From an uncultured Acidobacteriota bacterium (GTDB lineage: Bacteria; Acidobacteriota; UBA6911), in the NCBI GenBank assembly GCA_963809485.1, contig CAWEJX010000007.1, positions 672,001 to 736,000 on the forward strand: a stretch of 64,000 nt of DNA. The letters run 5' to 3'. Shown here one piece after another: positions 1 through 64,000 of the stretch (positions are counted from its first letter, which is position 1; each line of letters begins with the position of its first letter). The notes beneath the pieces are model-generated. The model made no database searches and was not told where the DNA came from. It worked only from the letters and a program-made list of their open reading frames with translations. The translations under genes were made by a program, and so were the position numbers.

Positions 1-1
1 G

Positions 2-1630
2 ATCACCGCCTATTCCCTGGGGGGGCTTTCCGGCATTGCAGCCTGGGCTGTGAACAGCCCGGTAGTGGAAACAACCTCCGGCAAAGTGCGCGGATTCCTC
101 AACGACGGCATTTGCTCCTTCCGGGGAGTGCGGTACGGCGCTTCCACGGAGGGGAAGAACCGTTTCATGCCGCCTCAGAAGCCCATGCCCTGGGCGGGCA
201 TACGTGATGCAACTTCCTACGGGTACAGCGCTCCTCAAACAAATCCATCCCCGCGCGGCGCGGCCGGCCCGGAAAGCGAAATGAGTCAAATTTTGCTGGC
301 TTCAGACGGATACAGGGTCCCTCCTGCCGAGAGCGAGGACTGCCTCTTTCTGAACGTCTGGACGCCTGGCATTGGGGCGGCCAAAAAGCGCCCGGTCATG
401 GTCTGGCTGCATGGGGGAGGATACAGCTCCGGGACGGCATCCAGCCTGATGTATGATGGGACCAATCTCGCGCAACGCGGCGACATTGTCATGGTCGGGC
501 TTAATCATCGTCTGAATGTTTTCGGCTATACGCACTTTGGGGATATTGGCGGGCCGGAGTATGCGCATTCGGGAAATGCGGGGCAGCTGGACATTATCGC
601 CGCTTTGGAGTGGATCCGGGACAACATCGAGTTTTTCGGCGGCGATCCCAAACGCGTCATGATTTTCGGTGAATCGGGCGGTGGATCGAAGGTCTCGATG
701 CTGCTGGGAAGCCCGCCGGCAAAAGGATTGTTCCACAGGGCCGTCATAGAAAGCGGGCCGGGAGTGAGGATGGCGGAACGAGAGACGGCGACCAGGGCTG
801 CTGAGACGCTGCTGTCTGAACTGGGATTGGATGCAAAACGCCTGCCGGAAATTCAGAAGTTATCGACGGAAAAGATCCTGGCCGCATATTTCTCTGCCAC
901 GGCGGTATTGTCCAAGCGAGGAACCGGGGGAGGAATGGGCGGCGGCGGTTTTAGCCCTGTCCTCGATCCGCAGGTGCTCCCGGCTCATCCGTTTCATCCT
1001 GAAGCGACGCGCATCTCGGAAGATGTGCCGGTGATGGTGGGCTGGAACAAGACCGAATCGACAGTCTTTTCCATGGGCGATCCTTCCCTTTTCTCACTCG
1101 ACGACGCAGGGCTGAGAAAACGCATCGAAGGCCTGGCCGGCAACGATGCGGACGAACTTATAAAAGCGTATAGGAATGAATATCCGAAGCTGTCTCCCTC
1201 GGGAATCTATTTCTACATTTCGAGCTATTCCATGATGGGTTCCGGCTCCGTCACGATCGCAGAACGGAAAGCCGCCCTGGGCCGGGCTCCGGCGTATTTA
1301 TATCGTTTCGATTGGGAGACTCCGGTATTCAATGGGAAATACATCAGTCCGCACGGGCTGGAAATGCCGATGGTTTTCGACAATGTCGAGGGGGGCGGTT
1401 TGATCTGGACGGATGGAACGGCTGAAGCAAAAAAAATGGCCGTAAAAATGAGCGAATCCTGGATAGCATTCGCCGCCACTGGAAATCCGAATTCCAGGAA
1501 AAGCGGGTTGCCTCAATGGCCGGCCTACGATTCGGAGAAACGGGCGATGATGATTTTTGACAACGAAAGCAGGATAGCCTACGATCCGCTCAAATTGCAG
1601 CGAGTCATTTTCAGCCGGAACCAGAAATAA
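2..1630 (+). CDS. Type-B carboxylesterase/lipase (para-nitrobenzyl esterase-like), 5'-truncated by window edge
   Basis: SEDCLFLNVW, WLHGGG, FGESGG nucleophile elbow, HGLE His motif; frame is open from position 2 with a hydrophobic signal-peptide-like tail (..GIAAWA-VN). Confidence 0.9.
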   Translation: MTAYSLGGLSGIAAWAVNSPVVETTSGKVRGFLNDGICSFRGVRYGASTEGKNRFMPPQKPMPWAGIRDATSYGYSAPQTNPSPRGAAGPESEMSQILLASDGYRVPPAESEDCLFLNVWTPGIGAAKKRPVMVWLHGGGYSSGTASSLMYDGTNLAQRGDIVMVGLNHRLNVFGYTHFGDIGGPEYAHSGNAGQLDIIAALEWIRDNIEFFGGDPKRVMIFGESGGGSKVSMLLGSPPAKGLFHRAVIESGPGVRMAERETATRAAETLLSELGLDAKRLPEIQKLSTEKILAAYFSATAVLSKRGTGGGMGGGGFSPVLDPQVLPAHPFHPEATRISEDVPVMVGWNKTESTVFSMGDPSLFSLDDAGLRKRIEGLAGNDADELIKAYRNEYPKLSPSGIYFYISSYSMMGSGSVTIAERKAALGRAPAYLYRFDWETPVFNGKYISPHGLEMPMVFDNVEGGGLIWTDGTAEAKKMAVKMSESWIAFAATGNPNSRKSGLPQWPAYDSEKRAMMIFDNESRIAYDPLKLQRVIFSRNQK

Positions 1631-1635
1631 TTCTA

Positions 1636-1855
1636 GTGGTAAACCCACGGCTCTGCCGGGGGACTCATAGAGTTTGACAGCTCTGCATTTTGAAACGCTG
1701 AGATACGCTGACAAAAGCGCTGACAAACGCCGATTTGTTCGGCGAGGGTCGGCTTTTGCCCGCGTAAGTCAGCGTTCAAGACCGGCGTAACCCCTCCAAC
1801 CGCTTTGAGCGATTCCAATCTTTCAAGCCTCCGACTTTGCCGGAGGTGCCTGACT
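1636..1855 (+). mobile_element. Non-autonomous IS200/IS605-like element, copy A (internally deleted, 220 bp)
   Basis: Left hairpin CCCACGGCTCTGCCGGGGG and right hairpin CCTCCGACTTTGCCGGAGG..GACT; homologous to 13373-13767, 46938-47332 and 53405-53523. Confidence 0.75.
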
Positions 1856-1901
1856 AACGCCGCGGATTCCACAGATTTGCACAAACCAAGGGCCTTTCGG
1901 G

Positions 1902-3755
1902 TCAACGCCACTTGTCGATCGATATCTGGATCTCGGCCACCGCGTCCCAGCCGTGTATATGCTGTACCTGACCTTGAGCGCCTACGACGATCACGCGAAT
2001 AAACTGGCGAGGATAGACCGACACGACGGTGTCCTCAGAGAGGTCCTTATAGCCAGGGTGGCTAGGCTCGACGAGGTACCAGAAATTCCAGTTCTTGCGC
2101 AGGTCTCCGAGCCGGGCGGTCGAGTTCTTGTAGAGGAAGTCCGCTAACTTCTCCTTGGACATGCCTTCTTTTTCAGCCAGATAATGCGCATTATCTGGGC
2201 TGACCAGGGCGATCATTCCCGAGGGGAATTCGTAGTGTGCCACTGTCTGGGCCAGTCTTCTGACATGCTTGAGTCCAGTTCCCCAGTAGTTGCCGACCTC
2301 GGCGTTCCACAACACAAAGAAGGTCAGGACGCTGTCTTTCCTGTTGTAGCCGCCGAATTGTTGCGCCGTGCCGTCGCTGGCGCGATATCCAACAATTTCG
2401 GCCGTAGCCTTTCCGCGCTTCTTAGCCTCGTCAGCCCCTATGACACCAGCATCCGCGCTCGTGATGGTGCCGTCGGGCAGCACCGGCGCCAGGGGCTTGC
2501 TGACGTGCAGCGGTTCCCACGGACTCCCCTCTTCGTTCTCGGCAAAGCACACGCCACCACGAAGCGTGTTGTTGCCCATGGTAGGATTCATGCTGATGCC
2601 GGAAATGCAGCCGCCGATATTGCGGATGAAGAGTTGAAAAGCGCGTCCAATGGTTGAGTTGGGCCGGTACCCAGGGCCGAGTGCGCCTCGACCGGAGTTC
2701 ATTCCGATCTCTTTGGCGTACGGACCGTTGATCACATGCATGTATCCGAAGCCGTTCGTTGACACGACGAAAGCCGGGAACTGCCCGCCGAAGCTGCGGC
2801 CCTGAATCAAGTCAGCCGCCTGAACCGTCGCCAGGAGGACCGGCATGTACTCGGGCTTCGCGCCGGCCATCACCGCGTTGATCGCAACGGACTCAACCGT
2901 CGCGCCCCAACCTTCGCAGCCCCAGTTTGCCGCGATCACCTCGTTGCGGGGGTGACTCGTCCCCTTCAGCATCTCCGCCACGGCTTCTTTTGTGGGCGGG
3001 ATAATCGGAAGGCCATCGGTCCAATGCTGCTTATGGAAGTGCTCCTGGATCTCCGCGAGCGTGCCCACGAGCGCAACCTTTCCCGGGGGATCTGGTTTGA
3101 TGATATCGTTCCGTCGTTCCTCCTTGGTTAGTTCCCGCGTCAGTCCATCAATGACGGCGTCGACAATGCCGCCCATCTCCTTGTCGGTGATCCGGTCTTT
3201 GGGACAGGTGGTGGAGACGATGCGGATGGGCACGCCGGTGGCGCCGGCCTTCCAATCGGCGACATGCTTCATGTCTTCGCACGCAATGTGAACTCCCGGC
3301 ACGCCACGCTTTTCGAACTTGATGGCCGAATACGCAGCCCCCTGCGATCCGCTGGACCCGCCCGAGCCTCCGAAGACAAAGGCATCGGACTGCGCCGCGA
3401 TTTTCTCGACAAACGCATCATCGATGCCAAAAGAGCTGCTGGTGGTCGATACCTTTACTCCCGGATATCGCTTTTCGAGCTCGGCCTTCAGCGGTCCGTA
3501 AATCAGCCCAACCCCGTCCTTTGTGTCAATGAGGCTGACCCTGCTCCTGCTGATGTCCTTCGGGCGTGGCGACAGCGCAATCCGCTGGATAGACGGACGC
3601 ATACCGCGCGGATCCAGGACAGTGATCTTGCCTTGAGCATCTGTTGCCGGCTTCAGAGCCAAAACTGCAATACCGGCCGTGACGAGCAATACAGCCAGTG
3701 CTACAGGGAGCCACACTCGCGCCAATCTAGAGATGCCGGATACTCGTGTTTCCAT
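1902..3755 (-). CDS. UGSC-family (seleno)protein-like fused protein, secreted, redox motif lacking Cys/Sec
   Basis: N-terminal signal/TM; EKRGVPGV after the motif position; WTDGLPIIPPT, ATVESVAINAVMAG, NSTIGRA, AENEEGSPW motifs. Confidence 0.7.
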   Translation of the reverse strand: METRVSGISRLARVWLPVALAVLLVTAGIAVLALKPATDAQGKITVLDPRGMRPSIQRIALSPRPKDISRSRVSLIDTKDGVGLIYGPLKAELEKRYPGVKVSTTSSSFGIDDAFVEKIAAQSDAFVFGGSGGSSGSQGAAYSAIKFEKRGVPGVHIACEDMKHVADWKAGATGVPIRIVSTTCPKDRITDKEMGGIVDAVIDGLTRELTKEERRNDIIKPDPPGKVALVGTLAEIQEHFHKQHWTDGLPIIPPTKEAVAEMLKGTSHPRNEVIAANWGCEGWGATVESVAINAVMAGAKPEYMPVLLATVQAADLIQGRSFGGQFPAFVVSTNGFGYMHVINGPYAKEIGMNSGRGALGPGYRPNSTIGRAFQLFIRNIGGCISGISMNPTMGNNTLRGGVCFAENEEGSPWEPLHVSKPLAPVLPDGTITSADAGVIGADEAKKRGKATAEIVGYRASDGTAQQFGGYNRKDSVLTFFVLWNAEVGNYWGTGLKHVRRLAQTVAHYEFPSGMIALVSPDNAHYLAEKEGMSKEKLADFLYKNSTARLGDLRKNWNFWYLVEPSHPGYKDLSEDTVVSVYPRQFIRVIVVGAQGQVQHIHGWDAVAEIQISIDKWR

Positions 3756-4119
3756 GTTCCCTCCTTAGTGTCGCTTTTTCGGGCTATGCACTGCGGTCCA
3801 CGGCGATGTTGCCGCCTGCAGCGGATAAGACCTCTGATAAACCCAGGTTATGTAAGCTGTCGCGATTTCCTTTGGATCTTTCAGGGCGGATTCTACTTCA
3901 AGACGGAAGGGAAAAACCATAAATTTGCAGTGGTTTTCATTTCAGCCAGCTTTGGCCAGCATGCAGAGCGGAAGCTCCACGGTGGCCCTGTTCTGACAGC
4001 CAACAAGCCCGTTCGTTCCGGAGATTGCGGTTGATCCGAATTCGTGATGGTCCGACAATGGGAAATGACCAGGAAGCAATAGCGTTGATCTGCCGGGACT
4101 ATAAAGAGGTGAAAAGGAT

Positions 4120-5784
4120 TTGAGCATGGATCGACATACGGAGCACACAATACTGAATGGAATCTCCCGCAGGAGATTCCTCAAATGCACGGCAATATCC
4201 GCAGGAAGCGCCGGAGTGTTGGGGCTAGCCGGCTGTTCTCCTCGGCGCCCTGGCGAAAAGCAGGCCGACAGCGATAGCCAATTCGGCAAAAGTTCGGATG
4301 GCGCAGCAACACTTTCCTTCCTGCCCAGGCCGGCGCCAATCGCGGAGGACGATATTAGGGAAACGAAAACATTTGATGCCGTCATCGTCGGCGCCGGGGC
4401 ATCCGGAGTTCCTGCAGCTTTGTCGGCGGCCGAACATGGCGCCAAAGTCGCTGTGCTTCAGAAGGAAAACATCATCGTCTCGCAAGGCAATGCAGGCGCG
4501 GGCATCGACCTGTCAGCGAGCGATCCTGCCGGCATTGAAGCTCTTGTCGCGCTTTTAATGAAGGATAATGCGCATCGGTGCAATCCCAAGCTTCTTCAGC
4601 AATGGGCATATAATTCGGGGGAAGCGGTAACCTGGGTTATGGATCGCGCAAAGCAATCAGGCGCTCAGGTAATCGATCAAGGAAACCTGCCCCAGAGCAC
4701 CATCGTCAGGATCAATGGCTATATGCTGAATTACCATACATCCTATTTCGGGCCCAAGCCTTACACCAATGGAGAGGGGATGCGCGCATTGGGCAAAACC
4801 GCTGAAAAGGCCGGCGTCCAATTTTTCTTCAGCACTCCCGGCATCCAACTGGTGCAGGATTCTTCCGGAGAAGTCACCGGAGTCATCGGCAAGCGGCCGG
4901 ATGGCGGCTATACACGGTTTTTGGCGCACAAGGGCGTAATCCTGGCTACGGGCGATTACCAGAACAACAAAGCAATGTGCGATTACTTCATTCCTGATGC
5001 GAAAAATTTTGGTCGCAAGCAGGTTGACAGAACCGGCGATGGGCACATCATGGGGTACTGGGCCGGGGGAGTCATCGAGCCGATAGGCCATACCAAAATG
5101 CTGCATGATTTTGACTCCGGACCCGCCGGCATGTGCGACATGCCGTTCCTGGCCGTTGACCAAAAGGGAAAGCGGTTTGTAAACGAAATGGTTGTAATGT
5201 CGGAGCTCAATAATTATCTCCGCCAGCAAGACTGCGCCGGGCAATATTCTCAGATATTCGATTCCAACTACATGAAGCAGGCGGCAAACTGGCCAGGCAG
5301 ACTTGTTCCTCCGGAAGGGCTCCGGGACTATATGCCCGAGGAATCGAGTCCCCATCCTGGCGTATTTGAGACATTCATCGATACACACAAGGCGAATACG
5401 CTTGAGGAGCTTGCCGCCAAAATCAGGGTTCATCCCGCAACATTGGTCGAAACCGTCAGGCGCTATAATGAAATCGTTGCTTCCGGCAGGGATTCCGACT
5501 TCGGCAAGCCTGCCAGCCAGTTGCAGCCGATTGACGCGCCGCCCTTCTACGGGATCCACCGCACAATACGGATATCCGCCATCTGTTCAGGCTTGCTCGT
5601 CAACGAGAATCATCAATGTCTCGATGCCTATGGCAATCCCATCAAAGGTTTGTATGCCGTCGGCAATCTCGGCGGCGGATTTTACGGCAGCGCCGATTAT
5701 CCTCTCACGGTTTTCGGTCTTTCACTGGGCCGCTGCTATACCTTTGGATATCTTGCAGGAAAACATGTCGCGCAAATAGGATGA
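4120..5784 (+). CDS. FAD-dependent flavocytochrome c flavin subunit (FAD_binding_2), Tat-lipoprotein
   Basis: SRRRFLK Tat motif, LAGC lipobox, VGAGASG, VILATGDY, GKRFVNE, IKGLYAVGN. Confidence 0.85.
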   Translation: MSMDRHTEHTILNGISRRRFLKCTAISAGSAGVLGLAGCSPRRPGEKQADSDSQFGKSSDGAATLSFLPRPAPIAEDDIRETKTFDAVIVGAGASGVPAALSAAEHGAKVAVLQKENIIVSQGNAGAGIDLSASDPAGIEALVALLMKDNAHRCNPKLLQQWAYNSGEAVTWVMDRAKQSGAQVIDQGNLPQSTIVRINGYMLNYHTSYFGPKPYTNGEGMRALGKTAEKAGVQFFFSTPGIQLVQDSSGEVTGVIGKRPDGGYTRFLAHKGVILATGDYQNNKAMCDYFIPDAKNFGRKQVDRTGDGHIMGYWAGGVIEPIGHTKMLHDFDSGPAGMCDMPFLAVDQKGKRFVNEMVVMSELNNYLRQQDCAGQYSQIFDSNYMKQAANWPGRLVPPEGLRDYMPEESSPHPGVFETFIDTHKANTLEELAAKIRVHPATLVETVRRYNEIVASGRDSDFGKPASQLQPIDAPPFYGIHRTIRISAICSGLLVNENHQCLDAYGNPIKGLYAVGNLGGGFYGSADYPLTVFGLSLGRCYTFGYLAGKHVAQIG

Positions 5785-5871
5785 AGCGGCGCAGGACTGT
5801 GCGAACCGTCTGCCGCAGGACGCGGCTCATAGGAGAGAACAGAATACGGATCGAGTTGAATTGAGGAAGGA

Positions 5872-6558
5872 ATGGGTGGCATGACTGAACAGAATACTGA
5901 AAAGCCGACGAAGGCGTTCCGACGAATAGGGCTCTTTGGGGGCATAAGCGTGCTGGTAGTGATCGCGTTGACTGCCGCCGGATTAGCATGGCATCGACAA
6001 CCGGGTTTTTGCGGCATCTGTCATACGCCGATGGCGAGCTACGTTCAAGGCTACAATGACGGGGATGACATGCTTATGATCACTCCTCACGTAAAGGGAG
6101 AAAATGCGGTGCGCTGCCTGGACTGCCACAAGCAGACGCTTAAACAGGAAGTTACCGAAGCCGTTTATTGGTTTACCGGCAATTATGATTATCCGCTAAA
6201 AAAGCGCGAATTCGGAACGCGCGAGTTCTGCCTGACATCGGGCTGTCATGACGAAGGAGAAATCCTGAAGGCAACCAAGGAGAACAAGATGTCCAGGGCG
6301 ATAAATACAATTGGAGACGCTGTGGAATACAACCAGCACGATCCTCGCCATGGGAAACAAGCTTGTTTTCGATGCCATTCGGTGCATGGCAAGTCGGTAT
6401 TGCTATGCAACCAATGCCACAAACTCAAGGAGCCCAAAGGATGGACATCGCCTGAGCCCAATGGCGTCGTCGCCGCTCAGGAAATCTTTGCGCCGGCTAA
6501 TCCAATGGGAAATCCACCGGTTCTTCCGGTGAGGCAGCCTCAGTTTGACAAATACTGA
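5872..6558 (+). CDS. Membrane-anchored multiheme cytochrome c (about 5 hemes)
   Basis: N-terminal TM; CGICH, CLDCH, CLTSGCH, CFRCH, CNQCH. Confidence 0.85.
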   Translation: MGGMTEQNTEKPTKAFRRIGLFGGISVLVVIALTAAGLAWHRQPGFCGICHTPMASYVQGYNDGDDMLMITPHVKGENAVRCLDCHKQTLKQEVTEAVYWFTGNYDYPLKKREFGTREFCLTSGCHDEGEILKATKENKMSRAINTIGDAVEYNQHDPRHGKQACFRCHSVHGKSVLLCNQCHKLKEPKGWTSPEPNGVVAAQEIFAPANPMGNPPVLPVRQPQFDKY

Positions 6559-6848
6559 AGCATGCCTTTCCGAATATTGAATGTCGAACCGCAGAAGTTA
6601 GGCCCGACTTCAAAATTCAAAAATTTCATTATAAATCGAGAGCGCGCAGATTATGAATCGTGCGTTTGGTGCGAAAATGCCGTGCGAGACAATACAGACA
6701 ACATAACCTTTTCCTTGATATTCGGCTAAAACGGACAGCGGGGGTGCGGCCCTGCTTCCTTGTGTGCTAAGCTGGCTTCAGCCATGCCTGTATGCATGAG
6801 GCAATATCATCTTTTCGAGCAATGAAGGCATATCAAGGAGAATCGATC

Positions 6849-7781
6849 ATGTGCACCCTAAAGTCAGCGCCCCAGGGATTAACACGAAGGAATTTTGTCG
6901 CAGGCGCGGCCGCTGCCGCTGTTGCAGGATCTACGGGTTTTGCGGGTATCGCACACGCCGCAGCCGCGCAACCGCCGGATCAACCCGCAACTCCCGTGGA
7001 GACGATGAACACCTACGGTTCCGATCTCCTGAATATGCTGGTGCTGAGAACCTATCCGATCGCAATAAAAATGCTGAAGAATGAAAGCGAAATCCCGAAG
7101 GGCGCCGTAAGGCCCAAAAAAGACCTCGGAACGCACTATGCCGCCTGCCAGGCCTTTGGCATCGTGAGACGGCGCGGCACCATGCTGGCAATGTTCATAG
7201 AAGACCACTGGTGTTTCGAGCCGATTATTGCTTACGGACTGGTGGAGCCTCCCAAGGATTTTCTGGAAGGATCGGGAAGCGCCTTCTTTGTTCAAAGCAA
7301 GGAAGGGGCGAAGGAACGCAGCAGCAAAATAGCCCTTCTGCCTCGAGGCAAATACGCCGGGATGGTGCTGGCGCCGCTTCACAAAGCAAGCTTTTCGCCG
7401 GACCTGACCATGATTTACTGCAATCCTTCGCAGCTGCGGCACATGCTGTTCGCATACATGCTTAAAAATGGACAGCGGGTTACCTCCACCCTCGATCCGA
7501 TCTGGTCCTGCGTGCACTCCATCGTGCCGTCTCTATTGAATGGCACCTGTGAAGTGACCGTGCCCGATCCCGGGGATTTCGAGAGAGCGGCCGTCGGGGA
7601 TGACGAGATGATTTTCACGGTCCCTGCCGGCAACATGAAGGAATTCATGGACGGGGTGTATCAATACGAGAAAACGGGAAGGGGATATCGAAGCTACGGC
7701 CGCGAGCTGCAGGGCGATTTCCAGCAACCGCCTTTCTATCAGCAGTATTTTAAAGAATGGGGCCTGGACGCGCCGAAATAG
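6849..7781 (+). CDS. DUF169 family protein with Tat signal
   Basis: AAGGAG SD before ATG 6849; TRRNFV Tat motif; CQAFGIVRR, PDLTMIYCNPSQL, PDPGD. Confidence 0.75.
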   Translation: MCTLKSAPQGLTRRNFVAGAAAAAVAGSTGFAGIAHAAAAQPPDQPATPVETMNTYGSDLLNMLVLRTYPIAIKMLKNESEIPKGAVRPKKDLGTHYAACQAFGIVRRRGTMLAMFIEDHWCFEPIIAYGLVEPPKDFLEGSGSAFFVQSKEGAKERSSKIALLPRGKYAGMVLAPLHKASFSPDLTMIYCNPSQLRHMLFAYMLKNGQRVTSTLDPIWSCVHSIVPSLLNGTCEVTVPDPGDFERAAVGDDEMIFTVPAGNMKEFMDGVYQYEKTGRGYRSYGRELQGDFQQPPFYQQYFKEWGLDAPK

Positions 7782-8064
7782 ATAATCTGCGGACACATGC
7801 ATCGGCATACCAGTCCATCCCTGACCTTCTCCCCGTGGCTTCAAAAATTGAAGAGCCAGCAGGCACACCGATATTGACTGCCGATTCCGTTGGGTATAGG
7901 AATATTACCCAGTCGCATACCATGCCGGGAATAGGCTGTTTGACTCCGAAGGCTTTGTTGCAGGGAGTTTTACGCCCACAATATTCGGCAACACTGCTGC
8001 ACGCTGACAAAAGCGCTGCGGAACGCCGATAATTTGCTGCCCGAAGCTCCGGCTTCGAATCAGG

Positions 8065-8340
8065 CTACGGACCTTTTCCCGGCACGCGCCTTAATTCGAA
8101 GACATTGACTACTTCGCAATCGGGGCAGGACACTGTCATGACATTCGGGTCGCTCTGCCAGGGAAACGAGCCGCCGTGCTTGAGCACGAGAGCGAAAGGG
8201 AAGATGGAATTATAGGCCGCCCAGCAGATGCCCCCGGGCGTTTTGTCCCCCAGAATCCATTCATCGCCGATTTGGTGCCCGTTGTGGCAGGGTTGCCGGT
8301 TGCCGATCAACTTGATGGATATATCATAAATTTCAGCCAT
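8065..8340 (-). CDS. TIGR04076-family small Cys protein
   Basis: PCHNGHQIGD, TPGGIC, VSCPD, VFELRR; GGAG SD. Confidence 0.75.
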   Translation of the reverse strand: MAEIYDISIKLIGNRQPCHNGHQIGDEWILGDKTPGGICWAAYNSIFPFALVLKHGGSFPWQSDPNVMTVSCPDCEVVNVFELRRVPGKGP

Positions 8341-8448
8341 GGCGTCTCCCTCTGGAATAGCCGAATTATACAGGCAAACAAAACTCTTGATCGTGGATTA
8401 TTAGTTTATGAGGCAAAGACGGGCAGTCGCAGTGGGGGTAATAAAGAC

Positions 8449-8649
8449 CTAAATTCCTTTGCCGTTTCTAAGCAAATGCGCTTCATGCCAGGCCGTGAGG
8501 TTGAGTTCCACCAGAAGCCTGTGATCGGAATCGATAAGGTCCTGCATAATCCGGTGCAGTTGCTCGTCGGAATAATGCGCTATAGGGCTATTGCCAAATA
8601 TCTTCTCAAGCAATGGTTCGCTTGAATCAATCGGTCGCGCTTTTTTCAT
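8449..8649 (-). CDS. Hypothetical small protein
   Basis: 66-aa ORF with purine-rich SD (GGGGGAAG) before ATG. Confidence 0.4.
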   Translation of the reverse strand: MKKARPIDSSEPLLEKIFGNSPIAHYSDEQLHRIMQDLIDSDHRLLVELNLTAWHEAHLLRNGKGI

Positions 8650-8928
8650 GCTTCCCCCTTCCCGCCGAATCCCAAAAGGAATGGATGCCTGGGGAATGAT
8701 AAAAAAATGCGCCCAGCTTTCGATGTGACTGTCGTCACGGGAATTTTTCCCTGATATAAACGTGAAAGCGCCGGGTGCCTGCGTGGCTGCAGCCTCGATG
8801 ACCGCGATTGCGCGCCGGATACTCCTGTCTATTAACATATTCTAATTCTTATTTTCCACCATTGCATCCTCCGGCAAAGTTTTCTGATATAATGCGGGCG
8901 TTCGTGATTTTAAGCGTTTGTGTAAGGT

Positions 8929-9129
8929 ATGGCCATGGATTATACCCAGGCGCTCATCGATCAAACGAGACGAAAAGCAAAATACTATCCCTTCAACCGT
9001 CCCAGATTCTGGCTCAAATTGTGGTTTGGCTCGATCGTCCTTATTCTGTCCGCCTACGCGGTTTCCTATGCGGCGCGATTTGTGCTCACTCACCGGGCGG
9101 AGTTCTACGAAATCCTGTCCCGCCTTTAG
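8929..9129 (+). CDS. Hypothetical small membrane protein
   Basis: 66-aa ORF with one hydrophobic helix. Confidence 0.4.
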   Translation: MAMDYTQALIDQTRRKAKYYPFNRPRFWLKLWFGSIVLILSAYAVSYAARFVLTHRAEFYEILSRL

Positions 9130-9288
9130 GGCTGCATACAAGCCCTGCTTGCGCCTGATCCAGCGGGAGGTCCACCGGTTCTACCGGTGAGGCACAAAGC
9201 TATCACCGCATGTAACAGGCACCCCGAGTACCACAAAAGGGAAGCCTCAATAATTTCAATACAAGCGCGATTGGGCCTGATGTATTGT

Positions 9289-9359
9289 AGCGCCGATATG
9301 CGCTGACGCATGCGGGCTTCAGCGTTCGTCGGCGTTATTGTCAGCGTAGGTCAGCGTTT
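9289..9359. repeat. ACGCTGAC-unit palindromic repeat (degenerate)
   Basis: GCGCCGAT/GCGCTGAC left arm and TCAGCG/TCGGCG x4 right arm. Confidence 0.75.
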
Positions 9360-9381
9360 GAAATCCTGGAGGAATGCTTAA

Positions 9382-11196
9382 ATGAAACAAACAATCCCCG
9401 TGCTGATAATGTTTGTGGTTTCCGTTTCAGCGTCATCGATGGTTTTGAGTGAAGACCGGGTAAAGGCGGGCACGCCCTTCAATGCCTACCTGGCGATAGT
9501 GGAACAGCGGGGAATGGTTGAAAAGCCGGCAGCCCGACGCGGAGCATCCAGGCTTGGCAGGGTCCGCGCAACGGCCCAGACCGCCGGCAAGGAGTTGACG
9601 AATCTCCGGGCCAGCGTTTCGGGCCTGGAAGTCGGCCTGGGCAATGAAACGGGCACGAACACCTGGTACGGTGAATATGCCGGCAGCGCCGGCGGCGGGA
9701 GCTATAATTCCTACTTTGGCCAGTACTCCGGCTATAGCAACACCGGCAACAGCAATTCCTTTTTTGGCAACAGTGCGGGCTACAACACCACCACAGGCCA
9801 GTACAATACTTTCGTCGGCGATTACGCCGGGGCTATGAATGTTGTCGGCAATGACAATGTGTTTGCAGGCTTCTCCTCCGGCTCCAACAGCACTGTAAGC
9901 GGCAATACATTTGTCGGTTCGGAAAGCGGCATCAATAACACTACCGGAGAATATCTTGCGTTTTTCGGATACCAGGCAGGCTACGCCAACATAACCGCAA
10001 GCGACAACACCTTCTTCGGATATCAGGCAGGATCGGCCACGACGGAAAGCTACAACGCGTTTGTCGGAAGCAGGGCCGGGGACGAAAACACCATCGGATC
10101 ATTTAACAACTTTTTCGGAGCGGATGCCGGCGACCACAACACGGAAGGCTACGACAACTCGTTTTTTGGCGATTGGGCCGGCCTGTCCAACACAACAGGT
10201 TACGAAAACTCCTTTTTCGGATCAGGAACCGGGGCCAGCAACACTACGGAATACGGCAACAGCCTTTTTGGCGCCTACAGCGACACATCCCCGGGAATCA
10301 CAAACGCCACCGCGATCGGATATTGCTCCAGTGTGACTCAAAGCAACAGCCTCGTGCTCGGGGGCGTCAACGGCCAGAACTGCTCCGAAGCAGAAACCAT
10401 GGTCGGGATCGGTGTCACGAACCCGGACCGGCAGTTGACGGTTGAGGGCACCCAGGCAATAGGAAGATTTCGGAGGTATTATGGAACGGAGGATACCTTC
10501 AGCCGAACGTTTGCGCCGGCGTTTCTGTTCGAACGTGCCCGCCCGACCCAGGCCTCGCCAACCGATATTCAGGGAGGGGACTACCTCGGCAAAGTACAGT
10601 TCCGGGGATTGGTGGGCGGCGCCCCCAGGGAATATGGCGCGATGGCCTTCATTGCCGGCGACACGAGCCAGAACGGGCGCTTTGCTTTTCTGGACCGCGA
10701 TATCACCACGGAAAGAGTCAGCATCCTGAATACCGGGAACGTCGGCATCGGCACGACCGCGCCCGAAGAGCGTCTGCACGTCGTCGGGAACATCCGGCTG
10801 ACCGGGGACATCACCTCCAGCGCCCTGGACCACGATGTCCCCGACTATGTCTTCGAGCCGGATTACGCACTGATGCAATTCGACGAGCTGGAGAAGTTCA
10901 TTGCCCGGGAGAAACACCTGCCCAATATCCCCTCTGCCGCAGAGATCAGAGACAAGGGGCTGAACCTGAGCGAATTCCAGCTGAAGCTGCTCGAAAAGAT
11001 TGAGGAACTGACGCTCTACACGATGCAGCAGGCCAAAACCATTCAGAAAAGCCAGGCCGTCATTGAGCGGAACAACGCCGCGCTCGAGCATCACAGGGAG
11101 ATGCTGGAGCAGAAAGATTTCAGTATCAGGCTTCTTCAGTCCCGCCTGGCTTTACTGGAGGGAACAATGGAGAAGCTGCTGAACGAAAAACGCTAA
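9382..11196 (+). CDS. Secreted beta-solenoid repeat protein with tail-fibre/intramolecular-chaperone-like C-terminus
   Basis: Signal peptide; many ~14-aa N-x-F-x-G repeats; GNVGIGTT; PDYVFEPDY..HLPNIPSA..LLEKIEELTLY followed by a coiled coil. Confidence 0.8.
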   Translation: MKQTIPVLIMFVVSVSASSMVLSEDRVKAGTPFNAYLAIVEQRGMVEKPAARRGASRLGRVRATAQTAGKELTNLRASVSGLEVGLGNETGTNTWYGEYAGSAGGGSYNSYFGQYSGYSNTGNSNSFFGNSAGYNTTTGQYNTFVGDYAGAMNVVGNDNVFAGFSSGSNSTVSGNTFVGSESGINNTTGEYLAFFGYQAGYANITASDNTFFGYQAGSATTESYNAFVGSRAGDENTIGSFNNFFGADAGDHNTEGYDNSFFGDWAGLSNTTGYENSFFGSGTGASNTTEYGNSLFGAYSDTSPGITNATAIGYCSSVTQSNSLVLGGVNGQNCSEAETMVGIGVTNPDRQLTVEGTQAIGRFRRYYGTEDTFSRTFAPAFLFERARPTQASPTDIQGGDYLGKVQFRGLVGGAPREYGAMAFIAGDTSQNGRFAFLDRDITTERVSILNTGNVGIGTTAPEERLHVVGNIRLTGDITSSALDHDVPDYVFEPDYALMQFDELEKFIAREKHLPNIPSAAEIRDKGLNLSEFQLKLLEKIEELTLYTMQQAKTIQKSQAVIERNNAALEHHREMLEQKDFSIRLLQSRLALLEGTMEKLLNEKR

Positions 11197-11275
11197 TTAT
11201 GGCCCCAGGTATCGGCGTGCGTCGGCGTTTGGGTCAGCGTATGTCCGCGTTCAAAAAATCCGGGGACAAGGCCGC

Positions 11276-11938
11276 CTAAAAGCCGTGCCAGGTAGCGATG
11301 CTTTCGAGCGGCTCCCTTTCCGTCCGGAACTGGTTGATCGGATTGTCCCAGTCCGGATAGCCGATCGCAATGCCCAGGAGTGCAATCTTCGATTCGGGTA
11401 TCCCGAGCACCTCCCGCAATATGTCCGGGTATACTACTGCCTGAGCCTGGGCAACGGTTCCCAATCCGTATTGGGTCGCCAGCAGCATGATGTTCTCGGC
11501 TACCGCCCCGCAGTCGTATAAAGCCCACACATTCAGGCCCTTTGTCTGATAATAAAATTCCCGCCGGGTGAGGAGATAGATCACCGCCGGCGCTCCATAG
11601 TGCGTGAAATTCTGGACTCGCCGCGAATCCCAGTCCTTTGGTGTTACCAGCCGGTTTTGTTTGTCCAAAACACGAATTCGGGCGGCATAGCGCTCGGGGA
11701 ACTCCGGGGGGCGCGGCACATCCGGTGCGGCGCTGGTCATGAGTTTTGCCAGAAAGCGGGACCTGATTTCGTCCAGTGGTTTGCCGGCTGCAACGGCAAA
11801 TTCCCACGGCTGCGTGTTGGCCCAGGAAGGCGCCCGCAGGGCTTCCTCCAGTATCTTTTTCAAGGTGTCCCGGGAGACCGCGTCCGGTTTGAAGGCGCGG
11901 ATGCTTTTTCGCTGCTGGATCGCTTCGGAAATTTCCAT
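11276..11938 (-). CDS. Nitroreductase family protein
   Basis: RKSIRAF, APSWANTQPW, GLGT, IAIGYP. Confidence 0.9.
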   Translation of the reverse strand: MEISEAIQQRKSIRAFKPDAVSRDTLKKILEEALRAPSWANTQPWEFAVAAGKPLDEIRSRFLAKLMTSAAPDVPRPPEFPERYAARIRVLDKQNRLVTPKDWDSRRVQNFTHYGAPAVIYLLTRREFYYQTKGLNVWALYDCGAVAENIMLLATQYGLGTVAQAQAVVYPDILREVLGIPESKIALLGIAIGYPDWDNPINQFRTEREPLESIATWHGF

Positions 11939-12073
11939 GACATTTGCCCCCTGACATGATAATTCCCATTCAGATTATGCGCACAGGCATCCTAAAATCA
12001 AAGAAAACATGCTTCCATTCATCGCCGGCCGTCGAGCTTGTGCCTTGCCGGGAAGCCGGATATACTCCTCGCC

Positions 12074-12652
12074 ATGGAAACACACATCCCGACACGGCAG
12101 GAAGCTTTGGATATTCTCAACCGGTACAATTCCAACGAGAGCCTTATCAGGCACGCGCTCGCGGTCGAAGCGGTCATGCGCTACATGGCGCGCAAGAACG
12201 GCGAAGACGAAGAAAAATGGGGCGTCATCGGGCTCGTCCACGACCTGGATTACGAGCGGTTCCCGGAAGAGCATTGCCGGAAAAGCCCGGAATTGCTTCG
12301 TGAAGCCGGATGGCCCGACGAATACATACGCGCCGTCGTGAGCCACGGCTGGGGACTATGCTCGGACGTAGAGCCGGTGAGCGTCGTGGAAAAAACCTTG
12401 TACGCGATCGACGAACTCACGGGACTGGTGACAACGGCCGCGCTGGTAAGACCCTCCAAAAGCGTTTTGGACATGGAAGCCGGATCCGTGAAGAGGAAAT
12501 GGAAAGATAAACGATTCGCCGCAGGCGTGAACCGCGAGGTGATAGAAAAGGGGGCCGCGCTTCTCGGCGCAGATCTTACCCAACTCATCACCGATACCAT
12601 CCTGGGAATGCGGACCGTGGCCCGTGAAATCGGGCTCGAGGGAACGCTCTAG
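12074..12652 (+). CDS. HDIG-domain hydrolase
   Basis: HALAVE, GLVHDLDYE, DELTGL, FAAGVNR. Confidence 0.85.
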   Translation: METHIPTRQEALDILNRYNSNESLIRHALAVEAVMRYMARKNGEDEEKWGVIGLVHDLDYERFPEEHCRKSPELLREAGWPDEYIRAVVSHGWGLCSDVEPVSVVEKTLYAIDELTGLVTTAALVRPSKSVLDMEAGSVKRKWKDKRFAAGVNREVIEKGAALLGADLTQLITDTILGMRTVAREIGLEGTL

Positions 12653-12684
12653 AATCGACGGTTGAGATTCAGGGGGACAATAAC

Positions 12685-13296
12685 TTGAGACTGCTTCGAT
12701 CTGCCATGGCTGCGGTACCTGTGCTTCTAATCTGCGCCACGATCGCCAACGCTCAACGCGCCGATTTCTATTTCGCAATGGGAACGGCGCGCGACGATGC
12801 GATCGAGGATTTCATCGACCCTGTCCCCGGCTTTGCTCCGGGCGAGATGGACGGCCTTTTCGGAACCATCGGCGGCGGCTATATGTTCAACGACACCCTG
12901 GGCCTGGGCGGGGAAGCCTCGTTTCGCTTTGCGCAGGGAGACTACGCAGGTTTTGGCTACCGGCCCGTTTTTTACGATTTCAACGGGATCCTGACCCCGA
13001 CGCTCGGCTCGGACCGCGTGATGGCGGAATTCCAGGGCGGCATCGGAGGCCTCAGTTTAAGGGTCTACGGCGGGGAGGAGTACTGCGATTATTACACGGG
13101 CCAGTGCACCAATTATCTCGGCAGCGTCAACCATTTCCAGGTTCACGCCAGCGCGGGGCTGCGCATCTACGTGACGGACAGCATCTTTATCCGCCCCCAG
13201 TTCGACTACCGATACGTGCCGAACCTCAACGAAGAGTTCAAGAGCAACTCGGTTTTCCAGTACACCGTCGCCATCGGCTTCAGCAGCTTCCGGTAG
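12685..13296 (+). CDS. Outer-membrane beta-barrel protein
   Basis: Signal peptide, alternating aromatic beta strands, C-terminal IGFS-F. Confidence 0.7.
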   Translation: MRLLRSAMAAVPVLLICATIANAQRADFYFAMGTARDDAIEDFIDPVPGFAPGEMDGLFGTIGGGYMFNDTLGLGGEASFRFAQGDYAGFGYRPVFYDFNGILTPTLGSDRVMAEFQGGIGGLSLRVYGGEEYCDYYTGQCTNYLGSVNHFQVHASAGLRIYVTDSIFIRPQFDYRYVPNLNEEFKSNSVFQYTVAIGFSSFR

Positions 13297-13372
13297 CCCG
13301 CGCGGCTGCGGCGGATGACGGCACAGCATTACCCGCAGCCGCTGTGTCGAGTTTTAACAGGAGCCTCGCGGA

Positions 13373-13767
13373 AGTCAGGTACCTCCGGCAAAGCCGGAGG
13401 CTTGAAGGATTTGAACCGCTCAAAGCGGTTAGAGGAGTTATGCCGGTCTTGAACGCTGACTTACGCGGGCAAAAGCCGATGAGGCGCTTCCGATCCCCGC
13501 AGGGGCCAGCGCTCCGCGCTGGACAGTTTTCTGCGGCGGCACTGTGGCAAGCGCCGTGCGGCAAGGAGATGAAGGGTATGAGAAACCGGGCGTTTGCCAC
13601 AGTGCCGCCGCAGAAAACTCCATTGGAAGCGCCTCATCGGCTTTTGCTCGCCGACCCTCGCCGAACAAATCGGCGTTTGTCAGCGCTTTTATCAGCGTCT
13701 CTCAGCGTTTCAAAATACGGATCTGTCAAACTCTTTGAGTCCCTCGGCAGAGCCGGGGATTTGCCAA
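13373..13767 (-). mobile_element. Non-autonomous IS200/IS605-like nested element, copy B (395 bp)
   Basis: Near-identical reverse complement of 46938-47332. Confidence 0.8.
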
Positions 13768-13868
13768 AGTAATTACGGATTGGGCGGCGCATGAACAAAT
13801 GCCGGCCTCTAAGGATGCGGTAGAGCAGGGTTTGGATATTTGTGCCTCGAGGGACGTTTGCCATGCCG

Positions 13869-14381
13869 TTACCAGTCTTCACCTATCATGGGCAGGATTG
13901 ACGCGATCCTCAAATTAACCAGCGTGTCAATCCGGTGGGAGAGCTGGAAAAACTGAAACACCCGCCGGGGAGACAGGACCTCGATGAACTTCTTATAATA
14001 TTTCCTGTTCAGGGCGCCTTTCTGTTCGCTGATTTCAAAAACTTTCTCCGCCAGCTCTTTCGCCTTCGCGTCACTCAGGTTTTTTACGTTCGCCTGGTAG
14101 TCCTTAATAAGCGCAATGCTCCGGTCGGTAATCGCGCCCCATTCCCTGTCGTACTCTTTATACAGCGGCCAAAACACCTTACCTTCCGCCTCAGTGAAAT
14201 TCATGGAACCGCTGATGATTTCCTGGGTCTTGGCGCGCAGTTGCGGCGCTCCAAGATCCAGGAAGGCTTTGAGATTGTCGCCGGGGCCCTGCGCCGGCGT
14301 TGTCGAAGGCAGGGCGAACAAAAAAACCGTGAAGAGTCCCATGCAGATTACCATCATCTTTTTGAAGAGGTCCCGTTTCAT
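13869..14381 (-). CDS. Periplasmic helical protein (Spy/CpxP-like fold, unknown function)
   Basis: Signal peptide; FWPLYKEY motif; GGGAGG SD upstream. Confidence 0.65.
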   Translation of the reverse strand: MKRDLFKKMMVICMGLFTVFLFALPSTTPAQGPGDNLKAFLDLGAPQLRAKTQEIISGSMNFTEAEGKVFWPLYKEYDREWGAITDRSIALIKDYQANVKNLSDAKAKELAEKVFEISEQKGALNRKYYKKFIEVLSPRRVFQFFQLSHRIDTLVNLRIASILPMIGEDW

Positions 14382-14546
14382 GCTCTCAATCCTCCCGTTC
14401 ATAGATAGGATCGCCGGCAATCATATCCGGCATATAGGCGAAATCGCCGGTTGTTTCCCTGGGAATATGCGCTTCTGTTCGTCTGGACGCTATCCCGTTT
14501 TTCAATTATTATACAGCGCATCGATCATTTTGACCGGAGGGATCCC

Positions 14547-15134
14547 ATGGCCTTACGACTTCGCATCTGCATAACCGCTTCCCTTGCGTTGCTCCTGTCG
14601 GATTTCATCGCCATCCCAGTCATGGCGCAGGACGTCAGTACCCAAGTGACTCCCGGCCAGGATTTTTCGAAATTCCGCAGGTACAGCTGGAAGGAGAACA
14701 TGATTGCTCCAAGTGCGCTTCCCGAGGAAAGGAAAGAAGTGGAGAAGAAAATCGTGGATATTGTCACCCGGGAACTCGCCAAAAAAGGCTACACAGAAGA
14801 TTCCCAAAATCCGGATTTCTACATAGAAATCAGAGCCGCCTCAATGCCCACCGAATTGACCACTTCCGCAAATCTCGCCAGGAGGGTTCCGGAAGGCTCC
14901 GACGTTTTCAGTTCCACCTATCCCAATGGACCGGGAGTCAATATCCTTCTGACGATGACGGCAGGCGCCCGCATCACGGTCACCGACAGCACGTCTAACG
15001 CGACGGCGTGGGAAACACTGGTATCCAAGAAATACAAGGACCTGGACAAGGCGAAAAGGAACCTGGACAAGGAACTCGATCGCATGTTCACGAAAGCGTT
15101 CAAGAGCTTCCCGGTCAGGAAGAGCCAATCATAA
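14547..15134 (+). CDS. DUF4136-like secreted protein
   Basis: GGAGG SD; signal peptide; DFSKFRRYSW, LAKKGY..NPDF. Confidence 0.65.
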   Translation: MALRLRICITASLALLLSDFIAIPVMAQDVSTQVTPGQDFSKFRRYSWKENMIAPSALPEERKEVEKKIVDIVTRELAKKGYTEDSQNPDFYIEIRAASMPTELTTSANLARRVPEGSDVFSSTYPNGPGVNILLTMTAGARITVTDSTSNATAWETLVSKKYKDLDKAKRNLDKELDRMFTKAFKSFPVRKSQS

Positions 15135-15200
15135 AAATACGATTTGTCGGGATCCTCCGGCAGAGCCGGTACGGGCGGATGAGTGGTTTCCGCCTGATCG

Positions 15201-15465
15201 GATGGGTCTGGGGAGACCGTCTCAAAACTGCCGGCGAGCATCTTGCGACAGTCGTTTTGGGACCGGCTATGGAGGCCCGTAAATAAATTTTCACGCTGAC
15301 GCACGCCGATAAATGCTGACGCACGCTGAAAAATAATAAATAAATACTATTTTCCCGGCAGCCAATCTTGATTGGGTGAGGACGTCTCTCCAGAGACTGT
15401 CTCAAAACTGCCGGCGAGGATCTCATGGCCGTCGTTTTAAGACAGTCTCTGGAGGCCCGTCCTCA
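15201..15465. mobile_element. 265-bp composite repeat: two GAGACTGTCTCAAAA..TTTT(G/A)AGACAGTCTC-type hairpins around an ACGCTGAC half-array
   Basis: Colinear with 25141-25405; hairpin arms resemble IS1182-family terminal inverted repeats. Confidence 0.7.
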
Positions 15466-15511
15466 GAAAAATATACGGGTCCGGAGACCCGGACTGCCTT
15501 GCAGTCTGCGT

Positions 15512-16027
15512 CTAGCGGTAGGTGCTCCCGGGAGCCTTGTAGGCGCTTGCGAGCGAGATCTCCAGGAAGACGATGGGCTTGGTGACTTTCCTGATGTTCA
15601 ACGGGCAATGGGGCACGTTCGATGGAATCGTGATGCACGAGGTTTGAGTGATTACGTGCTTTTCATGTTCTGCGCCCATCTCAACTTCCACCTCGGCTCC
15701 GAAGTCGGTGATATCGCGCGGGTTGCCGCCTATGAAACACAGGACTTCCTCATTGGGATGCGAGTGCGTCTCCTTGAAAAGAATCGGCTTCGTGACGCAA
15801 TGATACCCCATGCTGACGTTGGCTTTCAGCTCGCCGTTGTGCGAAAGCAGGGAAGTGCCGGTGTACTCTTCCGGGATTACTCTATAGATATCTTTTGAGA
15901 GGATATATTTCCCGTACTTCGATGTATCGGATTTGCCGGCCCCCTGTGAAAATGCACCGGCAAGGCTCAAGGCCAGCAATCCCGCAAAAAGAAATCCCAA
16001 CATCAATCCTGTCATCAGCTTTTTCAT
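15512..16027 (-). CDS. Secreted cupin-like protein
   Basis: AGGAGG SD, signal peptide, HSH..EVL and PHCP metal-binding motifs. Confidence 0.65.
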   Translation of the reverse strand: MKKLMTGLMLGFLFAGLLALSLAGAFSQGAGKSDTSKYGKYILSKDIYRVIPEEYTGTSLLSHNGELKANVSMGYHCVTKPILFKETHSHPNEEVLCFIGGNPRDITDFGAEVEVEMGAEHEKHVITQTSCITIPSNVPHCPLNIRKVTKPIVFLEISLASAYKAPGSTYR

Positions 16028-16160
16028 GATCTTCCTCCTTAACCGGACCGGTAAAGAGCCCGGTATCGTTTCCGACATTATGGGGCTCATGTCCGCATTA
16101 TGGGTACAGAAAAAAAACTGAATGCCGACGGGCGCCGGCAAGGGCGCCGGGGGACGCCGA

Positions 16161-17285
16161 TTACGGATCCACGGGTGCCGCGAGGATTGTTTCCAGATCC
16201 GAGATCGCCTCCTGAAGCGGCGACGGCGCAGGGTCCAGGGCGGCGGCGCTCTTCAGGTATTCCAGAAATGGCAAGCCCGTATCGGAGGGGATCGTCAATC
16301 GCTCGCCTCGATGAAGGGCAAAAGCTTTGTCACCCTCGATCGCCAGGCAGGCTAAGCGCGATCCATAGGAGGCCGAAAGCCCCACATCGATGAGAAGCAC
16401 CTTCCCTCCGAACCGCGGCATGATGGCCCCTGCAGTCGTCGTGTGGCCGATGACGATGCGGCGCGCCCCGTGCAGATCCAAAAACTGCCGGACATGTTCC
16501 GCGAGAGCCGCTTCCTCTCCGTTTGCGAGACCCCGGTACCAGAGCGGTCCCTCGTCGTCCTGGATCAGTCCGCCTTTGAGGGTGCTCAAATCGTTCATCT
16601 CGTCCCGGATCTTGCTATTGATCAATTCGAAGGGAATGTCACCGTATTTGGGGCTGATGCCTCCGTGGACAAAAATCGTGTCGTTGATTTGAATTACCGT
16701 ATTGTGCGTTCGGATCCACTTGCCGTATTTGCCGTTCGGTCCATACTGGAAGCGGTGTTCGAAGTAGCCCAGGGGGTGCCTATCCTCCCACGCCTTCCGG
16801 TAAGCGTCATCGGGTTTCGCGGCCTGCGCATTGGCCGGATCGGCGGCGAGTTCCTTGAGGTGCGCCTCATACATTGCCTGGCGCACCTTTACCGAGTTGG
16901 CATCGCGGAAGGCGGCGAATTCCTCCGGTGTGACATAGCGCAGATCCCCGTAAATATTCAGCGCCTCATGATTGCCAAGCAAGGCGTGCACGGCGCCGCC
17001 GGAACGGCGCGCCTGCTGCTCGAGGTTCATCAGGAGATCCATGATCTTGCGGCTGTCGGGACCGCGGTCCATAAGATCGCCCGTCTGCACCAGGTGCGTT
17101 TTCCCGCCGCTCCATTTGTTCCGCTCATTCATTACGCCGGCGGAGCGAAGGGCAACCACCAGCTGCCCGTAGTCGCCGTGAACGTCGCCGACGGCAACAA
17201 TCCGGGGCACGCCTTCCCAGGAACTATCGGCCCTGGCCGAGGCGGCGGAAATTAGCAGGCATAAAATAATTACAGTGCGACGCAA
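16161..17285 (-). CDS. Secreted Shewanella-like metallophosphoesterase
   Basis: Signal peptide; GDVHG, GDLMDRG, GNHE, VHGG, GPLWYR, IGHT, IDVG. Confidence 0.9.
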   Translation of the reverse strand: MRRTVIILCLLISAASARADSSWEGVPRIVAVGDVHGDYGQLVVALRSAGVMNERNKWSGGKTHLVQTGDLMDRGPDSRKIMDLLMNLEQQARRSGGAVHALLGNHEALNIYGDLRYVTPEEFAAFRDANSVKVRQAMYEAHLKELAADPANAQAAKPDDAYRKAWEDRHPLGYFEHRFQYGPNGKYGKWIRTHNTVIQINDTIFVHGGISPKYGDIPFELINSKIRDEMNDLSTLKGGLIQDDEGPLWYRGLANGEEAALAEHVRQFLDLHGARRIVIGHTTTAGAIMPRFGGKVLLIDVGLSASYGSRLACLAIEGDKAFALHRGERLTIPSDTGLPFLEYLKSAAALDPAPSPLQEAISDLETILAAPVDP

Positions 17286-17339
17286 TAGGTCTGTCTCGCT
17301 TTCCGGTGCGAACAGGATCCCGAAGGATCCGTTCCTTCG

Positions 17340-18158
17340 TTAGTAAAGAACGGCATTCTCACCTTGTTTTTCTATAAGTTCTTCAAAATAGGTTACGATG
17401 CTGTCGCGCCGCTTCATAACCGCCCCGACCTCAGCACTATTGAGGCAATCCTTCGTTCTTTCTGCCAGTTCCTGCCCATCAAGAGCCTGAAGCCTTTCGA
17501 GCAGGCTGCGGCTGCAGCGGACCAGGTCTTTGGGATTCTTGAGCTTGGGATTGAGCCGGAAGGCGCGTGTGAAATCAATCATATACACCTTCCAGTCGTT
17601 GCCAATAAGTATATTGGTGGCGTTGCGGTCCGTGTCGTAGATCAGCTGGCTGAACACCCGCAACTCGTATATGGATTTGTTCCATGATTCGGGGTCGGGC
17701 GCAGGAATTTTCTTTTGCAGCCTGTCGGCTTCGTCCATCTGGACATCGAGCCACCAGGCCAGCGAACCCGTTTTCCCGTTCCACCGCCGTAAAACCGTTA
17801 CAGGCAGCATGTGATCCAGGCCCAGAAGCTTTGAGAGTTCATAGGCTGCAACGTTATAGAGATAGGAATCCACAAAGTTGATCTCGCTGGTCCCGGTGGC
17901 GAACTGCTTGAAGTTGCGCCGCTCATCGATGGATTGAAAAAGCGCATCATGAGTGATTTTGCCATCTGTAAGAGTCAGGCGATATGGGGAAGTAGTTCCC
18001 TTGCTCGTTCTTTTGGACTGGATCACCTTCGCATTGAGAAGAAACTCGCGCTTTTGCTCCGCCGTCAGCTGCTGTGCTGTCTGCGCAAGGCACAGGGTTG
18101 AGAACAACACCAGGGCAATTACGGGCAGCCGCTTGAGGCGCAATCGATGGATCTGCAT
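17340..18158 (-). CDS. Secreted atypical kinase-like protein (PI3/4K/Fam20-like fold)
   Basis: Signal peptide; VAAYELSKLLG, DTDRNATN, MIDFTRAF. Confidence 0.6.
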   Translation of the reverse strand: MQIHRLRLKRLPVIALVLFSTLCLAQTAQQLTAEQKREFLLNAKVIQSKRTSKGTTSPYRLTLTDGKITHDALFQSIDERRNFKQFATGTSEINFVDSYLYNVAAYELSKLLGLDHMLPVTVLRRWNGKTGSLAWWLDVQMDEADRLQKKIPAPDPESWNKSIYELRVFSQLIYDTDRNATNILIGNDWKVYMIDFTRAFRLNPKLKNPKDLVRCSRSLLERLQALDGQELAERTKDCLNSAEVGAVMKRRDSIVTYFEELIEKQGENAVLY

Positions 18159-18398
18159 GTTAAACCCTTTCAAACCAGGTGCTGTTTTTAGTTTACTACC
18201 CGCTCGATCCGTGAGGCAATCGGCGAGTTCCATGGCCCTGCGTAAGGACGACGCTCCGGAACGGGCCGGATAACGCCCGGGGGCTCTTCCGGGCGGCCCC
18301 GGCAAACCGTCTTTGCCCGAACCCAATTTGTTGATGATGGCACGGCGGCTTTTGTATTAAGCTTCGCCGCTGAGGGCGGACATACCCGCGAGAGGATT

Positions 18399-19826
18399 AT
18401 GCAAGATTCTTCTGCCTTGAGCGCATTCTTCAGACCGAACAGCGTTGCAGTTCTCGGAGCTTCCTCCGACCCGAAAAAGCTTGGCCACACGGTGCTTAAA
18501 AATCTCATTTCGATGGGTTACCGGGGCAAGATATTCCCGGTCAATCCGCACGAGGAATCGATCCTTGGCCTGCGCTGCTGCCGGAGCCTCCTGGAGGTTC
18601 CGGAACCGGTCGAGATTTGCGCCTTGATCGTTGCGGCCGACCGCACCCTGCAGGTTGCCGCGGAGATGGCGGAAAGGAAAAAACGATGCAACGATATCCT
18701 GGGCGCAATCTGCATGTCTGCCGGCTTTGCAGAACTCCCAGCCGGCGAAGCCCGGCAGAGGGAACTGGTCGATATCTTGAGATCCGCCTCCATCAGGCTC
18801 ATTGGCCCCAACTGCCTGGGCATCATCGATACCTGCAGCGGATTCAATACCAACTTCGATATCTCAACCTATCCCAGGGGCGGCCTGAGCATCCTCACCC
18901 AAAGCGGCGCTTTCGGGAATTCGTTTTTGCTCTGGGCCCGGGAGATGCGCCTGGTCGGCTTGAGCAAGTACGCCTCCATCGGCAACATGGCCGACGTCCA
19001 TATGGCCGAACTGCTCAGGTTTTTAAAGGACGACACCTCGACGCGTGTGATCGGCGTCTACCTTGAAGGGCTTTCCGATCCGGAAGAATTCTTCGATGCC
19101 GCCCGCGAAGTCACACCGGCCAAGCCCGTTGTCGTCATCAAAGCGGGCAGAAGCGCCCAGGGCGCAGCCGCCGCCCGCTATCATACCGGTTCTCTTGCCG
19201 GCGCCGACGCGGTTTATGACAGCGGCTTCAAACAGGCGGGCATCCTGCGCGCCGGAACCGTCGCCGAGTTTTTCGACACGATGCGGGCTTTTGAAAGGCA
19301 GCCGGTTCCCGACGGGGGCCGCGTCTGCATCGTCACTCACATGGGAGGGCCCGGGACAATCTGTGTCGATGAAATCTCCGCGATCCCGGATATCGAGCTT
19401 GCGCGGCTGTCGCCCGAAACCCGTGACGCCCTCAAGAGCGTCTGCCCTCCGATGGCCAACATCGGCCACCCCGACGGCTACGTGGATCTCACGGGAGCCC
19501 ATACCGAAAAACTGTACGGCCGGGTGCTCAATATTATTTTCCGGGAAAAAAATGCCGACCTTTATCTGCAGCTCATCGGCCCGAGCGTCTACCTGGACCA
19601 GAAGCAGATGGTTGAGGAAATAATCGGCGCCTATGAGGCTCAGCCGGTCAAAAAGCCGTTCCTGAATGCGGTGACCTTCGGACACTCTGCCCGGGAGACC
19701 CGGCAGGGACTCGAAGACGCAGGCATCCTCACCATAGAGCATCCCGACATGCTTGCCAGGATTGCCGGGAACATGATTGCCTACGGCAAGTTCCGGCGTA
19801 AAGCGGCAACGCGGACGAACGCGTAA
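18399..19826 (+). CDS. Acyl-CoA synthetase (NDP-forming) alpha subunit / CoA-binding protein
   Basis: FRPNSVAVLGAS, IGPNCLG, QSGA, SIGNMAD, HTGSLAG. Confidence 0.85.
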   Translation: MQDSSALSAFFRPNSVAVLGASSDPKKLGHTVLKNLISMGYRGKIFPVNPHEESILGLRCCRSLLEVPEPVEICALIVAADRTLQVAAEMAERKKRCNDILGAICMSAGFAELPAGEARQRELVDILRSASIRLIGPNCLGIIDTCSGFNTNFDISTYPRGGLSILTQSGAFGNSFLLWAREMRLVGLSKYASIGNMADVHMAELLRFLKDDTSTRVIGVYLEGLSDPEEFFDAAREVTPAKPVVVIKAGRSAQGAAAARYHTGSLAGADAVYDSGFKQAGILRAGTVAEFFDTMRAFERQPVPDGGRVCIVTHMGGPGTICVDEISAIPDIELARLSPETRDALKSVCPPMANIGHPDGYVDLTGAHTEKLYGRVLNIIFREKNADLYLQLIGPSVYLDQKQMVEEIIGAYEAQPVKKPFLNAVTFGHSARETRQGLEDAGILTIEHPDMLARIAGNMIAYGKFRRKAATRTNA

Positions 19827-19872
19827 CGCTGACAAACACGGATAGATACGTAACACGGAAGGACGCACATAC

Positions 19873-19899
19873 AAAAAAGGCCGCTCCGAAGAGCGGCCT
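19873..19899 (-). terminator. Rho-independent terminator (minus strand)
   Basis: AGGCCGCTC-TTCG-GAGCGGCCT followed by a T-run. Confidence 0.8.
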
Positions 19900-20020
19900 G
19901 ATTCGCGGAGTATGATATGAAAGGTTGTAGATGAAGCCTTTTATGCCTGAATAATAATGCAAGAAGAGTGCCAACTGATGGATCCCCTTCCGAAAGAGCG
20001 CCAAACGAGCCTCCAATTGT
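19873..20020 (-). ncRNA. Candidate small RNA (~150 nt)
   Basis: Orphan minus-strand terminator between two plus-strand genes; TATGAT -10-like hexamer at 20027-20032. Confidence 0.35.
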
Positions 20021-20361
20021 CATGAAATCATAGGATTAGATCCGATCTGCGGCCCGGCCGGCGGCTGCGGAGGATCTGCCGCGCCTGCGGAAAATGTAAA
20101 ATTGTTTGACACTCCAGTGCCCGGCCGCCGCAAAATAAAACAGGCGGCCCGCTGTAAATAACTGTGTCGCTTGCCATTACGCAAAAGCCGGGCTCTGTAA
20201 AGCTTTTCGACGAACCTCCCTTTTCCCGGACAGGAAAAGGAACAAATATTGTTTCCCGCGATATCTGTGATTATGATGGAGTTCTGATGCAATAGGGAGA
20301 CCGGGTGTGCCGGTTGAGCCGAAATCGAGTGGCAGCATTGCATGGATGACACGGAGTGCGC

Positions 20362-20523
20362 ATGAATCCTGAAAGAGAAGGGGGCGGACCTCCGCCCGTT
20401 GCCGTCAAAGATGAACCTCCGCCCTTTCTGCGCACATGGAACCGGCTGTATGCGGCCATCGTGGTTTATACCTGCGCCCTGATTCTGGCTTTGTACCTCA
20501 TGACCGTCACTCTTAACCGCTAG
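20362..20523 (+). CDS. Small single-TM partner protein of the sodium:solute symporter (53 aa, not in ORF track)
   Basis: MNPEREGGGPPPVAVKDEPPPFLRTWNRLYAAIVVYTCALILALYLMTVTLNR; GGAG SD; 6 nt upstream of the symporter. Confidence 0.7.
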   Translation: MNPEREGGGPPPVAVKDEPPPFLRTWNRLYAAIVVYTCALILALYLMTVTLNR

Positions 20524-20529
20524 CTGCTC

Positions 20530-22275
20530 ATGCACATCGTCGACTGGATCGTCATCGTTGTCTATTTTGGCTATGTCATCGCGGAAGGATTCCGCCATGG
20601 CAGAAAGAACAAAAACCTCGATGACTATTTCCGTGGAAAACGGTCCCTGCGCTGGTGGGCTGTGGGCCTCTCGGTGATGGCCACGCAGGCCAGCGCCATT
20701 ACGTATATCGGCACCACCGGCCAGGCGCACGACGCCGGGATGTCTTTCATCCAGGTCTACCTGCCTCAACCCCTGGTCATGGCGGTCCTCTGCATGACCT
20801 TTGTCCCGTTCTTTTATCGGGCCAACATTTTCACGGCCTACGAATATCTTGAAAGACGCTTCGATTCCAGGACGCGCAGCCTGACCAGCTTTCTGTTCCT
20901 TATGTCCCGCGGCCTCGCCGTGAGTCTTGTCTTATATGCGCCCTCGATTATCCTGGCCGTCATGTTCGGCTGGAGCGAAGCGGCCACCATCCTGGTGATG
21001 GGCGCGTCGACGGTGCTGTATACCGCCGTGGGCGGCAACAAGGCCGTAATCATGATCGACGCGAAACAGATGATGCTCATGTTTGCCGGCATCTTCGTGG
21101 GCATTGCGCTCTTTGCAGCCCAGTTCCCGTCCGGCTATTCCGTTACGGACGCAGTCCGGCTGGCCGGCCTGCACGGAAAGTGGAACTGCATCGACCTCTC
21201 GCTTGATCTCAAAAACTCCTACACCCTGCTCTCGGGAATGCTGGGCGGCTTTTTCCTGGCTCTATCCTACTTCGGCTGCGACCAGAGCCAGGTGCAGCGT
21301 TACCTGACCGGAAAATCGCTTACCGAAAGCCGGCTGAGCCTCGTGTTCAACGCCTTCCTCAAGGTCCCCATGCAATTTCTTATCCTGGCCATGGGGGTCC
21401 TGATGTTCGTGTCCTACCATTTCGTCAAACCGCCGCTGAACTTCAACGCCGCCTACCAGGACCTGCTGGTGCGCAATGCCGGCGCCGAGTATGCCGGGCT
21501 GGAGAAGAGGTACGACGCTGTCTTTCAGCTGAGAAAAGAGGCGGCCCTGGCCCTGAGAGACGCCCAAAGGGCCAACGACCCTGTCCGGCTGGATGCCGCC
21601 GAAAGGCGCACCTTCGAGGTCGAGGCCGCGTACATGGAAGTGCGGAAGGAAAACCGCGACCTGCTCAAATCCGTCCTGGGATCCGAGCCCTCGAGCGAGG
21701 TCAATTACATATTCCCGTCCTTCCTGATCCGGCACGCCCCCGCGGGCATCCTGGGAATCATGCTGGCCGTCATTTTCGCGGCCGCCATGTCCACTTTCTC
21801 GTCGGAGATCAACTCGCTGGCCAGCGCCACGATCATTGATTTTTACCGGCGGTACTTTCGCAGAACGGCCAGCGACGCGCACTACCTTTGGGCTTCCCGT
21901 GGAGCCACCCTTTTCTGGGGCGTGTTCGCCACCGCGGTTGCCTGCTTCGCGGGAAGGCTCGGATCGCTGATAGAGGCCGTGAACAAGGTGGGGTCCTATT
22001 TTTACGGGCCGATTCTGGGGGTTTTCCTGCTTGCCTTCATGGTGCGCCGCTGCCGGGGGACAGGGGCGTTTTGGGGGCTTATTGCGGGCGAGGTTGCCGT
22101 TCTGGCGGTGGCCTATTACTCCTCGATTTCTTGGCTCTACTACAACGTCGTAGGCGTCGCCGTCGTTCTGGCTGTGGGGACGCTGATCAGTCTTTTCCGG
22201 AAAAATGACAGCGGCCCTTACTCGGACGGATCTGCGAACTTGTCCACGAATTTTAACGCTGACGCACGCCGATAG
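20530..22275 (+). CDS. Sodium:solute symporter (SSS)
   Basis: LSVMATQASAIT, AYEYLERRF, DQSQVQRYL, AAAMST; last codons lie inside a repeat. Confidence 0.92.
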   Translation: MHIVDWIVIVVYFGYVIAEGFRHGRKNKNLDDYFRGKRSLRWWAVGLSVMATQASAITYIGTTGQAHDAGMSFIQVYLPQPLVMAVLCMTFVPFFYRANIFTAYEYLERRFDSRTRSLTSFLFLMSRGLAVSLVLYAPSIILAVMFGWSEAATILVMGASTVLYTAVGGNKAVIMIDAKQMMLMFAGIFVGIALFAAQFPSGYSVTDAVRLAGLHGKWNCIDLSLDLKNSYTLLSGMLGGFFLALSYFGCDQSQVQRYLTGKSLTESRLSLVFNAFLKVPMQFLILAMGVLMFVSYHFVKPPLNFNAAYQDLLVRNAGAEYAGLEKRYDAVFQLRKEAALALRDAQRANDPVRLDAAERRTFEVEAAYMEVRKENRDLLKSVLGSEPSSEVNYIFPSFLIRHAPAGILGIMLAVIFAAAMSTFSSEINSLASATIIDFYRRYFRRTASDAHYLWASRGATLFWGVFATAVACFAGRLGSLIEAVNKVGSYFYGPILGVFLLAFMVRRCRGTGAFWGLIAGEVAVLAVAYYSSISWLYYNVVGVAVVLAVGTLISLFRKNDSGPYSDGSANLSTNFNADARR

Positions 22276-22368
22276 ACGCTGACGCACGCTGAAAAAATAT
22301 TTATAAATATTATTTTCTCAGCATTTTATTTTAATTGGGTGAGGACGTCTATGCAGAGACGTCCTCAC
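22242..22368. repeat. Partial copy of the 265-bp composite with collapsed hairpin
   Basis: ACGCTGAC half-array, AT tract, then GTGAGGACGTCT-ATGCAG-AGACGTCCTCAC. Confidence 0.7.
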
Positions 22369-22407
22369 TAAAAATCAATGGAGAGGTGTCCTCGCCTAAA
22401 ACTAAAG

Positions 22408-22632
22408 CTAAATCTTGATCGGCTGGCAGAGGTTCTTCGCATTTTTGGCCGACCTGCCGCAGAGAAAACATATGTACTGCGCATCCTTGGCCAGCTTGGC
22501 GGCCGTACCCATATTCCTGAGTGAAATAATGTGGCACAGGTGATGCTCGTGATTGGGGTGTGCGTCGGCAAGCAAGGGCTGCATCACTTCAACGTCAGTC
22601 AATACAACATCCTGTTTCTTCTTGGCGGCCAT
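22408..22632 (-). CDS. Small His/Cys metal-binding protein
   Basis: AGGAG SD; HEHHLC, CFLCGR, NLCQP. Confidence 0.7.
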   Translation of the reverse strand: MAAKKKQDVVLTDVEVMQPLLADAHPNHEHHLCHIISLRNMGTAAKLAKDAQYICFLCGRSAKNAKNLCQPIKI

Positions 22633-22787
22633 TGAGGTCTCCTTTCGTCCTATAAAACGCCGGTTATTACTCCAAACCTTGACTATATATAACGTCCCGC
22701 CGGCACCCTGGCAATATCGCGAACCACGATTTTTGCGGCGCTAAGCTTTCAGGTCGTCGCTGCCGCATGCCGGAACGCTGCCGAGGG

Positions 22788-23693
22788 CTATGGTCCATTG
22801 CCGGGCTGCCTGCCTTGGGATATGGAGCTGTCCGGCGGAACACTCCGGGTGAGCCAGACGTTCCCGCCGACCACCGAGCGGGCTCCCACGGTGATGCGTC
22901 CGAGAATGGTCGCGCCCGCATAGATCACGACATCGTCCTCGATCACGGGATGCCGGTCGATTCCTTTGATGAGGTTGCCGTGCTCGTCCATCGGGAAGCT
23001 CTTGGCGCCGAGCGTGACCCCCTGGTAGATGCGGACCCGGTCGCCGATAATTGTCGTTTCCCCGATCACGACTCCGGTCCCGTGATCGATAAAAAACTTT
23101 TTGCCGATTCTCGCCCCGGGGTGTATGTCGATGCCCGTCACGCTGTGGGCGTTCTCGCTGAGTATTCTCGGGATCAGGGGCACGCCGAGCGCGTACAGTT
23201 CATGGGCGACTCGGTGATTGGTGATTGCGAAAATCCCCGGGTAGCAGAATATTGTCTCGCCCGGACTCTTGGCTGCCGGATCGCCTTCGTACGCGGCCTG
23301 GACGTCCTCCCCGAGATAGCCCATCACATCAGGAAGCCTGGCGATAAAAGTGCGCGTAATGGCCTCCGCCTTTTCCAGGCACTGCTGCGTGCTGCCGTCG
23401 CCCGTGCAACCGAAACAGAAGCCGCGGCGGATCTGTTCCTGCAGATTGATGGATACCCGGTCGAGAATTGCGCCGACATGAAACGCCATGCCCTCTTCGC
23501 TGAATTCGGAGAGCTGGAAATAGCCCGGGAAAAGGACGGAGCGCAGCTGGTGCATGATCTCGACGCAACTGGCCCGCGATGGGAGCTCGACCTTGCAGTT
23601 TTTGGGCCCTCGAGGATGAAAGGAAAGCTGCTGGCATGCCGCCACCAGGCGGTTGGCCACCGATGTCAATGAAGTGTTGTCGCTATCGCTCAT
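22788..23693 (-). CDS. cysE: Serine O-acetyltransferase (CysE/EpsC type)
   Basis: GDPAA, GIDIHPGA, FIDHGTGVVIGET, YQGVTLG. Confidence 0.9.
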   Translation of the reverse strand: MSDSDNTSLTSVANRLVAACQQLSFHPRGPKNCKVELPSRASCVEIMHQLRSVLFPGYFQLSEFSEEGMAFHVGAILDRVSINLQEQIRRGFCFGCTGDGSTQQCLEKAEAITRTFIARLPDVMGYLGEDVQAAYEGDPAAKSPGETIFCYPGIFAITNHRVAHELYALGVPLIPRILSENAHSVTGIDIHPGARIGKKFFIDHGTGVVIGETTIIGDRVRIYQGVTLGAKSFPMDEHGNLIKGIDRHPVIEDDVVIYAGATILGRITVGARSVVGGNVWLTRSVPPDSSISQGRQPGNGP

Positions 23694-23732
23694 CTCCTGA
23701 ATCCCCCATTACTCCAATAATAGCATTATCAG

Positions 23733-23762
23733 AACGTTCAACGTTCAACGTTCAACGTGGAA
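23733..23762. repeat. AACGTTC heptamer tandem repeat
   Basis: AACGTTC x3 plus AACGTGG. Confidence 0.75.
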
Positions 23763-23764
23763 TG

Positions 23765-25057
23765 TCAGATCGATCCCTTCTTAATTATGCCTTCCATCAC
23801 GTCGGCGAAATAGTCGATTTCCCGCACCGACAGGGACACGTTCACGACCGCACGAATCCCGTCGATCCATCCGTCCTGGTGTTTCACGGGCGTGACGATG
23901 ATGCCCCACTTGTCGAGCAGGTGCCCCATGAGTTTCGCCATTTCCATGCCTTCAACCTTGAAGGCAGCCACTCCACAGGATTCGGACGGGTCCAGGCTCG
24001 AGTAGAAATGCACCTTCGGAAACGCGCGGAGGCGGTTTGCCCAGCGCTCCTTGAGATAGCGTATGCGGGCCGATTTGCGCTCGACGCCAATTCCCTCGTT
24101 AAAGGTGACCGCCTCCGCGATCGCCACGCGGTTGGCCGGCGTGCGCGTCCCGACATCTTCAAAGCGGCGTATGTCGTTCGGATCGTCGACTCCCGGGGGC
24201 GTCAGCGGCCAGATTTTGGAAATGCGGTTTTTGGGGATGCGCACGAAACCGTTTCCGGGCGGCGCCATCAGCCACTTGTGCAGGCTCGCGGTGTAGTAGT
24301 CGCAGCCGAGGTCCGCGAGCTTGAACGGCACATGCATGAAACCGTGGGCGCCGTCGACAAGCACCTCAATCCCTTTCGCATGCGCCATGTCGGAGATCCT
24401 GCGCACCGGAGCCATCTGGCCCGACCAGTGCGTCATGTGGCACACCATAATGATCCTGGTCCGCGGCGTCACCTGCTCCTCCACCATCTGGTAGAACTTG
24501 TCCAGCGGAACCGGGGGAGGCGGAAGCGCAACTATTTTCAGCACGATGCCATCGCGCTTCTCCCGCTGCTTCCAGGAGTTGATCAGCTTGGGGTAGTCCT
24601 GACTCGTCGTGATCACCTCGTCGCCGGGCTTCAGGTCGTATCCCATGATGGGAATCTGGCCCGCCTCCGTGCCGCCGCGGCAAATGACGAGCTCTTCGGA
24701 ATCGCAGCCCAAATGGGACGCCAGCCTTCGGCGGCAGCTCTCGATTTCATTCGCGAGAGCGAACATGGAATGCGCGGCCGCGTTGCCCGTATATTCGTTG
24801 TGCCTCCGCACGGCATCCTGGACGATGCGAAGACCGTTTTGAATGGTGCCGTTGTTCAGGTTGATCAGGTTGCGGTCTTCGGTGAAAGCCTGCTGGACCT
24901 GGAACCAGAAGTCCTCGTTGCCCGCAACCTGCTCGGGGCTCTGTCCGGCCGTGTCGCGCCCGGCGGCCAGGATTTGTTCATGAATGCTGCCGAAAGCGCC
25001 GCTCGCAACGCCGGCCCCTGCTACACAGCTTTTCAGGAAATTGCGTCTGTTCCACAT
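23765..25057 (-). CDS. Class V PLP aminotransferase (isopenicillin-N-epimerase-like), Tat-exported
   Basis: NRRNFLK Tat motif; VDGAH, ASLHKWL. Confidence 0.85.
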   Translation of the reverse strand: MWNRRNFLKSCVAGAGVASGAFGSIHEQILAAGRDTAGQSPEQVAGNEDFWFQVQQAFTEDRNLINLNNGTIQNGLRIVQDAVRRHNEYTGNAAAHSMFALANEIESCRRRLASHLGCDSEELVICRGGTEAGQIPIMGYDLKPGDEVITTSQDYPKLINSWKQREKRDGIVLKIVALPPPPVPLDKFYQMVEEQVTPRTRIIMVCHMTHWSGQMAPVRRISDMAHAKGIEVLVDGAHGFMHVPFKLADLGCDYYTASLHKWLMAPPGNGFVRIPKNRISKIWPLTPPGVDDPNDIRRFEDVGTRTPANRVAIAEAVTFNEGIGVERKSARIRYLKERWANRLRAFPKVHFYSSLDPSESCGVAAFKVEGMEMAKLMGHLLDKWGIIVTPVKHQDGWIDGIRAVVNVSLSVREIDYFADVMEGIIKKGSI

Positions 25058-25140
25058 AGCGTCTCCTTTGCATGCCGAACCATCTATAGGCTTTTTTGTA
25101 GTGAAACGCCAGTCCAAAACTGGTCGCAGGCAGTAGAAAG

Positions 25141-25405
25141 GACGGCTCTCCAGAGACTGTCTCAAAACTGCCCGCGAGCATCTCGCGACAGTCGTTTTGG
25201 GACCGACTCTGGGGGCCCGTCCATAAATTTAACGCGGACGAACGCCGATAAACGCTGACGTACGCTGAAAAATTTATAATAAATATTATTTTCCCAGTAT
25301 TTTATATTGATTGGGTGAGGACGGCCCTCCGGAAACTTTCTCAAAACTGCCCGCGAGGATCTCATGACAGTCGTTTTGAGACAGTCTCTGGAGATCCGTC
25401 CTCAC
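25141..25405. mobile_element. 265-bp composite repeat, second copy
   Basis: Colinear with 15201-15465. Confidence 0.7.
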
Positions 25406-25457
25406 TAAAATAAAGGTCTCTGGGGAGCCGTCTTCACTGGACTCGGAGGCTGGGAAT

Positions 25458-26132
25458 TCAACGGGAGTGGCGGAGGCCGAGGCGGGGGCACTGGAGCGCC
25501 ACGGGGCATCTGCTGCACCAGGGGGATACCGGCACGCACAGGTTCTGGCCGAAAGTCACAAGAATGTCGTTGTAGGTTTTCCAGTGCCGCCGGGGAAGCT
25601 TGCTGCGCAGCGCGAATTCGGTTTGCTCCGGAGTTTTGGTCGCGACATACCCCCAGATGTTGGAAATCCTGTGCACGTGCGTATCCACGCAAATTCCGTA
25701 ATCCCCGAAGCCGAGAGTCAAAACCAGGTTGGCTGTTTTCCGGCCCACCCCGGGAAGCTTCAGGAGTTCATCCATGGAACGGGGAACTTTGCCGCGGTGG
25801 CCGTCGAGGATGCGCCGGCAGGTTTCTTTCAGGTTTGCTGCCTTGGTCCGGTAAAAACCGACCGGGTAGATCAGCCGCTCGAGTTCCCGGACCGGCAGGG
25901 AGGAAATGGCCTGCGGCGTGGGGGCACGCTCCAGCAGCCTGCGCGACGCGGCTTCGGTCACCTTGTCCTTGGTGCGCAGCGACAGGATAGTGCTCACGAG
26001 TGTTTCGAAAGGACGGTCTGCGGAATCGTCCGCGATTACGCCCACGGCGGGCACTTTCCATTTCCGGATTTCTCTTTTCAGAGTGCGCAGGATGGCGTTG
26101 AGCGTCGGCGTATCCATCGGCAACGGATGCAT
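25458..26132 (-). CDS. nth: Endonuclease III
   Basis: LPGVGRKTAN HhH, VDTHVHR, C-x6-C-x2-C-x5-C 4Fe-4S motif; TGATG overlap with upstream gene. Confidence 0.9.
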   Translation of the reverse strand: MHPLPMDTPTLNAILRTLKREIRKWKVPAVGVIADDSADRPFETLVSTILSLRTKDKVTEAASRRLLERAPTPQAISSLPVRELERLIYPVGFYRTKAANLKETCRRILDGHRGKVPRSMDELLKLPGVGRKTANLVLTLGFGDYGICVDTHVHRISNIWGYVATKTPEQTEFALRSKLPRRHWKTYNDILVTFGQNLCVPVSPWCSRCPVALQCPRLGLRHSR

Positions 26133-27250
26133 CAGGCGGTTTCGAACGGGAAGGAGTAGGGAAGCCCGAGTTCGTCGCGCATGACGCAGAGCTCTTTCTG
26201 GATCACCGGATCCACGGGGATGCCCTTGGCGGCGCGTTCCAGGCCGGCGAAATACTCCTTCTCGCCGCACGTGTAGATTCGCTCCGCCCCCGGGACCTTC
26301 CTGGCGGCGCGCAAAGCCCGTAGAATGTCCCCGGTGGTTTTTTTGAAAGCGTCGATATCCGTGAAGCACTCGATATCGATGGCCATGAAAAAGTGTCCCA
26401 GGGCATGGGGAATGGCCTTCCCCTGATCGTCGAAGCCGCTGAGCTGTTTCAGGAACGATCCCTGCTGCAGCGCCGCCGACAGAATTTCCACGACGGTGGC
26501 GAAGCCGTAGCCTTTGTAGCCGCCCGTTTCCTCGCCGAGGCCGCCGAGCGGGGTGAGAGCGCTGCGTCCCTTTATCAGGTCCTCCAGGATCTTGTTCGGA
26601 TCGGTTTCCGTCCGGCCCTCGCAGTCGATCACCAGGCCTTCCGGGCAGATCAGTCCTTCCCGGGCATACTGCTCGATTTTCCCGCGCTGGATGATGGAGG
26701 TGGCGTAATCGTTGGTGAATGCGAAAGGTTCGTCGGTGGGTATGGCGAAAACGAGAGGATTCGTCCCCAGCATGTTTTCCGTTGAGTGTGTCGGGGCGAT
26801 GGAGGGGCGCGCATTGGTTCCGGTCACTCCGATCATGCCCGCCCGGGCGGCCATGAGCGCATAGTGCGCCGCATAGCCGTAATGGGTGGAATTCCGGGCC
26901 GCCACCATGCCGATGCCGTGGACGCGGGCTTTTTCCATGGCCATTTCCATGCAGCGTTTGGCGATAACCATGCCCATGCCGTGGTGGCCGTCCACCACGG
27001 CTGCGGCTTTGCAGTCGCGGACAATCTCGAATTGGGTTACGGGTTTCTGTATTTTGCTTTTGGCGATGCGGTCGTAATAGATCAGCTTCATACGTCCGAC
27101 TCCGTGCGAGTCGATGCCGCGCCGGTCTGCGGCTATCAGGACGTCCGCGCACACCCTGGCATCGGCGTCCGGCACACCCACTCCTTTGAATACGTCTACG
27201 ATGAAGTCCTCCAACAAATCACAGGGTATCCACGATGTAGCACCGGTCAC
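26132..27250 (-). CDS. Ldh_2-family (malate/L-lactate/L-sulfolactate) oxidoreductase
   Basis: RGIDSHG, NSTHYG, GTNP, GYKGYG. Confidence 0.9.
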   Translation of the reverse strand: MTGATSWIPCDLLEDFIVDVFKGVGVPDADARVCADVLIAADRRGIDSHGVGRMKLIYYDRIAKSKIQKPVTQFEIVRDCKAAAVVDGHHGMGMVIAKRCMEMAMEKARVHGIGMVAARNSTHYGYAAHYALMAARAGMIGVTGTNARPSIAPTHSTENMLGTNPLVFAIPTDEPFAFTNDYATSIIQRGKIEQYAREGLICPEGLVIDCEGRTETDPNKILEDLIKGRSALTPLGGLGEETGGYKGYGFATVVEILSAALQQGSFLKQLSGFDDQGKAIPHALGHFFMAIDIECFTDIDAFKKTTGDILRALRAARKVPGAERIYTCGEKEYFAGLERAAKGIPVDPVIQKELCVMRDELGLPYSFPFETA

Positions 27251-27514
27251 TTTGCGCTCCTCACTGTTTCATCAGTCCCGCGAGGGAAGGAAGCTAGTAT
27301 AAAAGCGGAAAAGCATCCCCGGTGCAAGCAAAAGCTTCGGCGGCAAAAAATGCAACCCCGATGCAGACCGGAGCTGACGGGCCCCGGATTGAGTCGGAAT
27401 CAGGCGGCGGGACGCCGCGGACTCATTAAATGCTTGCAAATACTGATCCATGCATGGCACAAAGGCCAACACGTTGCTTCGATTCAGGACGGGTCCGAAT
27501 AAAGGGGAGGGTCA

Positions 27515-29095
27515 ATGGAAAAAGCAGGGCAACAAAAAGCGGAACCTGCCTATACGAAGAGGCAGATTTTCATGGCGCTGGCAACCGTGTTCCTGGTGCA
27601 ACTCGTCTACAGCTACTATATCCAGACCCCCGGCATCGCTGCGCCCAAAATGGCTGCAGATCTGGATGGGATGGCCCTCTACTCCTGGAGCGTTTCCATC
27701 CCCGGTCTGGGGCTGGCATTCGGGACGATTCTGGTAGGGAAGCTCTCGGATATTTACGGCCGGCGGTCTATGCTGCTTGTCTGCCTGATTATTTTCACCC
27801 TGGGCGCGGCACTCAGCGCGATCAGCCCGACATATATTTTTCTGATTGCCGCCCGGACTATTCTTTGCCTGGGCCAGGGAGCGCTTTCCCCGCTGGTCTT
27901 TTCGGTCCTGGGCGACATGTTCCCGCCGTCCGAACGAAGCCGTCTGGTGGGGCTGCTCAACATACCTATGGGAATCTTTGCCGTATTCGGTCCTACGCTG
28001 GGCGGATGGCTGACCGACACCATGAGCTGGCGCCACATCTTCTGGTGGGGAGTGCCGCTTCTGCTCCTCTGCTTTGTATTCCTCTTCGGGATGCCCGCGC
28101 TGGTACAGGGCGCTGCCCGCAAAATTGATATCCGCGGATGCCTCTGGATGACATTTGCCTCCTCCGCCCTGATCTTCGGTCTTTCATTTGCCGGCACGAC
28201 CTATCCCTGGGCCTCCGTCCAGGTTATCGGGCTGCTCGCATTATCATTAATCTTCTCGTTCTTCTTCATACGGGCCGAAGCAAAAGCAGCGGAGCCCATC
28301 CTGGATCTCCAGGTGCTGCGCAACCGCTCTTTCATCACCGTGTCGGGAGCCGGCCTTTTGTCCTTTTTCGGATCGATAGGCATCATGCTCTACTACCCGC
28401 TCCTCATGCAGGGCATCCAGGGCGTGAGCGCCATGAGAAGCGGGCAGATCCTGACTCCCTACGGAGTGCTTTCTTCCTTCATCGGGGTGCCGACCGGGTT
28501 TTTGCTTGCCCGTACGAAGCACTACAAATGGATGTATGTAATCGGTTACGCCATCATGGCCGCCGCCATGTGCGGCATGATCTTTTTCGATTCGGATACC
28601 TCCATTCTCTGGGGCCTGCTGGTGTGCACCCTCTCCGGTGTAGGACTGGGCGCCATCCCGACCATCAATACGCTCGTTGTTCAGTACGCCGTCCCCAAGC
28701 GGCTGCTGGGCGTAGCCATGGGCGCGCTCTTTTTCAGCATCTCCATGGGAGTCGCAGTCGCGCCCGCCATACTGGGTTCGGCGATGAACATGCAATACAA
28801 CAGCACGCTCAAAGCCTCCCTTCCTGCCGAATTGACCCGGATCGCCGACGATGCAACCATGACCTCCCTGGGCAATCCCAGGGTGCTCCTTTCCGAACCG
28901 GCGATGAAGGCGCTTCAGGAAATGCTCGGGAAAAGGGAAGGGGGGCAGCGGCTGTTCGAGCAGACCGTTCAGGCGATACGCGTGTCCATGGAAGCCGGGC
29001 TGAAAGCCGTCTTTATCATCGGCGCATTGACCATGGTGCTGGCCTTCCTACTGATTTGCACAGTGCCCGAGATCCCGATGGAAGACAAGAGCTGA
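27515..29095 (+). CDS. MFS transporter (DHA2/14-TM type)
   Basis: GKLSDIYGRR motif A, GPTLGG, multiple TMs. Confidence 0.9.
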   Translation: MEKAGQQKAEPAYTKRQIFMALATVFLVQLVYSYYIQTPGIAAPKMAADLDGMALYSWSVSIPGLGLAFGTILVGKLSDIYGRRSMLLVCLIIFTLGAALSAISPTYIFLIAARTILCLGQGALSPLVFSVLGDMFPPSERSRLVGLLNIPMGIFAVFGPTLGGWLTDTMSWRHIFWWGVPLLLLCFVFLFGMPALVQGAARKIDIRGCLWMTFASSALIFGLSFAGTTYPWASVQVIGLLALSLIFSFFFIRAEAKAAEPILDLQVLRNRSFITVSGAGLLSFFGSIGIMLYYPLLMQGIQGVSAMRSGQILTPYGVLSSFIGVPTGFLLARTKHYKWMYVIGYAIMAAAMCGMIFFDSDTSILWGLLVCTLSGVGLGAIPTINTLVVQYAVPKRLLGVAMGALFFSISMGVAVAPAILGSAMNMQYNSTLKASLPAELTRIADDATMTSLGNPRVLLSEPAMKALQEMLGKREGGQRLFEQTVQAIRVSMEAGLKAVFIIGALTMVLAFLLICTVPEIPMEDKS

Positions 29096-29175
29096 GTGGA
29101 ACGTGGAAGGTGGAACGTTTCACGTTTAAACGTTCCAACGTTCCAACGTTTAACGTTCCACGTTCCACCTTCCAC
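29096..29175. repeat. GGAACGT/ACGTTCC heptamer palindrome between convergent genes
   Basis: GTGGAACGTGGAAGGTGGAACG...CGTTCCACGTTCCACCTTCCAC. Confidence 0.8.
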
Positions 29176-29177
29176 AG

Positions 29178-30464
29178 CTATTGGCGTTCGGCGATCGGCA
29201 CGTAGTGATTCTCCTGAGGGCCGTTGTAGACCTGGCGCGGACGGTAAATGCGGCCTCCGGCGCTCTCCATGATTTCCCTGAAGTTCGCGATCCAGCCCGG
29301 CAGCCGCCCGATAGCGAACATCACCGTGTACATGTTCAGCGGAATCCCTATCGCCCGCATGATGATGCCGCTGTAGAAATCGACATTGGGATAAAGCTTC
29401 CGCTCAATGTAATAAGGATCGCTCAGCGCCGCCTCTTCCAGCCGCTTGGCTATGTCCAGAAGCGGATCCTTTTTCTTGAGCACGGCGAGCAGTTCGTCGC
29501 ACTTCCTTTTGATGATCCGGGCGCGCGGGTCGTAATTTTTATAGACGCGGTGCCCGAAACCCATCAGCCGTTTGCCCTGGCTTTTGTCTTTTGCCTGCTC
29601 GATGAATTTCGAGCCGTTGTCGCCGGACTGGTGGATTTCGTTGAGCATTTCCAGCACGGCCTGGTTGGCGCCCCCGTGCAGGGGGCCCCAGAGGGCGCAG
29701 ACGCCGGCAGCCGTGCTCGCGAAAAGATTCGCCTCGCTCGAAGCCACCATGCGGACGGTGGAAGTCGAACAGTTCTGCTCGTGGTCGGCGTGCAGGAGAA
29801 AAATCAAATCCAGCGCTTGAACGATCTCCGGGCGCAATTCGTAGTCCTGGTAAGGCTGCGAAAACATCATATGCAGGAGATTGGCCGTATACCTGTAGGT
29901 GGGCTTCGGGTAGATGATCGGCAGCCCGAGGGACTTGCGGTACGAAAACGCCGCTATGGTCCGCACTTGTGCAATGATGCGTGCAGCCTGGACCGTGAAC
30001 AACTCATGCTCCGGCTCCTCCAGCACCTGGGGGAAGAAACACCCCGCCGCGTTGATCATGGCCGAGAGTATGGCCATGGGATGCGCCTGCGCGGGGAAAC
30101 CCTCGAAGTGAACCCTCATGTCCTCGTGCAGCATCTCGTTCCGGGTGAGGAGGGCCGAAAAATCGTTGAGCTCCCGGCTGGTGGGCAGCTTTCCCCAGAT
30201 CAGCAGATAGGCGGCCTCTATGAAGGTGGACCGTTCCGCCAGTTCCTCTATCGGGATGCCCCGGTAGCGAAGAACGCCTCTTTCTCCGTCGATGAATGTG
30301 ATGTTGCTGACGCAGGAGCCGGTATTCCCATAGCCGTCGTCCAGCGTAATATACCCGGTTTTATTGCGCAGCGTTGCGATGTCGATCGCATGCTCTCCTT
30401 CGGATCCAACGACCACCGGAAACTCGTATTCTTTCCCGTCCAGCTGCAATTTGGCTGTTGCCAT
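29178..30464 (-). CDS. gltA: Citrate synthase (type II)
   Basis: HADHEQNCST, GPLHGGAN, GFGHRVYK, YPNVDFYSG. Confidence 0.95.
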   Translation of the reverse strand: MATAKLQLDGKEYEFPVVVGSEGEHAIDIATLRNKTGYITLDDGYGNTGSCVSNITFIDGERGVLRYRGIPIEELAERSTFIEAAYLLIWGKLPTSRELNDFSALLTRNEMLHEDMRVHFEGFPAQAHPMAILSAMINAAGCFFPQVLEEPEHELFTVQAARIIAQVRTIAAFSYRKSLGLPIIYPKPTYRYTANLLHMMFSQPYQDYELRPEIVQALDLIFLLHADHEQNCSTSTVRMVASSEANLFASTAAGVCALWGPLHGGANQAVLEMLNEIHQSGDNGSKFIEQAKDKSQGKRLMGFGHRVYKNYDPRARIIKRKCDELLAVLKKKDPLLDIAKRLEEAALSDPYYIERKLYPNVDFYSGIIMRAIGIPLNMYTVMFAIGRLPGWIANFREIMESAGGRIYRPRQVYNGPQENHYVPIAERQ

Positions 30465-30741
30465 GTGGCGCCTCCCCAGGAATAGGTTTTGTTTACCGCC
30501 TTTGAACAAGATACCAATAACGCCGGCCCGCGCAAAGAGCATCCGTCAGCCTGACATAAAGCCATAACGACTGCTTGCAATATATGCGGTCATCGTTCTC
30601 TACGCCTTCCGCACCTCGCTCGGCGGCCGCCCGCTCATCGCTGCACACCAACTCGACGATTGATGCCTCCGATATGACTTTCTAGCGGCATTGTGGCTAT
30701 TTAGTCTAGACTTTCTAACGGCCTGGCATTAAAATGACCGC

Positions 30742-31977
30742 ATGGAACGGATGCTGGCCGAACTCCTCGAAAAGGAGCACTTCGCGGCGCCGGCAGCAAG
30801 AATGGCCTTCGTGACAGGCCCCCGGCAATGCGGGAAGACCACACTCGCAAGAATGATGCAGGAGAAACGGGGCAGCGGGGACCTGTATCGAAATTGGGAT
30901 GATCTGTCGTTCCGCAAGGAACTGACTGCAGATCCCTATGGATTCATGGATGCCTATCGGCCGTTGCATCCGAAGCGGCCTCTTGCAGTGCTGGACGAAA
31001 TCCACAAGTTTCCCCGCTGGAAGATTTATCTCAAAGGGCTGTGGGACACCCGAAAAGACCGGGCGGATGTTCTGGTAACCGGAAGCGGAAGACTCGACAT
31101 CTATCAGCGGGGCGGCGACAGCCTGCTGGGCCGATATCATCAATACCGCCTCCACCCGTTGTCGCTGTCTGAAATCCTGGGCAAGAGGTTTTCACCCGAT
31201 CGCGATACATGGAGCCGGATCATGGAGCGCTTGACGAAATCTGCCGACGCGCCGAGCCGCGAAGCGCAGGAAGCGTTTGCGGCGCTTTTTCGCTTTGGCG
31301 GTTTCCCGGAGCCTTTTCTGGCCCAGAATCAGCGCCGGCATCGCCTGTGGTTGCGGGAGAAGCGGGAACTGCTTACGCGCCAGGATTTGCGCGACCTGAC
31401 CCGGATACAGTTGCTTTCCTCTGTCGAGCAGATGGTGGAATTGCTGATCCCTCGTGCCGGAAGCCTGCTGTCGCTCAATAATCTGCGCGCGGATTTAGGC
31501 GTCACTCTTGATTCTGTCCGGCTATGGATGGTTCAGCTCGAGAGACTCCATTACTGCTATCGCGTTTCTCCCTATGCAGGAAAGCTGGCGCGGTCGCTGC
31601 GCCGCGAACCCAAACTTTTCCTTCACGACTGGTCGGAGATCCCTGATGAGGGGAAACGTTTTGAGAATATGATGGCATCGGCACTTTTGCGCTGGCGCGA
31701 TTTTGCCCAGGATTGGGGGCAGGAGAAACTGGGCCTGCATTTTGTCCGGGATAAGGAAAAGCGAGAGGTCGATTTTCTTTTGACTCTTGACGGCAAGCCC
31801 CGGCTCCTGGTGGAAGCCAAGCTCAGCCACCTCCAGCCGTCTGCGGCCCTGCAATATTTCGCGCACCAGCTGGGAGGAATACCAAAGCTTATGGTTGTCG
31901 CTCATGCAAGCAATCCCGGAACTTCCGCCGGAGTGCTTGTCCTGCCGGCTTCCGTTTTCCTATCAGAAATTCCATAG
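30742..31977 (+). CDS. AAA_14 ATPase with DUF4143 domain
   Basis: GPRQCGKT, LDEIHK, VTGS, GGFPE, FEN, REVDF. Confidence 0.88.
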   Translation: MERMLAELLEKEHFAAPAARMAFVTGPRQCGKTTLARMMQEKRGSGDLYRNWDDLSFRKELTADPYGFMDAYRPLHPKRPLAVLDEIHKFPRWKIYLKGLWDTRKDRADVLVTGSGRLDIYQRGGDSLLGRYHQYRLHPLSLSEILGKRFSPDRDTWSRIMERLTKSADAPSREAQEAFAALFRFGGFPEPFLAQNQRRHRLWLREKRELLTRQDLRDLTRIQLLSSVEQMVELLIPRAGSLLSLNNLRADLGVTLDSVRLWMVQLERLHYCYRVSPYAGKLARSLRREPKLFLHDWSEIPDEGKRFENMMASALLRWRDFAQDWGQEKLGLHFVRDKEKREVDFLLTLDGKPRLLVEAKLSHLQPSAALQYFAHQLGGIPKLMVVAHASNPGTSAGVLVLPASVFLSEIP

Positions 31978-32101
31978 CCATAGCCATGATTCATGGCCAT
32001 TCGTCTGCGGCCTGTGCATAAACGTGCTTTGCTTCCCGCAGGCAATCGCATATAGCGGAAGCGTGCGCGTAGCATGGAATCGGGGAAGTTGCCGGGGTGG
32101 T

Positions 32102-32338
32102 TCAACCAGGACGCGATACAGATCCTGAAGCAACAGGGACGTTTGACCCGGAGGGGATATTCCTTGGGGAGATGTGAGGCTGCCCCACCAAATCCTGCAT
32201 CCCCCACCGTGCCTTATAAAGACAATCTTCGAGCGAATGGCCCACGCCTGTGAATCCCTCCAAATCCGGAGAATAAAACGCGAAGAATTCAGGATCCTGC
32301 GTAGCTTCAATAACCAGGGAATACGGAATGTCGATCAT
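32102..32338 (-). pseudogene. hicB: HicB-family antitoxin, C-terminus apparently lost
   Basis: YSLVIEAT..FYSPDLEGFTGVGHSLEDC followed by a non-family-like tail. Confidence 0.6.
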
Positions 32339-32340
32339 CT

Positions 32341-32530
32341 TTACTCTCCATCTCCCAATCCGGCGGCTTTCAAGATCGCATGGCAAGTTCCGGTTGGAAC
32401 TTCTTTGGCGCCGTGAAAATCGACTCGAATCAAGCGCTGATGTCCAGGCTTGGCATAATAGCAAATCGACCCCTACTCCTTTATAAGCCGAGATCCGTTC
32501 TGTTCGAGAAACCTTACCAAATCGCTGCAT
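32341..32530 (-). pseudogene. hicA: HicA-family toxin remnant
   Basis: Frame reads SDLVRFLEQNGSRLIKE*GSICYYAKPGHQRLIRVDFHGAKEVPTGTCHAILKAAG; in-frame TAG and no start codon. Confidence 0.65.
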
Positions 32531-32614
32531 GATGAAGGCTGAGCTTGACGGTATCGGCGAAATCGGTATAGTTGAGTTTACGACCCAATCCTAATTTTTA
32601 TGAGGAATGCATCG

Positions 32615-34429
32615 ATGACCGCCCCAACCAAACATGCCGGGCTTCTGGCCTGGATCGATGAAATCGCCCGCATGACTCAACCGGATTCGCTCGTCTGGTG
32701 CAACGGCACCAAAGCGGAATATGACTCTCTGACCGGCATCATGGTGGAGAGCGGATTGGCCACTCCCCTCCCCAAGCGCCCCAACTCATTCCTGTTCCGG
32801 TCGGATGCTTCCGACGTGGCCCGTGTGGAGAACCGCACCTATATCGCTTCCAGATCGAAAGAAGATGCGGGCCCGACCAACAACTGGATCGATCCTTCCG
32901 AGCTGCAGGCCACGATGACGAAACTCTATACCGGCTGCATGAGGGGCCGTACGATGTACGTGATCCCTTTCTCGATGGGCCCGGTGGGATCGCCGATCGC
33001 CAAAATCGGCGTCCAGGTCACGGATTCTCCCTATGTCGTGGCCAACATGCACATCGTGACCCGTGTCGGGAACCGTGTGCTCGATGTTTTGGGGGATTCG
33101 GGAGAGTTTGTTCCCTGTCTTCACAGCATCGGCAAACCCCTGCTTTCCTGTCAGGATGATCTGGGCCTGTGGCCCTGCGCGCCCCTTGAAAAGAAATACA
33201 TCGCGCACTTTCCCGAAACCAAGACCATCTGGTCCTATGGCTCGGGTTACGGCGGGAACGCTCTGCTGGGGAAAAAATGCCTGGCCCTGCGCATCGCCTC
33301 GGTCATTGCCAGAGATGAAGGGTGGCTCGCCGAGCATATGCTGATCCTCAAGATCACGAACCCGGCAGGGAAGTCCAAATACATCGCGGCAGCGTTTCCT
33401 TCCGCCTGCGGCAAGACCAACCTCGCCATGCTGGTGCCCACCGTCCCGGGCTGGAAAGTTGAAACCGTCGGCGATGACATCGCCTGGATGAAACCCGGTA
33501 AGGACGGCAGGCTTTATGCCATCAATCCGGAAGCAGGATTTTTCGGGGTAGCGCCGGGCACCTCCATGAGTTCCAACCCGAACGCCATGCGGACAATCGA
33601 GAAGAACTCGATCTTTACCAATGTCGCGCTGACCGAAGACGGAGACGTCTGGTGGGAGGGCATCGGTTACGACGCCCCCGGAAGGCTTATCGACTGGACG
33701 GGCAAGCCGTGGGTCCGGGACAAAGCCGATAAGGCTCAGCCTCCGGCGGCCCACCCCAACTCGCGTTTCACCACGCCGGCCGCGCAGTGCCCCTCCATCG
33801 CTGAGGAATGGGAAGATCCCGCGGGAGTACCGATCGACGCCATCCTTTTCGGAGGCCGGCGCGCGTCCACGGTTCCCCTCGTGAGCCAGGCCTTTTCCTG
33901 GAACCAGGGCGTTTTCATGGGCTCCATCGTGGGTTCCGAAATCACCGCCGCCGCTCTGGACCTCAAAGTCGGCTCGGTGCGCCGCGACCCGTTTGCCATG
34001 CTGCCTTTCTGCGGCTACAACATGGGCGACTATTTCGGGCACTGGCTACGGATGGGTGAGAAGACGCCGCCTGCCGCACAGCCGAAATTTTTCTTCGTCA
34101 ACTGGTTCCGCAAAACCAGGGAGGGCCGGTGGCTCTGGCCGGGATATGGGGAGAACAGCCGCGTGCTGAAGTGGATATTCGAGCAATGCGACGGGCAAGG
34201 GAAAGCAGTCGAAACCCCCATCGGCATTATGCCCGCAGCCGATGCCATTGAGTTTCCGGATGGCGTCACGGCCGAGGATATGAAAGAGCTGCTTGAAGTG
34301 GATGCGGCCGGGTGGAAAGCCGAGCTTGACGACGTCAAGGCTTCGCTTTATCCCAAATTCGGATCGAGGCTTCCCGATGAGCTGAACCGCCAGCTCGATG
34401 CGCTCGCCGAGCGGCTGGAGGAACGGTAA
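32615..34429 (+). CDS. pckG: Phosphoenolpyruvate carboxykinase (GTP)
   Basis: [35 protein letters not shown]. Confidence 0.95.
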
Positions 34430-34513
34430 CGCTGTAACGCTGACGAACGCCGTAACGCTGACGAACGCTGACAAAGGCGCTGACGAACGCTGTAACGCCG
34501 ACAAAGGCACTGA
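34427..34513 (+). repeat. Expanded one-armed ACGCTG array (~9 units) starting on the pckG stop codon
   Basis: TAACGCTG TAACGCTGAC GAACGCCG TAACGCTGAC GAACGCTGAC ... Confidence 0.8.
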
Positions 34514-34531
34514 AAGTATGGAGAGAATAAT

Positions 34532-35851
34532 ATGACAGCCCTGAATCCGCTGGCCGAAGAGTCCAATCGAGACCTTCAAAACGGCGCTCCGCAGATCTTG
34601 AACGTGTTGTCCGCGCGGGGCAAAGCGATTTATTTCCCTTTCAAGGGTATCCTCGGGCAAAGCGCGGAAGCCAAAAGCGCGAAAATCAACGCGACCATAG
34701 GCACGGCGTTCGAAGACGACAATTCGCCGCTGACCCTCGAATGCCTGGAATCCATGGTCAACATACCCTCCGAGTCTTTTCTCTACGCGCCCAGCTTCGG
34801 CATGCCCAGGCTGCGGGAGGAATGGGGCAAGCTCCTTGCGGTCAAGAATCCCGGATTGAAGGGTAAGATTTACAGCCTGCCCGTGACGACGGCCGCCCTT
34901 ACCCACGGGCTGTCCGTCGCCGGATACCTGTTCGTCGACGCCGGGGATGAGGTCCTGATACCCGATCTCTATTGGGACAACTACGAGCTCGTGTTCAGCG
35001 AAGCCTACGGTGCAAAGCTGGTTTTATACAATACTTTTGTAAACGGCGGATTCGATGTGGCCGCATTCTCCAGAGCGCTCAATGCGGGCAAAAAAGGCAA
35101 GAAAATCGTTCTCCTGAATTTCCCCAACAATCCGGCCGGCTATACTCCGACTGAAACCGAGTACACGGCGCTGGTTGAGGAAATCCGCAAGTCCGCCGAG
35201 GCGGGGAACCAGATCGTCGTGGTGCTCGATGACGCCTACTTCGGGCTCGTTTATGAAGAGGGCGTCGCCAAAGAATCCCTTTTTGTATCGCTGACGGACC
35301 TTCACCCGAACGTCCTGGGAGTGAAGCTGGACGGCCCGACCAAGGAGGACTACGTGTGGGGTTTCCGCGTGGGTTTCATGACCTTCGGTTTCAAAGGGGC
35401 GACCGGCGCTCAACTCAAGGCCCTGGAGAACAAGGCGGCCGGCGCCGTGCGCGGCACCATCTCCAACGTTTCATGTCTCGGCCAGTCGCTCCTGCTCAAA
35501 GCGTATACCGACCCCAAATACGCCGGGCAGAAAAAGCAGAAATACGAAATCCTCGCACGGCGCGCCCGCAAGATCCGCGAAATTGCCCAAAGCCATCCCG
35601 AATACGCGCAGAGTTTTGAAATGATGCCGTTCAACTCCGGATATTTCATGTGCGTCAAACCCCTGGGGGTCGACCCGGAGGCGCTGCGCAAGGAGTTGCT
35701 GGCGAATTACAGCACCGGCGTAATCGTGTTGTCCGGATTGATACGCATCGCCTTTTCGTCCGTGCCTTTCGACCTGATCGAAACCCTCTTCGCCAACCTG
35801 CACGACGCGATCCGGAAGCTAAACGGGGACAGTCACCAGCGTCCCCGTTGA
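34532..35851 (+). CDS. Class I/II PLP aminotransferase
   Basis: NFPNNPAG, DDAYFG, GPTKE..WGFRVG. Confidence 0.9.
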   Translation: MTALNPLAEESNRDLQNGAPQILNVLSARGKAIYFPFKGILGQSAEAKSAKINATIGTAFEDDNSPLTLECLESMVNIPSESFLYAPSFGMPRLREEWGKLLAVKNPGLKGKIYSLPVTTAALTHGLSVAGYLFVDAGDEVLIPDLYWDNYELVFSEAYGAKLVLYNTFVNGGFDVAAFSRALNAGKKGKKIVLLNFPNNPAGYTPTETEYTALVEEIRKSAEAGNQIVVVLDDAYFGLVYEEGVAKESLFVSLTDLHPNVLGVKLDGPTKEDYVWGFRVGFMTFGFKGATGAQLKALENKAAGAVRGTISNVSCLGQSLLLKAYTDPKYAGQKKQKYEILARRARKIREIAQSHPEYAQSFEMMPFNSGYFMCVKPLGVDPEALRKELLANYSTGVIVLSGLIRIAFSSVPFDLIETLFANLHDAIRKLNGDSHQRPR

Positions 35852-35919
35852 GAGATACCGTTGAAGGCCTCCATCAGAATTGCTTGCCCAACGGGGACAC
35901 GGGTGATTGTCCCCGTTTA
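35820..35919. repeat. REP-like double palindrome (AACGGGGAC..GTCCCCGTT) overlapping the gene end
   Basis: Two AACGGGGAC/GTCCCCGTT hairpins that are also inverted copies of each other. Confidence 0.7.
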
Positions 35920-36135
35920 AAAAATTAAGTTTCTTTTATTTATTCTCGCACCGTCTCTCCGTTACAATGTCGCGGAGCCCTGTAAACTGTGTTGTCAGCG
36001 CGCATTTTCAGCAAAGGTTGTGCAGCGAAACAGTCCGGCAGTGTCGCCGCAGAAAGCTCACAGGGGACGAGGATTTTTGGGCAGCCCCGCCTTTTCAAGA
36101 CACACACCTAGAACTTGTTCAGGAGACGCAAGACA

Positions 36136-37476
36136 ATGACTGCAAAAAGAGTCGCAAAAGCTGCCGCAAAAAAAGCCGCGGCGCCGGTCGCAAAATCGTA
36201 CAATCCTTTCCTTGTTGCCCAGGAACAGTTTGACCGCATCGCGGACATGCTGGATCTGGACCAGGCGACAAGGGATCTGCTTCGCAATCCGTTGAGAGAG
36301 TATCACTTCAGTATTCCCATCCGCATGGACCACGGCGGGATCCAGATTTTTCGCGGCTTCAGAGTTCAGCATAACGACGCCCGGGGCCCCTGCAAGGGCG
36401 GCATTCGATTTCATCCCATGGAAACCATCGATACCGATCCGGGCGCTCTCCATGTGGATGACGTGGAAGTGCTCCGTTGTGGACATACCGCTGGGCGGGA
36501 GCAAAGGCGGGATCATATGCGATCCGCACAATCTCAGCTAACACGAGATCGAGCAGCTCTGCCGCGGCTGGGTGCGGCAAATCGCCCGGGATGTCGGCCC
36601 CTACTCGACGTGCCTGCGCCGGACGTCATGACGAATCCGCAGGACATGCTTTGGATGCTGGATGAGTTTGAAAAAATCCATGGCGGCAAATTCCCCGGAT
36701 TCATTACCGGCAAGCCGATCAGCATCGGAGGATCGAAGGGACGCACCGAAGCGACCGGATACATGGTGGTCCTCACGGTTCGCGAAGCTCTCAAAGAACT
36801 GAATCTGAAGCCGGAAAATACCACGGCGAGCATCCAGGGATTCGGCAACGTTGCCCAATACTGCCGTCGAGCTCTACCACAAGATCGGCGGACATGGTGA
36901 TCTGCGTGTCAAGCTGGGATCCGACGGACAATAAAACATTCTGCTGCAGGAAAAAGTCCGGAATTCTGTTCGACGAGCTCAAGTCGATCAGCGATCCGTT
37001 CGGCACCATCGACCGCGTCAAGGCGCAGCAGATCTGGGATATGAAATTCTTCCCGGCGAGGCGTGGCTGGAACAGGATGTCGACATTCTGATTCCGGCGG
37101 CGGTTGAAAACCAGATCACGGCGGATAACGTGTCCAGAAGATCAATCCCAGGGTTAAACTGATCGCGGAAGGCGCCAACGGGCCCACGACACCCGAAGCG
37201 GATGTCATGCTCGAGAAACGCGGGACTTTCCTGATTCCGGACATTCTCTGCAACGCCGGCGGCGTCACCTGCAGCTACTTCGAACAGGTGCAGGGCAACA
37301 TGAATTATTATTGGGACGAGAAAGAGGTTTTCGACAAGCTGGATTCCAAAATGACCTCCGCGTTCCAGGCGGTCCGGGAAACAGCCAAGCGTCGCAGGCT
37401 CCGCAACAGAGACGCCGCCTATGTCCTCGCGGTGAATCGCGTGGCGCGGGCCTGCAAGGATCGGGGATGGGTTTAG
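36136..37476 (+). pseudogene. gdhA: Glu/Leu/Phe/Val dehydrogenase (glutamate dehydrogenase), multiply frameshifted
   Basis: [52 protein letters not shown] distributed over different frames. Confidence 0.85.
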
Positions 37477-37699
37477 CCGCCGCCATCCCTGATTTTGGTT
37501 TCGGCTGCAGATCGCATTATGTTTAATACATCGATAATCCAGCTTTTCGGGGGGGACTCACAGGATTGGACAGCTCCAGCATCAAATAACGCCGAAATAC
37601 GCTGACAAAAACGCTGATGAACGCTGATCCTTTAGCCTGTTATGTTCCGCCTGAAGAGCTGGAAAGTCCGTAGTCCCGGCAGGAAGTCGCGAGGAATCG

Positions 37700-40600
37700 A
37701 TGGAAAACAAATCTGTCGACAAACTCATTGATCGATCTCAAAGAGCGCGCGAAGGAACTCAACTGTCTTTACGAAGTTGAGGAGATCATGAGCAAGCCGA
37801 ATCTTCCGCTGGAGGAGGTTTTCCGCAAGATCGTCGATACGCTTCCGGCCGGCTGGCAGTATCCCGATACCTGCCAGGCAAGGATCACCTATGGCGACTT
37901 TGACGCCCAGACGGAGGGCTTTCGGGAATCTCCCTGGGTGCAGCACGCGGATATCCTGGTTCAGGACGAGGTCGTGGGCCGGATCAGCGTTTGCTACACG
38001 GAGGAACGCCCCGCCGCCGACGAAGGGCCCTTTCTCAAAGAAGAGCGGAAGCTGATCAACACCATTGCGGACCGACTCAAGCACCGAATCCTGCACGACG
38101 AATCTCAAGACGGTTTTTGAAAGGCAGAAGCTGAAGCGGGGAGGCTTCCGAGGAATGGGCCGTCATTCTGGACCTGCTGCGAAGAACCGATCCCAAGCTG
38201 CTCACCCGCATTCCAAGAAAGATGCTGAATCATCTCACCTGGGCCGGTTACGATCAAGGCGCATCAAATTCTTGAGCAGGGTCAGCCCGGTTCTGAAAGG
38301 CGATGGCGCCGACGCCGACCAGGACGAGAACCGGCCGCTGCGCATTCCGACGATCCCAGGATCTGCTCTCTGCCAGCGAGCGATATTTTCAAGCTCGCCG
38401 GAGAAGCATCTGCGGGAAAATGAGATCCTCGCTTTATCCAGAAATGGATCAGGAGGACCGTTCGGGATTTCTGATAAAGTCCTGGAAAATCCCAACTCCT
38501 CGCTGGTCGAAATCGCCGGCGCCATCGAGCGGTATCGCCATCTGATTCCGCAGGGCGTGGAGCTGTCGTCGCCCAGGGAGCGGGCGTTCCGCGTTTCGCT
38601 CATCCAGCGCCTCCTGAACGACGATCCGCAGTTCGTGCAGGTGGCCAAACAATTCATCAGCGTCAACGATTTCCACGATCTTCTCGAACAGACGATCTAT
38701 CCGCCGGGAAGCCACGGGAGGCTTGGCGGCAAGGGCGCCGGCCTGTTTGTCGCGTCGCAGATCCTGAAAAAAATGTCGGCGGACAACGAGCTCCTCGGCA
38801 GCGTCAAGACTCCGAAAACATGGCACTCACTTCGGACGGCCTTCTCAATTTCATCAACTACAACGACCTGGACGAGATCGTCGGAACACAAATACAAAGA
38901 TATCGGCCAGGTGCGGCAGGAGTATCCCTCCATCATTCAGGTATTCAAAAGCTCCTCTTTCCCGCCGGAGATCGTCAACGGGCTTGTCCATCGCGCTGGA
39001 TGATTTTGCGGAGGTCCCGTCTGATTGTGCGCAGTTCCAGCCTGCTCGAGGACAGCAAGGGGACCTCGTTTGCCGGCAAATACAAGAGCCTGTTCATCGC
39101 GAATCAGGGAAGCAAGCAAGAGCGCATCGCCGCCCTCATGGATGCCATTGCGGAAGTGTACGCCTCCACCTTCGGCCCGGATCCGATCGGGTATCGCATG
39201 GAGCGGGGATTGATCGATTTCCACGAGGAGATGGGAATCATGATCCAGGAAGTGGTGGGCACCAGGATCGGCCGCTATTACATGCCGGCTTTTGCGGGAG
39301 TTGCCTTCAGCCGCAACGAATTTCAATGGTCCCGCCGCATCCGCCGCGAAGACGGCCTGCTCCGCATGGTGCCCGGACTGGGCACGCGGGCGGTCGACCG
39401 CGTGCTGGATGACTACCCGATCCTCGATTTCGCCGGGCCAGCCGTCGCTGCGCGTCAATGTGACCGTCGAGGAGAAAGATCCGCTATTCTCCCAAGCGCA
39501 TCGATGTGATCAATCTTGGAATCCGGTTTGTTCGAGACGGTCGACCTGAAAGAGCTCCTGAGCGAATACGCCGACGACTATCCGATGATTCACCAAACTC
39601 GTCTCCATTCTGCAGGACGACAGGCTCATCCAGCCCTGGAACCTCGGCATCGACAGGGAAAGGGACTCGCTGGTCGTAACATTTGACGGCCTGCTCAGCC
39701 GCACGCCCTTCATCGAGCAGGCGTCGGCGATGCTGAAAACGCTCCAGTCCGAATTCCGGATGCCCATGGATATGGAGTTTGCGCACGACGGCACCGATCT
39801 GTACATCCTGCAATGCCGCCTCCAGAGCTACGGGGCCTGTCCGCAGCCGGCCGTCCTGCCTCGCGAAACGCCTGCGAAAGACCGAATCTTTTTTTCCGCC
39901 AACCGCTACGTCACCAACGGGACCATTCCCGGAATCACCCACATCGTTTACGTCGATCCGGATCAATATGCGGAGTTGCCAGCCGCACGGATCTTGTCGC
40001 GGTCGGCCAGGCCGTGAGCTGCGCTGAATCAGTTGCTGCCGAAGCGGCAGTTCATACTCATAGGGCCCGGACGCTGGGGCAGCCGCGGCGATATCAAACT
40101 CGGCGTGAGCGTCACCTACTCGGATATCAACAACACGGCGATGCTGATTGAAATCGCCGGAAAGCAAAAGATTACGTTCCCGAGCCATCCTTCGGCACCC
40201 ATTTCTTCCAGGACCTGGTCGAGGCGTCCATCCGGTATCTTCCCGCTCTATCCCGGCGATTGGGGAACCACTCTTCAATGAATCTTTTTTCAAGGATTCC
40301 CGCAACTGGCTGCCGGACCTTCTGCCCGATTTCGCCTACCTTGCCGGCACGGTGCGCGTCATCGATGTCGCGAACACGGCGCCGGGGATGGTGCTTCAGA
40401 TCCTGATGAACGGGGAACTGGACGAGGCGCTGGCAGTTTTGCCGGAACCGTCCCCGGAGCCGTCTGGAAACGCAGCCGATCGCAGCGGATACCCGCCCTG
40501 CCGGAATCCCGCCGCGAATACGCACTGGCGGTGGCGCCTGCAGAGCGTGGAACGCATGGCGGAGCTCATGGATCCGGCCCGCTTCGGAGTGAAGGCGATG

Positions 40601-40899
40601 TATCTGTTCGGAAGCACGAAGAATGCAACGGCCGGCCCCCAGAGCGACATCGATCTGCTGATCCACTTCAACGGGACCCAGGCTCAGGAGAAAGGAACTG
40701 CTGACCTGGCTCGAGGGCTGGAGCCTGTGCCTGAGCCCATCTGAATTATTTGAGGACCGGATACAAGTCCGACGGTCTGCTGGACGTCCACCTGGTCACG
40801 GATGAAGACATCAAAAAGCGCACGAGCTATGCGGTGAAGATCGGCGCCGCCACCGACGCCGCCCGCCCCATCCCCCTCGGCCGCCAGCCCCGGAAATAA
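37700..40899 (+). pseudogene. PEP/pyruvate-binding (PPDK_N-like) protein with N-terminal GAF-like and C-terminal nucleotidyltransferase domains, multiply frameshifted
   Basis: LKERAKELNCLY; LGGKGAGL; IVRSSSLLED..FAGKY; GLGTRAV; DMEFA; IGPGRWGS; LFGSTKNATAGPQSDIDL across frames. Confidence 0.8.
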
Positions 40900-40900
40900 T

Positions 40901-41003
40901 TAACGCTGATACACGCTGACAAACACTGACCTACGCCGATTCCAAAATTTATATGAATTTTTTCAGCGTAAGTCAGCGCTTTTTTCGGCGTAAGTCAGCG
41001 TTA
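40901..41003. repeat. Full ACGCTGAC-unit palindrome (type example)
   Basis: TAACGCTGAT ACACGCTGAC AAACACTGAC CTACGCCGAT - AT loop - mirrored arm ending TCAGCGTTA. Confidence 0.85.
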
Positions 41004-41107
41004 CGCGAATTTCAGATCTCGAATCTCTTGCCGAGCACATCCGATTGTAGTAAAAGAAACCCCGGTTTTTAGTATTCGCGTAATCGTGAGGGAGGACACC
41101 TGCGAAC

Positions 41108-42442
41108 ATGACGGAAAAGACCTGGGAAAACTACAAGCAGAATAAGCCGCTCAAGCCATCGCCTCTGAAGGATATCAAGGTCCTCGAAGTCTGCACCATG
41201 CTGCTGGGCCCCATGGGCCCGGCGTTGCTGGCGCAGCTGGGCGCCGAGGTGATACGCTGTGAAATCCCCCCGATGGGCGATTCCACCCGCTCGCTGAACC
41301 CGTTCGGATGGTTCCTGAAGGATCAAAGCCCCCTGCTTCTGCATATCAACCAGAACAAGTATTGGCTGGGACTCGACCTGCACAAGCGGGAGGCGCGCCG
41401 GATCTTCTGCGAGCTTGCCGCCAAGTGCGATATCGTCGAAAACAATTTCCGGCCGGGAGTCATGGAAGAGTGGGAAATCGGCTACCGGCAGATCCGTGCC
41501 ATCAATCCGGGGATCATCTTCCTGTCCAAGAGCGGCTACGGCCAGTGGGGCCAGTATGCCAGGGAGAACCGCCCGTCGAATGACGGCGCTTCCCAGGCCC
41601 TTTCCGGATACTCGTGGATGTCCCGCTTCCCCGGCCAGACGCCCCTGAAGATGCGCGCATACATCGGCGACAATTACGGCGCCATGAGCGCCGAGGTCGC
41701 CGTACTGGCTGCTCTCCATTACCGGGACAGGACCGGAAAGGGACAGTTCATCGAATTCTCGCAGACGGAAAATATCTTGAGGACCATGTCCTGGACCTGG
41801 CCCTATATCCAGCTCTCCGGCAGAAAGGCGGAGCCGGCCGGCAACCGGGATGTCTCCGTATGCCCCGCGGACACCTTCCGCTGCATCGACGACACTTTTG
41901 TCGCCCTCGCAGCGGCTGCCCCCGAGGAGTTCAAAGGCTTGTGCAAAGCCATGGACAAGCCGCAGCTGGCGGAAGACCCGAGGTTCAGAGACCACATCAC
42001 ACGGCTTAAAGAGGAGAACGCGACCGCCGTGTTGAAGATCATCGCCGATTGGGCACGGACGAAGCGGCCGGAAGAAATCGAGGCTCTGGCCGAACAGCAC
42101 GGCTTTGCTGCGAGCCACCTCTTTACGGCCAGGGACCTGGTCGAGAACGAGCACTTTCGCGCGAGAGATTTCTGGACGGAAATCGATGATGCGCTGATCG
42201 GCAAGTACCACAATTACGAATTTCCGGTAAAAATGTCGGGCACGCCGCCTCAGACCAGGTGGTCCGTGAGGCCGGTCGGTTTCGACAACGAGTTCATTCT
42301 GAAGAGCCTGCTGGGCAAGAACGACGAGCAAATCCGGCAACTGTACGAGGCCGGAGCCCTGGGCAAGTGGGCGGACGCTCAGGGCCGCCGCCCGCCGCCG
42401 GATTGGGACGGCAAAGCGGGACTCAACGTGGCAAAAAGCTGA
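41108..42442 (+). CDS. Family III CoA-transferase (CaiB/BaiF), Asp-containing subunit
   Basis: PLKDIKVLE, LGAEVI, ENNFRPG, SGYGQWGQ, IGDNYGA. Confidence 0.9.
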   Translation: MTEKTWENYKQNKPLKPSPLKDIKVLEVCTMLLGPMGPALLAQLGAEVIRCEIPPMGDSTRSLNPFGWFLKDQSPLLLHINQNKYWLGLDLHKREARRIFCELAAKCDIVENNFRPGVMEEWEIGYRQIRAINPGIIFLSKSGYGQWGQYARENRPSNDGASQALSGYSWMSRFPGQTPLKMRAYIGDNYGAMSAEVAVLAALHYRDRTGKGQFIEFSQTENILRTMSWTWPYIQLSGRKAEPAGNRDVSVCPADTFRCIDDTFVALAAAAPEEFKGLCKAMDKPQLAEDPRFRDHITRLKEENATAVLKIIADWARTKRPEEIEALAEQHGFAASHLFTARDLVENEHFRARDFWTEIDDALIGKYHNYEFPVKMSGTPPQTRWSVRPVGFDNEFILKSLLGKNDEQIRQLYEAGALGKWADAQGRRPPPDWDGKAGLNVAKS

Positions 42443-42472
42443 TAACGGACCGGAAGCAACGAGGATATCAAA

Positions 42473-43822
42473 ATGGCCAGCAAGGCACGGCGCGATTGGT
42501 CGGAGTGGGCGGATTGGATCCGGGAAAGAGACGATCCCAAAATTGCACATACAAAACCTGAAGCACTGGACGACATCATAGTGCTGGACCTGAGTTCCAA
42601 AAACTTTGGCGGATGCGCCTGCTCCACGGCGCTGTCCGAATTCGGCGCAAAAGTTTTGAGGATTGAACCCCCGGAGGGCGATTTCATCCGGACCTGCACG
42701 CCCTACGGATTCCTGCACCAGGGCGAAGGATTGAATTACCTGACCGAGGGCAGGAACAAACTGCACATCACCCTGGACCTGGAAAAGCCGCAGGCAAGGG
42801 AGATGCTCAAGGAGCTTGTGTACAAGGCGGATGTCCTCATCGAAACCTACAAACCCGGAACGATGGAGGCATGGGGCCTGGGATATGAGCAGCTGAAAAC
42901 GGTCAACCCGGGGCTTATCTATGCCTCCCTTACCGGCTACGGAGTGTTCGGCCCCATGAGCCGGAGCCGCATGCCCGACTACGACAATGTCGCCCAGGCC
43001 AGGTCCGGATTCCAGTACGACACCGGTGAGCGGCTGCCGGCCGGCAAAACCATAGACGACTGCCCCTGGGCGATCCCCACAAAGTCCGGTCCCTGGATCG
43101 CCTGGTGCATGTCGGGAACATTCATGGCTATGGGGATCCTGGCTGCACTGCACTGGAAGTTCCGCACGGGCGAGGGACAAGCTCTGGAAATCGCCACCGC
43201 GGAAGCCTACGCCCGTATCGACGATTTCGTCGCGCTCTGGTACGAGCACGAAGGCCGCATCAACGAACGTTTCGGCAACCTGGACACCGCCATCTGGCTT
43301 TACTGCTTTGCGCCCACGCGGGACGGAGCCGTCTTTTTAGGCGGCCTGAGGCTGGAGATGTGGCAGGCTTTCGCGGATATGATCGGCAAGTGGGACGAAT
43401 GGGGAGCCGCCGGCTGGACCAGCATCGCGCCATTCACCCGCGAGGAAGAACAGCTCAAATGGTCCGCCATGATCTTCGAGGAAACGCGCAAGTACACCAG
43501 CGACGAGCTTCTGAACATGTCCCTGGAATATTCCAAACACGGACGCCTGGCGCCGATAACGTGCGTGGTGGCGGCCGTACTGCCTCCCGAAGAAGCCATC
43601 AAGGATCCCAACTGGCTCGACCGCGGCATCTTCACGCCCGTTCAGGATCCGGTCTACGGAGAGATCGTTGCCGCGCAGGCGCAATATAAATTGACCGAAA
43701 CCCCAATCCGGGTCCGTTGGGTGTGCCGCCCTGTCGGCTACGACAACGAGTCTGTCTACTCGCAATACCTGGGGCTCGATGCTTCCCGGATTATGGATTT
43801 AAAAAGGGAAGGTGTAATTTAG
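42473..43822 (+). CDS. Family III CoA-transferase paralog lacking the catalytic Asp
   Basis: FGAKVLRIEPPEGD, ETYKPG, TGYGVFGP; IAWCMSG at the position of the IGD motif. Confidence 0.85.
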   Translation: MASKARRDWSEWADWIRERDDPKIAHTKPEALDDIIVLDLSSKNFGGCACSTALSEFGAKVLRIEPPEGDFIRTCTPYGFLHQGEGLNYLTEGRNKLHITLDLEKPQAREMLKELVYKADVLIETYKPGTMEAWGLGYEQLKTVNPGLIYASLTGYGVFGPMSRSRMPDYDNVAQARSGFQYDTGERLPAGKTIDDCPWAIPTKSGPWIAWCMSGTFMAMGILAALHWKFRTGEGQALEIATAEAYARIDDFVALWYEHEGRINERFGNLDTAIWLYCFAPTRDGAVFLGGLRLEMWQAFADMIGKWDEWGAAGWTSIAPFTREEEQLKWSAMIFEETRKYTSDELLNMSLEYSKHGRLAPITCVVAAVLPPEEAIKDPNWLDRGIFTPVQDPVYGEIVAAQAQYKLTETPIRVRWVCRPVGYDNESVYSQYLGLDASRIMDLKREGVI

Positions 43823-43827
43823 AGCTA

Positions 43828-44425
43828 TAACGCTGACGGACGCTGAAAAAACGCTGACATACGCTGACACAAAAAAATTTATAGATATATTTTTTCAGCG
43901 TATGTCAGCGTTTCCGTCGGCGTAGGTCAGCGTATAATAGCGGAGCGGCCTTCATTAAAGCCTTGGATGTTGCCGAACTTCATGGCATTTCGCGCCCGTT
44001 GATGAATCACCCGTTTTCTTTGAAGTGCTTCCGGATAATTTTACCCACATCAGGCGGATATTCCGCTTTTCCGACACTGACGGACGCTGAGAGAAGCGCT
44101 GACAAACGCTGACTCAAAAAAATTTATAGATATATTTTTTCAGCGTATGTCAGCGTTCCGTCGGCGTAGGTCAGCGTATAATAGCGGAGCGGCCTTCATT
44201 AAAGCCTTGGATGTTGCCGAACTTCATGGCATTTCGCGCCCGTTGATGAATCACCCGTTTTCTTTGAAGTGCTTCCGGATAATTTTACCCACATCAGGCG
44301 GATATTCCGCTTTTCCGACACTGACGGACGCTGAGAGAAGCGCTGACAAACGCTGACTCAAAAAAATTTATAGATATATTTTTTCAGCGTATGTCAGCGT
44401 TTCTGTCGGCGTCCGTCAGCGTTCA
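43828..44425. repeat. Array of three ACGCTGAC palindromes separated by two identical iorB-derived fragments (period ~244 bp)
   Basis: 43937-44083 = 44181-44327; both match 44426-44460 joined to 44581-44693. Confidence 0.9.
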
Positions 44426-45015
44426 ATAGCGGAGCGGCCTTCATTAAAGGCCTGGATGTTGATCTCGTGCAGCCGGGCGGGCAGCATCTCCCTGATGGCT
44501 TCGATCCACTGCCCGGCGTTCAGCTCGGGGAAGAATCCCGATACGGCGCCGAGGATGACAACGTTCGCTACCTGGATGTTGCCGAGCTTCCTGGCGATTT
44601 CCCGCCCGTTGACGACCCACACGTTTTCTTTGAAGTGCTTCCGGAAAATTTTCTCCACATCCGGCGGATACTCCGCTTTGCCGAGGCTGACGGTCGGGGG
44701 AAGGATCTTCTGGTTGTTGAGGATCACTTTGCCGTCGGGCTTCAGCCAGTTCAGGTAGCGCAAGGCCTCCAGAAGCTCGAAGGAGATGAGGTAATCCGCG
44801 TCCCCCTGCTTGATGAGGGGCGAGTGCACCTTCCGGCCGAAGCGGAAGTGCGTCGTGACGTCGCCGCCGCGCTGGGCCATGCCGTGGACTTCCGCCTTCT
44901 TCACGTCATAGCCGGCATTGAGCAAAACCTGGCCGAGGATATTGCTCGCGAGGATGGTGCCCTGTCCTCCCACGCCTGAAAGAAATATGTTTCTGGTCCT
45001 GCCGTCATTGGACAT
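44416..45015 (-). CDS. iorB: Indolepyruvate/arylpyruvate:ferredoxin oxidoreductase beta subunit
   Basis: GVGGQG, EVHGMAQRGG, FELLEALR. Confidence 0.92.
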   Translation of the reverse strand: MSNDGRTRNIFLSGVGGQGTILASNILGQVLLNAGYDVKKAEVHGMAQRGGDVTTHFRFGRKVHSPLIKQGDADYLISFELLEALRYLNWLKPDGKVILNNQKILPPTVSLGKAEYPPDVEKIFRKHFKENVWVVNGREIARKLGNIQVANVVILGAVSGFFPELNAGQWIEAIREMLPARLHEINIQAFNEGRSAIER

Positions 45016-45025
45016 AGTCTCCTCC

Positions 45026-46846
45026 TCACTCTTCACGCGGCATGATGCTTTCAAATTCGCAGACCTGCGTGCACACGCCGCAGCCGACGCACTGGTCCTC
45101 ATTGATGAAGGCCGTGCCCTTTCTCTTGCGGCCGCTGCGGGTAACCCCCTCACCCGCCTGGAAGCTTATGGACGGGCAGTTGATGTCCAGGCACAGTTTG
45201 CACCCCATGCAGTTATCCTCGTTGATCCTGTAGGACCGGTGGCTGAAGCGCTCGAGCGGCCGGGCCCTGCGCAGCAGCATGCAGGGGCTGTTTTGAGTGA
45301 TGATGACGGACGCGGCGTCCCGGTTCACTTCCTCGCGGATCACCTCCATGGTTTCCTTGATATTGTAAGGGTCCACCATCCTCACGTGCTGGACCCCGAC
45401 TGCCTTCGCCAGCTGCTCGTAGTCGACCGTCGTCGCCGGGTCGCCCTTGATGGTGTGCCCTGTACCCGGGTGCTCCTGCTGCCCCGTCATCGCCGTAATG
45501 CGGTTGTCCAGGATGATCGTAGTGGAGTAGCCGCCGTTATAAACGGCATCCATGAGCGGGCCGATGCCGCCGTGCAGGAAAGTCGAATCGCCCAGAACGG
45601 CGCACAGTTTGCCCAGTCCCTCGCTCCCCAGCGCCTTGCCCGCGCCATAGGCTCCGCCTATGCCGGCGCCCATGCAGGTGGAGGCGTGCATGGCGGAAAG
45701 CGGCGGCGCGACAGCCAGGCCGTAGCAGCCGATGTCGCCGAAGACGAAGAGGCGCAGTTTTTTCAGCGCGTAAAACAGCGGCCGGTGAGAGCACCCGGCA
45801 CACAGGTTCGGCGGCCTCTGAGGCAGGTCCTGAGTCTGTATGCGCGGTTTGGCGGGCTTGTAGCTTTTGCGCGTCACGGGCTTCGACAGCGATTTTTCCA
45901 GAATGCCCGGCGTCAGTTCGCCGATGGCCGGGATGAGATCCTTCCCGTGCCACACCTTGTATCCCATTGCGCGGATCTCTGTTTCAAAGAAAGTATCCAG
46001 CTCCTCGACTATAATCACTTTTTTGACTTTGCTGAAAAACTCCGCAATCAGCTTGCGCGGCATGGGCCACACCATGCCGAGCTTCAGGAAGGAATACCGG
46101 GGAAAGAGCTCTTTGGCATACAGGCAGGACACGCCCGCGGAAATGAACCCGATGGACGGATCGTTGATCTCCATCGTGTTGCAGGGGAACTCCTCGTCCG
46201 CGTAGGCTGCCAGCTTGCCGATGCGCTCCTCGACGAAAACCCGCCGGACCCTTGCGTACATGGGCACCATGACATTTTTGGGCGTAAGGCTTCGGTCGAG
46301 CCCCCTGGGCATGGCCGACTCCTTCCTCTCTTCCAGCTCGACCGGGGAGTCGCAGTGCGAGACCCGGGTCTCGGTCCGCACCAGTACCGGCGTGTCGAAC
46401 CGTTCGCTGATGTCAAAGGCGATCTTCGTGAACTCCTTGCACTCCTGCGAGTCGGCGGGTTCGAGCATGGGCACTTTGCCGAAGCGCGTCCAGTGCCTGC
46501 TGTCCTGCTCGTTCTGGGAGCTGTGCTGCCCGGGATCGTCCGCCACGACGATGACGAAGCCTCCCCGGACGCCGGTGTAGGAGATGGTCATGAGCGGATC
46601 GGCCGCAACATTCAGGCCGACATGTTTCATGCAGGCGATCGCGCGGCCCCCCGCGAGCGAAGCGCCGTGCGCCACTTCCACCGCTACTTTTTCGTTGGGA
46701 GACCATTCCGTATAAACTTCTTTGTATCCCGCCAGTTCGGCCATGATTTCGCTGCTGGGAGTCCCGGGATAGGCGCACCCGACGGCGGCGCCCGCCTCCC
46801 ACGCTCCCCTGGCAATAGCCGCATTGCCCTGAAGTATCTTCTTCAT
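45026..46846 (-). CDS. iorA: Indolepyruvate/arylpyruvate:ferredoxin oxidoreductase alpha subunit
   Basis: YPGTPSSE, MKHVGLNVAAD, SSQNEQD, CAGCSHR, GDIGCY, GDSTF, 2x[4Fe-4S]. Confidence 0.95.
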   Translation of the reverse strand: MKKILQGNAAIARGAWEAGAAVGCAYPGTPSSEIMAELAGYKEVYTEWSPNEKVAVEVAHGASLAGGRAIACMKHVGLNVAADPLMTISYTGVRGGFVIVVADDPGQHSSQNEQDSRHWTRFGKVPMLEPADSQECKEFTKIAFDISERFDTPVLVRTETRVSHCDSPVELEERKESAMPRGLDRSLTPKNVMVPMYARVRRVFVEERIGKLAAYADEEFPCNTMEINDPSIGFISAGVSCLYAKELFPRYSFLKLGMVWPMPRKLIAEFFSKVKKVIIVEELDTFFETEIRAMGYKVWHGKDLIPAIGELTPGILEKSLSKPVTRKSYKPAKPRIQTQDLPQRPPNLCAGCSHRPLFYALKKLRLFVFGDIGCYGLAVAPPLSAMHASTCMGAGIGGAYGAGKALGSEGLGKLCAVLGDSTFLHGGIGPLMDAVYNGGYSTTIILDNRITAMTGQQEHPGTGHTIKGDPATTVDYEQLAKAVGVQHVRMVDPYNIKETMEVIREEVNRDAASVIITQNSPCMLLRRARPLERFSHRSYRINEDNCMGCKLCLDINCPSISFQAGEGVTRSGRKRKGTAFINEDQCVGCGVCTQVCEFESIMPREE

Positions 46847-46937
46847 GCTGCCTCCTGAATTCCTTCCTGACCCGCTCACAAAAAGCAGAAGTATATATCA
46901 TCTCCGCCCGCTGTTTGATGGGGAAACTTCGATTACA

Positions 46938-47332
46938 TTGGTAAACCCCCGGCTCTGCCGGGAGACTCAAAGAGTTTGGCAGCTCCGTATTTTGAAACGC
47001 TGAGAAACGCTGATAAAAGCGCTGACAAACGCGGATTTATTCGGCGAGGGTCGGCGAGCAAAAGCCGATGAGGCGCTTCCGATGGAGTTTTCTGCGGCGG
47101 CACTGTGGCAAACGCCCGGTTTCTCATACCCTTCATCTCCTTGCCGCACGGCGCTTGCCACAGTGCCGCCGCAGAAAACTGTCCAGCGCGGAGCGCTGGC
47201 CTCTGCGGGAATCGGAAGCGCCTCATCGGCTTTTGCCCGCGTAAGTCAGCGTTCAAGACCGGCGTAACTAGTCCAACCGCTTTGAGCGGTTCAAATCTTT
47301 CAAGCCTCCGGCTTTGCCGGAGGTACCGGACT
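46938..47332 (+). mobile_element. Non-autonomous IS200/IS605-like nested element, copy C (395 bp)
   Basis: Terminal CCGGCT(C/T)TGCCGG hairpins; internal perfect 26-bp inverted repeats 47058-47083/47211-47236 and 47086-47111/47155-47180. Confidence 0.8.
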
Positions 47333-47473
47333 CTTTGGGGCCGAATTGTTCAGGCGCGAACTTTCAAAGGAAAGCATTTCTGTGCTTGGAAGCGCGGGCT
47401 GCAGGGTAGTAAGCTAGGGCTCAAACGACCCTTACACAAAATGTCCGAAGAACGACTTGGGAAGGGAGGATGT

Positions 47474-48610
47474 ATGAAGCAGAATCCGTCAAGGAGGAAG
47501 TTTATACAGGCGGGACTGATGCTGCCTGCAACCAGCCTGATTTCCTCGCGCATCCCGGAACCATTCCTATCGCCGCCGCCTGGAGTGGTTTACCGGACCC
47601 TGGGAAAAACCGGAATAAAAGTGTCGGGCGTCGGCTGCGGCGCCGGCGGAGTCCCCGATCCGGATATCCTGGCGCGCGCCTACGACCTGGGCGTCAACTA
47701 CTTCGACACGGCGCGGATTTACGGGCAAGGGAAGAGCGAACAGATTTTGGGCAGGTTCCTCAAAGGGAAAAGAGACAAAGTCATACTGGCAAGCAAGACC
47801 TATTCGAACACCAAAGAGACAATTCTGGCGGACATCGAAACCAGCCTGACAACCCTCGGGACGGATTATCTGGATATCTATCACCAGCACTCCAGGCACA
47901 CGCCCAAGGAAATCACCGACGAAATGATCGAAACCATGGTGCTGGTCAAGAAGCAGGGCAAAGCACGCTTCATCGGTGTCAGCACCCACGATCCGAACGC
48001 CATGGTGGATTTTATCCTCAATACCGGCAAATTCGACGCGGTTCAGACCACCTACAGCTATGCCATTGGTGCGCCTTACAGGGACGCCGCGATTGCAAAA
48101 CTTCACGACGCCGGCCTCGGAGTCATAGCCATGAAGGTCGTGATAGCGACGGCCACACCCAAGGGAGACAAGGGCAACCACCTGACCAACGAGGGCGGCC
48201 TCGCAGCCATCAAGTGGGTCCTGCGCAATCCGGCAATTTCCACCACCGTGCCCTGGGCGGAAACTATCGAGGAAGTCGAGATGAACTTCCGGGCCATGTC
48301 GGAGACCTTCACCCCCGAGGATGAGAAGATACTGTTTACGCGCAGCGAACAGATACGCGAGCTTTACTGCCGCATGTGCTTTGAGTGCAAGGGGAAGTGC
48401 CCCAAGGGCGTGCCGGTCGCCGATGAGCTGCGCATGCTGGCTTACAACGACTTTGCCGGCCACTTCCACCAGGCCCGGGAGAGCTTCTGGGATCTGCCGA
48501 GGGAGGTACGCAACGTGCGCTGCAGCGACTGCGCCGAATGCGTTATTCAATGCCCGAACGGCGTCAAGGTCCGCGACCGGCTGATCCGCGCGCAGGAGCT
48601 TCTGGCCTAG
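47474..48610 (+). CDS. Aldo/keto reductase with Tat-like signal and C-terminal Fe-S domain
   Basis: SRRKFI, YRTLGKTG, FDTARIY, CRMCFECKGKCP, CSDCAECVIQCP. Confidence 0.88.
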   Translation: MKQNPSRRKFIQAGLMLPATSLISSRIPEPFLSPPPGVVYRTLGKTGIKVSGVGCGAGGVPDPDILARAYDLGVNYFDTARIYGQGKSEQILGRFLKGKRDKVILASKTYSNTKETILADIETSLTTLGTDYLDIYHQHSRHTPKEITDEMIETMVLVKKQGKARFIGVSTHDPNAMVDFILNTGKFDAVQTTYSYAIGAPYRDAAIAKLHDAGLGVIAMKVVIATATPKGDKGNHLTNEGGLAAIKWVLRNPAISTTVPWAETIEEVEMNFRAMSETFTPEDEKILFTRSEQIRELYCRMCFECKGKCPKGVPVADELRMLAYNDFAGHFHQARESFWDLPREVRNVRCSDCAECVIQCPNGVKVRDRLIRAQELLA

Positions 48611-48613
48611 CAT

Positions 48614-48709
48614 TAACGCTGATAGACGCCGACAGAACGCTGACATACGCTGAAAAAAATATTGATTCTCAGCGTAAGTCAGCGCTTTTGTCGGCGTTCG
48701 TCAGCGTTA
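48614..48709. repeat. Full ACGCTGAC-unit palindrome
   Basis: TAACGCTGA...TCAGCGTTA, four units per arm, between convergent genes. Confidence 0.85.
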
Positions 48710-48714
48710 CAGGA

Positions 48715-50352
48715 TCATTGAGCCACTCCCAAGGTTTTTCTGGACGCCCGATGCAAGGCGATCACCAGCGCTCCCAGGCCGATGAGGATCAGCAGGAAAT
48801 TGAGAATACCTCCGATATAGGGCAGGTTTACGGCAACAAGAACGGCGGCGAGCCCCACCAGAAGGGCAAGCACCGTACCCCATTTCTCTCCTTCTTTGGT
48901 TCCCATAATCACGCTGCCAACGCATTTGGCGACTACAATCTTAGCAAGATACAGGCATAGCAGCCAGAGCACAAAGGCGACGACGGCAACGGGAATTCCG
49001 ATGACCGTAATCGCCAGTATGATCGCGGCTACGGGCACCGCGACCAGGGCCAGGAACCCGATGCCGCCGGAAACCGAGACATCGCGCACGGTGGAGAGCG
49101 GGACGCGGCCGAGGTTGGGGAACAGCAGGATCAGCACAATGCCCGTAACGAACATGGCGCCGAGCCGAAGCAGTTGCCTCATGTAGAAACGAAAAGTCCG
49201 GTACCGGCTCGGCTTTGGTTCGGCGATTTTTGTTGTCTTCTTGCCTCCGATGGTCACAGCCGGATCGATCTGGACATTCTTTTCGGCCTTTACCTCTACG
49301 TTCAGGTCGCGGCCTATGGCTGAAGGCGTGCGGACCAGAAGCCTTCCTCCACGGAAACTGAGGTCGCGCCCGATCCTGCTCCCGACATCCAAGCCTCCGG
49401 CGAAAACCAGGAGATCGCGGCCGATATCGCTGCTGACATCGGCTTCACTGCCGAAAAGCACGGCATCCTTATCCAGCCTGGCGCCGGAGCCGACGAGCAG
49501 GGTCTGGCCAAATCCCCACAGATTGCCGCCGACATGCCCGTTTGCCTGGACCGTCTGGCCGAAGGCGAAAATGTCTCCCTGCACGTTTCCGGTGACGTCG
49601 ACTCTGGTGCCGAAGCCGATAAGGTTTCCCTGCACGGTCCCCTGCACGTTGACCTGACGCGCGAACGCGATCACGTCACCGGTCACCGTTCCGCGGATGT
49701 TGACAAATTGGCCCGCAACCACCAGCGTATCGTCGACGACCTCGCCGGGTCCCACGGTGATGCTTCCCATGTCCTTTTTTGCATTGCGGATTTCGACGGC
49801 GTAGCCCGGCAGGGCGAGAACCAGCATCAGCGACACCAGGCTGAAAACACCGGTTGCGCCTATTTTCCGGCGGGCCAGAGCAATCATGCCGAAGACCGCA
49901 AGCAGGCCGAGGACCGCAGCCCCTGCCTGGTTCACGAGAGACGTAATCATGGAACCTCCTTCATCGATCAGATAAAACAAGCCGTTGCCAACCCAATTCA
50001 ACTGCGCCGGCATCGTCAGCGGATGCAGCCAGTCCAGTCCAAGCGGCAATTCCATGCCCTGCATCAGTCCGTACCCCGCGCGCAGCAGGACGGCTGCGCT
50101 CGCCAATGCGGCGGCCACTCGGCTCATGCCGCAAAGATCGCGCACCTCCGGCCGGATGGACTCCTGCGCCACCGGTTCGAGATCGAGCCCCTGCAGGCTC
50201 TCGACCAGCGCGCGATTCTCGGCCTTCAAAGCCGCCGCCAGTTCCCGGCAGCGGGCGCACGATTCCAGGTGCAGGACCACTTCCCGCGTCCCGGCTTCGG
50301 GCAGCTCGCCGTCGGCGTATTGGGCCAGGATGAATTCATCAGGGCACTTCAT
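48715..50352 (-). CDS. Zinc-finger anti-sigma factor fused to bactofilin-like beta-helix and multi-TM domain
   Basis: HLESCARC ZAS motif; V-x-G-x-V-x-G-D repeats; C-terminal TM helices. Confidence 0.75.
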   Translation of the reverse strand: MKCPDEFILAQYADGELPEAGTREVVLHLESCARCRELAAALKAENRALVESLQGLDLEPVAQESIRPEVRDLCGMSRVAAALASAAVLLRAGYGLMQGMELPLGLDWLHPLTMPAQLNWVGNGLFYLIDEGGSMITSLVNQAGAAVLGLLAVFGMIALARRKIGATGVFSLVSLMLVLALPGYAVEIRNAKKDMGSITVGPGEVVDDTLVVAGQFVNIRGTVTGDVIAFARQVNVQGTVQGNLIGFGTRVDVTGNVQGDIFAFGQTVQANGHVGGNLWGFGQTLLVGSGARLDKDAVLFGSEADVSSDIGRDLLVFAGGLDVGSRIGRDLSFRGGRLLVRTPSAIGRDLNVEVKAEKNVQIDPAVTIGGKKTTKIAEPKPSRYRTFRFYMRQLLRLGAMFVTGIVLILLFPNLGRVPLSTVRDVSVSGGIGFLALVAVPVAAIILAITVIGIPVAVVAFVLWLLCLYLAKIVVAKCVGSVIMGTKEGEKWGTVLALLVGLAAVLVAVNLPYIGGILNFLLILIGLGALVIALHRASRKTLGVAQ

Positions 50353-50893
50353 GGTATTTCTCCTTGTGGAGTTTCTCTCTCATAAGCTGCTTGCCGCGGA
50401 ACAGCAGCGTGGCTACCGTATTTCTCGGGAGCTGCAGGGCGGCCGCAATTTCGTCGTAGCTGAACTCGTTGTAATAAGCCAGGACGAGAGGGATGCGGAA
50501 CTTGTCCGGCAGGGAAGCCAGGGCGCGCCGGACCGCTTCACCCTGTTCAAAGGAAAGGACTGCGCTCAGCGGGCCCGGCCGGTCGGACGAGGGCTCCGGC
50601 AGCGCCGGCCCATCCTCCCCGGGGCCGCCCTGGAGAGCCGTTGACACAAACAGCTGCCGCTCCTTCGCGCGCCGCCTCAACAGGTCCACACAGTGGTTGC
50701 TCGCGACCTTCAGGATCCAGTTCGAGAAGGGAAACGCCGGATCATAGGAATCCATTTTGCGGCGCACACGCAAAAACACTTCGTGGGCCGCATCCTGTGC
50801 GGCGTCGCGCGAATTCAACAGGTATGCGCAAAGGTTGTACACCCTGCGGTGATGCTCCCGGTAAATCGTCTCGAATTCAGGTTCCGCCGTCAT
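50339..50893 (-). CDS. ECF sigma-70 factor
   Basis: DAAHEVFL, WILKVASNHCVD, SYDEIAAAL..TVATLLFRG. Confidence 0.9.
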   Translation of the reverse strand: MTAEPEFETIYREHHRRVYNLCAYLLNSRDAAQDAAHEVFLRVRRKMDSYDPAFPFSNWILKVASNHCVDLLRRRAKERQLFVSTALQGGPGEDGPALPEPSSDRPGPLSAVLSFEQGEAVRRALASLPDKFRIPLVLAYYNEFSYDEIAAALQLPRNTVATLLFRGKQLMREKLHKEKYHEVP

Positions 50894-51007
50894 CAGCGTT
50901 TCCGCAATCCCTTACGTTCCTACGAACGGCCCTTGCATTGAGTTTCAGGAAATGTCGGTCGGCATGACCATAATAGAGGGAAGGGCAGACTAATGGTAGC
51001 GTGTCAG

Positions 51008-51067
51008 GTGGAAGGTGGAACGTGGAACGTTAGAACGTTGGAACGTTTTCACGTTGCACGTTCCACG
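51008..51067. repeat. GGAACGT heptamer palindrome
   Basis: GTGGAAGGTGGAACGTGGAACG...CACGTTCCACG. Confidence 0.75.
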
Positions 51068-51070
51068 TTT

Positions 51071-51343
51071 TCAGTTAGGGCGCTGCTTTTCGGGGCGGGC
51101 GGGCTCTTCGGTCTCCCTGCGGCGCTTCGGGCGGTCTTCCTTGCGCGGCGTTTTCAAGGCGGCTTTCTCTTCATTGCTGATCCCGTCCGCAAACGGGCGG
51201 ATGGCATCCGGACCGGCTTCCCGACTTATGTGCCGGTGCTGAGTTTTGGTTTTGGCCACCAGTTCGGCAAACAGCAAAAAAACCACCGCAAGCCCGAGAA
51301 GGATCATTCCTCCGCCCAGCAGAATATACGTGAGCCAGTTCAT
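51071..51343 (-). CDS. Hypothetical small membrane protein
   Basis: GGGGGAAG SD, N-terminal TM, charged tail. Confidence 0.55.
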   Translation of the reverse strand: MNWLTYILLGGGMILLGLAVVFLLFAELVAKTKTQHRHISREAGPDAIRPFADGISNEEKAALKTPRKEDRPKRRRETEEPARPEKQRPN

Positions 51344-51565
51344 GCCGCTTCCCCCTTCGGATTTCTCAGGATCTGGAATAATGGAATTCGAGAAACCTAA
51401 TCAGCTATTCCAAAATTACCAAAGGGTTTGCGCGGCGGTTGTCAAATCTCTGTCAACAATTGTCAAACTCGATCCGGAGCCTTACGGCTCCTGCCATCTG
51501 CGATGCTGTCCATTGGGCCAAAAGGCATGAGACAGGGAACCGGCATCTGGTACTATATTGCCGCG

Positions 51566-52447
51566 ATGAAAATACCCAAGCCCATCCAGGCCGATCTTGC
51601 CCTGATACTGATCACATTTGTCTGGGGCAGCACCTTCACGGTTGTCAAAATAGGCATCGAGCAGGTTTCACCGGTACTTTTCGTGGCGCTGCGGTTCTGG
51701 ATAGCGGCGGCAATCGTTGCCGCCCTGATGCCGGGTCAAATAAAAAAGATCTCCCGCAGATCCTTCCGTCACGGGCTCGTGCTTTCATTGATGCTGGTCG
51801 GCGGTTTTGTTTTTCAGACCCTGGGCCTGCGCAGCACCGGCCCGTCTCAATCGGCCTTCATCACGAGCCTGAGCGTCGTTCTTGTCCCCCTGCTGGGATT
51901 TTTGATTTTTCGTCACCGGCCGAGGATGCAGACGCTGGCGGGCGTCATCCTGGCGACGGCAGGATTGTTCCTGCTGCTCGTCCACCTGGCCGACCTGGAT
52001 TTTCGTCCGGGGGACGTGCTGACATTGATCTGTGCTGTCATGTTTGGATTTCAAATACTGCTGCTCGGGCGCTTCCTGTCGGTGACGGACCACCGCCAGC
52101 TGATGCTGCTGCAGATGACATGCACGGCGGTGATCTGCACCCTGCTCGTGCCTGTGATCGAGAAGCCCTTTATCGCATGGAATTCAACCGTAGCCCTGTG
52201 TCTCTTTATCACAGGTGTTCTGGCCACGGCTTTTGCCTTGTACGTGCAAACCTGGGCGCAGAGATACACGACACCCAATCACGCGGCATTAATATTCAGC
52301 CTGGAACCTTTCTTCGCCGTGCTCTTCGCGTATTGGATCCTGGGCCACGTCCTGACCTCCAGGGAATGGCTCGGCGGCCTGCTGGTCCTGGCCGGCATAC
52401 TGGTATCAGAGTTGCGGATTAGGCCGGAAAATAATGCCTCTCAGTGA
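51566..52447 (+). CDS. DMT/EamA family transporter
   Basis: WGSTF, SAFITSL, SLEPFFA; ~10 TMs. Confidence 0.9.
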   Translation: MKIPKPIQADLALILITFVWGSTFTVVKIGIEQVSPVLFVALRFWIAAAIVAALMPGQIKKISRRSFRHGLVLSLMLVGGFVFQTLGLRSTGPSQSAFITSLSVVLVPLLGFLIFRHRPRMQTLAGVILATAGLFLLLVHLADLDFRPGDVLTLICAVMFGFQILLLGRFLSVTDHRQLMLLQMTCTAVICTLLVPVIEKPFIAWNSTVALCLFITGVLATAFALYVQTWAQRYTTPNHAALIFSLEPFFAVLFAYWILGHVLTSREWLGGLLVLAGILVSELRIRPENNASQ

Positions 52448-52449
52448 TG

Positions 52450-52546
52450 TAACGCTGATACACGCTGACAAAAGCGCTGACGCACGCGGATAAAACTAAA
52501 AATTTGTCCGCGTAGGTCAGCTTCCGTCAGCGTTTGTCAGCGTTCA
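52450..52546. repeat. Full ACGCTGAC-unit palindrome ending on a stop codon
   Basis: TAACGCTGAT...TCAGCGTTCA; the TCA is the methyltransferase stop. Confidence 0.85.
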
Positions 52547-53383
52547 GGGAGTGGCAGTATGCCAGTAGACCAGTGCCGACCTTACTTCCGGCGGCCATAT
52601 ATACTGCTCGTCCTTCCAGACCAGCCTGCGGCGCAGCAGGTCCATCAGGTAGGCGTCCTGTTCGCCGGTTTCCTCGAGATCCATGAAACGTTTCATGTCG
52701 CGCAATGCGTCTTCGAGGCTCGGACTGGTGCGCGGTTTCCACAGGCCGGTGTTTTCCAGCTGCACGTTGGCGTAAATGCCGATCTGCAGCAGGACGTTGT
52801 AGGCGACGGTGAAATTCGGGCTGTCCATCGGCTGGCCCCAGATGTGGCGCGCCGCTTCGGCCCGTACCCCGTCGATCGAGGGCGCACGCAGGAGCAGAAA
52901 ACAGGTTCGCCGCGTGCGTGCATCCAACTGCCGCAGGAAAGACGCCAGATCCAGGCAGGCATACATCGCATGGGAGCATAGCGAAAAATCATGCGGCTCC
53001 ACCGACACCTCCGGCCAGGCGCCCTGGACAATCGCGACATTGGCAATAGACTGCGCGGCCAGGTCCCCGCGCATGACTTCAATCATCGCGGCGGAAGGCT
53101 CCACCGCGGTGACGCGCTTCGCCTTGCGCGCCAGCAAAGCGGACCACGCACCCGTGCCCGCGCCGATATCCAGTACGGTCGAATCCCCGTCCAACTGCGA
53201 GAGGATGAAATCCCGGCTGGAGTCGGGCCGTACCCAGCGCCGCTGAACGCCTTCCTTAAACTCCAACGCCCTGCCGGCCCAGATATCCGATCCCTTTTTC
53301 GAGTCCGATTTTCTTTGATGATTGCGTTCTTTTATTTCAACCAGTTCCCGCCAGAGAGCGTTCCAATCCGTGATCTTTTCCAT
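52544..53383 (-). CDS. Class I SAM-dependent methyltransferase
   Basis: VLDIGAGTG, VTAVEPS. Confidence 0.85.
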   Translation of the reverse strand: MEKITDWNALWRELVEIKERNHQRKSDSKKGSDIWAGRALEFKEGVQRRWVRPDSSRDFILSQLDGDSTVLDIGAGTGAWSALLARKAKRVTAVEPSAAMIEVMRGDLAAQSIANVAIVQGAWPEVSVEPHDFSLCSHAMYACLDLASFLRQLDARTRRTCFLLLRAPSIDGVRAEAARHIWGQPMDSPNFTVAYNVLLQIGIYANVQLENTGLWKPRTSPSLEDALRDMKRFMDLEETGEQDAYLMDLLRRRLVWKDEQYIWPPEVRSALVYWHTATP

Positions 53384-53404
53384 GCGCCTCACTCATTAAT
53401 TCTA

Positions 53405-53523
53405 TTGGTAAACCCACGGCTCTGCCGGGGGACTCATAGAGTTTGACAGCTCCGTATTTTGAAACGCTGAGATACGCTGACAAAAGCGCTGACAAACGCC
53501 GATTTGTTCGGCGAGGGTCGGCG
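53405..53523 (+). mobile_element. IS200/IS605-like element, copy D (left part only)
   Basis: Nearly identical to 1636-1753; ends at the same GTCGGC breakpoint. Confidence 0.75.
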
Positions 53524-53637
53524 GGCGGCTTCCCCGCACTCCGGAATTATACTTGCCCGGCGCCGGGCAGGCCATGGAATACGCGGGTGGACAGCAGATT
53601 ACGGCCCCCATCGAGCGGACTGATGGGAAGAGAATGC

Positions 53638-54828
53638 CTAAAAAAGCCTGTGCGCGGCGGAAACCAGCCAGCCGGCAAGCGCGCCCCCCAGCACGAGCCA
53701 TGCGGAATTGATCCGATAGCGGATCAGAAGCACGGCGCTCGCGGCCAGCAATACAACCGCTGGGACGTCGACCAGGGCCGCCCTGGCGAGCTGCCAGGTC
53801 ACGACCGCCATGATGGAGAGCGACGTTACGACGACGCCGTCGAGAAAGGCTCCCGCAAGCGCGGACCGCCGGAGTCGGGGGACAAGCGGGCCGCTGACGG
53901 CCACGAAGACGAAGGCGGGGAGGAAAATCCCAAGCGTTGCGACCAGGGCGCCTGAAGGGCCGCCGAGCAAATATCCTATGAAAGTTGCGGTTGTGAAAAC
54001 CGGACCCGGCGTGACCTGCCCAACCGCAACGGCATCCAGCAGCTGTCCTTCGTTGAGCCAGTGCCAGTGTGTGACGAGATCGGCCCTGAGAAAAGCCAGG
54101 AGCACATATCCGCTGCCGAAAAGCACCGATCCGACCTTCAGGAAAAAAAGGAAAAGAGGCATCAAGCCGAACGGCACGGCCCGGGCGCCGGCGGCCGCGG
54201 CCAGTGGTGCTGCCGCGGCGAGCAGCGCCGCCTGAAACGCATGCATCGTCCCGCCTCTTTGCCGCGCATGCCTGCGCAGCCATGTGACGGATGCAACCGC
54301 CAATCCTCCCCCGAACAGAATGGCCAGTTCGTCGATTCCATAAAAACTCAGCAGGACTCCCGCGATCCCGGCAATTGCCAGAGTTTTGCTCTTGACGGCG
54401 GAACCCGCAAATCCCCAGAGCGCCTGCAGGACGACGGCCAGCACCACCGGCTTCACGCCGTAAAGAGCGGCATTCGCCTGCGGAAGGGATCCGTAGCGCA
54501 CGTAAGCCCAGGCGATGACGCCAACCATGAATGCCGCCGGCAGGATGAAGCAGAGCCCGGCCGCCACAAGCCCCGCCCCGCCCGCCCGGCGATGACCGAT
54601 ATGAATCGCTATCTCGGTGGAGTTCGGGCCGGGAATCAAATGGGTTGCCGCCAGCAGATCCAGGAACTCTTGACGCGAAAGCCAGCCTCTGCGCCGGACG
54701 ACCTCATCCTCCATCATGGCGATATGCGCAGCCGGCCCGCCGAAACCCAGCGTGCCCAGCTTCAGGAACAGCAAAACCAGATCCTTCACGGGCCGGTGCG
54801 ATGTGTCCTTCCGAATGAGGTCGCTCAT
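53638..54828 (-). CDS. chrA: Chromate efflux transporter
   Basis: GFGGPAAH, PGPNSTE, FGSGYV, TPGP. Confidence 0.92.
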   Translation of the reverse strand: MSDLIRKDTSHRPVKDLVLLFLKLGTLGFGGPAAHIAMMEDEVVRRRGWLSRQEFLDLLAATHLIPGPNSTEIAIHIGHRRAGGAGLVAAGLCFILPAAFMVGVIAWAYVRYGSLPQANAALYGVKPVVLAVVLQALWGFAGSAVKSKTLAIAGIAGVLLSFYGIDELAILFGGGLAVASVTWLRRHARQRGGTMHAFQAALLAAAAPLAAAAGARAVPFGLMPLFLFFLKVGSVLFGSGYVLLAFLRADLVTHWHWLNEGQLLDAVAVGQVTPGPVFTTATFIGYLLGGPSGALVATLGIFLPAFVFVAVSGPLVPRLRRSALAGAFLDGVVVTSLSIMAVVTWQLARAALVDVPAVVLLAASAVLLIRYRINSAWLVLGGALAGWLVSAAHRLF

Positions 54829-54921
54829 GGCGAATCCTTTGACTTGGGGGTATCGTCATTCTAGCATAATGGTAAGAGAGAGACCCGGAGCGGCGTTTAG
54901 CGCCGGGATAGACGGCTGTAT

Positions 54922-54990
54922 GTGGAAGGTGGAACGTGAAACGTGGAAAATTCGTTCAAACGTTCAACGTTCAAACGTTTCCACGTTCAC
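54922..54990. repeat. GGAACGT heptamer palindrome in the amrS leader
   Basis: GTGGAAGGTGGAACGTGAAACGTGGAAA...TTTCCACGTTCAC. Confidence 0.75.
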
Positions 54991-55000
54991 GGATGCGATT

Positions 55001-56068
55001 ATGGCTACGCTGGGGGAAGTGCTTCAGCAATACACAGTCCTGGGGGACTTATTCGAAACGCTGGACGGCGGGCGGGTGCGGTGCTTTGCCTGCGCGCACC
55101 GCTGCACCATCGCGAACGGGGAGACGGGATTCTGCCGTCTGCGCGTCAACCGCGCAGGCAAGCTCTACGTGCCTTTCGGGTACGTGTCGGGCGCTCAATG
55201 CGACCCGGTGGAGAAAAAACCTTTCTTTCACGTGCGTCCCGGCGCTGCCGCTTACAGCTTCGGCATGCTGGGATGCAATTTCCACTGCAGTTTCTGCCAG
55301 AACTGGGTGACCTCGCAGGCGTTGCGCGAATCCATCGCGGTCTCCCCTCCCTTCCGGACGACGCCCGACGAGCTTGTCCGGTCGGCTCTCGATCACGGGG
55401 CGGAGATCGTCGTCAGCACCTATAACGAACCGCTGATCACCAGCGAGTGGGCTGTGGCGGTGTTCCGGAAAGCCCGGGCCGCCGGTCTGTTGACGGCTTA
55501 TGTTTCCAACGGATATGCAACCCGGGAATCGCTCGAATACCTGCGTCCCTGGCTGGACCTTTATAAAGTCGACCTGAAGAGTTTCGACGAAGGCCGTTAC
55601 CGGCGCCTGGGAGGACAGCTGCAGCCGATCCTCGAAACCATTCGCAGCCTTTACGAGATGGGATTATGGGTGGAGATCGTTACCCTGCTCATACCGGGAT
55701 TCAACGATTCCGAGGAAGAACTGATCCGCCTGACGGAGTTTATCGGCGGAGTCTCTCCCGATATCCCGTGGCACGTTACCGCCTTCCACAAGGACTACAA
55801 AATGACCGGTCCGGAAAACACCGTTCCCGGAGACCTTGCCCGAGCCGCCGCAATCGGACGGAAAAGCGGGCTGCGGTATATTTATGCTGGAAACCTGCCC
55901 GGAAGATCGGGGACCTCGGAGAACACCTACTGTCCCGGGTGCAGCCAACTGCTGGTGGAGCGCTACGGATACCGCATCCTCAAGAACCGGCTGACCCCCG
56001 AAGGCGTCTGTCCCTCGTGCAGCCTGGCTATCCCCGGCAGGTGGGCGGACCGCTCCGCTACTCGATGA
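55001..56068 (+). CDS. amrS: AmmeMemoRadiSam system radical SAM enzyme
   Basis: DPVEKKP, GCNFHCSFCQNW, YNEP, YIYAGN, TYCPGC. Confidence 0.88.
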   Translation: MATLGEVLQQYTVLGDLFETLDGGRVRCFACAHRCTIANGETGFCRLRVNRAGKLYVPFGYVSGAQCDPVEKKPFFHVRPGAAAYSFGMLGCNFHCSFCQNWVTSQALRESIAVSPPFRTTPDELVRSALDHGAEIVVSTYNEPLITSEWAVAVFRKARAAGLLTAYVSNGYATRESLEYLRPWLDLYKVDLKSFDEGRYRRLGGQLQPILETIRSLYEMGLWVEIVTLLIPGFNDSEEELIRLTEFIGGVSPDIPWHVTAFHKDYKMTGPENTVPGDLARAAAIGRKSGLRYIYAGNLPGRSGTSENTYCPGCSQLLVERYGYRILKNRLTPEGVCPSCSLAIPGRWADRSATR

Positions 56069-56315
56069 GATAAAAAATATCCACGCCGTCCCGGCATCCC
56101 TCGAGCGCACTGTTCAGCATGGAAATCAGGTCGCCGTCCGCGCCCTTTTCCTTCAGATGTTCCAGCGTGTCGGAGCTGAGAAAGTATTCCTCGTCCTCGT
56201 CAAACTCTTCCTCGAGGTTGTCGATCAGGAAGTCCAGTTGCTGTTCCGTTATCTTTCCCAGAACCTCACGCTCATAGGTGTCGCAGTCCTGCTTATAAAG
56301 CCGTATCGTGTCCAT
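56058..56315 (-). CDS. Small acidic conserved hypothetical protein
   Basis: LGKITEQQLDFLIDNLEEE..EYFL; AGGA SD-like. Confidence 0.7.
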   Translation of the reverse strand: MDTIRLYKQDCDTYEREVLGKITEQQLDFLIDNLEEEFDEDEEYFLSSDTLEHLKEKGADGDLISMLNSALEGCRDGVDIFYLIE

Positions 56316-56378
56316 CCTGTTTCCCCAAAAATGAATCCACAATATCTATATATTTCCCCATAGTAGAAATCAATGCTG

Positions 56379-56461
56379 TAACGCCGACGGACGCTGACAA
56401 AAAATAAATATATATGTTGTCGGCGTGCGTCGGCGTTTTTGTCGGCGTATGTCAGCGTTCA
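56379..56461. repeat. ACGCTGAC-unit palindrome ending on the anSME stop codon
   Basis: TAACGCCGAC...GTCAGCGTTCA. Confidence 0.8.
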
Positions 56462-57742
56462 GACCGATTTGCCCATGCAGCATTTCTTATATTTGAGGCC
56501 GCTGCCGCAGGGGCAGGGATCGTTGCGGCCCGGTGTTGCCGCGCGCGCCGGGCTGCGGGCCCGCGCGAGCCCGGCGACTTTGTCGAAGAACGGGCGGCTG
56601 TAGGTGAAGAATCTCTTGTAGCCCCGGCAGAGGTAATTCAGTCCCGGTTCCCCGTCCGGTGTGAGCAGGAAACGGTCCTTGGGGCAGCCGCCATTGCACA
56701 TATCCAGGACCTCGCACTCTCGGCAAAAGCGCGGCAGCGCATCCCGTTTGGCCGCGCCGAAGGATTTCTGCTCCGGGCTCTCGAGCATTTCCGTCAACAG
56801 CTTCTCCCGTATATTGCCGAGGCGGTGCTTTTCGTCCACATAGTGATCGCAGGAATAGAAATCCCCGTTGCGCTCGACCACCGGGATGTCGCCGCAGGTT
56901 TCGCGGAAAATGCAAAGGGAATGATCCTGCCCCTGGGACGGCCGGGCCGCCTCCTCGAATATCTGAACGGCGACGCGGCCGATGTCGCGTTGAGTCCATT
57001 CGCCGAAAATCGCGCACAGGAACTCCCCGTAAGCATCCGCCGGCACATTATAATCGGGCGAGCCTGAGGTATTTCCCTGCGGCCGGTTGACAATGGGAAG
57101 GAAGCTCAAATACGTTGCGCCGGCCTCTTTGAAATATCGATAGACTTCGAGCGGATGTCCCACGTTCCTGTCATGCACGGCGCACAGGATGTCGCAGGGG
57201 ACGCCGCGCACTTTCAGGTTTTCAAACGCGCGCACAGCCGCCGCGTGTGTGGGCCCGCCGCCGCGTGTGACGCGGCAGCAGTCGTGCAGTTCCGGCGGGC
57301 CGTCCAGGCTCAGGCCCACGCTGAATTTTTCCGCGGCCAGGAAACGGCACCACTCGTCGTCGAGCAGGGTGCCGTTGGTCTGAATGCCGTTGAAAATGCG
57401 CTTGTTGCGCGGCAGGTGCCGGCGTTGCAGAGCCACGAGGCCGCGAAAATAATCCAGACCCGCGAGGGTTGGCTCGCCGCCATGCCAGGAGAAGGAGATT
57501 ACGGGGCCGGGCGACGCCTGGATATGCCGGATGACGTAATCCTCCAGGATCGCCTGGGGCATGCGGAATCCTTCATCCGCTCCTCCACCAGGCTGTTTGC
57601 CGATGTAGTAGCAGTAACGGCAGTCCAGGTTGCAGAGCGGGCCCACGGGTTTGGCGAAAACCTGGAATTCACGGGATGCCGAGAATTTCCCGGAGCTCGC
57701 CTTCGATCCCCGGGGCGCAGACGATGCAGTGCTTAGCGTCAA
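56459..57742 (-). CDS. Anaerobic sulfatase-maturase-like radical SAM/SPASM enzyme with SEC-C tail
   Basis: CNLDCRYC, WHGGEPTL, YSCDH, CNGGCPK, GRNDPCPCGSGLKYKKCC. Confidence 0.9.
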   Translation of the reverse strand: MTLSTASSAPRGSKASSGKFSASREFQVFAKPVGPLCNLDCRYCYYIGKQPGGGADEGFRMPQAILEDYVIRHIQASPGPVISFSWHGGEPTLAGLDYFRGLVALQRRHLPRNKRIFNGIQTNGTLLDDEWCRFLAAEKFSVGLSLDGPPELHDCCRVTRGGGPTHAAAVRAFENLKVRGVPCDILCAVHDRNVGHPLEVYRYFKEAGATYLSFLPIVNRPQGNTSGSPDYNVPADAYGEFLCAIFGEWTQRDIGRVAVQIFEEAARPSQGQDHSLCIFRETCGDIPVVERNGDFYSCDHYVDEKHRLGNIREKLLTEMLESPEQKSFGAAKRDALPRFCRECEVLDMCNGGCPKDRFLLTPDGEPGLNYLCRGYKRFFTYSRPFFDKVAGLARARSPARAATPGRNDPCPCGSGLKYKKCCMGKSV

Positions 57743-58436
57743 TTCGGTTGTCTCCCCCTTTTGTCAGAAACCGCGCCCCGCATTCCTGCGCGACGACCTG
57801 GACGGGGGCGTAGTCCCACTCCATGCCGCGTCCGCTCAACCAGATATCCGCCTTGCCTCTCGCCAGCATGATGACGTCGTAACAGCCGCCGTAACAGCGG
57901 ACGGTCCAGCATTTTTGCGTGAGCAGGCGAACGGCTTCCGGCGGCCAGGAGTTCCATGCCTCTTTGAACCCGCTCACCATGAGGACGGATTTGTCCACTC
58001 TTGATATGCGGGACGCGCTCACACGCCCGCCATTCCAGAAACAGCCCTTGCCGTCGGCCGCGTGCAGCGTTTCATCCAGGCAGGGACAATGAATCACACC
58101 CAGGACGACCTGCGAACCGGCCTGCAGCGCCAGCTGCACCGACCAGAACGCGTTGCGGCGGACGAAATCCCGAGTGCCGTCAATCGGGTCGATGATCCAG
58201 CGGCGGCCGGACCGGGAAGGCACGCGCGCACCCTCTTCGCCCAGGATTCCGTCGTCGGGGAATTGTTCGTTCAGGGCGCCGCAGATGAGTTTTTCGCACT
58301 CACGGTCCGCCACGGTCACAGGCGAAGCGTCGGATTTTTCTTCAGCCGGCACCGACCGGTCAAAGTAATACATCGCCTTCTCGCCGGCTTTGCGCGCAAT
58401 TTGAATCGCCGTCTCAAGTTCGCCGTCGTATGTCAT
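57669..58436 (-). CDS. Inositol monophosphatase / histidinol-phosphatase family
   Basis: VTVADRECE, LGEE, WIIDPIDGT, EWDYAP. Confidence 0.88.
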   Translation of the reverse strand: MTYDGELETAIQIARKAGEKAMYYFDRSVPAEEKSDASPVTVADRECEKLICGALNEQFPDDGILGEEGARVPSRSGRRWIIDPIDGTRDFVRRNAFWSVQLALQAGSQVVLGVIHCPCLDETLHAADGKGCFWNGGRVSASRISRVDKSVLMVSGFKEAWNSWPPEAVRLLTQKCWTVRCYGGCYDVIMLARGKADIWLSGRGMEWDYAPVQVVAQECGARFLTKGGDNRIDAKHCIVCAPGIEGELREILGIP

Positions 58437-58496
58437 AGAAGCCCCGACCAATATGCCACAACAGGCTGCAGGTGTCCAAGTCGACGCATCCTGGTC

Positions 58497-58573
58497 GACG
58501 CACGCTGACAAAAAAATTAAATATATAAATTGTCGGCGTGCGTCGGCGTTTTGTCAGCGTCTGTCAGCGTTTA
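58497..58573. repeat. ACGCTGAC-unit palindrome (left arm short)
   Basis: GACGCACGCTGAC - AT loop - GTCGGCG/GTCAGCG x4. Confidence 0.8.
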
Positions 58574-58587
58574 ATTTTTATCCTGCG

Positions 58588-60966
58588 CTATTTTTTCATT
58601 TCGACAAGAGTGGAGCCGCCGCTGCCCTGGCCGGGCGGCGCGAGGCTGAAGCGCTCCACCTGGGGGTGGCCGGACAGGAACTGCGCAATCGCTTTGCGCA
58701 GGATGCCTTTGCCGTGCCCGTGAATAATGCGCACATTTTCAGTGCCGGCAAGAAAAGCCTGGTCCAAAAACTTGTCGACCCGCTCGATCGCTTCGTCCGC
58801 CGTCAGGCCGATCACTTTGAGTTCGGAAACAGCCGGCTCATTCAGGTCGTCGTCCGCCGGCAAAGGACGCGCCGGCGGGGAAGGCACGGCCGCTGCACCG
58901 CGGATTTTGGCCAGGTCGTCGCGGCCGGCACGGTAGCGCAAGGCGCCGACGATCACGACGTAGGTGCTGTCGCGGATGGTTTCCACCGTGCCATCCCGAT
59001 CCAGGGACCGTATCCGGACCCGGTCCCCTTCCAGGATCTCTTCCGTGCCCGTGTCGGCGGCAGCCTCTTCACGCCCGGAATCCGGAAAATTGGCAGTCCG
59101 GCGCAGTGCCGCGGATTTCCTGCGCAGCTCGGCTGCCTGGTTTTCGGCGCTCCTTTTGATCCTGGCGGCCTCGATCCTGTCTTTGACCGAACGCACCGCG
59201 CGTTCACTTTCGGTTTTGAACTCGGCGACCACGCGGGCAAGCGCCGCGTCGAACTCCGCACGGCGAGCCTGCTCGCGGTCGGCGAATTCGGCATCCAGCT
59301 TCGAATATTTTTCGGCGACGGCCGCACGCTCCTCTTCCAGCGAAGCCCGGAGGTTTTCCATCCCGTCCAGGGTCTCTTTCAGCCTGAGCAGGTATTCGCG
59401 CGCCTGGGCGTGGCTCGGCTCCACGAGCGCGGCCGCTGCCGCCAGAATCTCTTCGGTCACATTCATCCTTCTCGCGATTTCCAGCCCGGAGGAGGCCCCG
59501 GCGATTCCGAGTATCAGCCGGTAGGTGGGCCGGAGCGTCCGTTCGTCAAACTCGACGGAAGCGTTCCTTACCCCTTCCGTCTGCGAAGCCCACATCTTCA
59601 GCCCCGGGTAATGCGTGGAGGCGACGGTCATGGCGCCGGTCCGGCGGAAATAGTCCACGATCGCAACCGCCAGGGCGGCTCCCTCGTCGGGATCCGTTCC
59701 GGTCCCCACTTCGTCGAGCAGTATGAGCGCCGCGGGCCGCACGCTCTGCGCCATCCCGCCGATGTTGCGCATGTGCGCCGTGAAGGTGGAGAGGTTGGCG
59801 GCGATGGACTGCTGGTCGCCTATGTCGGCGAATACCTGGTCGAAGACCGGCAGGACCGCTTCACGGGCGGGCACGTGAAACCCCATCTGCGCCATGAGCG
59901 AAACGAGCCCGAGCGTTTTGAGCACGACCGTTTTCCCGCCTGCGTTGGGCCCGCTGATGACCAGCACCCTGCAGTTCCCGTCCAGCTCGAGCGAAATCGG
60001 CACCGCGCTCCCGCCCGAGGCGCGCAACGAGTGCTCGAGCAGGATGTGCCGGGCATCGCGCAGCATCAATTCCTTCCCGCCCGAAATCTGCGGCGCCGTG
60101 CACTGGAATTCCATTGCGAAGCCGGCCCTGGCCTGCACGACGTCCAGTTCCGTCAGGACCTCGATCGTCACGCGGATCGCGTCGAGGTGCTCCCTCAGGG
60201 ATTGCGTGATCGAAAGTAGAATCCGGGACACCTCGATCTCTTCCTGCTCCCGCAGCCGCACGAGATCGTTGTTCTGGTTGATGACCGTCATCGGTTCGAC
60301 AAAGGTTGTCTGGCCGCTCGACGAGAGTCCGTGCACGACGCCGGGCACCTGGCCGCGCGAATCGGTCCGCACCGGGATGACGAAACGGCCGTTGCGGAAC
60401 GTGATGAGGTCTTCCTGGACCGCCTGCGCCTGTGCCCGCAGGATGGATTCCAGCGCGCGGTGTATGCGCATCCTGCGGCTGGTGAGATCGCGGCGCAGAT
60501 CGCGGAGCTCGGGGCTGGCGTTGTCGTCGATTTCCCCGTTGGGAAGTATTTTGCCGTGGATGGCCGCCAGCAGGAGTTTCAGGTCCGGGATGCGGGAAGC
60601 CGCGCCCAGCAGATGCGCATAGAGCCCCCCGGATGCGGCGGCCCGGATCTGCTCGCGCACCTCCCTGCCGACGAAGAGAATGCGCTCGAGCGCAAGGATC
60701 TGTTTGGGTTCCAGCGCGGACCCTTCTATGTGCAGCTGGGCCAGGATCGGCGCCGGATCCTCGATGCCCGACAGGCCGAACCGCCCCTGCGTGGACAGGT
60801 AGGAGATGCATTCACCCGTTGTTTCAAGCTCGCGCAGAATGTCGGGGCGGGAGGCGGAAGGTCGCAGGTTCATCATCCGCATGCGCCCCGGCTCCGTCTG
60901 CACGTGCCGCGCCGCCAGCGCGATAAGGCCCTTAAGCTCCAGAGTGTCGAATGTGCGCTCATCCAT
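58588..60966 (-). CDS. mutS2: MutS2 endonuclease with Smr domain
   Basis: SGPNAGGKT, DIGDQQSI, LSTFTAH, DEVGTGTDP, IIHGHGKG. Confidence 0.95.
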   Translation of the reverse strand: MDERTFDTLELKGLIALAARHVQTEPGRMRMMNLRPSASRPDILRELETTGECISYLSTQGRFGLSGIEDPAPILAQLHIEGSALEPKQILALERILFVGREVREQIRAAASGGLYAHLLGAASRIPDLKLLLAAIHGKILPNGEIDDNASPELRDLRRDLTSRRMRIHRALESILRAQAQAVQEDLITFRNGRFVIPVRTDSRGQVPGVVHGLSSSGQTTFVEPMTVINQNNDLVRLREQEEIEVSRILLSITQSLREHLDAIRVTIEVLTELDVVQARAGFAMEFQCTAPQISGGKELMLRDARHILLEHSLRASGGSAVPISLELDGNCRVLVISGPNAGGKTVVLKTLGLVSLMAQMGFHVPAREAVLPVFDQVFADIGDQQSIAANLSTFTAHMRNIGGMAQSVRPAALILLDEVGTGTDPDEGAALAVAIVDYFRRTGAMTVASTHYPGLKMWASQTEGVRNASVEFDERTLRPTYRLILGIAGASSGLEIARRMNVTEEILAAAAALVEPSHAQAREYLLRLKETLDGMENLRASLEEERAAVAEKYSKLDAEFADREQARRAEFDAALARVVAEFKTESERAVRSVKDRIEAARIKRSAENQAAELRRKSAALRRTANFPDSGREEAAADTGTEEILEGDRVRIRSLDRDGTVETIRDSTYVVIVGALRYRAGRDDLAKIRGAAAVPSPPARPLPADDDLNEPAVSELKVIGLTADEAIERVDKFLDQAFLAGTENVRIIHGHGKGILRKAIAQFLSGHPQVERFSLAPPGQGSGGSTLVEMKK

Positions 60967-60983
60967 AAAAAGCCCTTTTAAAG

Positions 60984-61013
60984 CCTGTAACCTGCAACCT
61001 GTAACCTTCAACC
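60984..61013. repeat. CCTGTAA-type heptamer tandem repeat
   Basis: CCTGTAA CCTGCAA CCTGTAA CCTTCAA. Confidence 0.65.
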
Positions 61014-61017
61014 GGAA

Positions 61018-61935
61018 TTATTGCATGAGCGCGAGGAGGATGGCTTTCTGGGCGTGGAGACGGTTCTCCGCCTGCCGGAAAACGACCGAATGCTCCGAGT
61101 CCATGACGGACGCCGAGACTTCCTCGCCCCGATGTGCGGGGAGACAGTGCATGAAGACGTAGTCGGGCTTGGCGCGCCGGGCAACGGCGTCGTTCACCTG
61201 GAAGGAACGGAAAATTTTCTTCCTTTTGGCCGCCTCGGATTCCAGGCCCATGCTTGCCCAGACATCCGTGTAAAGCACGTCCGCCCCGTCCGCCGCGGCC
61301 AAAGGATCGTGCAGAATTTCGAGTTTGCACCCGCTATCGGATGCGTTGTTCCGGGCCCATTCCACCACCCCGGCGTCGGGTTCGTACCCTCTGGGAGTGG
61401 CGACGGCCAGGCGCGATCCGAAGCGGGCGGCCGCATAAATCAGCGAGTGGGCAACATTGTTCCCGTCGCCGATGTAGGCAATCTTCACTTTCCGCAGATT
61501 CCCCTTTTCTTCGAAGATCGTCATATAGTCGGCCATCGCCTGGCAGGGATGGCTGAAATCGGTGAGCCCGTTGATGACCGGAATCCCGGCGGCTTCGGCC
61601 ATCTCTTTCACATTATCGTGGCTGAAAGTGCGGATCATGATCCCCTGGACCATGCGCTCGAGGTTTTTCGCCACGTCGCTCACGGCTTCCCGCTTGCCGA
61701 GGCTGATTTCGGCCTGGCCCAGGTGCACGCTGAATCCGCCCAGCTGATGGATCCCGACATCGAAGGAAACCCGCGTCCGCAGGGAAGGCTTTTCAAAAAT
61801 CATGGCGAGAGCCTTGCCGGCGAGCTTTTTGGCGTATTTGGCCGGATCGGCCTTGACCGCAAGCGCCGTGGAGAGCAGTTTGTTCAAATCATGGGCCGGC
61901 CAGTCCCGGATGGAAATAAAATCTTTGTTCTTCAT
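61018..61935 (-). CDS. argF: Ornithine carbamoyltransferase
   Basis: PSLRTR, HPCQ, WASMG, MHCLP. Confidence 0.93.
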   Translation of the reverse strand: MKNKDFISIRDWPAHDLNKLLSTALAVKADPAKYAKKLAGKALAMIFEKPSLRTRVSFDVGIHQLGGFSVHLGQAEISLGKREAVSDVAKNLERMVQGIMIRTFSHDNVKEMAEAAGIPVINGLTDFSHPCQAMADYMTIFEEKGNLRKVKIAYIGDGNNVAHSLIYAAARFGSRLAVATPRGYEPDAGVVEWARNNASDSGCKLEILHDPLAAADGADVLYTDVWASMGLESEAAKRKKIFRSFQVNDAVARRAKPDYVFMHCLPAHRGEEVSASVMDSEHSVVFRQAENRLHAQKAILLALMQ

Positions 61936-62015
61936 GTGTTTCACCTGTCAAAGGTCGAAACCACATAGTTTATCGAAAAACCTGTGCCCAAGCCACATTT
62001 ACCGTCCGTCAAATT

Positions 62016-62114
62016 TAACGCTGACGCACGCCGATAGACGCTGACGCACGCTGAAAAACTATCAAATAAGTCTGTCAGCGTCTGTCGGCGTTTGGTCCTC
62101 GTATGTCGGCGTTA
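62016..62114. repeat. Full ACGCTGAC-unit palindrome ending on the qor stop codon
   Basis: TAACGCTGAC...GTCGGCGTTA; left arm identical to that at 22254. Confidence 0.85.
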
Positions 62115-63083
62115 CATCGTTTCAAGCAGGACCTTGCCGGCGGTCTTCCTGGACTCCAGGGCTTCCTGGGCCTGCGCGGCTTTGCTGAGGGGATAAACGT
62201 GGTGGATGCGGATCTTCAGGCTTCCCTCGGCAATCCATCTCAGCACGTCGCCGGCACGCCACAACAGCTCTTCGCGCGTGGCAGTGTAGTGGCCCATGCT
62301 GGGGCGGGTCAGGTACAACGACCCCCTGGGATTCAGGATATTCGGATCCAGGGGCGGGACGGGGCCGCTGGACTGCCCGAAAAGGACCATCATCCCCCTC
62401 CGCCTCAGGCAGTTCAGGCTCCTGTCGAACGTGGCCCTGGCGACCGAGTCATAAACCACATCGACGCCCGCGCCGGCGGTGATCCTCTTCACCTCCTGCT
62501 CAAAATCGATCTGGCTGTAAAGAATCACGTGATGGGCCCCGGCGTTGCGCGCAAGCTCGGCTTTTTCCTCCGTGGACACCGTGCCGATGACGGTGGCGCC
62601 GATATTGCGGGCCATCTGCGTCAGCAGAAGGCCGACTCCCCCGGCCGCCGCGTGCAGCAGCACCGTTTCGCCGGCCTTCAGCGGATAGGTCGAGTGTGTC
62701 AGATAATGAGCCGTCATGCCCTGCAGCATCGCGGCTGCCGCCTTCTGAAAACTGATCCCGTCGGGCAATTTCACCAGCTGCCCGGCGTCGACCAGGGAGT
62801 ATTGGGCGTAGGATCCCATTACGCCGGCATACGCGACCCTGTCGCCCGGCTTGAGTTCCGTCACGTCCGGGCCCACGGACTCGACGATGCCGGCCGCCTC
62901 GTTCCCGGGAGTGAAGGGCAGAGCGGTTTTATACAGTCCCGTCCGGAAATAGATGTCGATGAAATTGAGCCCGGCGGCATGGACCTTTACCAGCGCCTGG
63001 CCCGGTCCCGGCCTGGGGAGCGAAATCTCCTCATAGACCAGCTTTTCAAGACCCCCGGTTTCATGGATTCGAATGGCCTTCAT
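62112..63083 (-). CDS. qor: NADPH:quinone oxidoreductase (zeta-crystallin)
   Basis: [37 protein letters not shown]. Confidence 0.92.
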
Positions 63084-63283
63084 AGGATTTGCCCCTCTCC
63101 TGTTTTTATTCACCTCTGTAATGTAGATTAACCCGCATCGGTGCGAAGAGTAAAGCGACGGCCTCGCGGATTCGGGGCAAAGCGGTGTCATTTGCTGCAT
63201 CCTCTTCACACGGGCGGTATCGCAGGCGTAGAATGCCGGAAGTCGGAAACAGGCCAAAACAGTTCACAGCGGGAGGAAAAGAC

Positions 63284-64000
63284 ATGAAGCGGCGATCGAT
63301 TAGGGGATTGTTGATGGCGGCCTTGCTGGCGGCCGCGATCCCGGTTTTGCGGGCGGAGGTAAAAACCGAGGAGAAAAGCCAGATGAAGATGGAAGGGATG
63401 ATGGGCAGCATGATGGGCATGTTTGGCGGCAAGGCAGCCAAGGAAGGCCTGGTAAACACGGTCGCCGTCAAGGGCAACCGCAAAATGACGGTCAGTGAAG
63501 AAAACGGCGAGATCATCGACCTTGACGAGCAGAAGGTCTACAGCCTGAACATGAAAAAGAAAAACTACGAGGTGGTCACGTTCGACGAAATGCGCCGGCG
63601 CCTCGAGGAAGCGCGGAAAAAGGCTGCTGAGTCCTCCGGGAAGGATGCCGGGGAGGAATCCGAGCAGCAGATGGAATTCGATTTTTCCCTGAAAGAATCC
63701 GGCCAGACCCGATCGATCAACGGCTACGATTGCCGCGAGGTAATCATGGCAATCACGGGTCACCAGAAGGGGAAGACGCTGGAAGAGGCCGGCGGCATGG
63801 TAATCACGTCCCACATGTGGCTCGGGCCGGAGATCCACGCAATGAAGGAAATCGCCGATTTCGATCAGCGCTATGCAAGGGCCCTGAACATGATCGGCGG
63901 CATGGTGGGAGGGGCGGACCAGATGGCGATGGCCATGGCGCTGTACCCCGGGATGAAAAGCATGATCGGCAAGATGGAGGCGGAAAACGTCAATTTGAAG
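63284..64000 (+). CDS. Secreted hypothetical protein (DUF4412-like), 3'-truncated
   Basis: GGAGG SD; signal peptide; IIDLDEQKVY, RSINGYDC; open to the window end. Confidence 0.7.
   Translation, partial: MKRRSIRGLLMAALLAAAIPVLRAEVKTEEKSQMKMEGMMGSMMGMFGGKAAKEGLVNTVAVKGNRKMTVSEENGEIIDLDEQKVYSLNMKKKNYEVVTFDEMRRRLEEARKKAAESSGKDAGEESEQQMEFDFSLKESGQTRSINGYDCREVIMAITGHQKGKTLEEAGGMVITSHMWLGPEIHAMKEIADFDQRYARALNMIGGMVGGADQMAMAMALYPGMKSMIGKMEAENVNLK

Follow-up and report, generated by a model that had tools for sequence, protein, structure and literature searches.

What process left two identical, decayed copies of a gene end between three large palindromes, directly downstream of the gene from which they derive? 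The locus lies in a window of 64,000 nucleotides (the whole stretch of DNA that was analysed, on contig CAWEJX010000007.1 of an uncultured Acidobacteriota bacterium), where it separates an iorB-like gene from a convergent CoA-transferase operon. An earlier note, made from the sequence alone, described a repeat-spacer-like array whose element had captured and amplified flanking host sequence, and left the choice between a repeat-based capture or antisense-guide system and neutral debris. It named as informative a search of the genome for other host fragments bracketed by the repeat and a comparison of the locus in related genomes.

Layout of the array and decay of the iorB fragment

The locus and its neighbours comprise the following features. 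Coordinates are those of the window, and z-scores of palindrome folding are RNA fold energies against 200 shuffles.

41108..42442, plus strand: family III CoA-transferase gene (annotation of the ORF)
42473..43822, plus strand: family III CoA-transferase gene, convergent, ending just before palindrome 1
43826..43936, no strand: palindrome 1 (distal); RNA fold -58.2 kcal/mol, z -11.8
43912..44155, no strand: first 244-bp identical unit (sequence comparison)
43937..44069, minus strand: iorB 3'-end pseudo-fragment, copy 1 (alignment to iorB)
44070..44180, no strand: palindrome 2 (hybrid); RNA fold -50 kcal/mol, z -7.9
44156..44399, no strand: second 244-bp identical unit (sequence comparison)
44181..44313, minus strand: iorB 3'-end pseudo-fragment, copy 2, identical to copy 1 (alignment to iorB)
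44314..44426, no strand: palindrome 3 (adjoins iorB); RNA fold -67.5 kcal/mol, z -13.9
44416..45153, minus strand: iorB-like gene, longest ORF (Pfam POR, PF01558)
44461..44580, minus strand: 120-bp iorB segment absent from the fragments and kept in the iorB of the closest relative
44686..44693, no strand: GCTGACGG in iorB, microhomology at the duplication junction, with the same 8-mer in the left arm at 43833-43840
45026..46879, minus strand: iorA-like gene (TPP_enzyme_C, POR_N and 4Fe-4S domains)

The ORFs at 44416-45153 and 45026-46879 are an iorBA-like pair; homology of the iorB ORF to relatives other than the closest one begins at about residue 44-46. The genes annotated within about 4 kb of the array (two CoA-transferases, iorA, iorB, an aldo-keto reductase and a zf-HC2 protein) suggest no dedicated machinery.

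From 43826 to 44426 the order is palindrome, fragment (133-147 bp), palindrome, identical fragment, palindrome and iorB stop. Tandem Repeats Finder reports a single tandem array at 43833-44461 with a period of 244, 2.6 copies and 96% matches. The units 43912-44155 and 44156-44399 are 100% identical over 244 bp, their copy number being that of the assembly. Among public sequencing runs, none contains half or more of the words sampled from 43700-44800 (best share 0.12), and no RNA run is listed as containing the stretch. All three palindromes are about 110 bp long, with arms of ACGCTGAC-type octamers set 10-11 bp apart around an AT-rich core; palindrome 1 carries four such octamers in each arm. 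With at most one mismatch, the arm motif ACGCTGACNNACGCTGA is found 42 times in the window and never in any of 100 shuffles.

Palindrome 2, in the middle, is a hybrid of its neighbours. Its left arm is identical to the left arm of palindrome 3 (44 of 44 positions), whereas on the right it matches palindrome 1 save for a 1-nt indel, with the right arm of palindrome 3 differing at five positions; this is the product expected of an unequal crossover within the core. A 43-bp core is common to the three palindromes and has exactly three exact copies genome-wide, all at the iorB array, from which it follows that the three palindromes arose at this site from a single element. Palindromes 2 and 3 have left arms considerably unlike that of palindrome 1, yet the core is identical in all three, so that gene conversion or selection on the core is needed. 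The right arm of palindrome 3 holds the last three iorB codons, GAA CGC TGA; the element thus supplies the iorB stop codon.

The fragment aligns with iorB 44426-44460 joined to 44581-44693. The missing 120 bp are bounded by 11-bp direct repeats, CCTGGATGTTG, at 44451-44461 and 44571-44581, and one further base is lacking opposite 44598. At its far end the fragment terminates in GCTGACGG, the 8-mer that occurs both at 44686-44693 in iorB and at 43833-43840 in the left repeat arm. In a BLAST search of the 6.04-Mb genome the fragment matched no locus besides the adjacent iorB, which is therefore its source; an origin from a paralogue, be it another iorB copy or another locus, is rejected for the same reason.

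Substitutions number about 17 overall, with 15 over 44586-44686, two in the stop-proximal piece and two beside the stop, and one of them turns a Trp codon into a stop ('KENG*' in translation). In 13 of the 15 changes over 44586-44686 the iorB of this genome (G000) agrees with that of the closest relative (G006), which places these changes in the fragment; another is a change in iorB itself, with the fragment retaining the ancestral base, and one is assignable to neither lineage. Third, second and first codon positions are hit in the ratio 7:3:5, and the 14 changes other than the one placed in the iorB lineage include nine GC-to-AT and two AT-to-GC. Almost all specific to the fragment, spread across codon positions and biased from GC to AT, the changes indicate neutral decay, the pattern that an unselected pseudo-fragment would show. 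The pattern is unlike that of a diverged functional paralogue or of a directed 'editing' of the fragment.

The descriptive part of the earlier note thus holds: the palindrome-fragment layout and its period of about 244 bp agree with Tandem Repeats Finder and with the comparison of the identical units. The derivation of the fragment from iorB by an in-frame 120-bp deletion at direct repeats, a 1-nt deletion and a nonsense change is recovered in the alignment, and the CTGACGG microhomology is found again as part of the 8-bp GCTGACGG junction in iorB and the left arm.

The hairpin element and its other arrays in the genome

A profile built from the three palindromes (nhmmer) gave 520 hits in the genome, with a median length of 79 bp; once merged, they make up 339 loci. 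The element is densest at C7:650-790 kb and C8:600-674 kb, with 39 loci each, so that 78 of the 339 loci fall in about 215 kb. Its consensus ends are AACGCTGAC...GTCAGCGTT, its arms consist of three to four iterated octamers, and the whole element measures 70-105 bp. Stand-alone copies read taACGCTGAC...GTCAGCGTta; many are flanked by TA on both sides, although TA is self-complementary and may merely extend the inverted repeat. About 74 of the 191 copies that can be delimited lie inside a longer dispersed repeat, whose flanks are CCGGTCTTGA and TTCAAAATAC.

Gene context was derived from crude longest-ORF calls and is indicative only. Among intergenic elements, 80 of 248 lie between convergent genes versus 791 of 3633 intergenic gaps, a modest enrichment subject to the crudeness of these calls. 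Another 91 of the 339 elements lie 'inside' ORFs that are mostly short and probably spurious. A search for two transposase families gave four Y1_Tnp genes and one DDE_3 gene, none of them within 4 kb of any element, and the nearest element is 4.1 to 32 kb from the four Y1_Tnp matches. Rfam has no family for the element: the nine matches at E up to 1, each to a microRNA-precursor hairpin, score far under the gathering thresholds and are rejected as generic hairpin matches. Literature searches on duplications with REP join points and on repeats of Acidobacteria yielded nothing specific to the element.

Each element contains a promoter-like CTGACA-N16-TATATT on the plus strand, which at palindrome 3 faces iorB. 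Since the region holds five promoter-like sites versus 1.1 +/- 0.9 in shuffles, antisense transcription into iorB is possible, as judged from the sequence. No terminator-like site was found in 43600-44800.

Further arrays were sought among 45 Tandem Repeats Finder rows with a period of at least 50, grouped into 32 distinct arrays. The element is present in six of these, and five of the six, the iorB array included, carry adjacent sequence. The five arrays other than that at iorB are:

C8:627586-628264: 138 bp x 4.9, with the last ~44 bp of a RluD-like gene
C8:639869-640787: 154 bp x 6, with the last ~66 bp of a DUF5916/CBM9 gene
C5:14805-15146: 170 bp x 2, with NuoM-like and GuaA-like gene tails
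C8:618502-618914: 208 bp x 2, with an HNH gene tail, half an element and the dprA 5' region
C7:251433-252241: 117 bp x 6.9, with a 14-bp spacer only

Four of these five repeat the element together with immediately adjacent sequence, and all four include gene 3' ends. The genome search named in the earlier note has thus returned further host fragments bracketed by the element, in four arrays besides that at iorB. Higher-order periods of 275 bp (98%) and 461 bp (97%) in two of the non-iorB arrays are what growth by unequal crossover would predict. Only the iorB array has a clear microhomology at its junction; at the C5 and C8:618502 arrays it amounts to 0-2 bp.

The origin of the bracketed sequence was followed in 25 inter-element spacers of 25-800 bp, which were compared with the genome. 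Non-self matches were found for 17 of the 25 and none for the other eight. For fourteen of the 17, every match falls in the same array or its immediate neighbourhood; two match another high-copy dispersed repeat, and one is weakly similar to another contig over 46 bp (85% identity); none of the 25 clearly stems from a distant locus. Wherever their origin is traceable in this comparison, the bracketed host fragments are local head-to-tail copies and not acquisitions.

The locus in related genomes

Exact counts of the motif in 30 genomes of the genus are 220 in this genome, 55 in the closest relative G006 and at most one in each of the other 28, versus 0 for the backwards control pattern. G006 shares 98% identity in iorB and 95% in the CoA-transferase. 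Its intergenic region between the two genes measures about 166 bp and holds one hairpin of another type, built of AACGTT-type units with a period of 8; the iorB fragment is absent from this region. The iorB tail of G006 is full-length and includes the 120-bp segment. Metagenome contigs of two runs (X1 and X2) join position 43779 to 44429 via 171 other letters, and a contig of run X3 carries the AACGTT-type hairpin sequence, as in G006, beside the iorB stop; the four runs compared contain only relatives at about 90-98% identity. Two sets of metagenome contigs thus resemble G006 in having one other hairpin here and no iorB fragment. In six further members of the genus no iorB fragment is found downstream of iorB, and four of the six have sequences that resemble hairpins or short tandem repeats and consist of other short motifs. 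The comparison named in the earlier note therefore gives the array as absent from G006, from the X1 and X2 contigs and from the six further genus members. From the comparison with relatives, the arrays are young and specific to this lineage.

G006 also differs at the sites of two of the other arrays: at the RluD locus it keeps only two arm octamers, and at the DUF5916 locus a CCACCTT/GGTGGAA hairpin stands in place of the element. Each species of the genus has a hairpin family of its own, made of short iterated motifs, and the families take one another's place at the same intergenic sites. Such turnover is of some evolutionary interest.

Between G000 and G006, dS is 0.079 in iorB and 0.199 in the CoA-transferase gene. 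Divergence along the fragment lineage is about 10% (15 changes in roughly 147 positions), which equals or exceeds the per-lineage neutral divergence derived from dS. Taken with the lack of the element at this site in G006, this divergence leaves three explanations: the first duplication could date from about the time of the G000/G006 split, the locus could have been replaced by recombination in one of the two lineages, or DNA flanked by hairpins could mutate faster.

Affinities of the element and origin of the array

Hairpin repeats in tandem arrays whose unit takes in flanking sequence have a precedent in REPINs. In Pseudomonas fluorescens SBW25, ordered clusters of REPINs and REPs (Bertels and Rainey 2011, PMC3116915) resemble the present arrays in being tandem units of a dispersed hairpin plus flank at several genomic sites. 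They differ from the iorB array in that the latter contains an old, diverged 133-147-bp gene fragment. A REPIN is composed of two short REPs, whereas here a single hairpin of 70-105 bp, with three to four iterated octamers per arm, forms the element. REPs are defined as short (20-40 bp) imperfect palindromes with a GTAG or CGTC tag at one end (PMC3733652). The present element is not a tagged short palindrome of this kind and no Y1 (RAYT-type) gene adjoins any of its copies, so that it shares with REP/RAYT systems the ordered tandem clusters with flank and lacks both the flanking RAYT and the tag.

Bacterial MITEs, for example the Correia elements of Neisseria, are small, non-coding, multi-copy elements with terminal inverted repeats. 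These properties are all found here (339 loci). Like Correia-type elements, the present element lies at gene ends, can supply stop codons, may have TA flanks and contains promoter-like sequence. It differs in its unusual iterated-octamer arms and in that searches for Y1_Tnp and DDE_3 revealed no autonomous partner. As the REP/RAYT comparisons failed and the MITE comparisons as to a partner element and a target duplication were negative or ambiguous, the element is called a REP/MITE-like hairpin repeat and is assigned to no named family.

Shyamala and co-workers (EMBO J, 1990) reportedly found REP sequences where tandem duplications of the Salmonella chromosome are joined. There, too, a dispersed palindromic repeat is said to serve as the recombination site for a tandem duplication, although the Salmonella duplications span tens of kb between two REP copies, whereas here the unit measures a few hundred bp and one end is a chance 8-bp match in a gene.

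Three other classes of repeat were considered and rejected. CRISPR arrays likewise alternate repeats with 'spacers' at a regular period, but their repeats are direct, about 21-48 bp long, and set apart by unique spacers of similar length that come from foreign or other non-adjacent DNA, whereas here palindromes of about 110 bp enclose identical spacers derived from the adjacent iorB, and no cas-like gene is among the genes annotated within about 4 kb. An integron attC array was suggested by the two dense regions and the positions at gene 3' ends; the flanking genes are ordinary metabolic genes, and the best integron integrase score (TIGR02249) in this 95.7% complete genome is 100 bits versus a cut-off of 265. 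A DNA uptake sequence does not fit the distribution, with 78 of 339 loci in about 215 kb and the motif nearly absent from 28 of the 30 genus members.

Very probably, the locus is a neutral by-product of tandem duplication, a local and recurrent process at a dispersed, non-coding and lineage-specific palindrome that resembles REPs, REPINs and MITEs. The observations that agree with such an origin are the head-to-tail copies, the 8-bp GCTGACGG junction, the hybrid palindrome 2 and the absence of the array from close relatives. A single ACGCTGAC-type hairpin element would first have stood directly at the iorB stop codon. A head-to-tail duplication of about 365 bp, made up of most of the element and the last ~270 bp of iorB, would then have joined the 8-bp GCTGACGG in the left arm of the element with the same 8-mer in iorB, by what we infer to be replication slippage or template switching. 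The copy detached from iorB would have decayed without selection, gathering about 17 substitutions (one of them nonsense), losing one nucleotide, and losing 120 bp probably by slippage between the 11-bp direct repeats. Very recently, an unequal crossover or slippage in the shared 43-bp core would have added one palindrome-plus-fragment unit and so have produced the identical pair of 244-bp units together with the hybrid palindrome between the fragments. No function of the array is needed for this explanation and none is indicated.

A system in which the element acquires host sequence, and in which hairpin-bounded RNAs antisense to iorB guide or regulate, could draw on the element-bracketed host fragments at five loci, on the antisense orientation of the fragments with respect to the convergent CoA-transferase operon, and on the promoter-like site that faces iorB from each element without a terminator-like site in 43600-44800. 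It is nevertheless extremely unlikely: 14 of the 17 matching spacers copy adjacent DNA and none has a clear distant origin, the two iorB spacers are mutually identical and show unselected decay, the array is missing from the closest relative and the related metagenome contigs, no associated gene set lies nearby, and the Rfam matches are sub-threshold microRNA hairpins only. On these grounds the repeat-based capture or antisense-guide system of the earlier note is not supported. Its statement that the element captured and amplified flanking host sequence survives as a joint duplication of element and flank, and loses the sense of a capture system since the spacers derive from adjacent DNA, while the neutral debris that it had offered as the other outcome is favoured by the decay pattern, the local copies, the hybrid palindrome and the comparison with relatives. 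Aberrant transposition, with a trans-acting transposase taking the octamer-like AGGCTGAC in iorB as a false end and moving element plus tail next door, would account for a distal iorB breakpoint that lies within a 7/8 match to the arm octamer, for the TA flanks of stand-alone elements (which fit a TA target duplication) and for a ACGCTGAC octamer 6 bp past the breakpoint in the guaA-like gene of the C5 array. We consider it very improbable, given that every copy lies strictly head to tail at its source, that the 43-bp core is unique to the locus, that none of the Y1_Tnp (4) or DDE_3 (1) genes lies within 4 kb of elements, that the TA flank is ambiguous as it also extends the palindrome, and that the hybrid middle palindrome better fits homologous exchange. 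Such an event would resemble one-ended transposition, which captures flanking DNA.

REP elements are known to block read-through and to protect mRNA 3' ends, and the hairpins between the two convergent operons might be selected as a multi-hairpin 3' structure for either purpose. Their great stability, the modest enrichment between convergent genes (80/248 vs 791/3633) and the identity of the 43-bp core in three copies are in line with this; one hairpin suffices in close relatives, however, the fragments between the hairpins decay, and array length and content vary by locus with no common design, which together make such selection improbable. An assembler might also have made the second 244-bp unit, the true locus holding one fragment, as the units are identical and their number comes from the assembly alone. 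This seems very unlikely, as assemblers usually collapse identical tandem units and do not create them, and five other arrays have 2-7 units each with their own variants; at least one diverged fragment beside an intact iorB tail is real in any case (about 17 differences and two deletions). We likewise think it unlikely that the ACGCTGAC hairpin is an active, protein-recognised element with helically phased octamers as recombination or cleavage sites, one that would repeatedly duplicate adjacent gene ends (five loci), rewrite last and stop codons, replace other hairpin types (two loci in comparison with the closest relative) and drive antisense RNA from its internal promoter-like site. If it were, the iorB array would be a regulatory or variation-generating structure and not debris.

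Under the preferred origin by tandem duplication, neither the array nor the hairpin turnover calls for a new kind of system. The locus is an unusually readable stepwise record of tandem duplication of a gene end by a hairpin repeat, with a microhomology junction, slippage deletions and an unequal crossover that left a hybrid repeat. It is also of value for annotation: such arrays may be misread as CRISPR-like or guide-RNA loci, and their decayed tails can be called as small ORFs.

A triple-iterated ACGCTGA pattern was found at no fewer than 115 loci in genome_contigs, from many phyla. The backwards control was run on the viral collection only, where it gave 42 loci versus 23 for the ACGCTGA pattern (viral_contigs), so that triple 7-mer hits are no commoner there than those of an arbitrary 7-mer. 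With the control at least as frequent in viral contigs, no special heptamer conserved across phyla is claimed. Ten of the 80 loci inspected (L018-L097) have at least two motif copies on both strands, that is, a hairpin layout, and one of these ten, L070 from an Acidobacteriota MAG, carries the same element as this genome.

Sequence divergence and promoter-like sites at the iorB array

The adjacent convergent genes on either side of the hairpin region differ 2.5-fold in synonymous divergence from the closest relative (G006), with values of 0.199 for the CoA-transferase gene (42473-43822) and 0.079 for iorB (44416-45153). This difference hints at a recombination boundary within or close to the hairpin region between the two genes.

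Each of the three palindromes of the iorB array contains a sigma-70-like site of the type CTGACA/CTGACT-N16-TATATT:

43864-43891, + strand, sigma-70-like site in a palindrome
44109-44136, + strand, sigma-70-like site in a palindrome
44353-44380, + strand, sigma-70-like site in a palindrome

The 1.2-kb region around the array holds five promoter-like sites, versus 1.1 +/- 0.9 in shuffled sequences; no terminator-like sites were found in this region.

The stop codon of a neighbouring gene, sometimes together with the last few codons, is supplied by the element at the following gene ends (contigs C5, C7 and C8 of the studied genome):

44416-44426 (window), gene end supplied by the element
C8:627630-627649, gene end supplied by the element
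C5:14822-14833, gene end supplied by the element
C7:251436-251438, gene end supplied by the element

TGA is contained in ACGCTGAC, and TAA arises where the element meets its surroundings, at the TA/A boundary. The 10-11-bp spacing of the octamers makes stops available in all frames.

Orthologous sites and occurrence in other genomes

Intergenic sites of relatives that are orthologous to the site of the iorB array carry hairpin-like or short-tandem-repeat sequences built from differing short motifs, namely AACGTTGG, GACTTTGAGTC, CTGGAAT, GGGGTC and CCACCTT:

L002, 2275-2400, motif-built sequence
L004, L005 and L006, downstream of iorB, motif-built sequences
L016, near G006:C10:2293-2372, motif-built sequence

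At two loci the hairpin type differs between the studied genome and G006, with flanking genes that are 84-98% identical. An Acidobacteriota MAG contig (L070) from genome_contigs carries a copy of the element known from the studied genome; this copy has arms of AACGCTGAC type, an AT-rich core and TAA flanks, and is in keeping with an assignment of the studied genome to Acidobacteriota.

Genomic distribution and further repeat families

Two element-dense contig ends, C7:650000-790672 and C8:600000-673698, total about 215 kb (3.6% of the genome) and hold 78 of the 339 element loci as well as four of the six element-containing arrays. These ends may be chromosomal neighbours.

A second intergenic element family consists of iterated short units with a period of 8, of AACGTT, CCACGTT and CCACCTT types, which often form hairpins. 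It also occurs elsewhere in the genome, and a pattern search for ACGTT-N3-ACGTT-N3-ACGTT gave 59 overlapping matches genome-wide. In the window it is found at:

29122-29200 (C7:701122), period-8 unit element
51027-51100 (C7:723027), period-8 unit element
54967-55010 (C7:726967), period-8 unit element

A further dispersed repeat is present in well over 100 copies, with segments of 66-80 bp and 90-98% identity, for example at C4:69931-70062, at C9:122593-123371 and in the flanks of about 74 element copies. It often borders the ACGCTGAC module, with the consensus flanks CCGGTCTTGA and TTCAAAATAC.
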